Part shown: positions 1-64,000 of the stretch, in pieces | Layout: each line of letters opens with the position of its first letter | Position numbering within the stretch: the first letter of the stretch is position 1 | Assembly: GCA_051362555.1 (NCBI GenBank) | Contig: CM120642.1 | Location: 7,564,001-7,628,000, forward strand | Reading direction: 5' to 3' | Length of the DNA: 64,000 nt | Source: Lingula anatina | Taxonomy: Eukaryota; Animalia; Brachiopoda | Translations under genes and position numbers: made by a program | The notes under the pieces: generated by a model | Databases searched by the model: none | Told to the model about the DNA's origin: nothing | Seen by the model: the letters and a program-made list of their open reading frames with translations, nothing else

Positions 1-1682
1 TTTCACCTTATATCAGGGGCTCATAACTCTATGACGAAAACATTTACACCAAAATGTTGGCACAGGATTGAAGACCATACACTTGTCTTCACCTATGCCA
101 ATTTTATATTACTGGTGATCTATCTATCTATCTATCTTTTTTTGATGGATTTTAATTATATTTTGTCAGCACAAATGTAGATGCATTATTGAATAATAAC
201 AGAGAGGAAAAACCTCATTTTCAGTATCTGGATGATCATTCACCCTAACAGTATCCTGAAACATTAACTGAGGAAGTCTGCTTGTAAAAGCAATTATTAC
301 ACACAGTGTCCAGTGTTTAAATGATCAGTATCTTGATTCCTTAAGGAACAGGCTTTGTCCCATGACAACATTAACATACATAGTGTTCAGGATGTTACTC
401 ACACAAAGACCTGATGTGGTTTTGTCTTTGGCTTTTATTATTATTATTATTTAATCAATTGTTTATAGCAGTCACTACCCTCTGTAAGTGAATCTAAGAA
501 AGCAATTGTGTGACAGCACATTTTCGTGAATGAAGTCACTGCACATGCTAAGGAAAGGAAAGAGAGAAAAGTCTGATAGATATGGAGATTTTGTCTGAAT
601 CGAAGAGATATGTCCCTAAATCAGGAGAGTCCCAACAAGATCAGGAGTGTTGAGGGGTTTGGATTGTCAAAAGTTGATTGTATAACCACTGTAATACATA
701 GTCGTAACCCAATTGACTTCTCCTGGTGGGAAGTTTTCTTAGTGAGAACTGGTGCAGTGTTAGGCCACTGTAGATAAGACTTTATAATCCAAGGAGCATT
801 TACTAGGACTAGTAAACAGACAGATGCATCTATTCCTGTCAGTCTACATTGCATCACTAGAAAACCAAAGCAGTTCATGGGTTACCAGCTATCGCACCAT
901 CATTAAGTCAGTCTGAAATGGGTCTGAGAAGAGGACAGTCTAAAAAGATATACCACTGTGCCAAAGACTGCTTAATTACTAGTATGTCATTCATGCCTGT
1001 AGCCAGCAATTTCATTTTTTTTTTTTTGTGTGTGTGTGTGTGTGTGTGGGTGTGTGTGTGTGTGTGAAAAAGTGGACTTTTTAACTATAATGGCACAGGA
1101 AATTTTGACACAAAAGACACATTTTTCAAACCAAAATGACAGTGTATTATAACCCTTCCCGCCCCCCCCCCCCCCGCCCCCTTGCCTCCAGGCCCTAATT
1201 AATTGATATGTCTGACTGATACATGTATCTTAATACAGTATAGACCTTAATACAGTATAGAATCAGTCTGACTTCCTAGTTATGTCTGAATTGGCCTTTA
1301 TATATATATATATATATATAGGTTAGATCTAGGCTTATCAATAGAACAAGAATAATGCGGAACAGATGTTATTAAGTATGTATCTCCCATTGAATGGCCT
1401 TAGTGTATCAGTCGGGTTCAAATGATCTAGTATTCATCTGTGTCTGCGTGATTTGCCATGGAGGTTGTGTAAGTAACATCTTTATGTACTTTATTTGATT
1501 TGACAGAGGTGAAGTAATTTTATTTTTGTGTTGAATATGAGTTTGAGTGACATGTATAACAAAGGTAGTGACAAAATTTAATAATTGTGCTCCCAGGAAC
1601 CCAAACAAAACTCAGTTATGATTAATGGGTTATTGCATATTTACTGTGCCATGTCATAACCATATGATTTTGTTTGTTCCAG

Positions 1683-4600
1683 TTGAGCAAGCTGTAGAGG
1701 CTCTCTTCAATTTGTCCAGCACAACCTCCACCCCACCAAAAATAGCAGCAGCCTCTCCATTTAGGATGATAGCACAGTCCTTACAAAACTCAGAAGAAAG
1801 TCAAAAATCACAGCAATTGGAAAATTTCGAAGAGCAAAGCCTTCAGAACCACTGTAAACAAATAACTTCCGGGGATTTTTACCAAGATGACAGCTGGTCA
1901 ACCTCTGTGGTACCCTCAGAGGAGAGATCACATGGCAATTTAGACGAGTTGGATTCTTTTTTAAGCCCAGAGGGAGAGGTGTTGGCTTTTGACACATCGC
2001 CTGTGGGGATTAAGAGGGGACAGCAAATAGAATCTGATTTAGAAATGGACTGTATTGAAAGTGAGAAAAAACATTTACCATGTGGAGCACAACCAGGCTT
2101 GTCAAAAAATCTAGAATGTGTTGCAGGAACTAGGAAAAAAACTGAGGTCCAAGACCTTGAGTTTAAAAGAATTAAGGATAATGCAATGAGTGGCTCGTTT
2201 AATTGGGAGAAGGCCAAATTGGATTTTTATTCAAATAACATGCCAGGTAATGGTGGTGTTCAAAGAAGCAATTGTTCTGCTCATGTGCCTTCTTTCAAAA
2301 GACAAAATTCAAAAGATGATTCTTATTTGAATTTTCAAGAACCTGCTTTATCACGAATAAAAACTAATTACATTGATCATTACTTGTCTAATTATCCCCA
2401 AACTTTAGAGTCACTCGATTTGCACTGTACTTCTAAAGGCAGTCATGTGAATGGATATCATGCCAACGATGGAAACAATGACAGTTTGAGTCGTCTCCAC
2501 GAAATTACAAACTCCAGTGGCAATGCTGCAGTGTTAATGGCACCTAGTCATGAGGATCAGTGCTCTTTTAATTTGGAACAGCAGAATTTAATAAGAGGCC
2601 ATCATGAAGGGGATGTGACAGTTAAAGGGGGTTCAGATCTGCCATCATGTGATGTACATGCATTGAGCACAATGGGTGGATGCCACAAAGACAATGATGA
2701 AAGCAGACCAGGAATTCATAATGAGCAGGAGGGAGCTGCTAATAAATGTGAGGAAAGGTCAGAGTCAGGACAAGTAGCAGTTCCTGAAAGTGTGCCAACA
2801 GAACGGGATGTTTTTCATGATCCTCCAGCTGTTGGAAGGATACAGACTTTGTCATCTCTCTCCAAACAAGTGCTCAGTCACAGGGACCAGGTTGAGGGAC
2901 AGCAAATATTGTCTGATCACAGGGAACAGGGCAAAGTACTGCCAGCTCATTCAAATCAGCTGCTAGGAAAACAGGATTGTGGTCAAAGGGAACAAATAGG
3001 AAATAATAGCGTGTTTTCCCCATTTGCAAAGGAATTTGTGCCATCTGGTCAATGGACAAAACCAATTTTCCAGGCACAAAATTTTCCAGGATTTGGCAAT
3101 TCTGAAAACGTTGCTTTTCACGCAGGTTTTACTGTACCAAAATTCCAAATAAAAAGTGGAGAAGGTACTTTTCCACCAACCTCTCAACCTTCAAGAAATT
3201 GGGTCACTCCAAAAGGGGTCAGAGGTCGAGGTTTTTTCAAAGGTCAGGGTCAAGGACAAAATATGGACTCGAAAGTCACAAACTTTGCTGCAGTGGCAAG
3301 TAGGCCTGCAGCACCTGTACAAGTAAATAGAAAGAAATTCCATGAAAATGATCGCTCACCTTCCAGGCAACGCCCAGGTTATGCTGCGATTAGGAATACA
3401 ATTGCAGAGCATCTGAAGCAAGGCAAAAAAGTGCTGATTATATTGAGAGGTCTATCTGGGAGTGGAAAGTCGACATTGGCAAGGTAGGTAACACTGGGGA
3501 TTTTCAAGTTCGTAAGCAGAGTTTGTAAAAGTGTTGTTCAGGCAAGCAAGCCCTTTAGTTTGGTGGTGGGGAGATATGGGACTGGGAGGGCTGGCTTCTG
3601 GATCTTGCCACTGAAATTGCCCTGAAAAAATGCTAGATAGGTTTGTTTACTAGTAAGCATTTGAAGCCAAGGTTATGCCTTTCTTTAATTGGCAATCATC
3701 AGTTGCGAGATGGTTTTGACTGGTCAGATAATGTTCAGATATGGAAATATGAGGTTTGCTCAACCTAGTTAGTGTTACAGAATTTGTGCACCTGTCAGAA
3801 ATCTAAATGGTTGTACCCAAGTTTGTTTTTCAAGTTTGATAGGAATTTTATAAAGCAGAAAATTTTTTGGCACTTACTAGCCAACAATTTTATTTATCTA
3901 TTTATTTACTTATTTCATTTTATTTATTTATATTTTATAATATATTCAATACCAACCCAGACAGCACACTGGCTTCTTAAACTCCTTAATGTTTACATCA
4001 CCTGACAAGAAGTATTATCATGCCACAAATCTTCACAATTATAGACTCATAGTAATATCATATGTCATATAGATAAATCATTGATATAAATTATGTACAT
4101 CATGACAGTTTAAAGGTCAACAACAATATCTACATGGATGCATTTGAACTTTGGGCTTATACAAATATGGGACCTTATTTCTTATTTATATTAAAATAAC
4201 ATTGTATTTTATACTGATAACAGTGTTTTAAATTTTTCTTCCGACAATACAACTGATTTAACAAACTAATATTACTTTTAACCAGGAGAAATTCTGGTTG
4301 ATTCTTTTTCCTTTGTCATGTGAAAGAAGGAAGTATAGCTATTTCTTTTTGTTTCTCTTTCCTTTTTTACATAAGGGAGACATTCATGATAAAAAACCAA
4401 ATTATATTTATGAAAATGGCCAATTATGGTTTGAGAAATTTATAACAAGTATTTTCAGTTACAAAACTGTTAAAATAGTACCAGTAAATTGAAATAAAGC
4501 TTTATTTCAACAGTGAATGTTTTTATATTCATGGCTTGTTTTAAAAACAAAATTTTGCCAGTTAAAATGATAATGACCTACATTGTGTTGTTAAGTAGAT

Positions 4601-7600
4601 AAGGAAATAGGAAATAAAGACACCTGTTGTTAGCCAAGTGTCAGTACAGGCTGATGCAATATATCTGACACACAGTTTAAAGGCACTTAATATTCTGATA
4701 ACCACAACAATCTGATTCAACAATCTGATATATATACATATATATATTAAGTGCTAGTGTGTCTTTGATATTATGGATTCTTCAGTAAAAGCTGATACAG
4801 CAGCTATTTATTAGGGCATATTATGATACTGCATGTATGCATTAAATTGCCAATACAGCATACTCGTACTAGTAGGCATTAAATTTTGAGTAGTGATGCA
4901 GGACAAATCTGTAAACCTTTGAGTGACTTACCTTTGTGACTGACAACAGAGGGGGTTGGGGGTGTATCATGATGTCCTTGTTATCCTCCCCTCCCTGTGC
5001 AGAGAGACTGAAACCCCATTGTTCATCAGACCCTAAGATACCTGTCTGGAGAACAGTTTCACAAAATACCTCTAGGTCAGAACTGGTCTAAATTTTGGTT
5101 TACTACTACCTCATTTCATGATAAATTCATGGTAATCAACTTAAAAGGATTATATATATAATTATTAATTGCTGGTGTAAAACATTCCCCACATGTTTTT
5201 TTAAAGGAATCAGGCAAGTGTTTCATTTGATTGGAACACTTCTAATTGATCTTCTTTGAAAGTAGACTTAAACTTCTGTCTAAAAGATTAGATGTATTTT
5301 GGAGTAATAATTATCTTGTGACACAGACCCCTGTTATAACCTTGGAGAAGTGAATTCTTTTTAAAGCTTACCTTAAGCAAGTAGCACAAACAAACACACA
5401 AACATGCACTGAGCTCAAACGTATTATTACAAATGATGATATACAAAAATTACATGGTAAGTTTCAATTGTTTTTAACAGTGCTTTAATTAAAATGTTTC
5501 ACCTTCATATTTCAGAGAGATTTGCTTTGAAGGAAAAATTTTGTCTTCAGACGACTACTTCCTTAAAAATGGGGTGTATGATTTCAAGATTGAAGAGCTC
5601 GGAGAAGCCCATATCAAAAACAAACTGCTGGGTTAGTTAAGACCTTTTTCACACTGATCAGTTTACTAAAGCAATGCAGTCTATACACTGATCAGTATAC
5701 TAAAGCAATGCAGTCTATACACTGATCAGTATACTAAAGCAATGCAGTCTGTTCCAGTACATTAAGTTAGCACTCTTTGTGAAATGTTCCATATTTACTT
5801 GATCATTGCAATGGGCAAAAATTATCAAACTTTAAGGTGTAATTTTGCATAGTATAGAACAAAAGAGTAGCCTGCTTTTAAACTTTGTTGCTACCACTCA
5901 ATAGGAATGTTCTGATTTTAAGAAATTTTGACTAAAGTTTATAAATTCAGTATCTGAAAAATTCCAAATTTTCCCCCCATTGAAACAAGTAATTACCATA
6001 CCTAAAAGTGTTGTCACACAAGTAACTTAGCCCATAGCAAAATATTCTTTATTATAATGCATATTGGTGTCAAAATTTTTGTCAATTTTGCAAATAGAAT
6101 TTCTCGTTAATGAGAATGTATTGTATTGTATTTTACTGCGTAGTATTTCACTACTTTTCAAATACACCATTTGATGTAATTCATTACTAGTACGTACTTG
6201 ATATTACAAAAAATGTATTTGGATTTTTTTCCATTGGCTTTGTAGCAAAAGAAGCAATGGAAAAGGGACTCAACCCAGTGGTAATTGACAATACTAATTC
6301 AATGAGATGGGAGATGAAGGCTTATGTGGAATTGGTGAGTACATGGAAAGTGAAAATGTTTGCATAAGAAAATGGTTCATTTAAAATCTGTAAAATGGTG
6401 TTATTAATAAATGTTTGACCATGAAAAGGGGGGGGGGGGGGTCATGAGTCCAGTAGTGCATTGATCATTTATAATGAAAAATATACATACATATAAATAG
6501 AATGAAATATTACAGGTTTGAACAGTCTAGCTGGATTCTGTCCCATAACCAAGCAAATCATGTTTTGGGTTCAGCAATTCTCTGTGTGGTTCTAATACAT
6601 ACTTCAGATTGTGTGTAAAATCTCTAGATTTCAACAGCTTGAGCCTACAGTGCCCTCAGGGTTTTTGCCAGGTGTTAAGCAAGTTGAAAAAATTGATTTC
6701 CGTTGAGAAAGAAATTGGCTCCAAGAGTCATTGATCTGAAGTTTCTTTTTTTGCACCAAATCTTATTTTCCCCAAGAAAAGTAATTTTCCTACTCTTTTC
6801 ACATTTAATAAGTAAGAGCTATATGGATCCATGATACATGTTCATTACATTTTAGACTACCTTGCTTTACTGACATGTCTGAAGGAAATATCGCCAACAG
6901 GCACTTTTATTTAAAGGTAGTGTGCATCCATTAAAAAAGTCCCAAGAGTCATTTTTGATCTTGAAAATCTTCTAATATACAACTTACGTCAAGTAATTGT
7001 GAACTGACATGCTACACAAAATTTCAAGTGACTGTGTCTAAAATTGTCATGCAAAGATACTCAAGAGTTCTTTGACCCTGATCTCAACAAAAACCCCAGA
7101 ATGTATTCCCCTTTATATACTCTTAAGTTTTCATAAAATTCCAGCTATTTTTTTAAGTTATGAGCAGTTATGTAAAAAAAATGGTCTTGTCTCAGAATGT
7201 TAATGAAAAATATAAAATGGTGCAAAATCTGGATACAGACCCAGATAAAACCAGTTAACAAGTACTTTCCTCCATAGCCCATGTCAAATCATCCTACCTA
7301 AAATTAGGATGATCAATAAATAAAATATGGTCTGTAGCATGCAAAGAAGTAGACAAATCCACAAATAAACATACAAACAAGAGAATCAACATAACTTGTG
7401 AAAATATTTTTTCAATTAAGTTGATGAATAGCATTTGGGGGTAAACAAGATATTTAAACTTTTTTCAAAACCATATTTTCATTGGTCTAAATTGGACCAT
7501 AATTTTACACACCTTCAATCACCAATATTTATATTCTTCATGTTAAGTAATATGAGGATTTTCTACATTTAGTGTCTCCAGTCTGAAACAGACTCAGCAT

Positions 7601-7833
7601 TGCAAGCTTAATATGGTTTTCTGAATTTCAGAGGAACTTGTAATTAGAGAAATTTTGTTATAATAAATGCTGTTTCTGGATTTCCAACCATAAATTCAAC
7701 ATGTATTTTTAATGGCACAGACTAAACTGCTGAAATATTTATATTGCAGGCACAGAAATATGGGTATCATGTGGAGATCTTGGAACCCAACACGCCATGG
7801 AAGTTTAATGTGAAAGAATTAGCAAAGTAAGTA

Positions 7834-7879
<46 letters not shown>

Positions 7880-10800
7880 TGACTTGTCAAACCAGTGTTT
7901 TATTAACAGTAGCAGTAAATGATAAAAGTTATGAATAAGGAGTTGGATAGTTGAAGTATTTGAATTTAGTTAGTCATTACTGTGAGTTATGGCATCGTGA
8001 ATTGTTTTTTTCGTAGAGATATATGCACGCTGTATGTTATAATGTATGTCAAATTGTTTGTATCTCCACAAGTTCTGCTGTTCTTTAAACTTTGTATACA
8101 GTATGGACTCAATTGGTTAGAACAGCATTTATGAATTATTTTCTACTAAAATTTAAATTTGAATGTTATTAAAACTCAAAGTGCTAATTCAGAATATTAG
8201 CTGGTTTTGTACTGTGTCAAAAGGTATATTTGGTGTGTCTGCAAATGATAAAAATTGACAAAGAAACAGAGTTGCCTTTAATTTCTAATTTGTGGTTTTC
8301 TTTATTTGGAACCTTTCAATTTCCCCTGTGTAATGCAGTAGTACTATGCATTTATTTGTGTTCTACTGCATCATCTTCTATATCTCTGACTTACAGAAGA
8401 AACACTCATGGTGTCCCCAAGGAAAGAATTCAGAGTATGTTACAGAGATATGAAAAGAACGTAACAGTGGAGTCTATTTTGGGGTCAAAGATGCCAGCCA
8501 AGATAACAGGGTGAGTTGTATGGAACAGTGGCCAGAGGACTTTGTCATAAAAGATACTAGGGAAAGAAAGAAATGTTTAAGTATTGAAATACACCAAATG
8601 TCAATTTTCTGTGCATATGTCTTTTTAAAAGCTCAAAAGGTTGTTTTCAGTTATAATTTTGTCTTATTTGTAGATAATGGTGTGCTTTTAGCAAAAGGCT
8701 TAGCTTAATAGTTTTACACCAAATGGAGCAACTGTAATTTCCATTCCATTGATATGATTTTATTCTCTGCAAATTGTTATTGAGAATCCTTTACATTACA
8801 TGATTATATGTGCACATGAAATACTTCAATCATTTAAGCTGCAATGTTGATAATATATATATAATTCTAAGACCACACTGTAATCTTAATTCTGCATTTG
8901 TGAAAACTAAAAACTGTATTACACATCTGTACTAATTATTCAACCTTAATTTTCTTAACATAAAAACAGTGGAAGAATGTATCTGTCATATGACCTGGAT
9001 ATTAGTTGAAATTTTAATATAAAATGTCAAAAGTTAGAAGTTAATTGCATATTTGCCTTTGCAGGAAGCAACAGCAGTCTCCTAAAGCAAAGCCAGGCAA
9101 AGGTCATGGTCAGAGGCAAGGTCGAACCCGTGCAGCAGCCACAGGTTCTAAGGGCAACTCGACTGATACAGTAAAAACTACCAACCGGTCTGATAAGACA
9201 GCAGCAGCAGCTCAGGGAATAAACAAGGACAATGTTCCCCCAACAGAGTCAGGCAATAATGATCTTAAAATGCATGGGGATATATGTAGTATTGAAACTG
9301 ACACAGATCTGGAGTCTGTTATTAATGCTGAACTGAATGAGGCTGACCATGTCAGTTCACTTTCATCTCATGAAAGTTTAACCCTAGAAGCTCCAAGAAA
9401 AGAAGACCCAAACAAGCTTGTTTTAGGGGAACTACAGGCAACTCCAAATGACCCAGATTTGATGGTCCAACAGGCAGTTTCAAATGACCCATACAATACA
9501 TTACAAATCAAAACTCATGAATCAGATAAAACAGATCTCAGCGTGCAAGTGTTAGACGATAGAGATAGTTCTGTTGACTTAGATAAGGAGTTTGAAAGGT
9601 TTTTGGAGGCTGAATCTGCTGTAACAGATGAAAAAGTGAATTTAGACAAACGACTGGATCCTTCCAGTGCTACACTGGAGACGAATACTTCCACACAATC
9701 AGATAGTGCTGGCACTTGTATAACAACTACTACATATACTACTACTAACTCAGCTATAGAAGCTGCCTACTGGTCAACACCAACATCAAAAGAACAGTCC
9801 CCCTGTGAAGCTCCAGCACCTGACCCGCTATCTACAGGCCCTGGTACCAGCCAGGACCACAGCACAGTAAACTGGCACATGCCAAAGACTAGGAGAGAAA
9901 AACTGGAAGAACAGAAGAACATGAGACAGCTGCAACAAAAAAGTTCAGAAGTTGATGTGAGTAGTAATTCCCAGTCCCAGAATACTGTGGTACCATCAAG
10001 TGACAAAGAGTTGGAGATTCAGACCAGAGTGACCAATGGTGTCCAGTCAGAGGGCAGTTCAGTCGGCTCCACACCGTCCAGTCCAAGGTCCCAGAAACCC
10101 AAACGGATGCCCAGCAAGAAGAGGCTTGCTGCCAGATTGAATGCACCCAAGCTTGACTCGAACACCAAGCAACAACTTCTTCAGGGGCACTGGGTCCTTC
10201 CCAGCTTCGATACTTCCCAGATCCCCACTGATACACAGTTACCTGGTTTACAGAAACTTCAGCTGTCCCCAGACGCACTACAGCCTGGAGACACAAAACA
10301 ACTAGATATGTTGAGTGCAGGCTCTCAGACCACTGCCCAGGACAAGGCCCTTCTGCAGAGGGTTAATTCAAACTTGGCCATTGGTCAAGAAATGGACGGT
10401 GTCCACATTATACGTGGAACTGCCAGAGTGATAGCTGTGTCAGACAGTGACTCTGGTAGTATGGACTCCAGAGAGAGCACACTTAGCAGGCAGTTACGAC
10501 TTATGCTGGATAAAAGCAGCATGACGGAAGACGAAGAGGTGCCAGTGGCTGAGAGAGATGAGAAATCAAATCTGGCAAAGCTTCAGGTCTTATTTCCTAC
10601 TGTTCCAGTGGAAGATTTGAGAGATTTGTTGGAGAAATGTGAACAGAATTTAGGCTGGGCGGTTAATATTTTACTGGACTCAAACAGGGAGTCCATAACT
10701 CTAACCCCCAAGGTCAACCCTGTTCCAACTCCCCCAGGGTTACCTAAACCACTCTCACTTGCTGAAATGTGCAGTGGATATTTAGACAAGAGAGCTGCTT

Positions 10801-11594
10801 TGAGTCAAGCCTCTGCTTGTGATGACTCCCCAGCAGAGGGGGTTGCTCTACAAACAAAAAGAGAAACCAACACCAAGGTTATAGGAGGTAGTTTTTCAAG
10901 CAGAGGGGCTCTTTCACTATCACAAGACAGGCTTGGCGAAGGATTTCCTCCTCTTGGTTCAAATTATGAAGAAGATTTTATCAGAGAGACATCTGTTTGT
11001 GACAACAGTGACAATAGTGATAGTGAGAGTGAAGAAAGTTTGGTAGATGAGGAAGACAGTGGACTGATCCTGAAACTGCCAAAATCTTTTGCTAGGAAAC
11101 TGGAAGAAATGTTTGGAGTAGTAGGGGAGAAAATTGCAGGTAGGCTTAAAGAATGCATTTGACACAGTTAAATCTGAATCCTTCTTTTAGAGAACTAAAT
11201 GAATCAAAGTTGAACCCAGGGATGTAAATGAAGTTGTTTTAGTCTGACTTTTCAAGTCTTTTTAGGGGTGTGGGCAAACTTTTTAACTTTTCTGGTCAAA
11301 TATACAATTTCACTCCATTTTTCCCAGACATGGCATTTTTAGGTCTAAATTTAAGATATATACACAAAACATTCCATCTTAGGTTTGATAATTATTTCCT
11401 AACCATCAAATTTATTTTATTTTATTTATTCCTCCAGACACTCCAGCAGACTTAAAGGTGAGCCTCAGCTATGAGGTTGCCAAGAGTTTACATGACTGCT
11501 GGCTGAAGACACTGCAGAGAGCCATGTGGAATGAGACACAAGACATTGCACAAATGGAGAAAGAAGGTGAGCTCACATAATTACCTGATTTGTT

Positions 11595-11647
<53 letters not shown>

Positions 11648-14600
11648 ATGTTTGTGCAAGGAAGGTAGCTAGTAGCAGAAGTGATTGTGATCCCCCTTGT
11701 TTGTTATCTTTTTACATTCAACATTCTGATCACAAAGAAGGCTTCTATCAAATGTTTCAACTGCTCTACTATCCTTTTTATTTGTGATATTTTTTATTTT
11801 AAATTTATTTGCTTATTGCAAAGGAGAATGCAAGATGAATAGAACTACGCGTGTAACTTTTTTCAATTTTTTTTTTTTTTACAGATGAAGAATTAGCAAG
11901 ACAATTGCAAGAGGCTGAAAACTCCAGATACAGCGGGGTACATCCAAATGTAGACTGGTTCTCCTTCCCAATAGATGGCAGTTCAGTCAAAGACAGGCTA
12001 CTGAAAGGTGATTCTGACAGCATGGATGGGTCACAGAAGAAGAAAAAGCCGCGAAAGTCCCAGGCCCAGAGGAGAAAGCTGAAGGCCAAAGCCCTGCCTG
12101 TACAGCTGAGGGAAATAATGGACCAGCAGAAGGCACTGCAGGTTGAAAGAAATGTAAGGAATACTTATAGTCATTTGTATGGCCTGTTACCAGTGTATTT
12201 TTTATGAAGCAGCTTTCATTATATATATAGATAAGTTTTCACTGCCATTATAATTTTCTTTGATTGGCAAATATTTAACCTGGTAATATATTCCAAAGAT
12301 GTAATTGCAACTTCTGTCTTTAATGAAAAAAGTTTTTCATGGTATCTTGATAGTATGATATTCTTGGCTTAGAGATTACTAAAGAACTGAAGTCATTCAC
12401 AACATTTTTATCCACCTCCTGTGGACTTTGATCAAATGAATGGGGCACCTATTTCTACAGACGATGGGTTGAAATGCTGTATATAAGTCTTGTTATTTAG
12501 TCAAGATTAACTGTTTTATCAACTTCTCTTTTATTACTTTCACTTTATGACAGTATCACTTGATCAGTTAATAACATTTTCCAAATGATGTGTTATGTTT
12601 AAGCTTCATTTTGAAGATTATTCTCTATGATAACACAATTATTTGATTGCATCTAGTAATTATCTCCATTTTTTCTCATCTTTCAGCTCCATTTAGCAGA
12701 GAACAGTTCAGATAATAGTATAGCTACAAGGATCAAGCGTCAGCAGTTAGCTGAGATGTTCCCAAATATAGATGAGAAACCACTAGATGAGCTGTTTGCT
12801 GCTAAAAAGTAAGGAAAGACCCCATCCATGGCCTAGCTTCAGGAAAGAACTGTAGAACACAAGTTGGTCTTAACTTTTAGACCAGTTTTCTTAGTCTGCT
12901 TGGATCCAAAGTGGATGTATGTTTCTCTACTTGGTGGACCTGTTTTATCAAAAAAAAAAAAGATAAGGCTAATGATATAGACCAGTGGTTACTTGATTTT
13001 GGTTGACTTTGAACTATTATAAAATATGGAGATTAGTAATAAATGTTTTCATTAAAAAGTTACAGGTTACCATCATACAAACTGTAGATAACTTAGATCG
13101 AAATGAGCACTGGTTGATATTGTGTTCTTTTCATACTCTCCACTTGCCCTCTGAAACTTCCAGTCCCCAAATATCCTGTTATCACAGAAAATTAAGCAGA
13201 AGTGAGGCGATCGTGGAAAATAATGTATTCTTAGGTTTTGTGCCAAATATCAAAATTGTCATCTTTATGATACTCTTGTAAGAAATCTGCAGAGTGTAGT
13301 TTAAGGATATCTTTATGCAAGGGAAATTAAATCTAATACTGGACTTACAAAATGATAAACTTATAATCAAACATTGAGATCTTGACCACCAATATACTTT
13401 TGCCCTCTATGTGACACACTATCGGATGAACCAGAGCAATTCTTATGGCTTATTGAAGTCACATTTTCATCTTCACGTCATTTAGCACATTATTCAATTA
13501 ATTGAACACTTGTGAATTGCAACAGTTTCTGCATTTTTGTTTTTGTAATCTCCCAATTTGTTCCCTTTCTTTCAAATTCATAATTTAAAAAAATTGTTTT
13601 AAGAAGGAAAAAAATTCATCAAGTCACTAGTGCATTCATTTATTCATTAGCTCATGTATTTAGATATAAAGTGGTCTATGGTCTTAACCAAAACCTCCCC
13701 TTGTGACCAACCAGTTTCTTGTCCTTTCAGCTATGAGCTGGGGCCAACCATAGAAGTAGTGAAAGAAGTCCAGGGGAGAACTGCGCCCCCTAGGGACGTG
13801 ATGGCACCAGAAGCTTTGGCAGAGTATGAGAGATTGCTTATAGAGAGAGCTCAGCAGGAAAGTCTAGAAGACCAGGTTAGCCTCCTTTAATTGTTATGGT
13901 TTGTTGTTGAATATGCCACACATGTACACACGTGTGCGCTCTTACACTCATGCATGCATGCATACATACACACATTAGTTATTTGTAATTTCGTATTGAA
14001 TGTTTTTATTATGCAAACTTATGCTTAAAATGTACCAGTGAAAAAAGTTTGTCATTGCTGCATAGAATGGTTGTCATGAAAAAAAAGCAACAGAACTGAA
14101 AAGACTTTTTCAAAACAAAATAAAATCTCCAATTAGTATCCAATATGGTATGAAGGCAGTTACGTAAATTATTGTTTGAAATTCAACCCCATGCTCAATT
14201 TCCCATTAATTTCAGCGTCAATTGGCCTCTAAGCACACAGAGGACTACCAGGACTATGAAACCCCGGAATACCAAGACTTCAGGGCAGAGGCAGACATGC
14301 ACTATGCCCTAAGACAAGAGTGCTTTCAGAAAGCCCAAGAGGCCCACAGAAGGGGCATGCAGCAAGTGGCTGTGTATTATTCTCAGCAGGTATGAATGAG
14401 AGGCCCAGTTGGGGGTCAGTCTGCATGTAGATGGATATTTATGGGAGCAGGGACTTGTTTCACACAAAAAACTTTAGCAGAGAAATTGGTTTAAACTTAA
14501 TCAACATTTATTTATTCTGCTTCATGAGAATTTTACAGTAGTCCATTTAGATGAGGGAAGTATTGGTCTGAAGCATAAGTCACCTTTTTTTATTTATTTA

Positions 14601-15996
14601 TTTAATTGAACTACCTTTGATTTATTATGTGTCATAGAAGGCTGAAAGTTGGGTTTAAAATTCAAGAGATATTTCACATTTAAGTTATTTTCTACCCCAC
14701 ATTCAATATTGAAGGATATATTTTTGTTTTATTAACCATATCAAATGTAGTAATACTGTAGTCTCTCTCTTGTTAGGGTCATCTTCATACTCAGTATCTG
14801 AAGGAGGCTAACAGGAGAGCCTCTGAGAAGATCATAGAATACAAGTAAGTAAATGAACCTTTCCAGAACTAAAGTCTTTTGAACAGTAGTATAGAGTAAC
14901 CTGGTTAATTATCCCATTGATTCTGAGTGCTGGCTTGCAGAACTTTACGTTACATTTGGTTAAAGTTTCATTGTATTAGATGTTATAAAAACAGCACGGT
15001 TTTTTAGCAATGCTGGCTTGCTGGACAAGGCATTAAATATCATAAAAAATATCAAGGTTTTCTAGGAATGCAGTCTTTCTGGAAAAAGTGTTAAATCTTG
15101 TAAAAATATCGCTGTTTCTAGGAATGCCAGCCTACTGGACAAGGTGTTAGGTCTTATAAAATTATCTCTGTTTTCTAGGAATGCTGGCTTGCAGGACAAT
15201 GTGTTAGATCTCCATGGATTGCATGTACCTGAGGCTTTGGCTTTACTGGAGAGAGAGATGCAGACCAGGGAAGCAGGTCTGTGTTCACCAGTAGGCCTGT
15301 ATCCACACAGACACTCTCACACACATGCTCATTTGCCTGAAAGATATAAAAAAAACTTTGTAGATCACAATGAACTGGATCATGTTTCAGAACAAAATGA
15401 TACCTGTCTACTGGTACTTACATTTTACCCATCCAGTATCAGAGTGCCTCTTCCCTCCCCATCAACTTTTGAAAGCATTATATATCTGATTGGCTTAGAA
15501 ATTAAGAGGTGTAGTGTTTTAATATTTGATGAGAGGGTATTGTGGCAGAGGCATGTCCATGGTGGAGAGCTGGATTTCCAGTGAGGGCGATGACATGTAA
15601 CTTGGACATCTTAAAGTTTTTGCAGTCCTTACAAAGCCCAATTTTGGCCATTATTCAATTAATGCATTGGGACAATGGCTGGACCATCACTTGGTCTTTC
15701 ATTTACGTTTTCTCTCAAAGAAAGATATTTCCTTGTCTGCCTGTTGATATTTGTGTGTGATGTAACTTTTTCATTGTTTCCAGAGTTAAGAGAAAAGCCA
15801 GATGCCAGAAAGTTTCACCTGTCCGTGATAACTGGGCGCGGCAAGCACAGCCAGGGAGGGTTAGCTAAGATAAGGCCTGCTGTCAAAGACTTATTTAAAA
15901 GAAAAAACTACAGGTAAGGGGACCTATTCCCAATGGTGTTTTCGTATAATTTTTACATCTATTATTTATGTTTACATGGGTCCATTTATGTATTGG

Positions 15997-16040
<44 letters not shown>

Positions 16041-16080
16041 CCAGTGGAATATGAAAAAAGCAGATATATGCATATGTTTT

Positions 16081-16115
<35 letters not shown>

Positions 16116-16244
16116 TGTATTATTTGTAATAATGTAAACTGAAATATCTATTTGACTGGAAACAAAAATGAAACTGGACTTTTTTTTACTTTCAGTTTTA
16201 CTGAGCCCCAACAAGGCCTTTTGAAAGTTCTTTTGAAGCAGTGA
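1683..16244 (+). CDS. N4BP2: NEDD4-binding protein 2-like (NONU-1/Cue2-type Smr endonuclease with P-loop polynucleotide kinase); multi-exon, 5' exon(s) not found
   Basis: GT-AG exons in a continuous frame: 1683-3483, 5516-5631, 6246-6334, 7750-7826, 8397-8510, 9065-11139, 11438-11566, 11885-12153, 12687-12808, 13731-13875, 14216-14389, 14777-14844, 15179-15276, 15784-15913, 16196-16244 (TGA). Motifs: Walker A LRGLSGSGKSTLAR; kinase segments SSDDYF, VVIDNTN, EPNTPWKF, RNTHGVP; CUE-like LQVLFPTV and LAEMFPNI; DUF1771 (YQDFRAEA...QQGHLH); Smr LDLHGLHV and VITGRGKHS. The first exon starts in phase 1, so the start codon lies upstream. Confidence 0.92.
5651..5750. repeat. 34-bp tandem repeat, about 3 copies, intronic
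   Basis: ACACTGATCAGT(T/A)TACTAAAGCAATGCAGTCTAT repeated just after the donor at 5632. Confidence 0.85.
15000..15210 (+). repeat. Degenerate 56-58 bp tandem repeat (4 copies) spanning a 3' splice site and the start of the Smr exon
   Basis: Each unit reads TTT(C/T)TAG|(G/C)AATGC...GA(C/A)AA..GTTA. The post-AG positions are 15008, 15066, 15122 and 15179. Confidence 0.8.
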
Positions 16245-18236
16245 CCAATGGAGACTATGGGGTGAATATTTAGTCTGGGGCCAGTAGTTGAAGTGAAAAT
16301 TGAAATACTACTCTGATCCCATGATCCTGAACTCTTTTCACAATCGCAGGGCCTTAACACTTATACTCAAAAGATTTCTAATGCTGTATTTTTATGAATT
16401 TATGTATTTCATTTTGAAATGTATTGAAATGGAGCTGACAAAAAGCACTGTAAGCTTGGTTCATCTATTTTTTAATTATTTTACAGAGGCAAAGATCTTT
16501 AAATTACTCAATAATTGCAGACACATTTCATGGCAATTTGACGTGTATATCATTTCAATTTTTTTTTTATTCCTACATTTTTAATCTGTTTTAAAGAAGT
16601 AATTGGTAAAAAATGAGAGCAAGTGGTTTTTTTATTGTTTTACTATTTCATGAAGAAGGTAACACTTGTGCACTTGTATATTTTTGTCATAAAAATGCGA
16701 TAAATAAATTATTTTACTTTCAGCAAGATATGTTGAATGGATTCTTTTTTCAACCAAAAAATTTAAACGTGGTATTATTTTACACCTTAATGGTTCATTT
16801 CCAAGAAAGAATCAACATTATAACAATAGAAATTCTAATTAATATACAGTGAAAAGATGGATTTTGGTACATTGTCATGTGAGCATGTTATACATATTTG
16901 ATTTTGAAAAAATATTCATTTTGGAAATTTATTAAATTATTTAAACTGTTGGATCTTTTACTGTTGACAACTTCTGAACATCCAACAAATTAGAGTATTG
17001 AAAAAAAGGATGTTTGCTGAAAATTTACGTGAAATTTCAATGATCCAATGAATTACCATAAGTAAAATTCCATTGGGAAAAAAACTCGCAATGGAATCAG
17101 TTTCAAGGACGATAAAACTAATCATTTGTTTTGATCTGTAGTGGACCAAGTATGAATTTCCCAGTTATCAACGTTTCTGCTCCAAATTCTATAAAGTAAT
17201 ATCTACCTGAATTTCTGAAACGTAGCTTATTTGCAATCCATTGCCCCTTCAAATTACATCATTCCAAACGTCTATGACGGCATCATCTGCTCGATGTCCA
17301 TATTTGCCGCCGCGGCTTGACAACCTAGTTTGGCATCCTCTAACAGGGGCACTTTTTTTTTTTTAATATTCACAGAAATGTCTCTAGCTAATTCTGTGCA
17401 CTTCTGCTATTGCAAGAATATATGGAATTGGCTTCCTCCCACACCTGACCTGTAGTATAGAGTATAAGTATGCTCCTTCCTGTTTATGTCTTTCGATACC
17501 TTTATATAATAGTTCTGGAAAAGTCTGACACGATTTTGTTCCCATTTGTTGTATACTATATATCATTCAAATACAATAAACTAATCTTTGTCCATATTGC
17601 AGGTATTTACAAGTACATATTTCCGCATATTTTGATAATAACATATTCCCATATTTTGCATACGTTTCCATCAAAACAAAAAGAAATTTATTTAAGAACA
17701 ACAATTGGCTTGTATACATGTGTTTCAAAATTCACGAGAACCCCATTAAAAGTGGCCCAGAAACGACGAACCTGGCACGAACACCCTATGTACCATTTTG
17801 TGGATATCTGGAAATATCCGAAACATAAAGACATCGTTTAAAAGTGGTTGTTTTGTGTTCGTTACATCGATTTATATCCTGCAAGATGATGCTGCTGCTT
17901 CACACCTAATAGATAAATCGCTACGTCATTTACATAGGACATTAACACTCTATAATATGCAATTTCCAAATAATGGTCTTTAAAACGCTGACCGTTTTGC
18001 TGCTTTTAAAAAGACCAAATATAGGCCTGCAATACACACTAGTGACAAGCTACTGGAAAGGCAACTTCTGACCAAAAAAACGTCAAGTGGAATGGTTCAG
18101 AACTCGTTTCGTGCGTAATAGCATCGGTGATTTTGGTCATGCTGGGGAGTGTGTAACACTTCAATTCACCCAATTGACCGCTTCCTGGAGAAAGGGGTGA
18201 CGGAACTGTTTTAGCCAACACAGCGTGGATCATACT

Positions 18237-21200
18237 CTAAACTCTTATTCTAAACAGTTTCCATAAACTCACGCCCAGAACAAAGTCCACTATTTCAGCA
18301 GCTGTCATCAAGGTGCTCCCCAGCACGAGACCCAACGCTCCCCCGATATCTGCGAAGAGGGTCAGCGCGCTGTACGCCTCCTGTTGCACCACCTCCTCGA
18401 CGCTGATGTCAGAATAGAAAATATTAAGATCAACAAGGCTTTCCTTGAAAAACGATGCTTGTACGTTATACATCGCGGCCATTCTGTTTATTAGTGCTTC
18501 AGCCATTTTGGTGTGTGAAATTGAGTGTGTATAATGGGTACTTTGACAAGCCTCCATGCAAGCACAGCTACTGTAACCAGCCATCGGTTCTTTGCTGATA
18601 TTGAAACATCCAAACATGGTATCTTTGAGGTTACAAGTTCGCTGACCGTCAATTGTTTGGTTGCCCGTTTTTGGTTGATGAAACAAGCGGCATCCACATG
18701 CTTGCATAGCAATAAAACTGAAAAGAAATATGTATTTGAAATGCACATCATCTCTGATTAGAAGACGTTTCCACGGCGATCACATATTATTCATTCTGTA
18801 GTCAAAGACATAAGTGACTTTTCAAATGGTTTAGGTTATAATTCGCAAGCACTGAACGTGTGCTAATCATCTCATTTCACATTTGCAAACATATTGCAGT
18901 TGAGTACATATCTTAACCAACACAGCGTGGAGTAGACTTTATATTCTCTTTCCAAACAGTTTCCATAAACTCACGCCCAAAACAAAGTCCACTATTTCAG
19001 CAGCTGTCATCAAGATGCTCCCTATAAATTTGGGTATCACGCATCTTTAAACCTGTATATAATATAATGTGGATTGCTTTGCTCATTTAATGTGGGAATA
19101 AAGTAACTATATTCGTAACGCACTACATGAGAACCAGTTAGTTAGCAACCGGCTCCATTTGTTATAACGGATAATACAACTACACATGTATTAACAGATG
19201 AATTAAGAACACGCTGTTTCCTCCCTGTCACATTTTGAATACTCACTGGCAAAGACGGTGATTTTCTGTATCATTGTTTCAAAAATCTACTTACGAGCAT
19301 TCAGCATCACAATTAAGTTTGGTATATTTGGAGAAGTACTTCAAAGTTCTCTCTTTGCACTGTCCGTGTGGGGGAGGGAGATTCGTTCGCTGGAAAAATA
19401 CATAATAATAATAATAATAAGATTCTTATATGGCGCCTTACATTCTATCTCAAGGCGCCTTACAATAATAGCTAATATACTAAAATCATTAAAATGACTA
19501 CAATATGTTAATCATAAACTTTCATTGGAAACCATTTAAAATTTACACTACTAAAAATCAATCTTATTAAAATATATATATATTTTTTAAAAAAATCTAA
19601 GAGATATAGACAGAATTAAAAATGTGGGTCTTTAAAAGAGATTTAAAATTTTCAAAGTCTTCTGTTTTTCTAATAAAATTTGGGAGACCATTCCACACTT
19701 TTGGGGCGTAGATTATAAAATCACGATCTCCATAACTTTTGAGGCATCCCTTCTCTAAAACAGAATGTTCTAAAATAAAATCATTCTCAGTATTAAAACG
19801 TGTGGACCGCCGTGGTAAGTTAAAACAGATGAGATCAGATAAATATAATGGTCCTTGTGAATGGATCGCCTTAAAAATAATACAAAGTACTTTAAAATCA
19901 ATCCTCTGCTTCACAGGCAGCCAGTGTAATTCTTTCGTAATGGGAGTGATATGGTGTGTAATATTGTAGTTAATTTGACAAACCAGTCTTGCAGCTGAGT
20001 TTTGAATAACTTGTAACTTTTTAATCTGATAGTCACAAATACCAAAGAGGAGACTATTGCAGTAATCTAATCTTGATGATATAAATGCATGTACTAATTT
20101 TTCAGTGGTTTTGTTATCTAACACTTTCCTTATTTTTCCAATGCGCCATAGTGCATAAGATGCTGATTTACACACTTCAGATACACGCTTGCCCATAGTG
20201 CCATTTTCATCGAGGGTAACTCCCAGATCTTTTACAGAACTAGATGGTTTTATAAGAACATCTCCTATGCAAATGTTGGCATTTGCTACATTTTTTCTAT
20301 TTGCCTTGAACCTTGATGTAAACCATATCAACTCAGTCTTACTATCATTTAAAGCCAACATGTTCACTTCCATCCATTCTCGAATCTCTGCAAGACAAGT
20401 CTCCATAGAAGTGATTGTTGCAGACTGGCTGCTCTTGCATGTAATATATACTTGTGTGTCATCTGCAAAAATAACAGTGTTCAGACCATGCTTTAGTATG
20501 ATATCTTCTACAGGTAACATGTATAATGAGAATAGGATCGGACCTAACACAGACCCTTGTGGGACACCATACTCCAAGTTAACTGGCTGAGATAAAACCG
20601 ACTCTATTGAAACCCTTTGTGTTCTGTTTTTCAGGTATGAGGTAAACCAACTAAGTGCAAGTCCATTTACTCTAAAACGATGCTGCAACCTGTGAAGAAG
20701 AACCTTATGATCTATGGTATCAAAAGCCGCTGAAAGGTCTAGAAGAACTAAAATGACATCTCTTTGTTTATCTAGGGCAAGCATTATGTCGTTGTGGACT
20801 CGAAGTAGAGCTGTCTCAGTGCTGTGGCCTTCTCTATAGGCAGACTGAAATTTCCCAAAGAGTTTATTTTCAGATAGATAGCTGCTTAGTTGGGAACATG
20901 CCATTTTTTCAAGAAATTTACCTAAAAATGGTAGATTTGATATTGGTCTATAGTTTTTCAGGACATTTTTACACAGCCCTTGCTTTTTAAGTAATGGTCT
21001 AACAATTGCAGTTTTGCAGTTTGATGGAAAGATACCTTTTGAGAAAGACAGATTTACTAATCTCAGGAGAACTGGAGATAACACACTAATGCACTCTTTC
21101 ACTATATATGTTGGCATGGGATCCAGAGCACAAGACTTAGAATTCATCCCCTTTATAACAGAGATAATATCATTCTCCGAGACCGGTAGGAAATTGCTCA

Positions 21201-23686
21201 GTTGGGGCCCACCACCCTGACTGGCACACCTGTCTTGAAATTCACTTCGTAATGAATCTGATTCTGAGGATCCTGTGGTAGAATTTTGAGTTAAATCATA
21301 ATATAATATAATATAATATAATATAACGCTTGTAGAATTGTAGGTCTTGGATTGGCCAGTTTCTGCCTTACTTTAACCTACATTGGCCAGTGACAGTGTG
21401 CTATTTCGAATAGTTCTGTTATTGTGGTGATTTCACGGCCAAACTTCTATTTAGAAACTTTCACATTTAAATCAAATTAAATCAACTTTTGATAAAGATT
21501 GTTCAAATGCCTCCATTATAATGACATAACATAAATCTGGTTACGTATTTTATTCGTTAGAAAGAATTGTAACCAAGTTTTAAAAAGATATTTCCAGTTT
21601 TAGAAAAATTGAACAACTTTATTTATGGCTTCATCTCCTAATTGAAGTTAAAGTCAGTGTCAGTTTAATTATGTCATATGCCTTAATTCTGTAAATTGGC
21701 TTCAATATCTCTGAATTGTTTTATGATTCACTGTGATGTATTTTGTGTGTATGAGTATATGAGGAGATCAGAGAGATTGTAGGTTAGAGCTCAGAGTGAG
21801 TTTGGTCAGTCGAACCGATAGCAAGATTGTCCCTGCTGTCTTTGGAAACTCCAGATCTGTCAGCCAGAGAAATAAACGTAGAGATCAGTCAGTTTGTAGT
21901 TGATCTCTGGAAAACAGAGCACTGCTGTTGTGTTACCTGCTGGAGAAGTAACTCAGACCAAATTGTCCCCTGTAATAGTACTCTTGTGTTTTGTATTTGA
22001 GTAATCTAATATAATGTTATAATATAAACAGATGAGTTGTGTTGTGTTGTGTCCCCTAAGCAAATCCATATGTTTCCAGAGCTCTTAGTAGCTTTTACAC
22101 CTATTGTGAAATACACTCAAATATACATTGATGGTGTGAATTTTTTATTTAAAATAATGACTTCGTCAAGTACTTAAGTGTGAACGAGAGTTAGAAAGTG
22201 TATGCAGATAGGGTATCATTCATGTATTGTCGTTTTATTATATATATTATACTTCTTTATCCACAAACAATGGAATTTCCCGGTCTTGGTGGTGGATGCG
22301 GTATGTTGGTATCATGATAACGCTAGCTGTCAAACAGATTTTTTATATCTATAATATCCAAGTGATTGCCAATAGGTCGCTGATTGATTTACCACAGGTA
22401 TGCAACTGATTGAACGGTATTCCTTTTGTTTCTTCAGCCCCAAACGTTTACCTCTGACAACACAACGTAATTAAATCGTGAAGGTCGTGCGCATCGCGTT
22501 TCTTTTACATTCTCATCCTTGAGGTGAGAATACCAAGCACTGGAAAGATGTTAAACTGTATTTACTGAAACAATCTTTTTAGAAATGATTGGACATTTTT
22601 AACGATCTGTTAAATTATTTGTAGATAATTTTAATGGTTAAAATGTGATTATAAATAGGAATTATACATTGCTTTTTTTAGTTTTTCTTGCATCTGTCTA
22701 TTTATTCCAGTGTTTATTCAGATAATATGGCTTTCCAAATTTTAAATGAGATAAAGCGATGAAACATTGAGGATATCAGGATATCAACCAACGATTTTCA
22801 CAAAATAATAAAAGAAATAAACATAGCATCAAAAACAAGCACACTGGTACTTACATCGTATGGAATCTACGTGGCGTATGCAAAACTTCTCAGTTAATGT
22901 AAAATCTTGCCAACTAATGCAATTTATTTTTCATTTCTATTAAATATTATGATTTATGATCATGATTATGAAATATAGTCTATGCTCAAATAGGCCACCA
23001 TCGTACGCCTATTTTACCGCGGTTGCTGGCAACCTTTCAGCAACATGTTTTCGAATGCTTGCAACCGGAAAGAAACCTATTAGCAACCAAGACTAAAAAG
23101 CGTCAATCGACAACGCTGTTGCAACTGCAACCTTTTAGTGACCTGCTGCCGACTGTTTGCGACCGGCAGGAGGGTCCACGCGACTAAAGACGGTCAATCG
23201 ACAGTTGCAAGTGGTATGCGACTGGTCTTATCTGGTTATAGCGACCTACTGGCATTAGGAAACCGATATTTTTCATCTTTAGTCGCACTGGTTGTCGGTA
23301 CACAAAAAAGACCTTTATGTGTCAACGGTCGCTGGCGACCTGTTAGCAACCTTATGCGACCACTTTAAAACCTATGTCAACCTCCTTGCGACTGAGTTCG
23401 CTAAAATGTTGCCATTTGGTTGCAAGCGCAGTGTGACCCTAGCCTCGGGTATTCATTACTTTGGACAAAATTGCGATTAGATCTATAAATATGGGTTTAT
23501 TAAAGCAGCGGTCATACCCGTCTTTGTTTCATAGCTATGTCCACACTTTCTCCCGGTGACACTTTTAAACCTAGGCCTATCATATGGGGAAATTCGCCTC
23601 GCTCGTGCATCAGTACCTGGGAATTAGACAAAGGCTTTTTTAAAAATTGGCATGCAATGGTTGCACATATATAAATATATACAGTG

Positions 23687-23722
<36 letters not shown>

Positions 23723-26700
23723 GAGCACATTCTAAGCAAAAGTATCCTTCTGTTTTTTCAAGATATAGTCCAAAGATAGAAATTTATACACAAGCCATAA
23801 ACTTGACTGTAATACCTTTCAAAAATGAGATTCTTGACAGTCACTTAGAGGGTCCTAGGAAGGCACAAGGTGGTGGAAACGTTATAACAGGACCGTGACC
23901 GCCATAATACTAATTGCTAACTAAATTAGTAACTGCTGATGGACGTTTTCATCCAGGTTAGCTATCATGTGGGCTTCAAAACGTTTTTGCTTGTACACAA
24001 ACAATGATGTTTAGACTATGCAGCATTTTCTAGTCATTAATTTGGTTAGCATTTTGTAATTTGAAATGCAGTGCCATGCAAACTACTTTTAAAGTTGACG
24101 GAATATTTTCAAACGTCGAAAAAATGCCTTACAATTTATCATTCAACGAACACTATATGGACTTGACTTCTCATTATTTCAATACGAAACCCTTTCTTAT
24201 CACATGCATCTGATACCTGTACTTTCAATTTACCATTAATTAATACAGTATATATTAAATCATGACATACCGTGTAGCCGGCTTTTGTGGTGAAATTTAG
24301 ATAATCGTCCTGGTGTGAAAAAAGCCACATCTGTAATCCACTTAAGCTGCCTGCTCTGCTCACACTCTTCAATTCACCTTCTTAAAGAAACAAAAATAAC
24401 GAAAAAGGCAATACTTCGGCAGTGCCAGGATCCAAGGTGCCCCAAAATATGCATTCAAAATATGGCGCCTGTGGTCTGGTCCATTGGCTATACACAATTT
24501 TTAACATGCCATAATAGTTTTTAACGTCATTTCAAAGATAATAAATCAATCAACTTAATTAACCACGATGTCAGAATAACCGATTTAAAACATAATTAAT
24601 AATAAATAATTGTCATAGAAAAAAGAAAATTATGCTATTCTTTATATTCATTTGTTATTGTTTTTTTTAGGTAGCCCTCTGTTTTAACTGATGTTAAACA
24701 AATCATAATGAGCCAACAGGAAAATTCCCACCATTAATGTAATATGCTCTGAAACGTCGTAATTTGGCGTCATCAGTAACGTACGACGCTGAAACGGTTG
24801 TCGTCTCAGCAATAAAGCCACCTACATGCACTAGCAACGGTCAACTGATGGGAAAAACGGCGAAAAAGGCTGGTCCCATATTAAGGTGGCAGCGTCCCGT
24901 TTAATTGGCCTTACCTGCGTTGAATTGGATACAAGATCCCATCTCAGTTTCTATCATTGAAAAATCAGCATCTGTACATATCACCTGATTGAACAGGCAG
25001 AACTGCAAGAAAAAAAAACTTGCTGAATTACAAGCTAGTATAATAAAATTGTATGGAAATATCAGGATTACAAGAAGCAATTTCGTGTCATTCGTGTTGA
25101 AAATGTGCACATCCACCAGGGATCAAAATAAAAGTAGCCCCCCTGTGAATCAACATTAAAAATGGAAGCGATCAATTTTCGAAAATTATACTGAACAAAA
25201 ATATAAATGCACGAAAGAATATGTTGATTTATTTTTATATATGGAACTAGAGTATATAGCCAAAAATAACAGCATATTTTTCTTGACAAATAGACATCAC
25301 TTTGAGAGCATTAGGGGAAGTTTAAATGCATAGTCCAAGAGTTACGGCATCAAATACACCATGGGGGTTAACATCCTGAGTCACAGACACAATTAAATTT
25401 GTGCAGAGCAGTACACCAGCGGCGCATGGACATCACTAAGTAGTCAATAGAGGCCTAAGGGATATTATCCCATTCTTCCTGGAGTGCTTCTTGCAGTTGG
25501 CGAACATTTTCGAGAGCTGGAACATGATAGCTGAAAACTCTTATCCAGAACATTCCACAGGTGTTTGTTGGGCAACATGGTGCATGAGGGTGGTTCCTAA
25601 TGCTACCAGTGTCTCTGAGGTGTGTTCCCAGACGGCTGACAGTGGAATGATGCACCTTCTGCAACTTCTGTTACTGACAAGCCAGCATTGAGCATGCTGA
25701 TGGCATGCTCCCTAATGGTTTTTAGACATCTGTGGCATGTTGACAAGTGGCAGAAATACACATTTTGGTGTGTCCTTTTATTGCCTAGACGGTAGAGAAT
25801 GTCCGAGTATTGGTCTTGCAGATTGACATCTACTCCGTCATGCTCCATTAGTCTTATGGGTGTAAAAAAAACTGAACCTTTGAGTATACTCACGGGGAGC
25901 GGCCAAGTGAAACCAGACCACTATAATTGATCAAAACAAATCTGTCAGTTCACAAATAAACCATCAACCTGGGCATATTTCATGATTATCCATTTCAACT
26001 GACCATTTTAGTTTCGTGTGTTTATATTTTTGTTCAGTATAATTTTTAATTTTAAAAACAAAATTGAAACAAATAGGCAATGTATTTAGATAGATATATA
26101 AAGAATTTGCGAATAATGGCACGTTTGACAAAACGACTACAGTCAATGTCTTTTCCATATGTAACAAAAAATATTTTTACGTCACTTTACCTTAATGAGT
26201 CTTGACAATGATATTGGATGCGATATTTTTTAAGTCTTATTTTTTAAACAATTACAATATGTCACCTATGACAGCGTTAGCATCTAAAGATCAACCTGGT
26301 TGAAAACATTTATGGAAATTTTTACAAGTAGTATATACAATTTTAGAATGATAAGACGTGAATTTCTACTTACTGACGGCATAAGATCCGCCATCTTGTA
26401 TTGGTTTCTGGTGTGGAAATCTGTCCAGTTGTATTGCTCGATATTGGTAAGATTGAAGTTAAACATGTCAAAATAGTTTGCCTGTTCAAGATGTCCGTTT
26501 GCTCTGAGATACGGCAGCTTAAACCTATTGTTGTTGCAGATGGTTACTGTGGGGAAGTGAATTGAGTCGTTGTGATGGAATTTTATATCCACCGACGCTG
26601 GGTTCTCGAGGAAATAGGAAATGCGGTTCCACAGATGGAAAATTAAGAAGCCTGACCCACATAAAACGAACGCTAGCCACAGTAATCGCCTGACAGGTGA

Positions 26701-26934
26701 AAATTTTGGATTGGCCACCTGCTTCATTCCTAGGATGCTAACGTTATTGGCAAAGTCAGATATCTCGTCCTTCAGGGATGGGATGGTTTCATCCTTAGGC
26801 TGGTCTGGCTTACGTTTGGTAATATTGGTACCGCGGTGTGGTGACTTGTTGCTAAAGTCGCCATGCATATTATTGTACTGTTTTATAAACTCTGTTCCTT
26901 TTTCTTCAAAAGAAAATGGGTGGACGCTAGACAT
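18237..26934 (-). CDS. DEG/ENaC (ASIC-like) channel subunit, copy 1, about 477 aa
   Basis: Exons 26934-26374, 25002-24915, 24380-24271, 23616-23518, 19389-19295, 18717-18237. TM1 RRLLWLAFVLCG, FPTVTICNNN, TEMGSCIQFN, LPPPHGQC...YTKLNC, LNIFYSD, TM2 ADIGGALGLVLGST. The frame is intact across all junctions. Confidence 0.92.
18908..19022 (-). pseudogene. Orphan duplicate of the 3' end of the channel last exon (end of TM2, stop, start of 3'UTR) inside the last intron of copy 1
   Basis: Matches about 18210-18322. Translates to GSILMTAAEIVDFVLGVSLWKLFGKRI*. Confidence 0.85.
19402..21297 (-). mobile_element. 5'-truncated non-LTR retrotransposon (L2/Crack/CR1-group) in the intron before the LPPPHGQC exon of channel copy 1
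   Basis: ORF 19597-21147 has RT motifs NYRPISNL, LLDLSAAFDTIDH, GVPQGSVLGP, FADDTQ, SRLDYCNSLL and ELHWLPV. The 3' end carries a GCGCCTTG...AAGGCGC stem followed by a (TTA)n tail at about 19402-19420, typical of L2-group LINEs. The 5' boundary is approximate. Confidence 0.9.
19597..21147 (-). CDS. LINE ORF2 reverse transcriptase, C-terminal part (endonuclease absent)
   Basis: 516-aa open frame with canonical non-LTR RT blocks. Confidence 0.88.
   Translation of the reverse strand: MNSKSCALDPMPTYIVKECISVLSPVLLRLVNLSFSKGIFPSNCKTAIVRPLLKKQGLCKNVLKNYRPISNLPFLGKFLEKMACSQLSSYLSENKLFGKFQSAYREGHSTETALLRVHNDIMLALDKQRDVILVLLDLSAAFDTIDHKVLLHRLQHRFRVNGLALSWFTSYLKNRTQRVSIESVLSQPVNLEYGVPQGSVLGPILFSLYMLPVEDIILKHGLNTVIFADDTQVYITCKSSQSATITSMETCLAEIREWMEVNMLALNDSKTELIWFTSRFKANRKNVANANICIGDVLIKPSSSVKDLGVTLDENGTMGKRVSEVCKSASYALWRIGKIRKVLDNKTTEKLVHAFISSRLDYCNSLLFGICDYQIKKLQVIQNSAARLVCQINYNITHHITPITKELHWLPVKQRIDFKVLCIIFKAIHSQGPLYLSDLICFNLPRRSTRFNTENDFILEHSVLEKGCLKSYGDRDFIIYAPKVWNGLPNFIRKTEDFENFKSLLKTHIFNSVYIS
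23020..23443. mobile_element. Probable degenerate non-autonomous DNA transposon fragment rich in GCAACC/GCGACC/GGTTGC/GGTCGC motifs
   Basis: Dense short motifs in both orientations, ending in GCAGTGTGACCCTAGC. No coding potential. Family not determined. Confidence 0.35.
25400..25790 (-). mobile_element. Internally deleted, frameshifted Tc1/mariner transposase remnant
   Basis: Fragments REHAISMLNAGLSVTEVA and VHHSTVSRL (N-terminal HTH), and QLQEALQEEWDNIP*ASIDYLVMSMRRWC (Tc1 C-terminus). The DDE core is missing. Confidence 0.7.
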
Positions 26935-27089
26935 TTTGTTTTTGTTTGTATTAGGTTATGATGTGCCAGAATCTACAACGAGAAAAGCAGGCCGTTAAGT
27001 CACATATGTCTTTGAAAAAAGATTAAAATCTGTTTTTCGTCACTGTTATTGCAGAAGAACAATTTGGGTATATAGCGGGGGAAAAAGGA

Positions 27090-27560
27090 CAGCAGAGGCA
27101 TCTTAGTGGCGAGGAACATCATTCCAAAATTAATTTAAAAAAATAAGAGAATCAAGTCTGGTTCTTTTGATTACTCCAAGGCTTTCGATTCTTTGTACCA
27201 CGATGCCCTCTGGAAGACCATCAATGGCTTCGAAGCCCCAAAACACCTAACGTGGCTGCTGAAAAGTTTGTAGGATCATGACAAAGGAGTGATGCGGGTA
27301 AACAACCAGTACAAAGAATAGTTTTTTGTTTGAAATTGAAATGAGACAGGGATGCCTGGTATCATTGCTTCTTTTCAGCGCCACTGCAGAGGGAATCATG
27401 CAAGAAGTCCCAGAAAGGCTCCATGACCGATCTGGTAAAGTCCTTGCGGGAAGAAAAAATATGCTTATGATACGACAATGGCGGCTAAGTAAAGAAAAGA
27501 ATAGAATGCAAGGAGATGAGAGGCGATGATGAATAAAAGCAGAGAAGCAGGTCTCAACGT
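27090..27560 (+). mobile_element. Degenerate RTE-type LINE reverse transcriptase fragment
   Basis: FDYSKAFDSLYHDALWKT...LLKSL* at about 27166-27273 and MRQGCLVSLLLF at about 27341, with stops and frameshifts. Confidence 0.7.
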
Positions 27561-27844
27561 CCAAAAGCCAAAACATCTGCAATACCAGTGCATAGGGAGT
27601 GAGAGATGGTGACAGTCTTTTTCCACTCTCTTTTGAACTTCATATAGTAGTATAATTTTCGTTGTACATGGTTTTTTTGCATTGCTTTGCAGTATTTTGA
27701 ACGTGTCTTCGTCGGTTAAAAGAAGCAGTGTTTGAGGGTGAGGGTGTCTAAACCAAAATGATATTCTTAATCCTACTATTCCTGTACAGTTTACATTATC
27801 ATAAAAAAAATTGATTTTTCCGAATCAAAATTAAGGAACGATTA

Positions 27845-28260
27845 TAGACATACGCGTACACTTACCTTGCAACCTCGGACACATCGACGACGAAGTTCAA
27901 CCGAAATGCTGTATCACAATATCATTTTCAGCTATCGACTTATATTAATGGACATAAACGTGTTCTCTGTTTACCTAGCTACTAATTGTGTGTTTAAACG
28001 GGAATGAATTGAGCTAATCCAGCACTCCAGACTCGGAATGGGGATGGCGGAAATGAGGGAAGCATCCAGACGTCGTGTCCGGAACAAAAACAGGGCATTA
28101 GTGTTCCAACCTGGACGGATATAGGCTCACAGTGATGACATCGATTAAAGCAAAATCCACAAAAAGTGACTCATAAGAGTGACGTCTGTAGTTTTCACAT
28201 ATTGTGTAATATTTGCGTAATTCTGACTTTTCCCATTATTTTTTGTTCTCTTTCGGATTA
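27845..28260 (-). promoter_or_regulatory. Putative non-coding exon 1 and promoter of channel copy 1 (homologous to about 42823-43200 of copy 2)
   Basis: High identity between the copies. Both have a GTAAGT donor on the minus strand (CTTAC at about 27861 and 42837). Confidence 0.6.
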
Positions 28261-29519
28261 TTACCTCCAATACAGAAAGAAATTGACAATTATTAAGTTT
28301 ATTTAAAAAACGCGACGTAAATATAACACAAAATATGGAAGAGTCACGTTTTATTTGTGACGGTCTCAAATTGGCCAAAACTAGTTTATGACATACTTAG
28401 CCACTGCGTAAGCTTACCTGTAATGCTGAGCGGAGAGAGATCGAATATGAGGAGGTTTATGTGAGAATAACTACGAATTAGTCAGCCGGTAAGTTAGTAA
28501 ACCCACAGGACAAAGACTTTGTGGCAGACGAGAAGAAATCGAACCGCTAATTATTGTTAACTGTAAAGGCACAATAGCTCTACTTAATGCCAGCAATTAG
28601 TCTTCACCCCAATGTGCTCGTGGTATTGACTAGGCTGTATATGTATAGGGACTCTTCTGAATCACTATACATGTAGATCGAATCACTATATAAAATATAG
28701 GCGTAAGATAAAGCATTAAGGTAACAATATTATAATGGACTATTCTAATATAAATTAATCTCCTCGCTAGGGGTCCGGTGCACACCCCCTGGCAATCGCA
28801 CGAATATAAAAGGAAGCAATTTAGCGTTTTATCATGTGTGCTATTTTAATTATACTTAAATTGGTGTCAGCTAAAACATAGGGCGATTTCAAGTAATCTA
28901 ATGCTCTAATGCACTTTAAAAGGCCACTTGTATCTGTTTATTAACACGTCATGACTAATGGAAAGTGACGTGCATAAGTTATGGGTTCCACATTTTGACC
29001 ACGTTAATTACCGTTGGATTTGAAAGGAATCTAGAGTGATATCGATAAAACTTAAGCTCAACGTACTTGACAAACTGATCGTCAAATTTACCAGTGCAAC
29101 CTGTTAATTACCATCAAACAGTACACCACAGTTGCGACTGTCATCTTATTGACACAGAGAGGGGTCGATTTTGTAAATGTTTCACACATTATAATCGTCA
29201 ATAAATCAATATTTTAAACGCCGGGTCGACAACTTGATGGTTTATACATGGTGTGCGGCAGTAATTGTACTCAGCGTAAGCAGTAGGCAGAGGTACCAGA
29301 AATAAGGAAAAATAAACTGTTAAATTGTAAATTTGGAAGGTAACAGTTGTGGGTCAATCATTAGATAAGTGATGATTTTTGGTGAAGATTCCTGGGAAGG
29401 TTAAGTTTTGTCGTAGGTACCGAGCACCGTGACAGGCTATTAAACCGGGAATCAAAAGTTATTTCCCCTTTTATTTTGCAAAGGACCACTCCAGTATTCC
29501 AGATATCATATATGAAACC

Positions 29520-29770
29520 TAGAAAAGCACTCCGAGAGCGCAGACCTCCGCCAAGGCAGCAATTTATTATTATTATTATTATTGATTATTGATTGATTAT
29601 TGATCCGGATCACCACCAAAAACTAATCATCTCTTCCTTGGCCCACTTCTGACAGTTCCTAAAAATTTCATCAAAATCGGTCCATAACTTTTTGAGTTAT
29701 GTTGGTGACAGACAAACAAACAAACAAACAGACAAACAGGGGTGAAAACATAACCTCCCTGGCGGAGGTA
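29520..29770. mobile_element. Short non-autonomous element with DINE-1/Helentron-like structure
   Basis: Subterminal inverted repeat ACCTCCGCCA (29544) / TGGCGGAGGT (29760), internal (CAAA)n microsatellite, terminal hairpin ACCTCC-CTGGC-GGAGGT. The family assignment is inferred from structure only. Confidence 0.55.
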
Positions 29771-30168
29771 ATAATTCGTTGAGCAAAACATATCATAAAC
29801 ATATTATACTGATTCTTCACACCTAATAGATACATCTCTTCGCCATATACATATGACATAAACACACTATGCAGTTTCCAAATTATTATGTCTTTGAAAC
29901 CCTGCCCGTTGCTTTGCAGGGTTTTAAATGCCCAAATGACCATCGATCAAAAAATCCCAAGTGGGATGGTTGGGAACTTGTTTTACATCTGCCTGCGTAA
30001 AGACATCTGTGGCTGTGTTAATTGATGCTTTAACAACCACTGCAGTAAGTAGACGGCTTGATTGCTATCGAAATTTGTGTCATGCTGGGGAGCCTGTAAT
30101 ACTTCAATTTACCCAATTGGAGAAAGACGTGACTGAACTTTTGTAGCCAAAACGGCGTTTGTTAAACT

Positions 30169-33100
30169 CTATACTCTCTTTCCAAACAGTTTCCGTAAAC
30201 TCACGCCCAGAACAAAGTCCACTATTTCAGCAGCTGTCATCAAGGTGCTCCCCAGCACGAGACCCAACGCTCCCCCGATATCTGCGAAGAGGGTCAGAGC
30301 GCTGTACGCCTCCTGTTGCACCACCTCCTCGACGCTGATGTCAGAATAGAAAATATTCAGCATGATGATATTTTCACGGAAGAACGATGTATCGGTGTTG
30401 TTGTACATCGCGATCAGTCTGTTTATGAATACTTCAGACATTCTGGTGTGTGAAATTGAGTGCGTATAAAGGGTACTTTGACAAGCCTCCATGCAATCAC
30501 AGCCATTGTAACCAGCCATCTGTTCTGTGCTAATATTGAAACATTCAAACATGATATCTTTGAGGTTACATGTTCGCTGATCATCGATTGTTTGATTGCC
30601 CGTTTTTGGTTGATAAAACATGCGGCAACCACATGTTTGTGTGTGATTTAGACTGAAAAGAAATATTTAAGTGTCTAATTAGAATAAGTTTCCACAGTTT
30701 CGATCTCATATTATTCATTCTCAAGTCAAAAACTATTTAGGGACTTTTTTAATGTTTTGAATTATTTGTAACTACTGATCGTGCGCGAATCATCTCATTT
30801 CACACACCACTTGCAAACACATTAACACAGTAAACATGGATGTTTGCTTTTTTCTGGACATTTTCCGGAAGACCATGACCCCCCCCCACACACACACACA
30901 CATGGTCAAAAATCGTTATATGTTCCTTAACGTTGCACGTATGCATAACTGCAAAGACGCGTGTAATGTATGGTAATTAATCAACCCTATGTGTTATAAC
31001 GGAGAATGCAACTAAACATACATTATACGATATAAAAAGTAATGTCATTTTCTCTTTTACAAAAGGTAATTCCCTTTTCTCTCTCTATATATATATTCTT
31101 AGGTAAAGAAGTTGATTTTTTTAATGTTAAATATTGTCAAAATGTCAAAAATCATTGTCACGCCTTGAAAAATACTGCAAAAAATGGCAGCTCCAGGTAA
31201 ACGAGAAAAAGTGCAAAATATTAATTTTCAACAAAGCTGGAAAAACAGAACAGCACCTAAAATTCACAATAAATGAAAATATCCTGGAAAACGTTACAGA
31301 ATATACTTATCTAGGTATCACCTTCACCAATACAGGTAACCTCAAGAAAGCAATACACAATCTAAAACAAAAAGCAATGAAGGCCATGTTTGCGCTTAAA
31401 AGCACTTTATAATACTACAGAAATAGGGACATTTTTTGCTCTGTTTAATAATTACAGGAAAACTTATGTGGCGAAGGGAGTCACCGTGATGTTTTGAAAT
31501 GGAATTTAAAAAATAATTATGCAATAAGGCTAATATATTATAATGGCACAATTAACATTAACAAAAATGAAACATGTAATTATTAAAGGTGGGGGTGCAA
31601 ATGCGCCCCACGTAGGAAAAGCTGTAGGGTGGGAGGTGGAAAGAAAAGGAAAGTAAACAAAGAGAAGGGAAGCAGAAACAAGAGACGATAAACGTAATAA
31701 TAAGAGTACGCGTAAAATTTAGAGTGCTTACCTTGTGATTCGTTCAGGAAATCGGAATAAAAATCTAACGATGAAATTTGATGTCTGTTCTTCCTGACAG
31801 CAATAGTGAGACTGGCCTTTGGTCACGTGTTATGGAAACTAGCTACTGATTGGTTCCGCATCGTCATAGTAGGTCAGAGGTCACGTACTGATAGTGTTAT
31901 AATCGCGTATAAACGAAATACCCCGATGACTCCCGAAAGTAATTCTGTGTATTATAAAGTCGGTTATAGCTTTGCGATAACCTTGTATTTATAATACTAC
32001 AGAAATAGGGACATTTTTTGCTCTGTTTAATAATTACAGGAAAACTTATGTGGCGAAGGGAGTCACCGTGATGTTTTGAAATGGAATTTAAAAAATAATT
32101 ATGCAATAAGGCTAATATATTATAATGGCACAATTAACATTAACAAAAATGAAACATGTAATTATTAAAGGTGGGGGTGCAAATGCGCCACAAAAAACCG
32201 GGTTTCCACTGAAAACCTAGGTTTTTTCCCCCCACCCAAAAAATGACCAAGGGCAGGTGAGGGTGGGAGTGGTGAACAAAAAACAAAAGACATATGTAAT
32301 ATATGGCACACGTATATGCGTGTTTTTATGAATTCCGTGAAACAGCACGCAAGTGAACGAAATATAGTCCACATATATTTAGTCTTTCATGTACTGCTTG
32401 TCTGTCAAGTACCTCTTACGTGAGACATGCAGGTAGAAGAGGCCTGGGAATGGCAAGGTATACGGAGTAAGGTACATGTAAAAAGTTGCTGCAATTAGCC
32501 CTCATACTGTGCTGGTTAGGAACATGAAAAAAGTACAGTAGGTAGGAACGGAGAACAAATCATATAAAAATACTATGGAAGGCATTGGAGTCCCAGCAGC
32601 CAAGTGAAAGAAGTCATAGGTCTGACAGCCCACAATGTGCGCCCAAACAAATATGAGCCAGTAAGTGGCATATGTAAAAATAGTATACGAAGCGTACTTG
32701 GCAAAAAAAATTTTTAATATGACATGAATGTCGTATGTGCCCTGGTAAGGGCAAATTATAAGTTGTTGATGTATATGCACCAAGGGGCTGGTATAAGCCC
32801 ATATAATGTTATGAACAAGTGCTAAAAGTAAACACCAAGATTAAGCCATCCGAATATACTTAAGGAACGCATTGGAGTGCCATCGGCCAAGTGAACGAAT
32901 TTGTTGATCAGACAGTCCACGCTGCGCTGCCAAAGTCGCTCCCCCAATGCGGAAACTGTGTGACCGTATGCGAGCACTGTTCAGGCCTGATTGAAGCAGG
33001 CATGCATCCAAGGTTCTGGTGAATTGCGACCGTGTAACAGGACTGCCGTCGCGGTGTATGAACAAGGGTGCATTAGATACTGTCGGCCGTATGTGTAGGA

Positions 33101-36100
33101 AGTTGGTCAAAGAAATCACCGGACAAATAACCGGCTGTGCAACTAACCGCACTCTATGAATGGAAGATGGCGCAGAATGTTTGAAGGAAGTAAACCGGAG
33201 TGTAAATGCAGAGCTTGAGTAATCCCAGTCAATGTTTTCCACTTTCAGGGTGTGATTAGTGGTCGCATCCGTTGTAATTTCACTCACGCGTAGGAGGCCA
33301 AAAAAGGCTGTTGTGAACATCGCTTGATACAATAAAATTTCATAGGAATCTGGAAGGCAGTATCTCAGGTTTTGTAGTAAGATATGGAGGATGGGCACTG
33401 TAATGGGTAATCTTGTATCCTGAGAAGGCATCTGTCTCACTAGACCCTTCAAGGTTTGTTGAACAATGAAAGATTTGGTGGGGTCTGGTAAACTGTCCAT
33501 TTTATACTTGTAGCTTAGTGCAGCCATGTAAGTTCTGATTGACGATGCCCTATACTTCTCGGCTAAATGTTGGGTGAACAAAGCAGTTACAGTGGCGTCT
33601 GCAGGAAAGGCACATAGTCCTGTAAGGTGGGAGAACTCTTGAAGGTGTCGTTCGATCTGCTGATACGTCCTATTGGTGTTGAGTGTCAGTGCAGACTGCA
33701 GTGTCTGTCTTAGTCGAAGATTAAGGTGGCTGGCATGAGACACCTGGGCAGGTGTTCTGGCTGGGGCAGTGCCGTGGGGATACTGCGCCGGAACGTCTGG
33801 AAATCGAAATGAGATAGGGAATCAGCGGCGGTATTGTGTTCTCCTGGTATGTGTTCCGCTTTGTGTAGAATATTCTTTTGTAGACATGTGAGAATTAGTT
33901 TGCGTAAAAGTTTAAGCAAAATTGGATCTTTAGTTGTACATTTGTTTAGAATAAAAATGAGAGCCCCATTGTCAGAATGTATAAGCACTTTCTTATCCCG
34001 GAAGTGGTCCTGCCAGAGCAAAAAAGCAGCAACAATAGGATAACACTCCAAGATCGTGATATGCAAAGTGGCAGCCTCCGGAGGCCAATGTCCGTAAAAC
34101 CATAAATTGCCAAAACATGCGCCAAATCCCTTCGTACTAGATGCATCAGTGTAGAGGTGTAATACATTGGGGTTGGTCCACTCTTCCTCATGGAAGAAGC
34201 CCCTGCCATTGAAAGAGAGAAGAAATGTCCGCCACATATTCAAATCCGCTCGAACCTCCTTATTAAGACGTATATGATGATGTGCTTTGGAAACACCCAT
34301 GGTAAGATCAATTAAGCGTCGCAAATATGGACGCCCTGCTGGAATTACATAGCAACAAAAATTTAAAAGACCTACTATGGATTGCATGTCCTTGAGAGTT
34401 ATTTTCTTGCGCTGCGAATAACTGTTGATGAGACTTAGGCATTTCTGAATTTTGTCCTGTGGCAGTCTAGCTTCTTGGAGGACAGTATCAAGCTCTATGC
34501 CCGCGAACGTGACAGTAGTAGCTGGAGTGGTGGTCTTCTCCTTTGATATAGGAATTCCCATATCAGAACAGGCAAGTAGGAAACGTTGGAGAGCATGTGT
34601 GCAACTGTCCTCGGATGGACTGATGATCAAGAAATCATCCAACAAATGTGTCATGTATGGAATACCCAACAGCGAGGTAGCGATCCATTGTAGAGCGGAG
34701 GAAAATGTCTCAAAGATATTGCAAGAGCATGACAGTCCCATGGGTAGTGTTCGGTCAAAATATAGAATACCCTGATACTGGAAGCCCAGCAGGAAGCGGT
34801 AATCTGGATGGATTGGGATAATGCGAAAAGCATTTTCAATGTCTGTTTTACAAAGGTATGAGCCCCGTCCTGCTTGTTGAATTAAGTTAATGGCATCAGC
34901 AACAGATGCATACTGAACAGAAGAAAATCGTTCGTCAATGCCATCATTGACTGAAAATCCCGCTGGGTGAGATAAGTGGTGGATGAAGCGAAATTTTCCA
35001 GGGGATGCTTTTGGCACTATTCCTACTGGGGAGACTGTAAAATGTAGATAAGGCGAGGTTAAATGTGGACCTGATAAACGTCGTGCTTGGAGTTCTGAAT
35101 TAATTTTGTCCTGAAGCTGTTGGGGCCAGTCCTTCGCCGAAGCCAGGTTTTGATGGGACTGAAGCGGAAGATGGCCATGAAAAGGAATGGTAAATCCGTC
35201 CCTAAAACCAGAAATCAAAAATGATGAGAGAGAGGAGTCATAATCCTGTAAGTAGTGGGATAATCTGATGTAATCCACCGGCGTAACAATGATAGTGTCA
35301 ATCGACTGGTGTTCCCGGTTTTCCTGGATGAAACGAGTGATTGGAGAGGCCCCTTCACTAGAACTTACGTTGTTGCCGAAGCCCTTTGGAATAGGGGTTT
35401 CGGTTGTAAGGGCGAAAGGAGGATTTCTGTCGATTGCGAAAGCAAGAGATACTGGGATGTGAACCTCTGCACCTTGAGCACTGATGGGAAAAGCGGCAGG
35501 TGGAGGCGTCACACTGCTGCCCCTCATTCCATCTGTTGCAGATACCCCTGTGGGAAGTTGAGGCCATGTCCTGAGAGGGGGGTCTTGCGATATAGGTCAA
35601 TTCCGCCAGAAGCACGCCATTAGGATCTTCCCAACGAAAATTGGGGTCAGTCTGTGTGGCCCGGAATTTTTCATCATAAAGACGCCAGTTGGCGTGACGA
35701 TTGGCCTGCATTTCTCCAATTCTGTTAGCATACTGTAGCAAAGGAACAGCCTGAAGGGGGTATTGTTGGAGGTAAATGGCCGAAAATATTTGAAAAGCAC
35801 ACTGCCACTGATTAGGTGAAATGGCATCAGTCTTTTTACTAGCAGGTGCCATGACAATGGAGAACTGGCCATCCTCATCAAATTGTTTCCTGTGAACGAA
35901 GTGCTCCTCGTCCTGCTTTTCTGCTCTGGACAAGGTGTTGGAGGTAGGGGGGATAAGACTTTTAATGGAAATTGGCTCCCTGTTCCAGATCTTTACTTTT
36001 GTGGCGCGTGGAACGTGTTGGTCAAGCGGAGTAGAGACATTACCTGAAGGAGCAGTTACAGCCGAGAAACTGTAGGCAGCTGGCATTCCATGTCCTGGGA

Positions 36101-36720
36101 TAGGCTGTGGAGGGAAACCATGCAAAGCTGGGTTACTCATGTGACCCATGGATGACTGTGGCATAGAGGGAGGATGGACACCCATGTGCCCATATGGCGG
36201 CAGTCCTTGAGTATACGTGGAGGGTGCAGCATGGGAGGGGTTACCCATGTAACCCGAATAGAAAGTACCAGGGGGTAAGGGGTTACCCATGTAACCCACA
36301 GATGGTGCTGTGAGAGTGTTGGTTGGTGGTGGGTTACCCAAGTAACCAGAGAAGTTTGGCAGGTTGGGAAAAGTGGTAGCCGAAAGGTTGGACGGTCCAC
36401 CAACAGCGGCAGTAGATAGGGTGGTGCTTGGAAGATGGGAGCTCACTGAGTGAGACATGGCTGGCAAATACGAAACGGCGCTAGCGGTCCTGGCAGGTGG
36501 GGTGGTGTTGATAGTTGCCGCATCGGTCAGAGCAGGAGGTGCGGCGACGGCACTGTGCATTGTAGGGGGATCTACGAGTTCTCTCCCGCTTTGTACCACC
36601 TGAACTGGTTCCCTGGAGGAGCCTTCTCCTGGGGGAGGGAGAGAGGGTATGTGACTCTGACTCATGACCTGAAAATCGAAAATAATAAGGTGACTCCCTG
36701 AGCAGAGGTAGGCCCTGCCA

Positions 36721-36770
<50 letters not shown>

Positions 36771-39700
36771 AAAATTATATGGATAAATGTGGATATGGGA
36801 TAAATACATATTACTACTAGGAAAGCAATGAGATAACTACAGAACATGCTAAATGCACATGCAAACATGCAACAAATTAAAATGGATGTGGAGGTTTAAT
36901 AGCTGGAACAACCTTATAAATAGAATATGCATACCTGGAGTCTGGGAAGACCCAATTGGATTAGTGCCTTGTAAGGCACAAGGATGAGTAGGCAGAAACG
37001 TCGAAGAAACTAACGCATGTCATAGGGGAAGACCCATGAGAAATATGAAGGCCTTGTAAGGCGCAAATCGCCACTGTTGGGCTCTGTATTGCAGTATGAC
37101 ATTGTGACGGAGAAAATAAATGAGGGGGCCTTGGAAGGCGCCCACGTAATAAAGAGGATACGCAAATGAAATGATGTGAACAGCCTGGGAAGGCCAACGT
37201 AACGTGAGTGCACAAAATCTGAGCCTGGGAAGGCTAAAGTAGTATATATGTGTACCAGCCCTGAAGGGCACGAGTAAAGCCCACGGGGAAGTTTTAGCGT
37301 CTCTAATATGAAATAAGGGAATGTTTGAAATCCCATAAGAATGAGAACTGTATCCATGTAATGCATACTCGGAACGACATTCTTAATATGAGAAAATTGG
37401 CCAAAACTGAATGAGTGTATAATCATGAAAACGTGCCTCATAGCTGTGAACTTACGTGTCTGCTGGGGTGTAGGCCGAGAATAAAGTATTGCCCCTCGGA
37501 TGGCTCTCCAAAATTTGACCATGCCTCGAGAATTTAAGTGGACACCATCCCGAGAAAGTATGTCCTGCCAGGCATCTACCGCTCCAGGGCATCTCCAAAA
37601 TTGGGCATGCGGGTGGGTGGACAGTCTCTGCTGGAGTAGGCTATTGATGGCTGTAACCTGATCATTAAAATCTTCCTGGTAGAGCAGGGTGGGAATTCGA
37701 CCACCAGGAGACTGAGAGCGGCAAAACAACTGACCCCAAAAAATCTGAATATGAGGATTGTAATCGAGGATCATGTGGATGGCTCGAAGGACGGCAGAAA
37801 CGATGGATGCTGGTGAGGTAACTGCTGGGCTGACGTCATTTTCTCCCAGTTGACAAAAAACTACATCGAAGTTGGGCAGCCGAGGCCAAAAATTGGGGTC
37901 GTATAAAAAACTAGTGAGTGTTGCTCCCCCTGAGCAATAAAAATCAGTGGTGAGACCATCAATACTAAAATTGTTTGGTAGAGATGGCTCCTGTTGTAAG
38001 CGCTTTACAAAGCTGTGGCCCATGAGTAAGACCCGTCTCCTGTCGTAGTGCTCCATAGTACTGACGTTGTCACTTGTGATTCGTTCAGGAAATCGGAATA
38101 AAAATCTAACGATGAAATTTGATGTCTGTTCTTCCTGACAGCAATAGTGAGACTCACCTTTGGTCACGTGTTATGGAAACTAGCTACTGATTGGTTCCGC
38201 ATCGTCATAGTAGGTCAGAGGTCACGTACTGATAGTGTTATAATCGCGTATAAACGAAATACCCCGATGACTCCCGAAAGTAATTCTGTGTATTATAAAG
38301 TCGGTTATAGCTTTGCGATAACCTTGTATTTATCCTCCCAAAACATATCTAATCCACTATTACAAATGAAACTATTTGATAAAACTGTAAAACCAATTTT
38401 ACTATATGGTAGCGAGGTATGGGGTCAGGAAATTCTCAAAGAAAAATCACTAAGCCTAGATAAAATCAATAACACGTCCTTCGAGCAAATTCACCTAAAA
38501 ATGTGCAAATGGGTATTAGGAGTGAGAAAAACTGCCAGTAATAATGCCTGCAGAGCAGAATTGGGTAGATACCCAATCCTTACAGATATAATTAAATCCA
38601 TGCAAAAATACCACACCAGACTTAAAAATCTCCCGAATACAAGAATACTGAAACAAACATTTAGCGAAGAAAAACTCCTGAAAATAGATAATTGGACTAA
38701 AACAGAGGCGGCATTTAGACTGAATTGGGGAATTCAACATTGGGATGAAACATCAGACCTAGAAAAAGAAATTAATCTAAAAATCGAAGACCTTTTTTGG
38801 AAAGAATTGAACAAGGAGAACCACAATAAACTGCGTACATATCGAAAAATAAAAAACTCATACGATCTTGAAAATTACTTAAAAATGAACGCCACAAGCT
38901 CAGACAAAAAATACTTAGCCAAAATGAGAATTAGTGACCACGAGCTAGCGATAGAGAAAGGCAGGCACATGAAAATCACCCTGGAACAAAGAACCTGCAC
39001 AAGCTGTAAAACGGAAATAGAGGATGAGAAACATTTCTTCCTCACATGTAGTAAATACCAAATAGAGCGACAAAATATGCTCAGTTCCCTCCCAAACACT
39101 GTGAGACAAAATTATGAATTAGCAGGCAGTGATCAGAAACTATTCATCCTCCTCAACCCTCAAGATCAGAAATCACTAAAAGCATTATCACAGTATATAC
39201 AGTTAGCAACACGATGAAATATCACTTTCTCTCTTTTTATGTAAGTACAATATGGTAGATTCTGTAGTAGACTAGACAGCAAACAATGTTAAATTGTAAC
39301 ATTCAAAGCTGAATAAATTATTATTATTATTATTAAATATTAAAATATCATTGTTTTAAAAATTCACTTACTAACATTCAGCATCACAATTAAGTTTGGT
39401 ATATTTGGGGAAGTACTTCAAAGTTCTCTCTTTGCACTGTCCGTGTGGGGGAGGGAGATTCGACAGCTGCAAATATAATATAATATAATATAATATAATA
39501 TAATATAATATAATATAATATAATATAATATAATATAATATAATATAAAGATGTGAGGTGCGTTGCATCCGTTACTTCATGGACAGGCACATCTAGATGT
39601 CACCACAGGTTAGGTGAGTTATCAACCCTTGTGTTCAAAATTTATTGACGCATCGATTTTCATATTTAGAATACGGAATAAACAAAGTAATTAGTGTGAA

Positions 39701-40021
39701 CGACGACGACAATGTACGGCGCAATACTTAATCAAAGAATATTTTTAAAAGTCATACATTCTGTTTAATCAGCTAGATATGCATTATATCTTGGAGAAAA
39801 TGTAATGGTGTCTATAAATATTTATGTATAATTACGGACATACTCGTCTCTGTTTCATAGCTATGTGGACACTTTCTCCCGGTGACACTTGTAACCCTAG
39901 GCCCAACATATCGGGGAATTCGCCTCGCTCGTGCATCAGTACCTGGGAATTAGACAAAAGTTATACAAATTAGACATAAAATGTTTCAATGATAATGCTT
40001 GATTTTTTAAAATTCATTACC

Positions 40022-40052
<31 letters not shown>

Positions 40053-40108
40053 GATACAAGATAATATATCAGTCCAAAATGTGAAGAGAATTTTCATTAA
40101 AGGTTATA

Positions 40109-40157
<49 letters not shown>

Positions 40158-42014
40158 AAGTCTTTTTTATAAATTGGCCACAATAAATATAAAAATCATT
40201 ACGACTATTGTCTAGCAATTAAAATGTGATACTAATAAATACATTTAAAACATATTCTTATCTTCTGGTTATTTCTATATGAAACCTTTTGTTCACATGT
40301 ACTTCCAATTTTAATAACGCTTAAAAGCGTTAATATAAAATGTATAAGCTATTGTAGCATGGTTTACCGTGAAGCCGGATATTGTGGTGAAAGATGCATA
40401 ATCACTCTGTTGTGCAAAAAGATACAGCTTTAATCCAAACACGCTGCCTTCTGTTTCAACACTCTTCAATTCACCTTCTTAAAAAAAAAGAAGCAAGAAC
40501 AACAGCAAGAACAACTACAATGCACTACCTCAGAATCCAAATGCCCCAATAAATGCATTCAAAACAACACGCATTTGGTCTTGTTCATCATCTGTGCATA
40601 TTTAAACATACATGTAGCATAGTTTTATCAATCTATTTACTTTGAATCAGGAAACATAGAAAAAAACAAATAATGCTTTTCATGATAATCATTTTTCGAT
40701 GCCGGTTTTCCCCGCTTTATTGATGTTAAACATATCATAGTGCCCCAAAATGGACGCTCCCACCATTAATGTAATATGCTCTGAAACGTCGTAGTTTTAC
40801 GTTATCAGGGCTGGTTCTATTTTGAGGTGGCAGCATTAACCTTGCTTTACCTGCGTTAAATTGAATACAAGATCCCATCTCAGTTTCGATCATTGAAAAA
40901 TCGCCATCTGTACACATCACATTTTTGAAGTAGCAAAGCTGCAAGGAAAAATGTAATGCATTTTACGATGCTGTAATAGAATTTTATGGAATGTAAGGAT
41001 TAGAAGAAGCTTCGTGTCATTCGTGTTGAAAAGGCCCCAAAACCATCAGCAGCACTAAAACTGGTGTCGGTTTAGAACAATATATTGAAGAAAATTAAGA
41101 ACATTGAGTTTTAAATTTGTAGGGATTTAGTGAGAAGATACTGAAACAATTAACGCCAAATAGCCTGCAACAAGAAAGCGTATCACTTAATATATTTAAG
41201 AATAATGTTGACAAAACGACTACAGCCTATGACTCTTTTTCTAATGAAACAAAAATTTTTATCAATCTCAGTAATACTGAAATGATAATGTTATTAATGT
41301 CCTTTAAAAACTATTTTTATATGTCACATGTATGGAATACTTAAAACGTGCTGAAGATCAAGCCCTTGATAAACATTAAAAAGACTTTTCTGATATGCTG
41401 GGGTATTGTACAATTTTAGAATAATGTACACATGCATTTCTACTTACTGCCGGCATAAGATCCGCCATTTTGTATTGGTTTCTGGTGTGGAAATCTGTCC
41501 AGTTGTATTGCTCGATATTAGTAAAGTTTGGGTGATTGAAGACAATATCAAAGTAGTTTGCCTGTTCAAGATGTCCGTTCGCTTTGAGATACGGCAGCTT
41601 AAACATATTGTTGTTGCAGATGGTTACTGTGGGGAAGTGAATTGAGTCGTTGTGATGAAATTTTATATCCACCGACGCTGGGTTCTCGAGGAAATAGGAA
41701 ATGCGGTTCCAAAGATGGAAAATTAAGAAACCTGACCCACATAAAACGAACGCTAGCCAGATTAATCGCCTGACAGGTGAGAATTTAGGATTTGCCACCT
41801 GCTTCATTCCGAGAATGCTAACGTTATTGGCAAATTCAGATATCTCATCCTTTATATTTGGGATGGTTTCATCCTTATGCTGGTTTGGCTTACGCTTGGT
41901 AATGTTGGTGCCAGAATGGTGTGACTTGTCTCTTAAGTCGGCACGAAAATTGTTGTTCTGTTTTATAAATTCTGTTCCTTTTTCTTCAACAAAAAATGGA
42001 TATACGCCAGACAT
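30169..42014 (-). CDS. DEG/ENaC (ASIC-like) channel subunit, copy 2, about 480 aa
   Basis: Exons 42014-41448, 40938-40851, 40477-40368, 39942-39844, 39466-39372, 30652-30169. Internal exon sizes (88/110/99/95) and phases match copy 1. The last intron is expanded to 8.7 kb by nested insertions. Confidence 0.92.
31411..31607 (-). repeat. Split direct repeat B2 (3' terminus)
   Basis: Identical to 31993-32189 (offset 582). Contains ATTAAA on the minus strand at about 31444-31449, a candidate poly(A) signal. Confidence 0.95.
31622..31731 (-). other. Intron-like GT-AG segment filling most of the A2-B2 spacer
   Basis: Minus strand: CAAG|GTAAGC at the exact A2 boundary, then a roughly 60-nt polypyrimidine tract ending CCCTACAG. 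Confidence 0.6.
31732..31992 (-). repeat. Split direct repeat A2
   Basis: Matches 38073-38333 (offset 6341) except GG at 31814-31815 versus CA at 38155-38156. Confidence 0.95.
31993..32189 (-). repeat. Split direct repeat B1
   Basis: Abuts A2 at the junction GTATT-TAT-AATAC. Confidence 0.95.
32841..33743 (-). CDS. Tyrosine recombinase of the retrotransposon
   Basis: SAM-like N-terminus (SSIRTYMAAL) and catalytic motifs AFFGLLRVSE, HSFRIGGAT, GRWHSNAFLKYIR. Overlaps the RT/RH stop by 34 bp. Confidence 0.95.
   Translation of the reverse strand: MSHASHLNLRLRQTLQSALTLNTNRTYQQIERHLQEFSHLTGLCAFPADATVTALFTQHLAEKYRASSIRTYMAALSYKYKMDSLPDPTKSFIVQQTLKGLVRQMPSQDTRLPITVPILHILLQNLRYCLPDSYEILLYQAMFTTAFFGLLRVSEITTDATTNHTLKVENIDWDYSSSAFTLRFTSFKHSAPSSIHRVRLVAQPVICPVISLTNFLHIRPTVSNAPLFIHRDGSPVTRSQFTRTLDACLLQSGLNSARIRSHSFRIGGATLAAQRGLSDQQIRSLGRWHSNAFLKYIRMA
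33710..35527 (-). CDS. Reverse transcriptase-RNase H of the DIRS-order retrotransposon
   Basis: RT: KFRFIHHLS, KTDIENAFRIIPI, LPMGLSCS, HLLDDFL. RNase H: YTDAS, ITILE, HSDN, HIPGEHNTAADSLS. Overlaps the gag 3' end. The true start is uncertain. Confidence 0.95.
   Translation of the reverse strand: MRGSSVTPPPAAFPISAQGAEVHIPVSLAFAIDRNPPFALTTETPIPKGFGNNVSSSEGASPITRFIQENREHQSIDTIIVTPVDYIRLSHYLQDYDSSLSSFLISGFRDGFTIPFHGHLPLQSHQNLASAKDWPQQLQDKINSELQARRLSGPHLTSPYLHFTVSPVGIVPKASPGKFRFIHHLSHPAGFSVNDGIDERFSSVQYASVADAINLIQQAGRGSYLCKTDIENAFRIIPIHPDYRFLLGFQYQGILYFDRTLPMGLSCSCNIFETFSSALQWIATSLLGIPYMTHLLDDFLIISPSEDSCTHALQRFLLACSDMGIPISKEKTTTPATTVTFAGIELDTVLQEARLPQDKIQKCLSLINSYSQRKKITLKDMQSIVGLLNFCCYVIPAGRPYLRRLIDLTMGVSKAHHHIRLNKEVRADLNMWRTFLLSFNGRGFFHEEEWTNPNVLHLYTDASSTKGFGACFGNLWFYGHWPPEAATLHITILECYPIVAAFLLWQDHFRDKKVLIHSDNGALIFILNKCTTKDPILLKLLRKLILTCLQKNILHKAEHIPGEHNTAADSLSHFDFQTFRRSIPTALPQPEHLPRCLMPATLIFD
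35358..36665 (-). CDS. Gag-like protein with low-complexity N-terminus and C-terminal zinc fingers
   Basis: The likely start is ATG 36665, 3 nt after a strong acceptor TTTTCGATTTTCAG|GTCATG. DIRS-type gag core (KVKIWNREPI, WQCAFQIFSAIY, WRLYDEKFR) and CNRWNEGQQCDASTCRFSHQCSRCRGSHPSISC. Confidence 0.85.
   Translation of the reverse strand: MSQSHIPSLPPPGEGSSREPVQVVQSGRELVDPPTMHSAVAAPPALTDAATINTTPPARTASAVSYLPAMSHSVSSHLPSTTLSTAAVGGPSNLSATTFPNLPNFSGYLGNPPPTNTLTAPSVGYMGNPLPPGTFYSGYMGNPSHAAPSTYTQGLPPYGHMGVHPPSMPQSSMGHMSNPALHGFPPQPIPGHGMPAAYSFSAVTAPSGNVSTPLDQHVPRATKVKIWNREPISIKSLIPPTSNTLSRAEKQDEEHFVHRKQFDEDGQFSIVMAPASKKTDAISPNQWQCAFQIFSAIYLQQYPLQAVPLLQYANRIGEMQANRHANWRLYDEKFRATQTDPNFRWEDPNGVLLAELTYIARPPSQDMASTSHRGICNRWNEGQQCDASTCRFSHQCSRCRGSHPSISCFRNRQKSSFRPYNRNPYSKGLRQQRKF
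36940..37269. repeat. Array of 7 short hairpins with a conserved 4-nt loop in the SGNH-gag spacer
   Basis: GTCT-GGGA-AGAC 36940; GTGCCT-TGTA-AGGCAC 36964; GCCT-TGTA-AGGC 37051; GCCT-TGGA-AGGC 37128; GCCT-GGGA-AGGC 37183; AGCCT-GGGA-AGGCT 37222; GCCC-TGAA-GGGC 37258. Confidence 0.8.
37456..38056 (-). CDS. SGNH/GDSL hydrolase (esterase) domain encoded by the retrotransposon, 5' of gag; 3' end uncertain
   Basis: Block I LLMGHSF, block II SGGA, block III QLGEND, block V RDGVHLN. ATG at 38056. A GTAAGT donor at 37455 follows the domain. Unspliced, the frame runs on to 37010. Confidence 0.85.
38073..38333 (-). repeat. Split direct repeat A1 (5' terminus; probable promoter region)
   Basis: Contains a CCAAT box (GATTGG on + at about 38189-38194), an E-box (GTCACGTG at about 38163) and a consensus donor AAG|GTGAGT with the intron starting at 38157 on the minus strand. 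Confidence 0.9.
39474..39549. repeat. (ATAAT)n / (ATTAT)n microsatellite next to a splice acceptor of channel copy 2
   Basis: About 15 units. The same satellite lies at 48069-48121 (copy 3) and 21298-21326 (copy 1). Confidence 0.9.
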
Positions 42015-43805
42015 TTTCTTCTTGGTTGCAACCTACAAAGAGAAACCACGTAATTGCACGAAATGGATATTGAAATCTTACTCCTTTGTTTCGAATTTTT
42101 TAAACATGGTTTTTGACATTTCAATACATTGTTGTTTTACCTTTTCTTCCATCAGTCTCTTTTATGCCTAAGACAGTAATGTAATTTCTTTTTAATGAGC
42201 ATTTTTTGTGTATTTTACATTTATAATTGTTGATTGCAACTTAACCATCACATTACAATACGATGAATCATCACACAGATTTTCTGGATTTTCTGTAATA
42301 TTCTATCCGAATCTATCCATATATATTACCATCCTCTTACCTGAGTTTAAAAATGTTTTGTACTGTCGCGTTATATCTAAAATTAGTCACTTTTCCCCCA
42401 TAACTCTCCGTTATAATATATCAATCAAAGTATTGCAATTGCTTTATAAGGAAATGGTTTAATAATTGACCTAGATTTACAAGTGCTATTTATACAGATG
42501 ATCTCACTGTGATAGAATGATAACTTTTTAATACCTTTTTGTTGCTTTCTTATACTTTTACTTTTTTCTATTAAAATATTAGTCGTACCATTTGACATGT
42601 ACTTGCATTCTTTGACTTAGTGACATGTAATTTCATCAAACTTTAAATGAACAAAATAAACTAATATTTTGCATAGTTTTGCAGTAATTTTGTGTACCGT
42701 GTTCGTCAATAAAAATGAACCAGTACGACAGGTTGTCATTTGTGTGTAAAGTTGTATAAGAGTCACAATTCCAGTGCACTTTACGTTATTATAAAATAAA
42801 TTTGCATCATTCCGGATCCGAAGACATACGCATACACTTACCTAGCAACCTCGGACACTTCGACGATGAAGTTAAAATGAAATGAGATATCGCACTTAAG
42901 TTTTTACTCTATCGACCATATTAATGCATAGATCTCTGTTTACTTGGCTACTAATTGTGTGTTTAAACGGGAATGAATTGACCTAATCCAGCACTCCTAA
43001 AGAATGGGAATGGGGAGGGCGGAAATGAGGGAAGCATCCAGACGTCACGTCCGGAACAATTTATGTTCCAACCTGGACGGATATAGGCTCAAAATGATGA
43101 CATCGATTTAAGTGTCATTTCACAAAAAGTGACCCTGGCGTTCACATATTGTTCAATACTTTCATAATTCTGACTTGCCCCATTATTTTTGCTGTCTTTT
43201 GTATTATAACTAACAGTGTGGAAAGAAATCAACAGGAATTAAGAATTGATGTGAAACAGTTGCAGTCGCCAGGAAGACGGGGCTATCGGTACTAATTAGA
43301 TGACCAAGGCACATCGCTGCATATGCGCCCTTGCAGGTTTTCCTCGATATTGCCACACCTGGATTAGTGATTGTCGTGTTCTATGGGAAGGAAACTATTG
43401 ATATTTATATCTTGGTGCCGTTAAGCCTAGTTTATTTATAGTGTGTGAACATTAATTGCTCTACTCACGTTATTTAGTCGTCGCTGTAAGTAAACAAATT
43501 AATGGTCACTTTGAAGACAAGTCGATAGGACTAAATGGCGGTCATTTCTTAAAACAAATCCAGTGAATTTATTACATAATGGTGGTTAAATCCTAGCAGT
43601 AAATAATTATATACTCATTTCATTATAACATCGAGGAAGTAAGATATGCAATTTCCCAATACGTGTTAGGCCTAGAGGTTTGTTATTTTTTGTAGTTTTT
43701 TTTTCAAAAGCGGATAGTGCTTTTCATCCATCCGTGTTAGTTTACACTTATATTCTTTTTGCTACTTCTACCTTTGCTCTGACGCTGTTTTCCATATCAA
43801 ATAAA

Positions 43806-43979
43806 CAGGGGCAGATCCAGAGATACATGTATTTTCTGAAAGTGTTCCAAATTATCTTTGTTGATCCATTCTCCTTTTCTGACCGTCTTCCGACAGAAAA
43901 ATTTAGAAACCCGTCAATCTAAAATTGAAAACCTGGCCGTCTTCTGGAAGACCCAGAAGACGGCCTCAATCCGCCCCTG
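43806..43979. mobile_element. MITE-like element
   Basis: Terminal inverted repeats CAGGGGCAGAT / ATCCGCCCCTG, with ATAAA on both flanks. Internal 13-bp perfect stem GGCCGTCTTCTGG/CCAGAAGACGGCC. Confidence 0.65.
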
Positions 43980-45789
43980 ATAAATGCCTTTACATTTTTT
44001 TTATGCTGAGGTAGATTGAATGACTTAGAGAAGACGTCCCACAGAATTAAAACCTTCAACGTAAACTCAATTGAAAAATAGGTTATAAATGTACGATGTA
44101 TGCATATGCATGTATATAGTGCAAAATGTAGTCCCGCAAGGATGTTCTTTCACAGTTTCTCACCACCGAGTCTCAAAAACCATTCGCATTCTTATTTTTA
44201 AATGCATCACATCTATCAAGAAGAAGTCGTGTATTAAAGGGACTTTATATCCACGTTAGGGGTCCGCTGCATTACCCCACCCCCAGCAAATCCTCGAGGA
44301 AACTTTTATGTAATCCAATGAACTTCATAAATTCAATCGTCTCGATTTATTTTTACATAATGACTAATGGAAGGTGGCCTGCATAAGTAATGGGTTCCAC
44401 ATTTTGACTACGTTAATTACCGTTGAATTTTCGAGGGCATCTAGGGTGTGTGACGAATTCGAAGTTGTTGACTACATCTTTTGATACGCGAAGTAGCAAA
44501 TACAACTCAGCTATAATCTTTCTTATTATTTATTTAACTACATTCCAGTTGTTACCCGCGCCGCTTTCTTCATTTCTATTTGTACCTCATGCAATCTCTA
44601 GCGGCCTTCTCTCTCTGTTCACATAACGCGGAGTGGTATAAATATTATAAGAGCATGTCGATCAACTCAAGTTACTCTACAACACTCTCCGCTCCTCATT
44701 CATTCGTGGCTGTCAATTACTAACATTACAAGAAATCTCAATAAAGCGTAGGCTCAACGTACTTGACAAGCCGACCATCATCTTGTTTCTTACCATTTAA
44801 CAGTGCACCACATTTGCGACTGTCATCTTATTGACACAGAGAGAGGTCGATTTTGTAAATGTTTTACACATTATAATCGTCAATAAATCAATATAGTTTA
44901 AATGCTGGGTCGACAACTTAATGGTTTTACCTTTATACATGGTGTGCGGCAGTTATTATACTCAGCGTTAGCAGTAGAGAGAGGTACAAGAAATAAGGTA
45001 AAATAAACTGTTTTAAAAAAATTAAAAATTCTAAATTTGGAAGGTTACAGTTGTGTCTCAATCATTAGATAAGTGATGATTTTGGTGTAGATTCCTACAT
45101 GTAGGAAGAGATAGGTCCACAGCGCCGTGACGTGCTGTATTACACCGGGAATCATATGTTTACCCCCTTTTTTACAAAGGGCTTCTCCTGGATTTCAAAT
45201 ATTAAAATCAGTGTTTCCTTTTTTTTGAGAAAAAACATATCATACAGATTAGGTATAAAAAGGATTTTCAAAACTGATTGAATCAATACCTAGAGTACGT
45301 TGAAAAGACAACTGACGTCAGATTTTGTTAGGGCAAGATGGGAATATAATCAGTCATAAACTAATGTAGTAGACAGATAATTTCAGAGAGGAGGAAATAA
45401 TTGATTTACATTACATGAACAGCTTTGTTTGAAATTTGGTAAAGGCCTATATCACATGAAACGGTCTACCCCTTACAGCTGCCATGATTAAGTACAAGTT
45501 TTACGGACGACGAGAAGTTGAAACTTGATACAGATTCTGAATCGCTTGCATTTGTGGTGTTGTCGTTAGGGTCGGATTTAAAGTGTATTTTTAGCTAATT
45601 TACCCAGGACATTTTCTGAGTTGCTTTTGGCTCAATAGTTCGATCTAGGTCTTTTATTAAGCAGAGATTAAGGGTCCATGAATGCATATTGGTGGATAAA
45701 TGTTGCATTTTTACGACTTCTACCATAAAACTCACCGTGTTATGCTTTTTTGCAGAACCGGCGCAAACAGGGTTGCAAAGGTAATCAGA

Positions 45790-48700
45790 ATGTCTGCTGT
45801 CCACCCTTTCCCACTCGATTACCCGGAGACAAAACCAGCCTTTAACAAACAAAGCATTGGAGATACACAAAAGGAGCACGGCTGGACCAATGGCCCGGAA
45901 AAGCACAAAGACGAAGTAGTCCCAACTTTGAAAGAAGAGATGGTTGATTTTGCCAACAACGTTAGCATACTTGGGATGAAGCAAATTGTGAATACCAAAT
46001 ACTCGCCTGCCCGACGTCTCATTTGGTTAGCTTTTGTTTTAACAGGGTCAGCATTCTTAGTTTTCCATCTCTGGAACCGGATTGCCTATTACCTAGAGAA
46101 CCCAGCCTCAGTGGACGTGAGGTTTAACTATAACGACACTATTCCGTTCCCCACGCTTACTATCTGCAATAACAACAGATTCAACGTTGCAAAACTTTCT
46201 CAGAACGGTCAATACAACCTGGCAAGTTTCTTCGACTATGCGGTGACGCCCAATTTCACTGGGTACGACATGGACGCATACAACTGGACAGCGTTTTACA
46301 TTAATAACCAATACACAATGGTGGACATTGCACCATCGGTGAGTTTAATGTTTATTTGAAAACGAAATACTATATTAAATACACGCTTGGTTTTAAACAG
46401 AGGTAAAAACATGTTCTAAGGACCATTCATGGTATGCAAGAAATACAATTCCTGTGTGAAAATAGTTTCATTGGATCTTAGTTTTGATAGTCAGAAAGGT
46501 TTCATTTATGCTAGATCCTGAAATTTGATTTACCTGTTGACTGTTTCGTCTGTTCACTCTGACAGACTTGGTCACAACTGAATTACCTGTTCAGGTGAAG
46601 GTGAACAGGGTTCCGTATCTCGAAAGGTTCGCTATGTTGCGCTCGTGCTCACGTAAGCAAGTGTCTCGATTCCATGGCCCCGTACTCGACTGCACTAGGC
46701 CCCTAACCTCTCACGAAGCTTCGGTTTCCTTTCAGTATTGTACGTTCAATAGCGAACCGTGTTTATCTAACCTGTCTCTGGTCGAAACTGAAATGGGGAC
46801 CTGTCTCCAGTTTAACGGAGGTAGGTCCGCGAGAGTAGAATGTTTTACAACTTCAGGTTTTTTCGTTATAATTAGTGTTGATTTAATCAGTTATTTCAAC
46901 ATTTTTCAAAATAAACAGCTTTGTCGTTGATATTTGATCACCATTTTAACTTCAGATCGAAGGTTCTATTAAAATTATTTCTGATAAAGATGCGTGCATA
47001 TACAGAGCTATTTGAAAAAGAGGTATCAATGGCTTGCTATCTTTTTAAGTAGCAATGGAATTTACTGTTATTTCCTTCTTCTTTGTTTTAATACCTTTTC
47101 TTTGTTTTACCTTAAAAGTTTCTCAATTTTATTTTACAGTGTTCTGTTCTTCCTGAAGAAAAAATATTAATTGCCATTTTGTGTTGTTCTTATCACTTTT
47201 AGAGGGTGAATTGAAGATGGTTGACGGAGAAGGAATCCACCATGGTTTAACAACGTTTCTTCTCGCCAATCAGTACCAATACGTTCCTTTCACTGTCACT
47301 GCTGGATTCACAGTAAGTCTAGTTGCCATGACAACACATGAATGACAAGATCTACCCTCGTCCATTTACTTTTTCTTAAAATTATTTACCCCATGTCCTC
47401 CCGCGAAGAGCAACTCATGTACACTGTCCCTAAATGATTCCCTGACATTAACCTTGGAACCGTTCACTTTTGATGTTCGCTAGCTCGAAACATTACTTCA
47501 CGAATATGTGCCCATAAACATTTTTATTCTATCGTCTTCCTAGAAAAATGTGCCCCTGCGGATATTTCCAGTTTGTCAGTATAGTGGTGTTTTGTGCCAA
47601 GTAGTCCAATACGTTTAATTTGTTTATAAATTCAAATATTGTGCAATTACCAGATTTTGCTTCACGACCGGGGCGAAGTGCCGCAACTGTCTCGTCTGGG
47701 ACTGCAGATAGCGCCTGGAGAAAGCGTCAACGTCGCCATGAAGCAATTTAAGGTACGTTTTCCTTGGGCCCACGCACACTACGAGGTACGGTCTGAGTTA
47801 CGGGGCGTACATAGCAAGCACGTCAGCTTGATACTGTCGTGTTTATGGGTTTTAGGAGTCTGTGTGAGTTTAAGTCTACAGAAGGATGCCATGCACATCA
47901 GAATTAGTACTTACGTTGTCCCTCCCCCCTCGAATGACTGTATATTCTTGACAGGTATATGTATGAACTACAAAGAATAGGGGCCAGCGAGAGGAAATAA
48001 GACACAGCTTTGCCACGGTTTTATTTCCTTACACTGGGTCTCTTTTCTCGTAGTTCACGAAGAACTACATTATATTATATTATATTATATTATATTATAT
48101 TATATTATATTATATTATATAGGTGTCGAACCTCCCTCCCCCACATGGCCAGTGTCAAGACAAATCACTAAAATATTTTCCCAAATATACCAAACTTAAT
48201 TGTGAAGCTGAATGCGGGTAAGTAGATTATTAAAACATTTCTATAAACTCGGCCTCTTTTTCTCTTTAAACATTGTAGACTATGATTTACGTCTTTATTT
48301 TTGTAATAATTTTTAAAATTTTCACTTATAGCTATTGTAAAGGTCTAACGCCCATTGTGTTACTTTAGATATAATACCAATGATAAAAAAGTAAGAATAC
48401 CAATGCTTGTTATTTATGCGACGGGTTGGAAATACTGGAAGAGAAATCTATACAAGAAATTGAATGATAACGTTGCTAAAATCATGTTAAAGATCATGTC
48501 ACTATTTCTGACACATTTGGTTATCAAATCTCAACAACAGCAACATTAACCGCACCTTTCCTTAGTTTTTGTGACTCTTTAATTTATACATTATCATCTC
48601 AACTTTACAGAGTGAATTATTCCATTTACGGGATAAGAGATGTTAAATTGACCTTAACATGGAATTGTAGTTCGATTAATTCTTCATTGATTTTGTTTTA

Positions 48701-49169
48701 CAGCATTAACCGCACCATTGAGAAATGTGAGTGCCGAATGCATCACTTTGCTAACGTCAGTGATGTTCGTGTCTGTAACCCCAGGGATCTTAGGGTGTGT
48801 GACGCCGTGAATTCAACCGCAGAAATCAAAGCACGCAATTGCGGCTGCACTGAGGCCTGTAGAAGAACTCATTACGAAACCTCTATCTCCCATAGTAAAT
48901 TATCAGTACTGTTTATGAACACAATGGTGGCGCAGTACAACGTACCTGCATCGTTTTACGCGGAAAACCTGATTGCTCTTAATATATTCTATTCTGACAT
49001 CAGCGTCGAGGAGGTTGTGCAACAGGAGGCGTACAGCGCGCTGACCCTCTTCGCAGATATCGGGGGAGCGTTGGGTCTCGTGCTGGGGAGCACCTTGATG
49101 ACAGCTGCTGAAATAGTGGACTTTGTTCTGGGCGTGAGTTTATGGAAACTGTTTGGACTCAAAGTTTAA
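45790..49169 (+). CDS. DEG/ENaC (ASIC-like) channel subunit, copy 3, about 467 aa, divergently oriented and more diverged
   Basis: Exons 45790-46338, 46736-46820, 47203-47312, 47654-47752, 48123-48217, 48704-49169. Same intron phases as copies 1 and 2. Motifs FPTLTICNNN, TEMGTCLQFN, LPPPHGQC, ADIGGALGLVLGST. Confidence 0.92.
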
Positions 49170-51760
49170 GTGTTTGCAGGTTCTTTACTACGTCATACTG
49201 GGAAGTAAACCCTTTGGTCGATTGCGCGTGACGTCACATAAAGACTGTTCGGAATATTTGGGTGTAAGACGCTGATTTTTAAACTGGCGGTTAAGATAAG
49301 ATAAGATAAGAGTTTATTTAGCCAATTATAAAAATCGGAAATCATTTTCCTTCTGGAGCAAGTTTGATAATATAAATAGTAAAATAATACAATTAATAAA
49401 TTAAGAATTTGGTTTTGAGATCAAATTGAAATGCGTCACTGCACTTGGATAAAAGCTGATTAAAAAGCGTTTACTGCCTTTAAAAGTTAAAAGTCTACTG
49501 TTTAAACTTCGCAGAATCTCTCATTTTCATGTGAAGCAAATGAATCGTCTCTTAATGCCCCGCTCTGATCACTTGATGAATAAGATAAGAGTGCAGCCGT
49601 ACAAAGAAGAGTTTAAGGTGACCGATTCTCCATTCAGTTCCTGGGGAGGATCCAGATAGGAGGGTTAGGAGGGGGGTTGTGGCACACATGATTGTTTAAA
49701 TTCTCTTTTCCCCTCTTTTTCCTTTTTTTTTTTTGGGGGGGGGGGGGGGTAAGTAAAGATGAAAGATGGAGCATCTAAAAAAAAGGTAACTGTATATAGT
49801 TTATGGTTTATTAATAAAACGTCTGTAGTAGAGCTCTTAGTCTCTTTGCCTGTTTGTGCATCTTTCAAATTTAATCAGTTTAAACATTGTGAATCACTCA
49901 TCTTATCTTGTTTTTGACATTATCTCAGGGAATCATGATCAACTATATAACATTGAAGAAATAGTTTTTTCAATAACCGTAGTATGGTGCAATTTCTTTC
50001 AAGAGAAAAAACGTTAATAAACAACGTACACATTTTTAAATAAATATAATCACCAATATATTATAATGCACAGGAAGAGTATATAGAGTAGTATTTCGAT
50101 CAGAGAGCATTCAAATATTGGATAACTGTCTTAAAATGGTCTAATATGCATCCTTGCTAGAAGTGTTTTTAGATATATTTAGCCAGTGGTGTTTTTATCT
50201 GTTTTGCCATTGGGTCATACATGTACTAGTACTTATAGGCAAAATGCATAATTCATTCTTGGGGTATATTTGACCTCTAAATTTCAGTGAAGTATAAATG
50301 TACGTGTAACCATTAATTCTGCTCAACTCTGCATCACAGAGAATACGACTCCAGTTTCCTGTTGAGCATTAATCGACGGATTTGTTCCCCTTCCGAAGCG
50401 TAAACATTGTTTCTAAATATAAAGGTAAATACAAAGGTAAACGCTTTGTGAAAACTGTCGAAGTCGGTGCATATACGGTACATGTTTGTTCAGATAATTT
50501 TAAAGGTATTAAAAAGGGTGAATCCAAGAGTTCAAACATTTCATTTTCTCCACTGCAAGAGACACGCACGTCCCTATTATAAAGTGACGCTGGCTGGAAC
50601 GGGGGCAAGTAATTAATAAAATATTGAGTGGACGAATGCAATGCGCTCCGAATTCTAAACTTAAGTCAACCAAAAAAGTCTGTAATGTCAAGCATTTAAA
50701 TTTTCCACCGTGTTTCTATTCAAAATGTGTGTGTGCGTTCCTTACTCTCAAACCCTCTCTCTCTCTCTTGCTGTGGGTGTTATGAAAACCTTTTATACAA
50801 GAATTCTTCTGTAGACGAGAGTCAAGTAAAAGCGTATTTCTCCACCAGGGTTTTGTTACGTAAGACACGAAGTTATATAAAAATTCAAAGTTATATAAAA
50901 TATAGCATGAAATATTCATGGCTCGAAAGAACAGATATTTAAATCATAAATAATAAACAGACATATACACATATACCAGCAGTTATCATCGGACCTACTG
51001 GTCATGGACTGATTCTCTGACCACGGCGCCATCCCTCAGTTATGTAAAAATCGTTGTTAATAATTCAAATTGTAATAAATAAATAAAAGAACGGACTTTA
51101 CTTGGCATGTATGAAACGGTTATCATATAGCTAGAATGGAATGTCAGAAAATTGTATTGAATCATTCTGTTTATGTTTACGGTATATTGAAAACGGAAAG
51201 TTTAAGGCAAACAGCAACTCCAAACGGACGATAAAAGATTCTATCAAGAGTAGGTGTAGAAGGAGAGAGGACATTCTATATCTGTATTGTTCTCTGAGTA
51301 TTATTATATTTAAAGATTATAACGGGTATTTACTAAGAAATCACACTACACATCACACTTCACGAGTGTTTTTAAAAGATAAGTCCATTTCCGAAAAGCA
51401 ATAGCCAGAACCAATTAAATATTGCAGAATCATTTAGAATTTGCAACTATTTCAACAATAATTCACTTTGGGATGAAAGTGCATACTTTCTTATTACAAA
51501 AAAGAGGCAAATAATGCTGCATGGAATGAGACTTTAGTCGGTTGCAACGAGGGCGTGCTAAAATGTACCAGCAGCGCCATCTATGGTCCATATCATCAAA
51601 AGGGCTCACTAGTACAGCATTAGTGCAGGAAGTATAGCCGTGTACGGTTGAGTTCATTTCAACATATTCCCCCTTAATATTTTAAGAACAATAGCGATCC
51701 AGAGAAAATAAAATTGAATACATCATCTTAGTTTTGTGTGCACTTAGGAAAGAAAATACA

Positions 51761-51879
51761 GTGTATTAGGAAAGAAAATTCGTGTTTCGGTGACGCCCTG
51801 TTCCCCCTATAGCAAAAGGCGGTGTATTAGGAAAGAAAATTCGTGTTTCGGTGACGCCCTGTTCCCCCTATAGCAAAAG
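51761..51879. repeat. Tandem duplication of a 58-bp unit (period 61)
   Basis: GTGTATTAGGAAAGAAAATTCGTGTTTCGGTGACGCCCTGTTCCCCCTATAGCAAAAG at 51761 and 51822, just upstream of a candidate non-coding exon ending CAG|GTAAGC at 51947. Confidence 0.85.
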
Positions 51880-52778
51880 TGCCAAGGCGGTGCATATTTA
51901 TTTAAATAAGCAATCACCATCACGAATCGTGCATCTATTGACAACAGGTAAGCTGATCAGAACCGGATTCCAAATACACAAACTTCATAACAGCCAGACG
52001 AAGTGCAGTGAGAATAACAAGCAACAGAAAGGTAGGCGTCAAAGTGCGTTGATGCACAAGTTAACTGTGTATTGAGATACTTAGACAAGCTCTTTGTTCT
52101 ACGCTGGTGTCTAGATATTTATCGCATGGTCCACATGATCCACAGATTTACAAGATCAGTATATGTCAGGCCCAAATGGTCTCTTATGAGCACACACTTT
52201 GCATGCATGTGCAATCGTACTGATTTGAGAGTAGGCCGGGGCCTAAAGCACGACTAGTGTCGACATATACATTGTCAAGATATATTTAAGTGTTGAAGTA
52301 AACTTTTCATTTCATTCTTTAATTCATTCCTTCATTATGTAAAATATTTTTGTTTTTTGGCTTCTGTTTGTATATATATATACGCATATTAACATACATA
52401 TATTTTGGCTTGCAATTGCATTATTTTGGTTTGAATTTTTCACTCTCTTTCTGGTTGCCATTGTTGGCCTCTTTGCAACCCCACAAATGAAAATATGTGC
52501 ACTATTTGTTTTGATATTTATTTTTATGATATAATATTACGTAATTTTAATTAAGTAGACATTATCTAATGCTATAAATTAACTAACACCATTTTCTACT
52601 AGAGGGACCTGTCAATAAAAGCGGCCGCTATCGGCCAAATTTCGAGCACTATATTTGTGCTTGTCTTTTAATCTTCCTTTCGATTGGGTTAATGAGGAGA
52701 AATAAACAATATTTAAACCGGTGGATATAAACGTTCGTGTTCATTTTGTTCTAGGACTCTTGGATTCACGGCGCTAAA

Positions 52779-55700
52779 ATGAGAAACAACACGCTGAAGA
52801 TGTGGTCATTGCTCCTCCTTGTTTATGTTGCCGTAGCCGATAATCATTTGACAACAGCTCGTAAAGTCCAATTTCATTTCTTTCGCTTTTTATTATTTTT
52901 TTGTCAACAAAATGTGTAATACTGTAAATAAGACAGAGTACAAAATGAAACAGATCTATGAATCATACACAAATTAAATCTACTGCATTGTATTTAAATC
53001 TAAACAACGTACATGTGTATCTATGTTATGTAGGTCCTAGTTTAGAAAGAGCTACTTTTTACTTATTCTAAGTCAAAGATCATGTTTTTTAAAATAATAT
53101 AACTTCTGTTGTCCATTTCGTAATAAGGTAGCAATGTATAAAAATTAACACGTATACATGTATAGATAAATCATCAAATAATTGCGGAGATTTTGCGATC
53201 TAACATGGTATTTCTTATACTTCGTTTCAAGCCACCTGTTGCCAACTGGGCCAAGAACCGCTTATACAGACGTGTGACACCCGTGTACAAGCGCTTGGGA
53301 ATAACAGCTGTGCAGACGAATACGAAACATGCTGTCAAAATTCAGGTATCATGTTGATTTTTCCTTTGTCAGAACATAAAACAATCAGAATATAAACATA
53401 TATACAGACACTCTGTTCTTAGTCAACAAGTTATACCACGTACAAAACTATTTGCATATCGGCTAAATATTCGTCATCCCATTTTTTAGTTTTAAGTTTC
53501 TAGTTTGTGGGCCACTCTTGTAATAGTGTTATAAACTGATGAAGTTCGCTAGTGACGCCAACAGTGAGAAATTTAGAAGATGAAATGGGTTTACAGGTCG
53601 TACGTCTTTCAAGGATTCAAGGATAGGGTTGTCATGGTGACAAACAGAAACCATTTCTTCATTTCGAACAGAAACTTGGTGGTCTGTATTTTCAGGAGAA
53701 TTAAATTTTAACAACATAAAGGTCTGGCCAGCTGTGTACGTTTTAAGGTCCTTTTAAAAAAATGTAAAATCTAATTTCAGAGATCATGTGTTGTGAGAGG
53801 GGATTCCTAGTTGATGGTTCTACTTGTGAAGATCGGGTCACTTCCGACGCCATTTCCTATTGCCTTATTGACAATACCTTTACGTCTTGCTGTGAATGCT
53901 GCGAAACTGGACAGGCCGTGGAATCGACCAACTGTTTTGAGGCATCTCTCGTGGCAGAGAACTCAGAGCTTCGATGTCCAAGAGCTAGCGTCCTAGCTTG
54001 TTGCACAGCAGATGAAAATTTACCAGTGGATTCCTGTATGTTAACTCGGTAACAGTATTTTTAAGGAAAATTAAAAATTATATCATGCTTTGTTTGGCAG
54101 TCATAAATTTCTCTTAGGATCGCAGTTTTAAATGGTGTGATATAACATAGGCGAGTTCCCCCTCTTTCTCTTAAACCAAAAAACTGTTAAGTGCTGGTTT
54201 GGCTCATTAGCTATAGCATTCGCGACGTGAGCAAAAAAAAAAAATGGATTATTTTATCTAAGAATCTGATGGTTTCAATTATTTCCCCAACACATTTATT
54301 AGGTCCAGTAAAAATTATGAATTGTGCTTATTTTTCATATAGCGACAGAAGCGGCGTATAGAACGGCGGGTCTCAACCTGGCACTGACGGGAAACTGCGG
54401 TTCGGACACCGACTCAATAACAGGAACCTACTGTGAGTGTTGCTTGTATGCGAAGCAACGGTCTGAGGAAACTTGTACTGTTCGTGTCGCTCGTATTACG
54501 GAGAACAGCAGATGTAGAACGGCTTTCGAGTCTTGTTGTGAAGACCCGGGTAGGTACTTACATGTAAATGAAATAATTTTTACCTGTATGTTGAATTGGA
54601 AAACAATAAAATTCCTATTTCCTAGATTTGATTTTTCAGCTTCTGTTTTAAAAACGGAACGAAGAAACATAAAACCATATATACAAACATATATAAAGAG
54701 AACAAATTAAGTTAGTCTGTTTTCCCCATGTTTAATACTACCCTACAGCTGCCCGGAGGCCTCATCAAGGGCGCATACAAATCAAATACAGAAAAAATGC
54801 CTGGTCAAAATTAAATCTATCGTCTATATATCTGTTGCAGCAATGGTTGGTAATTTGCTTTTGTTGACAACTCGACTATAAGATATGCCTATGAACCATT
54901 TGCTTGTTAAACAGTGTATCATTTCAGACGAATCAACACAATGCTTTTTGAAAGGGCTGTTGGGTTTTGACGAGCATCGCGATTGCGAAGTTCGAGCCCA
55001 AGCTCTAGGAGGGCTGACATCCTCATGTTCTGAAATTTTCATCGACGCTTGCTCTTGTTGTGAGCGTGGCCGAACCTTTGAACCGAATGACATATCCCCA
55101 AGCTGTGAAGAGGAGATGGCGTCTATTGAAGATGATTGGTGCCGAAGAGCCTTTCAGGCCTGTTGCAGCAATGGTAAGATTTCTTTATCTTTCTGGTTTA
55201 TTTTTACTAGACCGCCTGCGTTGATCGTATAATTTCCTTGCCCTCTGTTTTCATTAGAGCCACTGTGTTGATCGTATTGTTACCTTACGCTTTTTTTTTC
55301 TGACTAGAGCGATTTTGCTGATCGTACGGCCTGTTTTTACCAGAGCGACTGTGCTGGCCTCCTAACAATCTGTTATTATTAAAGCGAACGTGTCTTGAAC
55401 GTGTGGTTTTTGCCTATATTTTTCAATCAGATCCCATCATATACAATACCAGGGAATTGCAGGTGCATCATAAAAGTACAGGCATAATGACTTTCGTAGT
55501 ATCTCTGTGGTGGGCCATTCAACCATACTACGAAAGTCATTATGCCAGTACTTTTAGGCTACACCTGCAATTCCCTGGTATTGTATATGGTGGGATCTGA
55601 TTGAAAAAATAATGGGCGCTTTTCAAATTGTAAAAAAAATACTGAGGACCCGTCTGATATACATGTATATTCTATTCTATAATTCATTAACATGAAGGAA

Positions 55701-57756
55701 ACGTGTTTAATAAACATAACCCCTATTTACTGAACTTCACAGCCGATGGTAGAAGCTCACAAGATGGCGACCCTCACTTCGTCACCTTTGATGGCGCTAA
55801 AATTTCTTACCAAGGACCATGCCGTTATGTGCTGACTGAAACGGATCCACGTTACTTGGTAAAAATTCGACTATTATAAACTATTATAATTTCTACAGCA
55901 GGCAGACATATCAAACTGTAATTTATCATTTTTTCTCAACAGTGTGATTTTGTTTATGAGACTAAAATCATTGCCATTGTCATCAACAAAATAGCGTTTG
56001 TGGATTGTTACCTTCTGCTAGTATTTCTATTACCTTATTTAAATATCAGTGAAGTGGAAGGTTAACAATCTCCTACAAATGAATAAAATTGCCCATGGTA
56101 GTGACTACAATTTTAATGTGGTATTACTCGACTTTGATAAAAGTGCTTAGTGAATGAATATGTGCGAAATTCAAGATATTCATTCTTGAAGAGGTCCGGC
56201 TGTTATTCCAATATTAATGAACTATATTTTTGTCTTGGCAAAACGGGAAACCACTTCTAATGTGATTAAACATGTTTCTACCTGTGATGCATGGCGCCAC
56301 GACCTTGTTAACACTTCTTGGAATATTGTAGCACCATGTCACAGAGGTAAAAATACGTGCAGTCTCTTTAGAAATGAGTACCCCTTTACCACCTTAACAC
56401 AAGAAACAACGAAAACCTATTTTACCGTACTTGTTTCATATCACTCAAAAGGCTGCAGGACAAGTGAGGAGAATTTTCAAAAAGCAGAAATTATGCGAAT
56501 GTGAATGTAATCTTTGAAATGTAAACTATTTTGCTGCCATTGCTGACTTCGACCATACTTTGAATTGAAAATACAGTGACTTTATCATACACAACCTTAA
56601 TGTAAAATGATAAACACCATTATTTCCATTTTTGCTTTCACAGGGATCCGTACCGCCCTTTACTATCACTGCAAAGAACTCTATCCACACTGACCTGGCC
56701 AGCTATCTGGATGACGTCGAAGTGACCATTGGGGAGCGCAGTCTTCTGATGAATGTCCGTGGGAACATATTCGTGAGTAAATTAACGCATTGCACTGATG
56801 TGTTCTTCTGGGACAGGCTCATTAATGAATGAAAGATATAACTATATAACCGTGACTATTTTTAATTTTGCAAACGAAAGTTGCAGTTGTGATATAACCG
56901 GCGACCGTTTGTCTGTCTTAACGGACATGTTGTCTTAGAAATGTCTCCACAATTTTTGACAAATATTTTAGGATAGGCAGATTTGTTTTGCAGATTTGTA
57001 AAAATAATAAAGCCTAATCAATTTTCTTTTTTTTTTTGTAAATTTCTAATAAAATGATTCATATATTTTGACCAGGTTGACGGTCAGCTCCAGAGTGCTT
57101 CCTTCCAAGACGGAACCTTCAAGGTACATCGTGATGTTTTACAAAACGTCCTTCCTCGCGGTCCGAAAAGGGCCCTTAGTGAACCAGCGCTTCGTCTTGA
57201 AACCAGTATCTTGGTTAACCTGACGGTAACTGTGCAGCGCCCTGACGGCAAGGGGAGATATTATCTTAACATTGAAGTGCCCAAGATGTACCGAGGAAAG
57301 CTGACTGGTCTCGGCGGGAACTTCAACGGAGATCCCATGGACGACTATAGACTGTCTGATGGTAGAGATGTCAGAAATATTTGGCCAGTAATTTTCAGAA
57401 GTCAGATGATTGCTGATAGCTGGCTTGTGAAGGACGACCCTGTCAATCTGAAAACTGGGTAAGTGCATAGTTACAGGGTAATAATTTAATCAAATTAGAA
57501 TTCAACTGTTCTTTTTCTGTGGTTGTATTGTTTCACAGCCTGGTAATTCATGATCATTTGTTCTATATATACCGGGCTATCACACAATGTGATGCACCCC
57601 TTAAACTCCGATTGTACAGGGTCCAATAGTATTCAGAATATTCCTCACATAACGTATATCTTCTCGATAAAACCAACATGCACTATACACATATTTTAAG
57701 ACTAAACCTTTTTTCCTTCAAGACACCCATGTACAGAAGAGGAACGATTCGCATAA
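52779..57756 (+). CDS. Secreted protein, about 521 aa: signal peptide, about 7 anaphylatoxin-like (fibulin/C3a-type) Cys modules, and a VWD domain
   Basis: Exons 52779-52860, 53232-53345, 53781-54035, 54343-54549, 54928-55173, 55743-55858, 56644-56772, 57076-57458, 57723-57756 (1566 nt, frame intact). Signal-like MWSLLLLVYVAVA; repeated CCxxG...C...C...CC; VWD motifs GDPHFVTFDG, YQGPCRYVL, GKLTGLGGNFNGDPMDD, ADSW. Confidence 0.85.
55200..55355. repeat. Degenerate minisatellite of about 45-50 bp, about 4 copies, intronic
   Basis: Recurring (T/C)AGA(C/G)C...TG(T/C)TGATCGTA units. Confidence 0.55.
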
Positions 57757-58937
57757 AATTATGCAGAACTACCTGAATATGGACAAATGAATCACGGAGA
57801 AAACCATATACAGATGAATCTATATATGTGACTTGCTTGGTGTTTATCTCGAGCTGGGAAGTTGGTCAATATAAGCTAAAATGGAATTTTGATGCAAGGA
57901 GCAGTATTAAGGACTTGATTGGCTCGACAGAATTCTTTTAACGCATTTTAACTTCTTAAAGAATTGGGTGTTTGCGGACCGCTATGCTAACTTATAATAC
58001 ACAACTTGAAATCAAGTGAGCCGTTTCACGCATTCATTGTTTATTCGTTTTGCTTATAATGTTCACTTTGGCGAGGGCTTTGGTTTTATCGGTACGCAAA
58101 AAAACGTAATTGTTCTTTAAACGTAAACTGATATTTTTTAAAGACTTTTGTGGACTTTCTTTAAGTGTAGTTGAATATATTTCAATAATAGAAAATACAG
58201 CAACTTAAGCTGGATATTGAGATATTGCTATCTGAAAAGAAAATTGGACTTCTATAGGACTGAATTCTTATCTAGACATTTTCTTCAAATGTGATGATGT
58301 ATCTTTACGTAACAATTAGTGGTCCAACTTGGTCTGGATATTCGGGAACCGTTAATCAAGGAACTGCGACCAGTGATATATTGCAAGACGTTTTAATTCA
58401 CATTAAAATCTGAATAGATACCTGAGAACATTCCAAACAGCTATTCCCACTTAACACTTACATGTAACAAGATACCAACTGAACCTATGTGACTTGATAA
58501 AAAACATACTAGTATTGAATATTTCACTCAATGTCATTTTTTATAAAATAACCAAAGTTACTTAACCGTATCTTTCCTAATGCAGACCATGAAAATGATA
58601 AAACTCAAATTATCGATCGATATTTCCTTTTAAAAATACAGGTCGTTTTAAATGCCTGCTCAGACACCAAAAGCTTACTGCATTTATTTGATTAGAATTC
58701 ATATCAGGCACCGAATTCAAGTGCAAGGATGGGGAGATTAATGATTCGTGAGTTAGATGTCGTTACTTTTTTATCGAGTAGGTGTTCGTATTACAGTTCA
58801 CTAGTTAAAAGAATATCAAATATTATCTATTACAAACAATTCCCTGTTCTTACATTCCAATCTAAAAAAACATCCATGCCACACTATAAGCATTTTTAAT
58901 AGTGTCAAAACATTCTCGTAACAAAAGCATCAAGTAC

Positions 58938-61900
58938 TTATTTGTCGACTCTGTAAGCTTTCTTCTTTGCTGATTTTCTCGAAAGCCGGCTCTTAAGACC
59001 ACGGCAAACGTTTGTCCATGCACGTCGAAGCTGCTTATATAACACGGGGATATCTGACACCACTACTGCTGCTCCCATTCCCACAAGTACAAAGGTTGCA
59101 AATGAGCCGGCAGTAATAAGGACGCTCAACGGTGCCTCTTTTGGTTGGCGGCGTTTCCGTGCGCTCTTAAGGTCTATTGCTGGTATAGCGCCTGGAAAAG
59201 GGGAATAATCAAAATAATTTTTTGCGGTGATAAATGAAATTCAGTGAATGTTAAAAACTAGACCACTTGTATAGGAAGGACGATTAAAACATACAATCCA
59301 ATACCATGTCATTTGATAGTTTTAAAAGAAAAATTGTAAAGATGATTAATGGTCAGGTTGCCTTAGCTGCTTTTTTACATATTGCGTGGATTGGCCGTTA
59401 TTTAAAGCGTTTCTTTCTCAATGGTTTTCACATCTTTGCATCCCTGCAATATGCACTCTTGATAAAAAAGGTGGGACATTGCTATGAGTCAAGAAAAGTA
59501 ATGGAGAATGTCCATTCAAACGCCGTAGACCTTTAAATGATCATAATACAACTGGTGGTAACTGGTGCAAAGGGTCGGGGACAAAGAGACAAAAATTACC
59601 TCGATTCCTTTCGTCAACTACACAAGCGACAATACTTAATAACTGCAGCATGCCACGTGCATGAAGGTTCATTTTCTGACAGGGGCTAGCCCATTCAAAC
59701 TATCCTATACATTTTAGTGTTGCCTCCTCTTATTTTCAATTTTTATCAATATTGAAGACTATTTAACATATGTTCTACACATGGAAATACTGTAAATACT
59801 GTCAAGTTGGCATTCCTGCTGAGTATTTTTAGATTTTAGAAATTGTGAAGAATTGTGGAATTTCGCACATTTCTGGTAGAAATCTTTTCCCTGCTCACTT
59901 CCAAAACGGATGTTCACCACAGATCAGCTAGAGTAGAACTGGTGATGAATAGTTCACTGGTTCGGAACTTTTGTCCCGATTTCACGATCTCTCTAGAATT
60001 GCAAGAACGGACTGAGAATGAAAAAGAGTCAGGTAAGAGCTTAAAATAATTAAAAAGATTAAACTAAGAACCCTGAGATTAATCAATTCGTAGTTGGTAT
60101 GGAATACCTGTACATCCTGAAATGTCAAAGACAGACCATTTCCCGCCATCGAGGCATGTGGCTCTTCGCACGGTGGCGCCATCTGGGAAGAAAGTTCCGT
60201 TGTCGCAGTTGAATGCAATAGTATTGTTGCTTTCCAGCACGTCGGCTGTCATGTTCAGTGTTTCCAGAGTACTTTGTTCTGGGAGTTTGCACCTGGTCGC
60301 TACGACGATGAAAATGATGGCATCATTAATAGCATTTGTACATGTATGATGATGATAATGATGATGGCATTGTATGAATTAAAATCAACAATTGTATTGT
60401 GGACATTCATAACTTTTAATGCTCCGCAGTATGTTTTATGCTTTGTACTTTATGCAAGAATTTGTCAAAAATCATATAATTGATATTTGACACTTGAATT
60501 AAATTTTTTTAAAAAGTCCGTCCTTATTTGTGTATTTAGCAAGAAACGCCATATTCACATTCCAGGGCAAATCCTACAATGTTAAAGGAATACATGTTTG
60601 CATTTTCGAAAAAGACTTAACCAACGTCGCAAAAACGTCTTGGTTATTTTGAACACATAACATGACCTCTAATTACATAGCAAACTTACTTTGGTTAACC
60701 GTTACATCAGTTGTGGCATACCAACTGTTTTCACTTTCCTGTACACCGGAATTACCAACTATGGAGTGAGTTTGGTGAACTGCCGCTGACGAGCTTGAAG
60801 CATGAAATTCCGTTGAAGCTACAGAACTGGTGCTTGTCATTCTGCTTACACCATTCGAGGACACGGTTAAAACCCTTTCACTTTCAGACATTAAACTGGG
60901 TGTAATCTCGTTGGACCAGCCATGAATTGATTGTAAAAAACTTGGCGAAATTGGTTCATAAGATAAAGATACCGAATAAGGGTTCAAAGAGAATGTAGGT
61001 TGTGTCGTGCTTATATCGTCTGCGGTGTTGGAGTGTTGATTCCCAGCTTGCGATTCATGGTGCGTCCACGAGTCTGACGCAACGACTGTTTGGATGTGCG
61101 AAAAACCTTCTAAACCCGTTCCTGCAACAGAGTTAAGCGTATAGTCGATGGAGGTGGTGGTTAAACCGGTAAAAGAGGAGTGATCTTCCACGGCTACCAA
61201 TGTGCCTTGGCTCAAGGGAAGGGTCATCTGCACGCTCTCCAGTGCGTAAGCTGTTCCACAGCATGTGTTAAGCGATGACAGGCCAGGGTCCTGGCTTCTG
61301 CTGGATGTTCCTATGGTAAAACCACTTACTAGCGATAACAGACCAGGATCTTGGCTTCCGTTGGATGTTTCTGTGGCCACACCACTTACTGGCGATGACA
61401 GACCAGAGTCTTTGCTTCCACTGGATGTTTCTGATGCCCCCTCACTTATCACCTGAGGGGTTAAGAATGATGTAAAAGAATACCGAGACTCGGGCTCAAG
61501 AGCATTCTCCGATGAACTCCCTGCGACTGATGCACTGGTCATTAGACGTAACGATGTCGTGAAGATGCCGTACAAATGTGGTTGTAAAGGTGTGGCAGAA
61601 GAATGACCGGGTGTGTCAGAAGAATCTGGACCATTCATAACAACTGTTGACGTCATGAGGCTATCATTGCTCGAAGCTGTCGCATTGCCTCCAAGTGGCT
61701 GACTTTGCTCGACATCTAGCGTGCGTGACGACACAGGCCGTGTTGGATTTTGGAAAACCGAGAAGACGTTGCCAATTGATGAGTGAGTGACCAAACTGGT
61801 GACGCTAGATGGCGCTGTTGTTGACGTCGATGAGGGATTTGAAAGTGCAGATGATGTTATTGCTGCATCTGCAAGAAAAGCGACAATTACAGTTTGTACA

Positions 61901-62063
61901 GCGTGATTCAATATTATAAAAGTATTTTTGGTGAGAGGAAATCGCAGTGCAATTTTATGTTTATCGATGGCTTTTTTTTCATTTTTTTTATTTACTTGGT
62001 CTCTCTAGACGCATCCGCTTTTATGCTCTTTATTTGCATAATGTGCTTGAAAGAAATCAGTTT

Positions 62064-62105
<42 letters not shown>

Positions 62106-62881
62106 TATATATGACCTTAGTGCTGTATAATGAACAGCAGAAACGGTAAAAACATCAATATATACAACGCCTGTACATTGTCACCAGATACCGCTGGTGT
62201 ATAATCTACAAAAAAGTGTTTACTGGAATTTGGTAATCTCTAACCATAGATTAGAACACCTTTTCCTTTCAATATTAATCAACTATCAGTCACTGAAAAG
62301 GTGCAATATGCTGCATTCCACAGTTTTCCAAGTTGCAAGAGTCAGTTAAGACAAGACTAGAATGAAGATTACTGGATACAAGGGGTGAGTGGGTGGTGGG
62401 GATCGCGCACTTGGACATTTCTGTTATATCGTACATGTATTTGCCGTGGCTCGAGCAAGGCGAAAAACCCATATTTATTGCATCCGTCCCCCTGCTTTTT
62501 TTCAGTGATATTCTGGGTTTAGCACTGTGGCCATTCCAACTACCTCACTGCATGTATTACATTTTCGTGTTGTGAAGCTTTTAAACATTCATGGTGTGTC
62601 AGTAACATTATTATAAAGCGGAAATCGATAAAATTCCTTTTCTATGGATAATTTGGGAAATTACATTTCCCAATGGACAAAATTATGATTTACAAACTCG
62701 TTAAAGAGTTCTTGATTAATTATCTTTACCGACAATGTGAAATTCACTGGTTCCAATAAACATTACGAGAGTGACTCAAAATTAGACAAAAGGTTCATAT
62801 ATCGCAATTTTGCAAAAAAAATTAAATTTTTGCAATAGAAAGGTCTAAAGCAAGTTGTAGTCCTTAAATACTAGTTACCCA

Positions 62882-62916
<35 letters not shown>

Positions 62917-63612
62917 ATACAGTCGACTTGCCTCCAGTGTAAGCACATCGTTCCCATGCATCAGAGATACCTTGCTGATCAAGCTCAACGTCATAAACTT
63001 GAATGCATCCAATTTTGCCTTCAAAGTAGTTGGAGGAGCTCATGCAACAGGCGCCATCTAATCGCCTTCCAATGTGGATACCATAGGTCGTTTCAATATC
63101 GTCGTGACTCACTGTCCTTTGAGCCTCGTGTATGTCATTGACGTATAATTTGAGTGCCCTGGACGAATGGTCAAAAGTGACCGCACATTTCGTCCACTGA
63201 TCTGTTGGCAGTGAACTTGTTCCAAGAGAAGTGGCATAACCTGGTGCGCCACGCGCAATGGGATAAACGCGGAACCCACTGTACTGCCAAATCATTAGGC
63301 CGTTCCGTACAGAACCTGACGGGTAATCATACTCAAATATAGGAAACCTGTTTCCAGTCGTCGGATACAAGTCCACCATGATGGTAAAACTCCTTCCGAC
63401 ATCTAAGGCGCCGTTATTGTTAGGTATAGTGATATAAGAACCGAGGGGAAACTGTAACGACTCCATGTCATTACCGTCCTGACCGGTGCTGAAATCTACA
63501 CTACCGTGGAATTGTATGTGGTTGCTGTTTCCAGATACATCATTTGCCTGAGATACAGCGTTGATCGGCCATAAACCAACAGGGACTGGAGGCTGCGTTG
63601 TAGTACATGAGC
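58938..63612 (-). CDS. Type I membrane protein, 3' part: LamG-like (ConA-like jellyroll) domain, Ser/Thr-rich stalk, Sushi/CCP domain, TM, basic tail
   Basis: Phase-1 exons: 63612-62932 (VGLWPIN...DVSGN...WTKCAVTFD...YFEGKIGCIQVYD; GC donor); possible microexon 62205-62185; 61868-60690 (S/T-rich); 60299-60108 (CKLP...FNCDNG...TCLDGGKW...GC); 59191-58938 (RKRR, hydrophobic segment, stop). The upstream exon(s) were not identified and probably lie beyond the window. Confidence 0.8.
61270..61440 (-). repeat. 60-bp (20-aa) coding tandem repeat, 3 copies, in the mucin-like exon
   Basis: ETSSGSKDSGLSSPVSGVAT / ETSNGSQDPGLLSLVSGFTI / GTSSRSQDPGLSSL. Confidence 0.85.
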
Positions 63613-64000
63613 CTAAAACTTGAAATAACTCGCTAGTATTATTTTTAATTCATACAGGTAAATTTAGTAATATGTCACCAACTTACTAGAGAGATTTAGA
63701 CTCTAGGTTTCATCAGCACTGGATAGCACTATCCTATTGATACCAATATCCGCTAGATAAAATTGATATTCGGTGGACAGTTAGGCTTCGTTCACATGGA
63801 AAGTCTATTTTCTAAAAATCTATTTTCTATTCGGGGTATCTTATGATCACGGTCTGTGCCCTGAATATCCTGCGGCGTAATTACTGGCAGCGCGAGCCAG
63901 TTACTTTTACAAAGCTGAAATTAATTCTCGGCTGTGCTCGCATTCTATAAAATCTCATCCTCCGTTGCCGCATCGCTTGCCATCGGATCATGACGGTCGC

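Follow-up and report, generated by a model that had tools for sequence, protein, structure and literature searches.

The closest known system to the locus analyzed here is the Ngaro superfamily of tyrosine-recombinase retrotransposons (order DIRS), in its hydrolase-bearing type. Xenopus DIRS-53_XT, an example presented in bioRxiv 10.1101/2021.08.05.455354, has split direct repeats, gag, reverse transcriptase/RNase H (RT/RH) and tyrosine recombinase (YR) genes, an extra SGNH hydrolase and no methyltransferase match. The terms "hairpin" and "stem-loop" are absent from the main text of that article. No hairpin arrays such as those described below were found in the DIRS/Ngaro literature searched, and no packaging signal is given there for DIRS-order retrotransposons.

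The window, a 64,000-nt stretch of Lingula anatina DNA, contains an intact-looking Ngaro-type tyrosine-recombinase retrotransposon of 6.9 kb on the minus strand, which surrounds an array of small hairpins. Its features are, in sense order:

38073-38333, minus strand: split direct repeat A1, 261 nt, 99% identical to A2
37010-38053, minus strand: SGNH/GDSL hydrolase ORF (PF13472, E 1.2e-07), domain end near 37460
36669-37459, minus strand: hydrolase-gag spacer, ~790 nt, a likely gag-mRNA intron judging by splice-site motifs
36940-37269, minus strand: seven hairpin motifs of 12 nt each, GYCY-UHCM-RGRC in the sense RNA, between the hydrolase and gag genes
37258-37269, 37223-37234, 37183-37194, 37128-37139, 37051-37062, 36966-36977 and 36940-36951, minus strand: the seven array cores
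37020-37039, minus strand: eighth related hairpin, 7 bp, hexaloop UCUUCC, absent from the initial annotation
35358-36665, minus strand: gag-like ORF, 435 aa, with C-terminal CCCH and CCHC zinc-finger motifs
33710-35596, minus strand: RT/RNase H ORF (PF00078, E 2.1e-13)
32841-33821, minus strand: tyrosine recombinase ORF (PF00589, E 2.3e-06)
32424-32934, minus strand: degenerate duplication of ~290 nt that begins in the recombinase C-terminus and contains looser hairpins at 32785-32800, 32657-32669 and 32442-32454
32738-32753, minus strand: hairpin UGCCCU-UACC-AGGGCA, the sole true motif match outside the spacer
31988-32192, minus strand: split direct repeat B1
31732-31992, minus strand: split direct repeat A2; next come donor-like AAG/GTAAGCAC and, ahead of B2, a stretch of 121 nt
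31406-31610, minus strand: split direct repeat B2, the element's 3' end

Judged by its sequence, the layout is that of the Ngaro plan, as drawn from parts of bioRxiv 10.1101/2021.08.05.455354, PMC7192593 and PMC6681497. The gag-like, RT/RH and YR ORFs all lie on one strand, and the split direct repeats are ordered A1 ... B1 A2 B2, the B repeats being 205 nt long and 99.5–100% identical. Unlike the DIRS-53_XT type, A2 and B2 are 121 nt apart (31611-31731). The hydrolase lies 5' of gag in the window element and in 36 of 79 related metagenome loci, whereas it follows YR in the amphibian elements treated in the relevant parts of bioRxiv 10.1101/2021.08.05.455354. Some metagenome contigs also place the hydrolase after the recombinase; L003 is a 6089-nt repeat unit, so such 3' placements may be circular permutations. 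The pol ORF stops behind its RNase H part, and a profile search of it returned only RVT_1 and a weak RT_RNaseH, with no methyltransferase match; lack of that domain sets Ngaro apart from the DIRS-like and PAT-like groups. The gag ORF of the window element has no Pfam hit and was assigned by position and zinc-finger motifs. Its product has a Pro/Ser-rich N-terminus, while the Gags of most relatives start with a basic MPPK/R-type arm, and its knuckle carries Ser at a position occupied by an aromatic residue in 13 of 16 parsed relatives. Named RT relatives (sea anemone, scallop, hemichordate) are 47–50% identical to the window RT, which forms a long branch (1.48) with no supported neighbor in a tree restricted to the window element and metagenome relatives.

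The element interrupts a LINE-like remnant (31131-31412 and 38334-39217), and pieces of amiloride-sensitive sodium-channel genes lie nearby (30169-30666 and 41376-42032); together with the named RT relatives, these pieces indicate an animal host. Contigs of DNA runs X1 and X2 show other flanks for the family as well as an empty site inside the LINE-like remnant, and it follows that the family is multi-copy and mobile. As DNA, the B/A junction adopts a modest fold (−7.7 kcal/mol, with no control) from which nothing is concluded.

The initial annotation described seven hairpins with spacers of 12–71 nt, and all seven lie where it placed them, with the loops and spacers it gave. The pattern GYCYTHCMRGRC, derived from the array copies themselves, matches seven times, always on the minus (sense) strand and inside the 330 nt of 36940-37269; the rest of the 64 kb has no match on either strand. 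Enrichment over dinucleotide shuffles, the check proposed at that stage, is clear: seven GC-rich tetraloop hairpins of at least 4 bp are observed, against a mean of 0.30 and a maximum of 3 in 2000 shuffles. Over the wider interval 36780-37460 the same class again gives seven, with 0.36 expected and a shuffle maximum of 5. A motif-free array statistic scores 6 on the window spacer (shuffle mean 1.7, maximum 4 of 200); among 338 real 750-nt segments, both strands included, 6 is reached at the array alone and all others score at most 4.

In the sense RNA the array loops are UCCC, UCCA, UACA and UUCA, none of which contains G. The proposed compensatory changes in the stems are real, one copy having U-A for C-G and another C-G for U-A. 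Single hairpins fold at −4.5 to −11 kcal/mol each, and when the entire spacer is folded locally, five of the seven have pair probabilities above 0.5, while the other two (0.12 and 0.24) are outcompeted by pairing elsewhere. The spacer as a whole folds about equally on the sense and antisense strands (z −2.5 against −2.3). An Rfam covariance-model search of the element returned four chance-level matches, none of them inside the array. A 14-nt likeness to HIV TAR on the antisense strand (37218-37231) is one that we take to be chance.

The hydrolase frame of the window copy runs open through five hairpins beyond the domain end, raising the question of whether the motif is a peptide repeat in a coding extension of the hydrolase. 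The 149 open codons, equalled in 36 of 5000 shuffles, would suit such an extension. Against it, the motifs occur in all three frames, diverged copies of the spacer region carry indels of 1, 2 and 4 nt, and all 36 relatives of the same gene order stop 6–60 nt past the hydrolase match. On these three grounds a coding role for the spacer was rejected, and the extension is considered most improbable.

The array had further been placed inside a gag splice, and the sequence agrees in that donor-like and acceptor-like sites flank it. The donor-like site (AC/GTAAGT) is at 37455, and an acceptor-like TTTTCAG has its end at 36669, leaving 3 nt to the gag ATG. In each of the five array-bearing elements a donor-like site precedes the hydrolase and a YAG acceptor-like site lies 3–9 nt before the gag ATG; overall, the upstream donor-like site is found in 9 of 21 elements, and a YAG with a pyrimidine run no more than 20 nt from the gag ATG in 13 of 21, a raw count with no shuffle control. 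From these splice-site motifs we infer that the spacer is removed from gag mRNA, and any of the donor candidates would take the array out with it. RNA runs contributed 21 and 4 reads, none spliced, with a depth of at most 2 over the array and a covered stretch that excludes the acceptor; the few reads over the array have their first mate on the plus strand in all cases. Within the spacer, a sense-strand run of 42 A (36724-36765) lies 55 nt before the acceptor-like site, and no target-site duplication was noticed with it.

The repeats hint that the window copy stems from RNA in which a first intron was gone and the array was retained. A1 joins the hydrolase leader directly (38073) at an AG where A2 goes on with GTAAG, and GTAAGCAC continues A2 and likewise the upstream donor of L004. 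In a 1786-nt contig of run X2 the match ends at that same A-repeat AG, with seven letters left. A1 and A2 differ only at two adjacent positions (38155-38156), which create a GT donor-like site in A1; this GT (38157-38156) reads GC in all aligned contigs of runs X1 and X2.

Copies from the same species were taken from sequencing-run contigs, of which run X20 yielded none, and relatives from metagenome loci. In a contig ~86% identical to the window copy, three cores differ at one of their 36 positions and the flanks at 12 of 99 (one-sided p 0.09, with 25 of the contig's 29 differences listed); the lone core change is a U-G wobble on the sense strand. Contigs from three runs keep the cores and have 89–92 nt replacing spacers of 47–50 nt, and contigs from two runs have 56 nt in place of a 153-nt spacer. 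The array might be a neutral relic, left by tandem duplication of one palindromic 12-mer. Such an origin would fit the readiness with which these regions duplicate, the match of two array units at 18 of 20 nt, and the p of 0.09 in the same-species comparison of cores and flanks. It accords poorly with cores that are near-identical while their spacers lack detectable similarity, with the complementary pairing of stem changes, and with hairpins that outlast their flanks between families. A neutral relic is accordingly thought unlikely, a shade more so than the reverse-transcription and DNA-level readings discussed below.

The comparison between families draws on a metagenome scan that gave 79 loci at 43–53% RT identity. 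The 36 that share the order hydrolase-spacer-gag-RT were the source of 20 hand-picked family representatives. No array of the exact window motif occurs in any of the 79 loci, and single matches were limited to one family of six loci plus one antisense match in L023. The viral contigs searched held no relative of the element; a protein search with the hydrolase gave seven distant proteins first and 525 in a wider search, without DNA context. Four of the 20 families have spacer arrays of their own (L001, L029 and L004, p 0.005 each; L068, p 0.02), the loop being UGUAGU in L001/L029 and, with GGA/UCC closing it, UUYR in L004/L068. The L021 spacer has small hairpins in units repeated in tandem (p 0.03), and the motif-free statistic detects no array in the remaining 15 of 20 spacers. 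Array scores of at least 5 are seen in 5 of 72 segments touching the spacer and in 0 of 242 elsewhere. L001 and L029 differ at 4 of 79 positions inside hairpins and at 55 of 267 outside them (p 0.0006); for L004 and L068 the counts are 7 of 56 and 38 of 140 (p 0.04). Within two internal duplications of L004 the hairpins are no better conserved than the rest (p 0.78 and 0.46). Rfam gave 0 matches in 19 related loci.

A clade of seven families (L025:795-1070, L066, L031, L033, L038, L021 and L065) has, instead of an array, one larger conserved spacer fold. This comprises a GAGUGUA...UGCACUC helix that encloses hairpins, together with helices of longer range, has no Rfam match, and shows two-sided change in 5 of 18 predicted pairs.

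Covariation exceeds shuffled controls in the window array (0.45 vs 0.18, 2 of 500 shuffles as high), in the UUYR hairpins (0.41 vs 0.23, 0/500, with 15 of 25 loop occurrences used) and in the ANGG hairpins described below (0.65 vs 0.23, 0/500, with 23 of 24 copies of one register after exclusion of one near-duplicate), and G-U cells outnumber A-C cells by 33 to 1; because alignments A2, A3 and largely A4 were picked as hairpins, and the copies in all sets are related, these covariation values and G-U counts are inflated. The UGUAGU set (alignment A5), chosen by loop only and using all 12 occurrences, is the fair test, and its effect is modest (0.27 vs 0.15, 2/500). Pairs with two-sided change in this set are not significant (116/500). 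The hairpin units, at 12–21 nt, hold too little information for a covariance model.

Sense-strand composition somewhat favors G-U. The direction of the G-U/A-C asymmetry points to a folded sense RNA and away from cDNA or duplex DNA, and bears on the suggestion that the motifs act at the DNA level, as palindromes for a dimeric DNA-binding protein or as hairpins on single-stranded cDNA. The perfect 4-bp inverted arms suit that suggestion, as do the single-stranded cDNA produced by DIRS-1 (mentioned in part of PMC7192593) and the position of the array upstream of gag, where an internal promoter might lie. Yet the arm sequences vary while complementarity stays, all copies have one orientation, and sense G-U pairs, which are common where A-C is nearly absent, would be mismatches on the cDNA strand. 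We regard sites acting at the DNA level as unlikely. The array is predicted, with considerable confidence, to fold on the sense RNA. The initial annotation also argued for selection on structure, and this is upheld by cores that outlast their spacers in diverged copies and by covarying arrays in the same spacer and the 3' region of relatives; selection on RNA structure is very probable.

A repetition of the hairpins past the stop of the recombinase gene had been claimed as well. The four sequences exist, but only 32738-32753 fits the motif (1 vs 0.046 expected, p about 0.045). GC-rich tetraloop hairpins as a class are not enriched in the 3' region (1 vs 0.35, p 0.30). The hairpin at 32442 is the counterpart, with an extra A, of that at 32738 in a 65%-identical duplication of ~290 nt, and since the two are paired by duplication it is no independent case; the other two are loose look-alikes. 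The end of the recombinase gene is repeated in degenerate form ~290 and 540 nt downstream (32343-32934). No 5'-to-3' echo was found in L001 and L004, where it was also sought, and the echo in the window element is weak.

A repeat search behind the recombinase of relatives revealed a different shared unit: a stem, a single bulged base on the 5' side, one or two further pairs and, with C-G as its closing pair, an ANGG loop. The definition C[ANGG]G was made after the fact, and in the 20 of 43 clusters with enough 3' sequence it counts 50 copies against 1.8 expected. At least one such hairpin is present in 14 of 19 related families and at least three in nine. The antisense strands contain none, 900 nt of RT per cluster contain five in total, and the window element has no C[ANGG]G hairpin. 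Two to six of these hairpins, with covarying lower stems, occur in L003, L006, L010, L011, L017, L028, L040, L047, L059, L061, L062 and L073, an example array being L061:5537-6130. A link between the aromatic knuckle residue of Gag and the ANGG array was considered and rejected, as four aromatic knuckles lack an array and one non-aromatic knuckle has one.

We propose, tentatively and at slightly less than even odds, that the array is a multivalent protein-binding platform on unspliced RNA, the predicted binder most likely being the element's own Gag. The seven copies of one inverted-repeat motif would each form a hairpin in the sense RNA and jointly offer Gag its binding sites. Splicing of gag mRNA would remove the spacer, leaving the tag only on spacer-retaining RNA, and the tag would then select unspliced RNA for copying. 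Local duplication would multiply the hairpin unit, selection would hold loop and pairing while spacers decay, and the loop would drift separately in each lineage. Gag is preferred because each family has a uniform loop, distinct from those of other families. Evidence against the proposal includes the loops without G, the weak echo, and L001 and L004, whose near-identical zinc fingers and common 3' array accompany different 5' loops. The 15 related spacers lacking an array, the failure of the exact motif to form one in the 79 loci, the L004 duplications and the similar folding of the antisense strand also count against it.

A host factor is placed close behind Gag because the loops lack the purines favored by retroviral Gag and similar zinc fingers occur with different 5' loops. 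Such a protein would bind the hairpins and control intron-retaining RNA, through nuclear export, the balance between hydrolase/genomic RNA and gag splicing, or germ-cell transport. The location of the array inside a likely intron suits this, and the L001/L029 loop contains GUAGU, which we take to be a Musashi site and count in favor of a host factor. Unspliced retroviral RNAs also use structured export elements, according to parts of PMC12789967. Three unrelated loops at one position, however, are more readily reconciled with a rapidly changing partner encoded by the element than with a single conserved host protein, and neither the element nor the 19 related loci gave an Rfam match. Control by a host protein is thus possible and somewhat doubtful.

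The hairpins might instead aid reverse transcription, by pausing RT, by priming or in strand transfer. Spacer swaps have their breaks no further than 3 nt from hairpin ends, tandem duplications abound in the spacers and 3' regions of these elements, and the DIRS primer is stated to be unknown, with a 3' hairpin suggested, in the pertinent part of PMC7192593. Priming does not, on the other hand, need an array in the middle of the element, far from the terminal repeats and with a conserved loop, and a role in reverse transcription seems improbable.

Returning to Gag as the preferred binder, it is interesting to speculate on a two-part code by which Ngaro retrotransposons would mark their RNA: the Gag zinc fingers would read the 3' ANGG array, and a family-specific array in the gag intron would mark unspliced RNA, the window lineage having swapped both for its pyrimidine-loop hairpin. 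This is a speculative extension; if true, it would give the DIRS order its first described RNA recognition signals, as far as the literature searched goes. Whichever protein binds, the hairpin, being short, repeated and covarying and having a loop specific to each family, provides a handle for studying RNA recognition in this order, and if a host factor binds, the array would show how intron-retaining transposon RNA exits the nucleus or reaches the germ line.

Among known RNA elements, the histone 3' stem-loop has a short GC-rich stem closed by U-A and a pyrimidine tetraloop with U at loop position 3. The array hairpins resemble this consensus in their short GC-rich stem, U-A closing pair and pyrimidine tetraloop; they differ in having C at loop position 3 in 8 of 8 copies, a stem of mostly 4–5 bp, and no Rfam match. 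The iron-responsive element was also compared, and Rfam gave no match to it in the array.

The likeness to retroviral psi, as outlined in parts of PMC12789967, lies in stem-loops in non-coding RNA upstream of gag, a zinc-finger Gag, and possible discrimination between unspliced and spliced RNA. Psi consists of dissimilar stem-loops whose unpaired purines are Gag sites, retroviral Gag sites being purine-rich (both from those parts of PMC12789967), whereas the array is seven copies of one pyrimidine-loop hairpin. Unlike in the psi system, gag of the window element would come from spliced RNA. Purine- or G-rich loops of the psi type are absent from the window array and are found only in the ANGG arrays of relatives, whose loops are closer to psi than are those of the window. 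By analogy, the array would work like a multi-copy stem-loop recognition signal. It shares with the packaging signals of single-stranded RNA viruses (STNV, HBV, enterovirus), as treated in parts of PMC5699041, PMC3593212, PMC7612645 and PMC7793301, the use of several degenerate stem-loops with a common loop motif, which in the viruses are read by their own structural protein. The viral signals in those accounts are dispersed through the genome and have reported coat-protein binding, whereas the window copies are clustered in 330 nt of a retrotransposon. Should Gag bind them, a retroelement class outside the LTR group would be choosing its RNA through a multi-copy code of the kind used by small RNA viruses.
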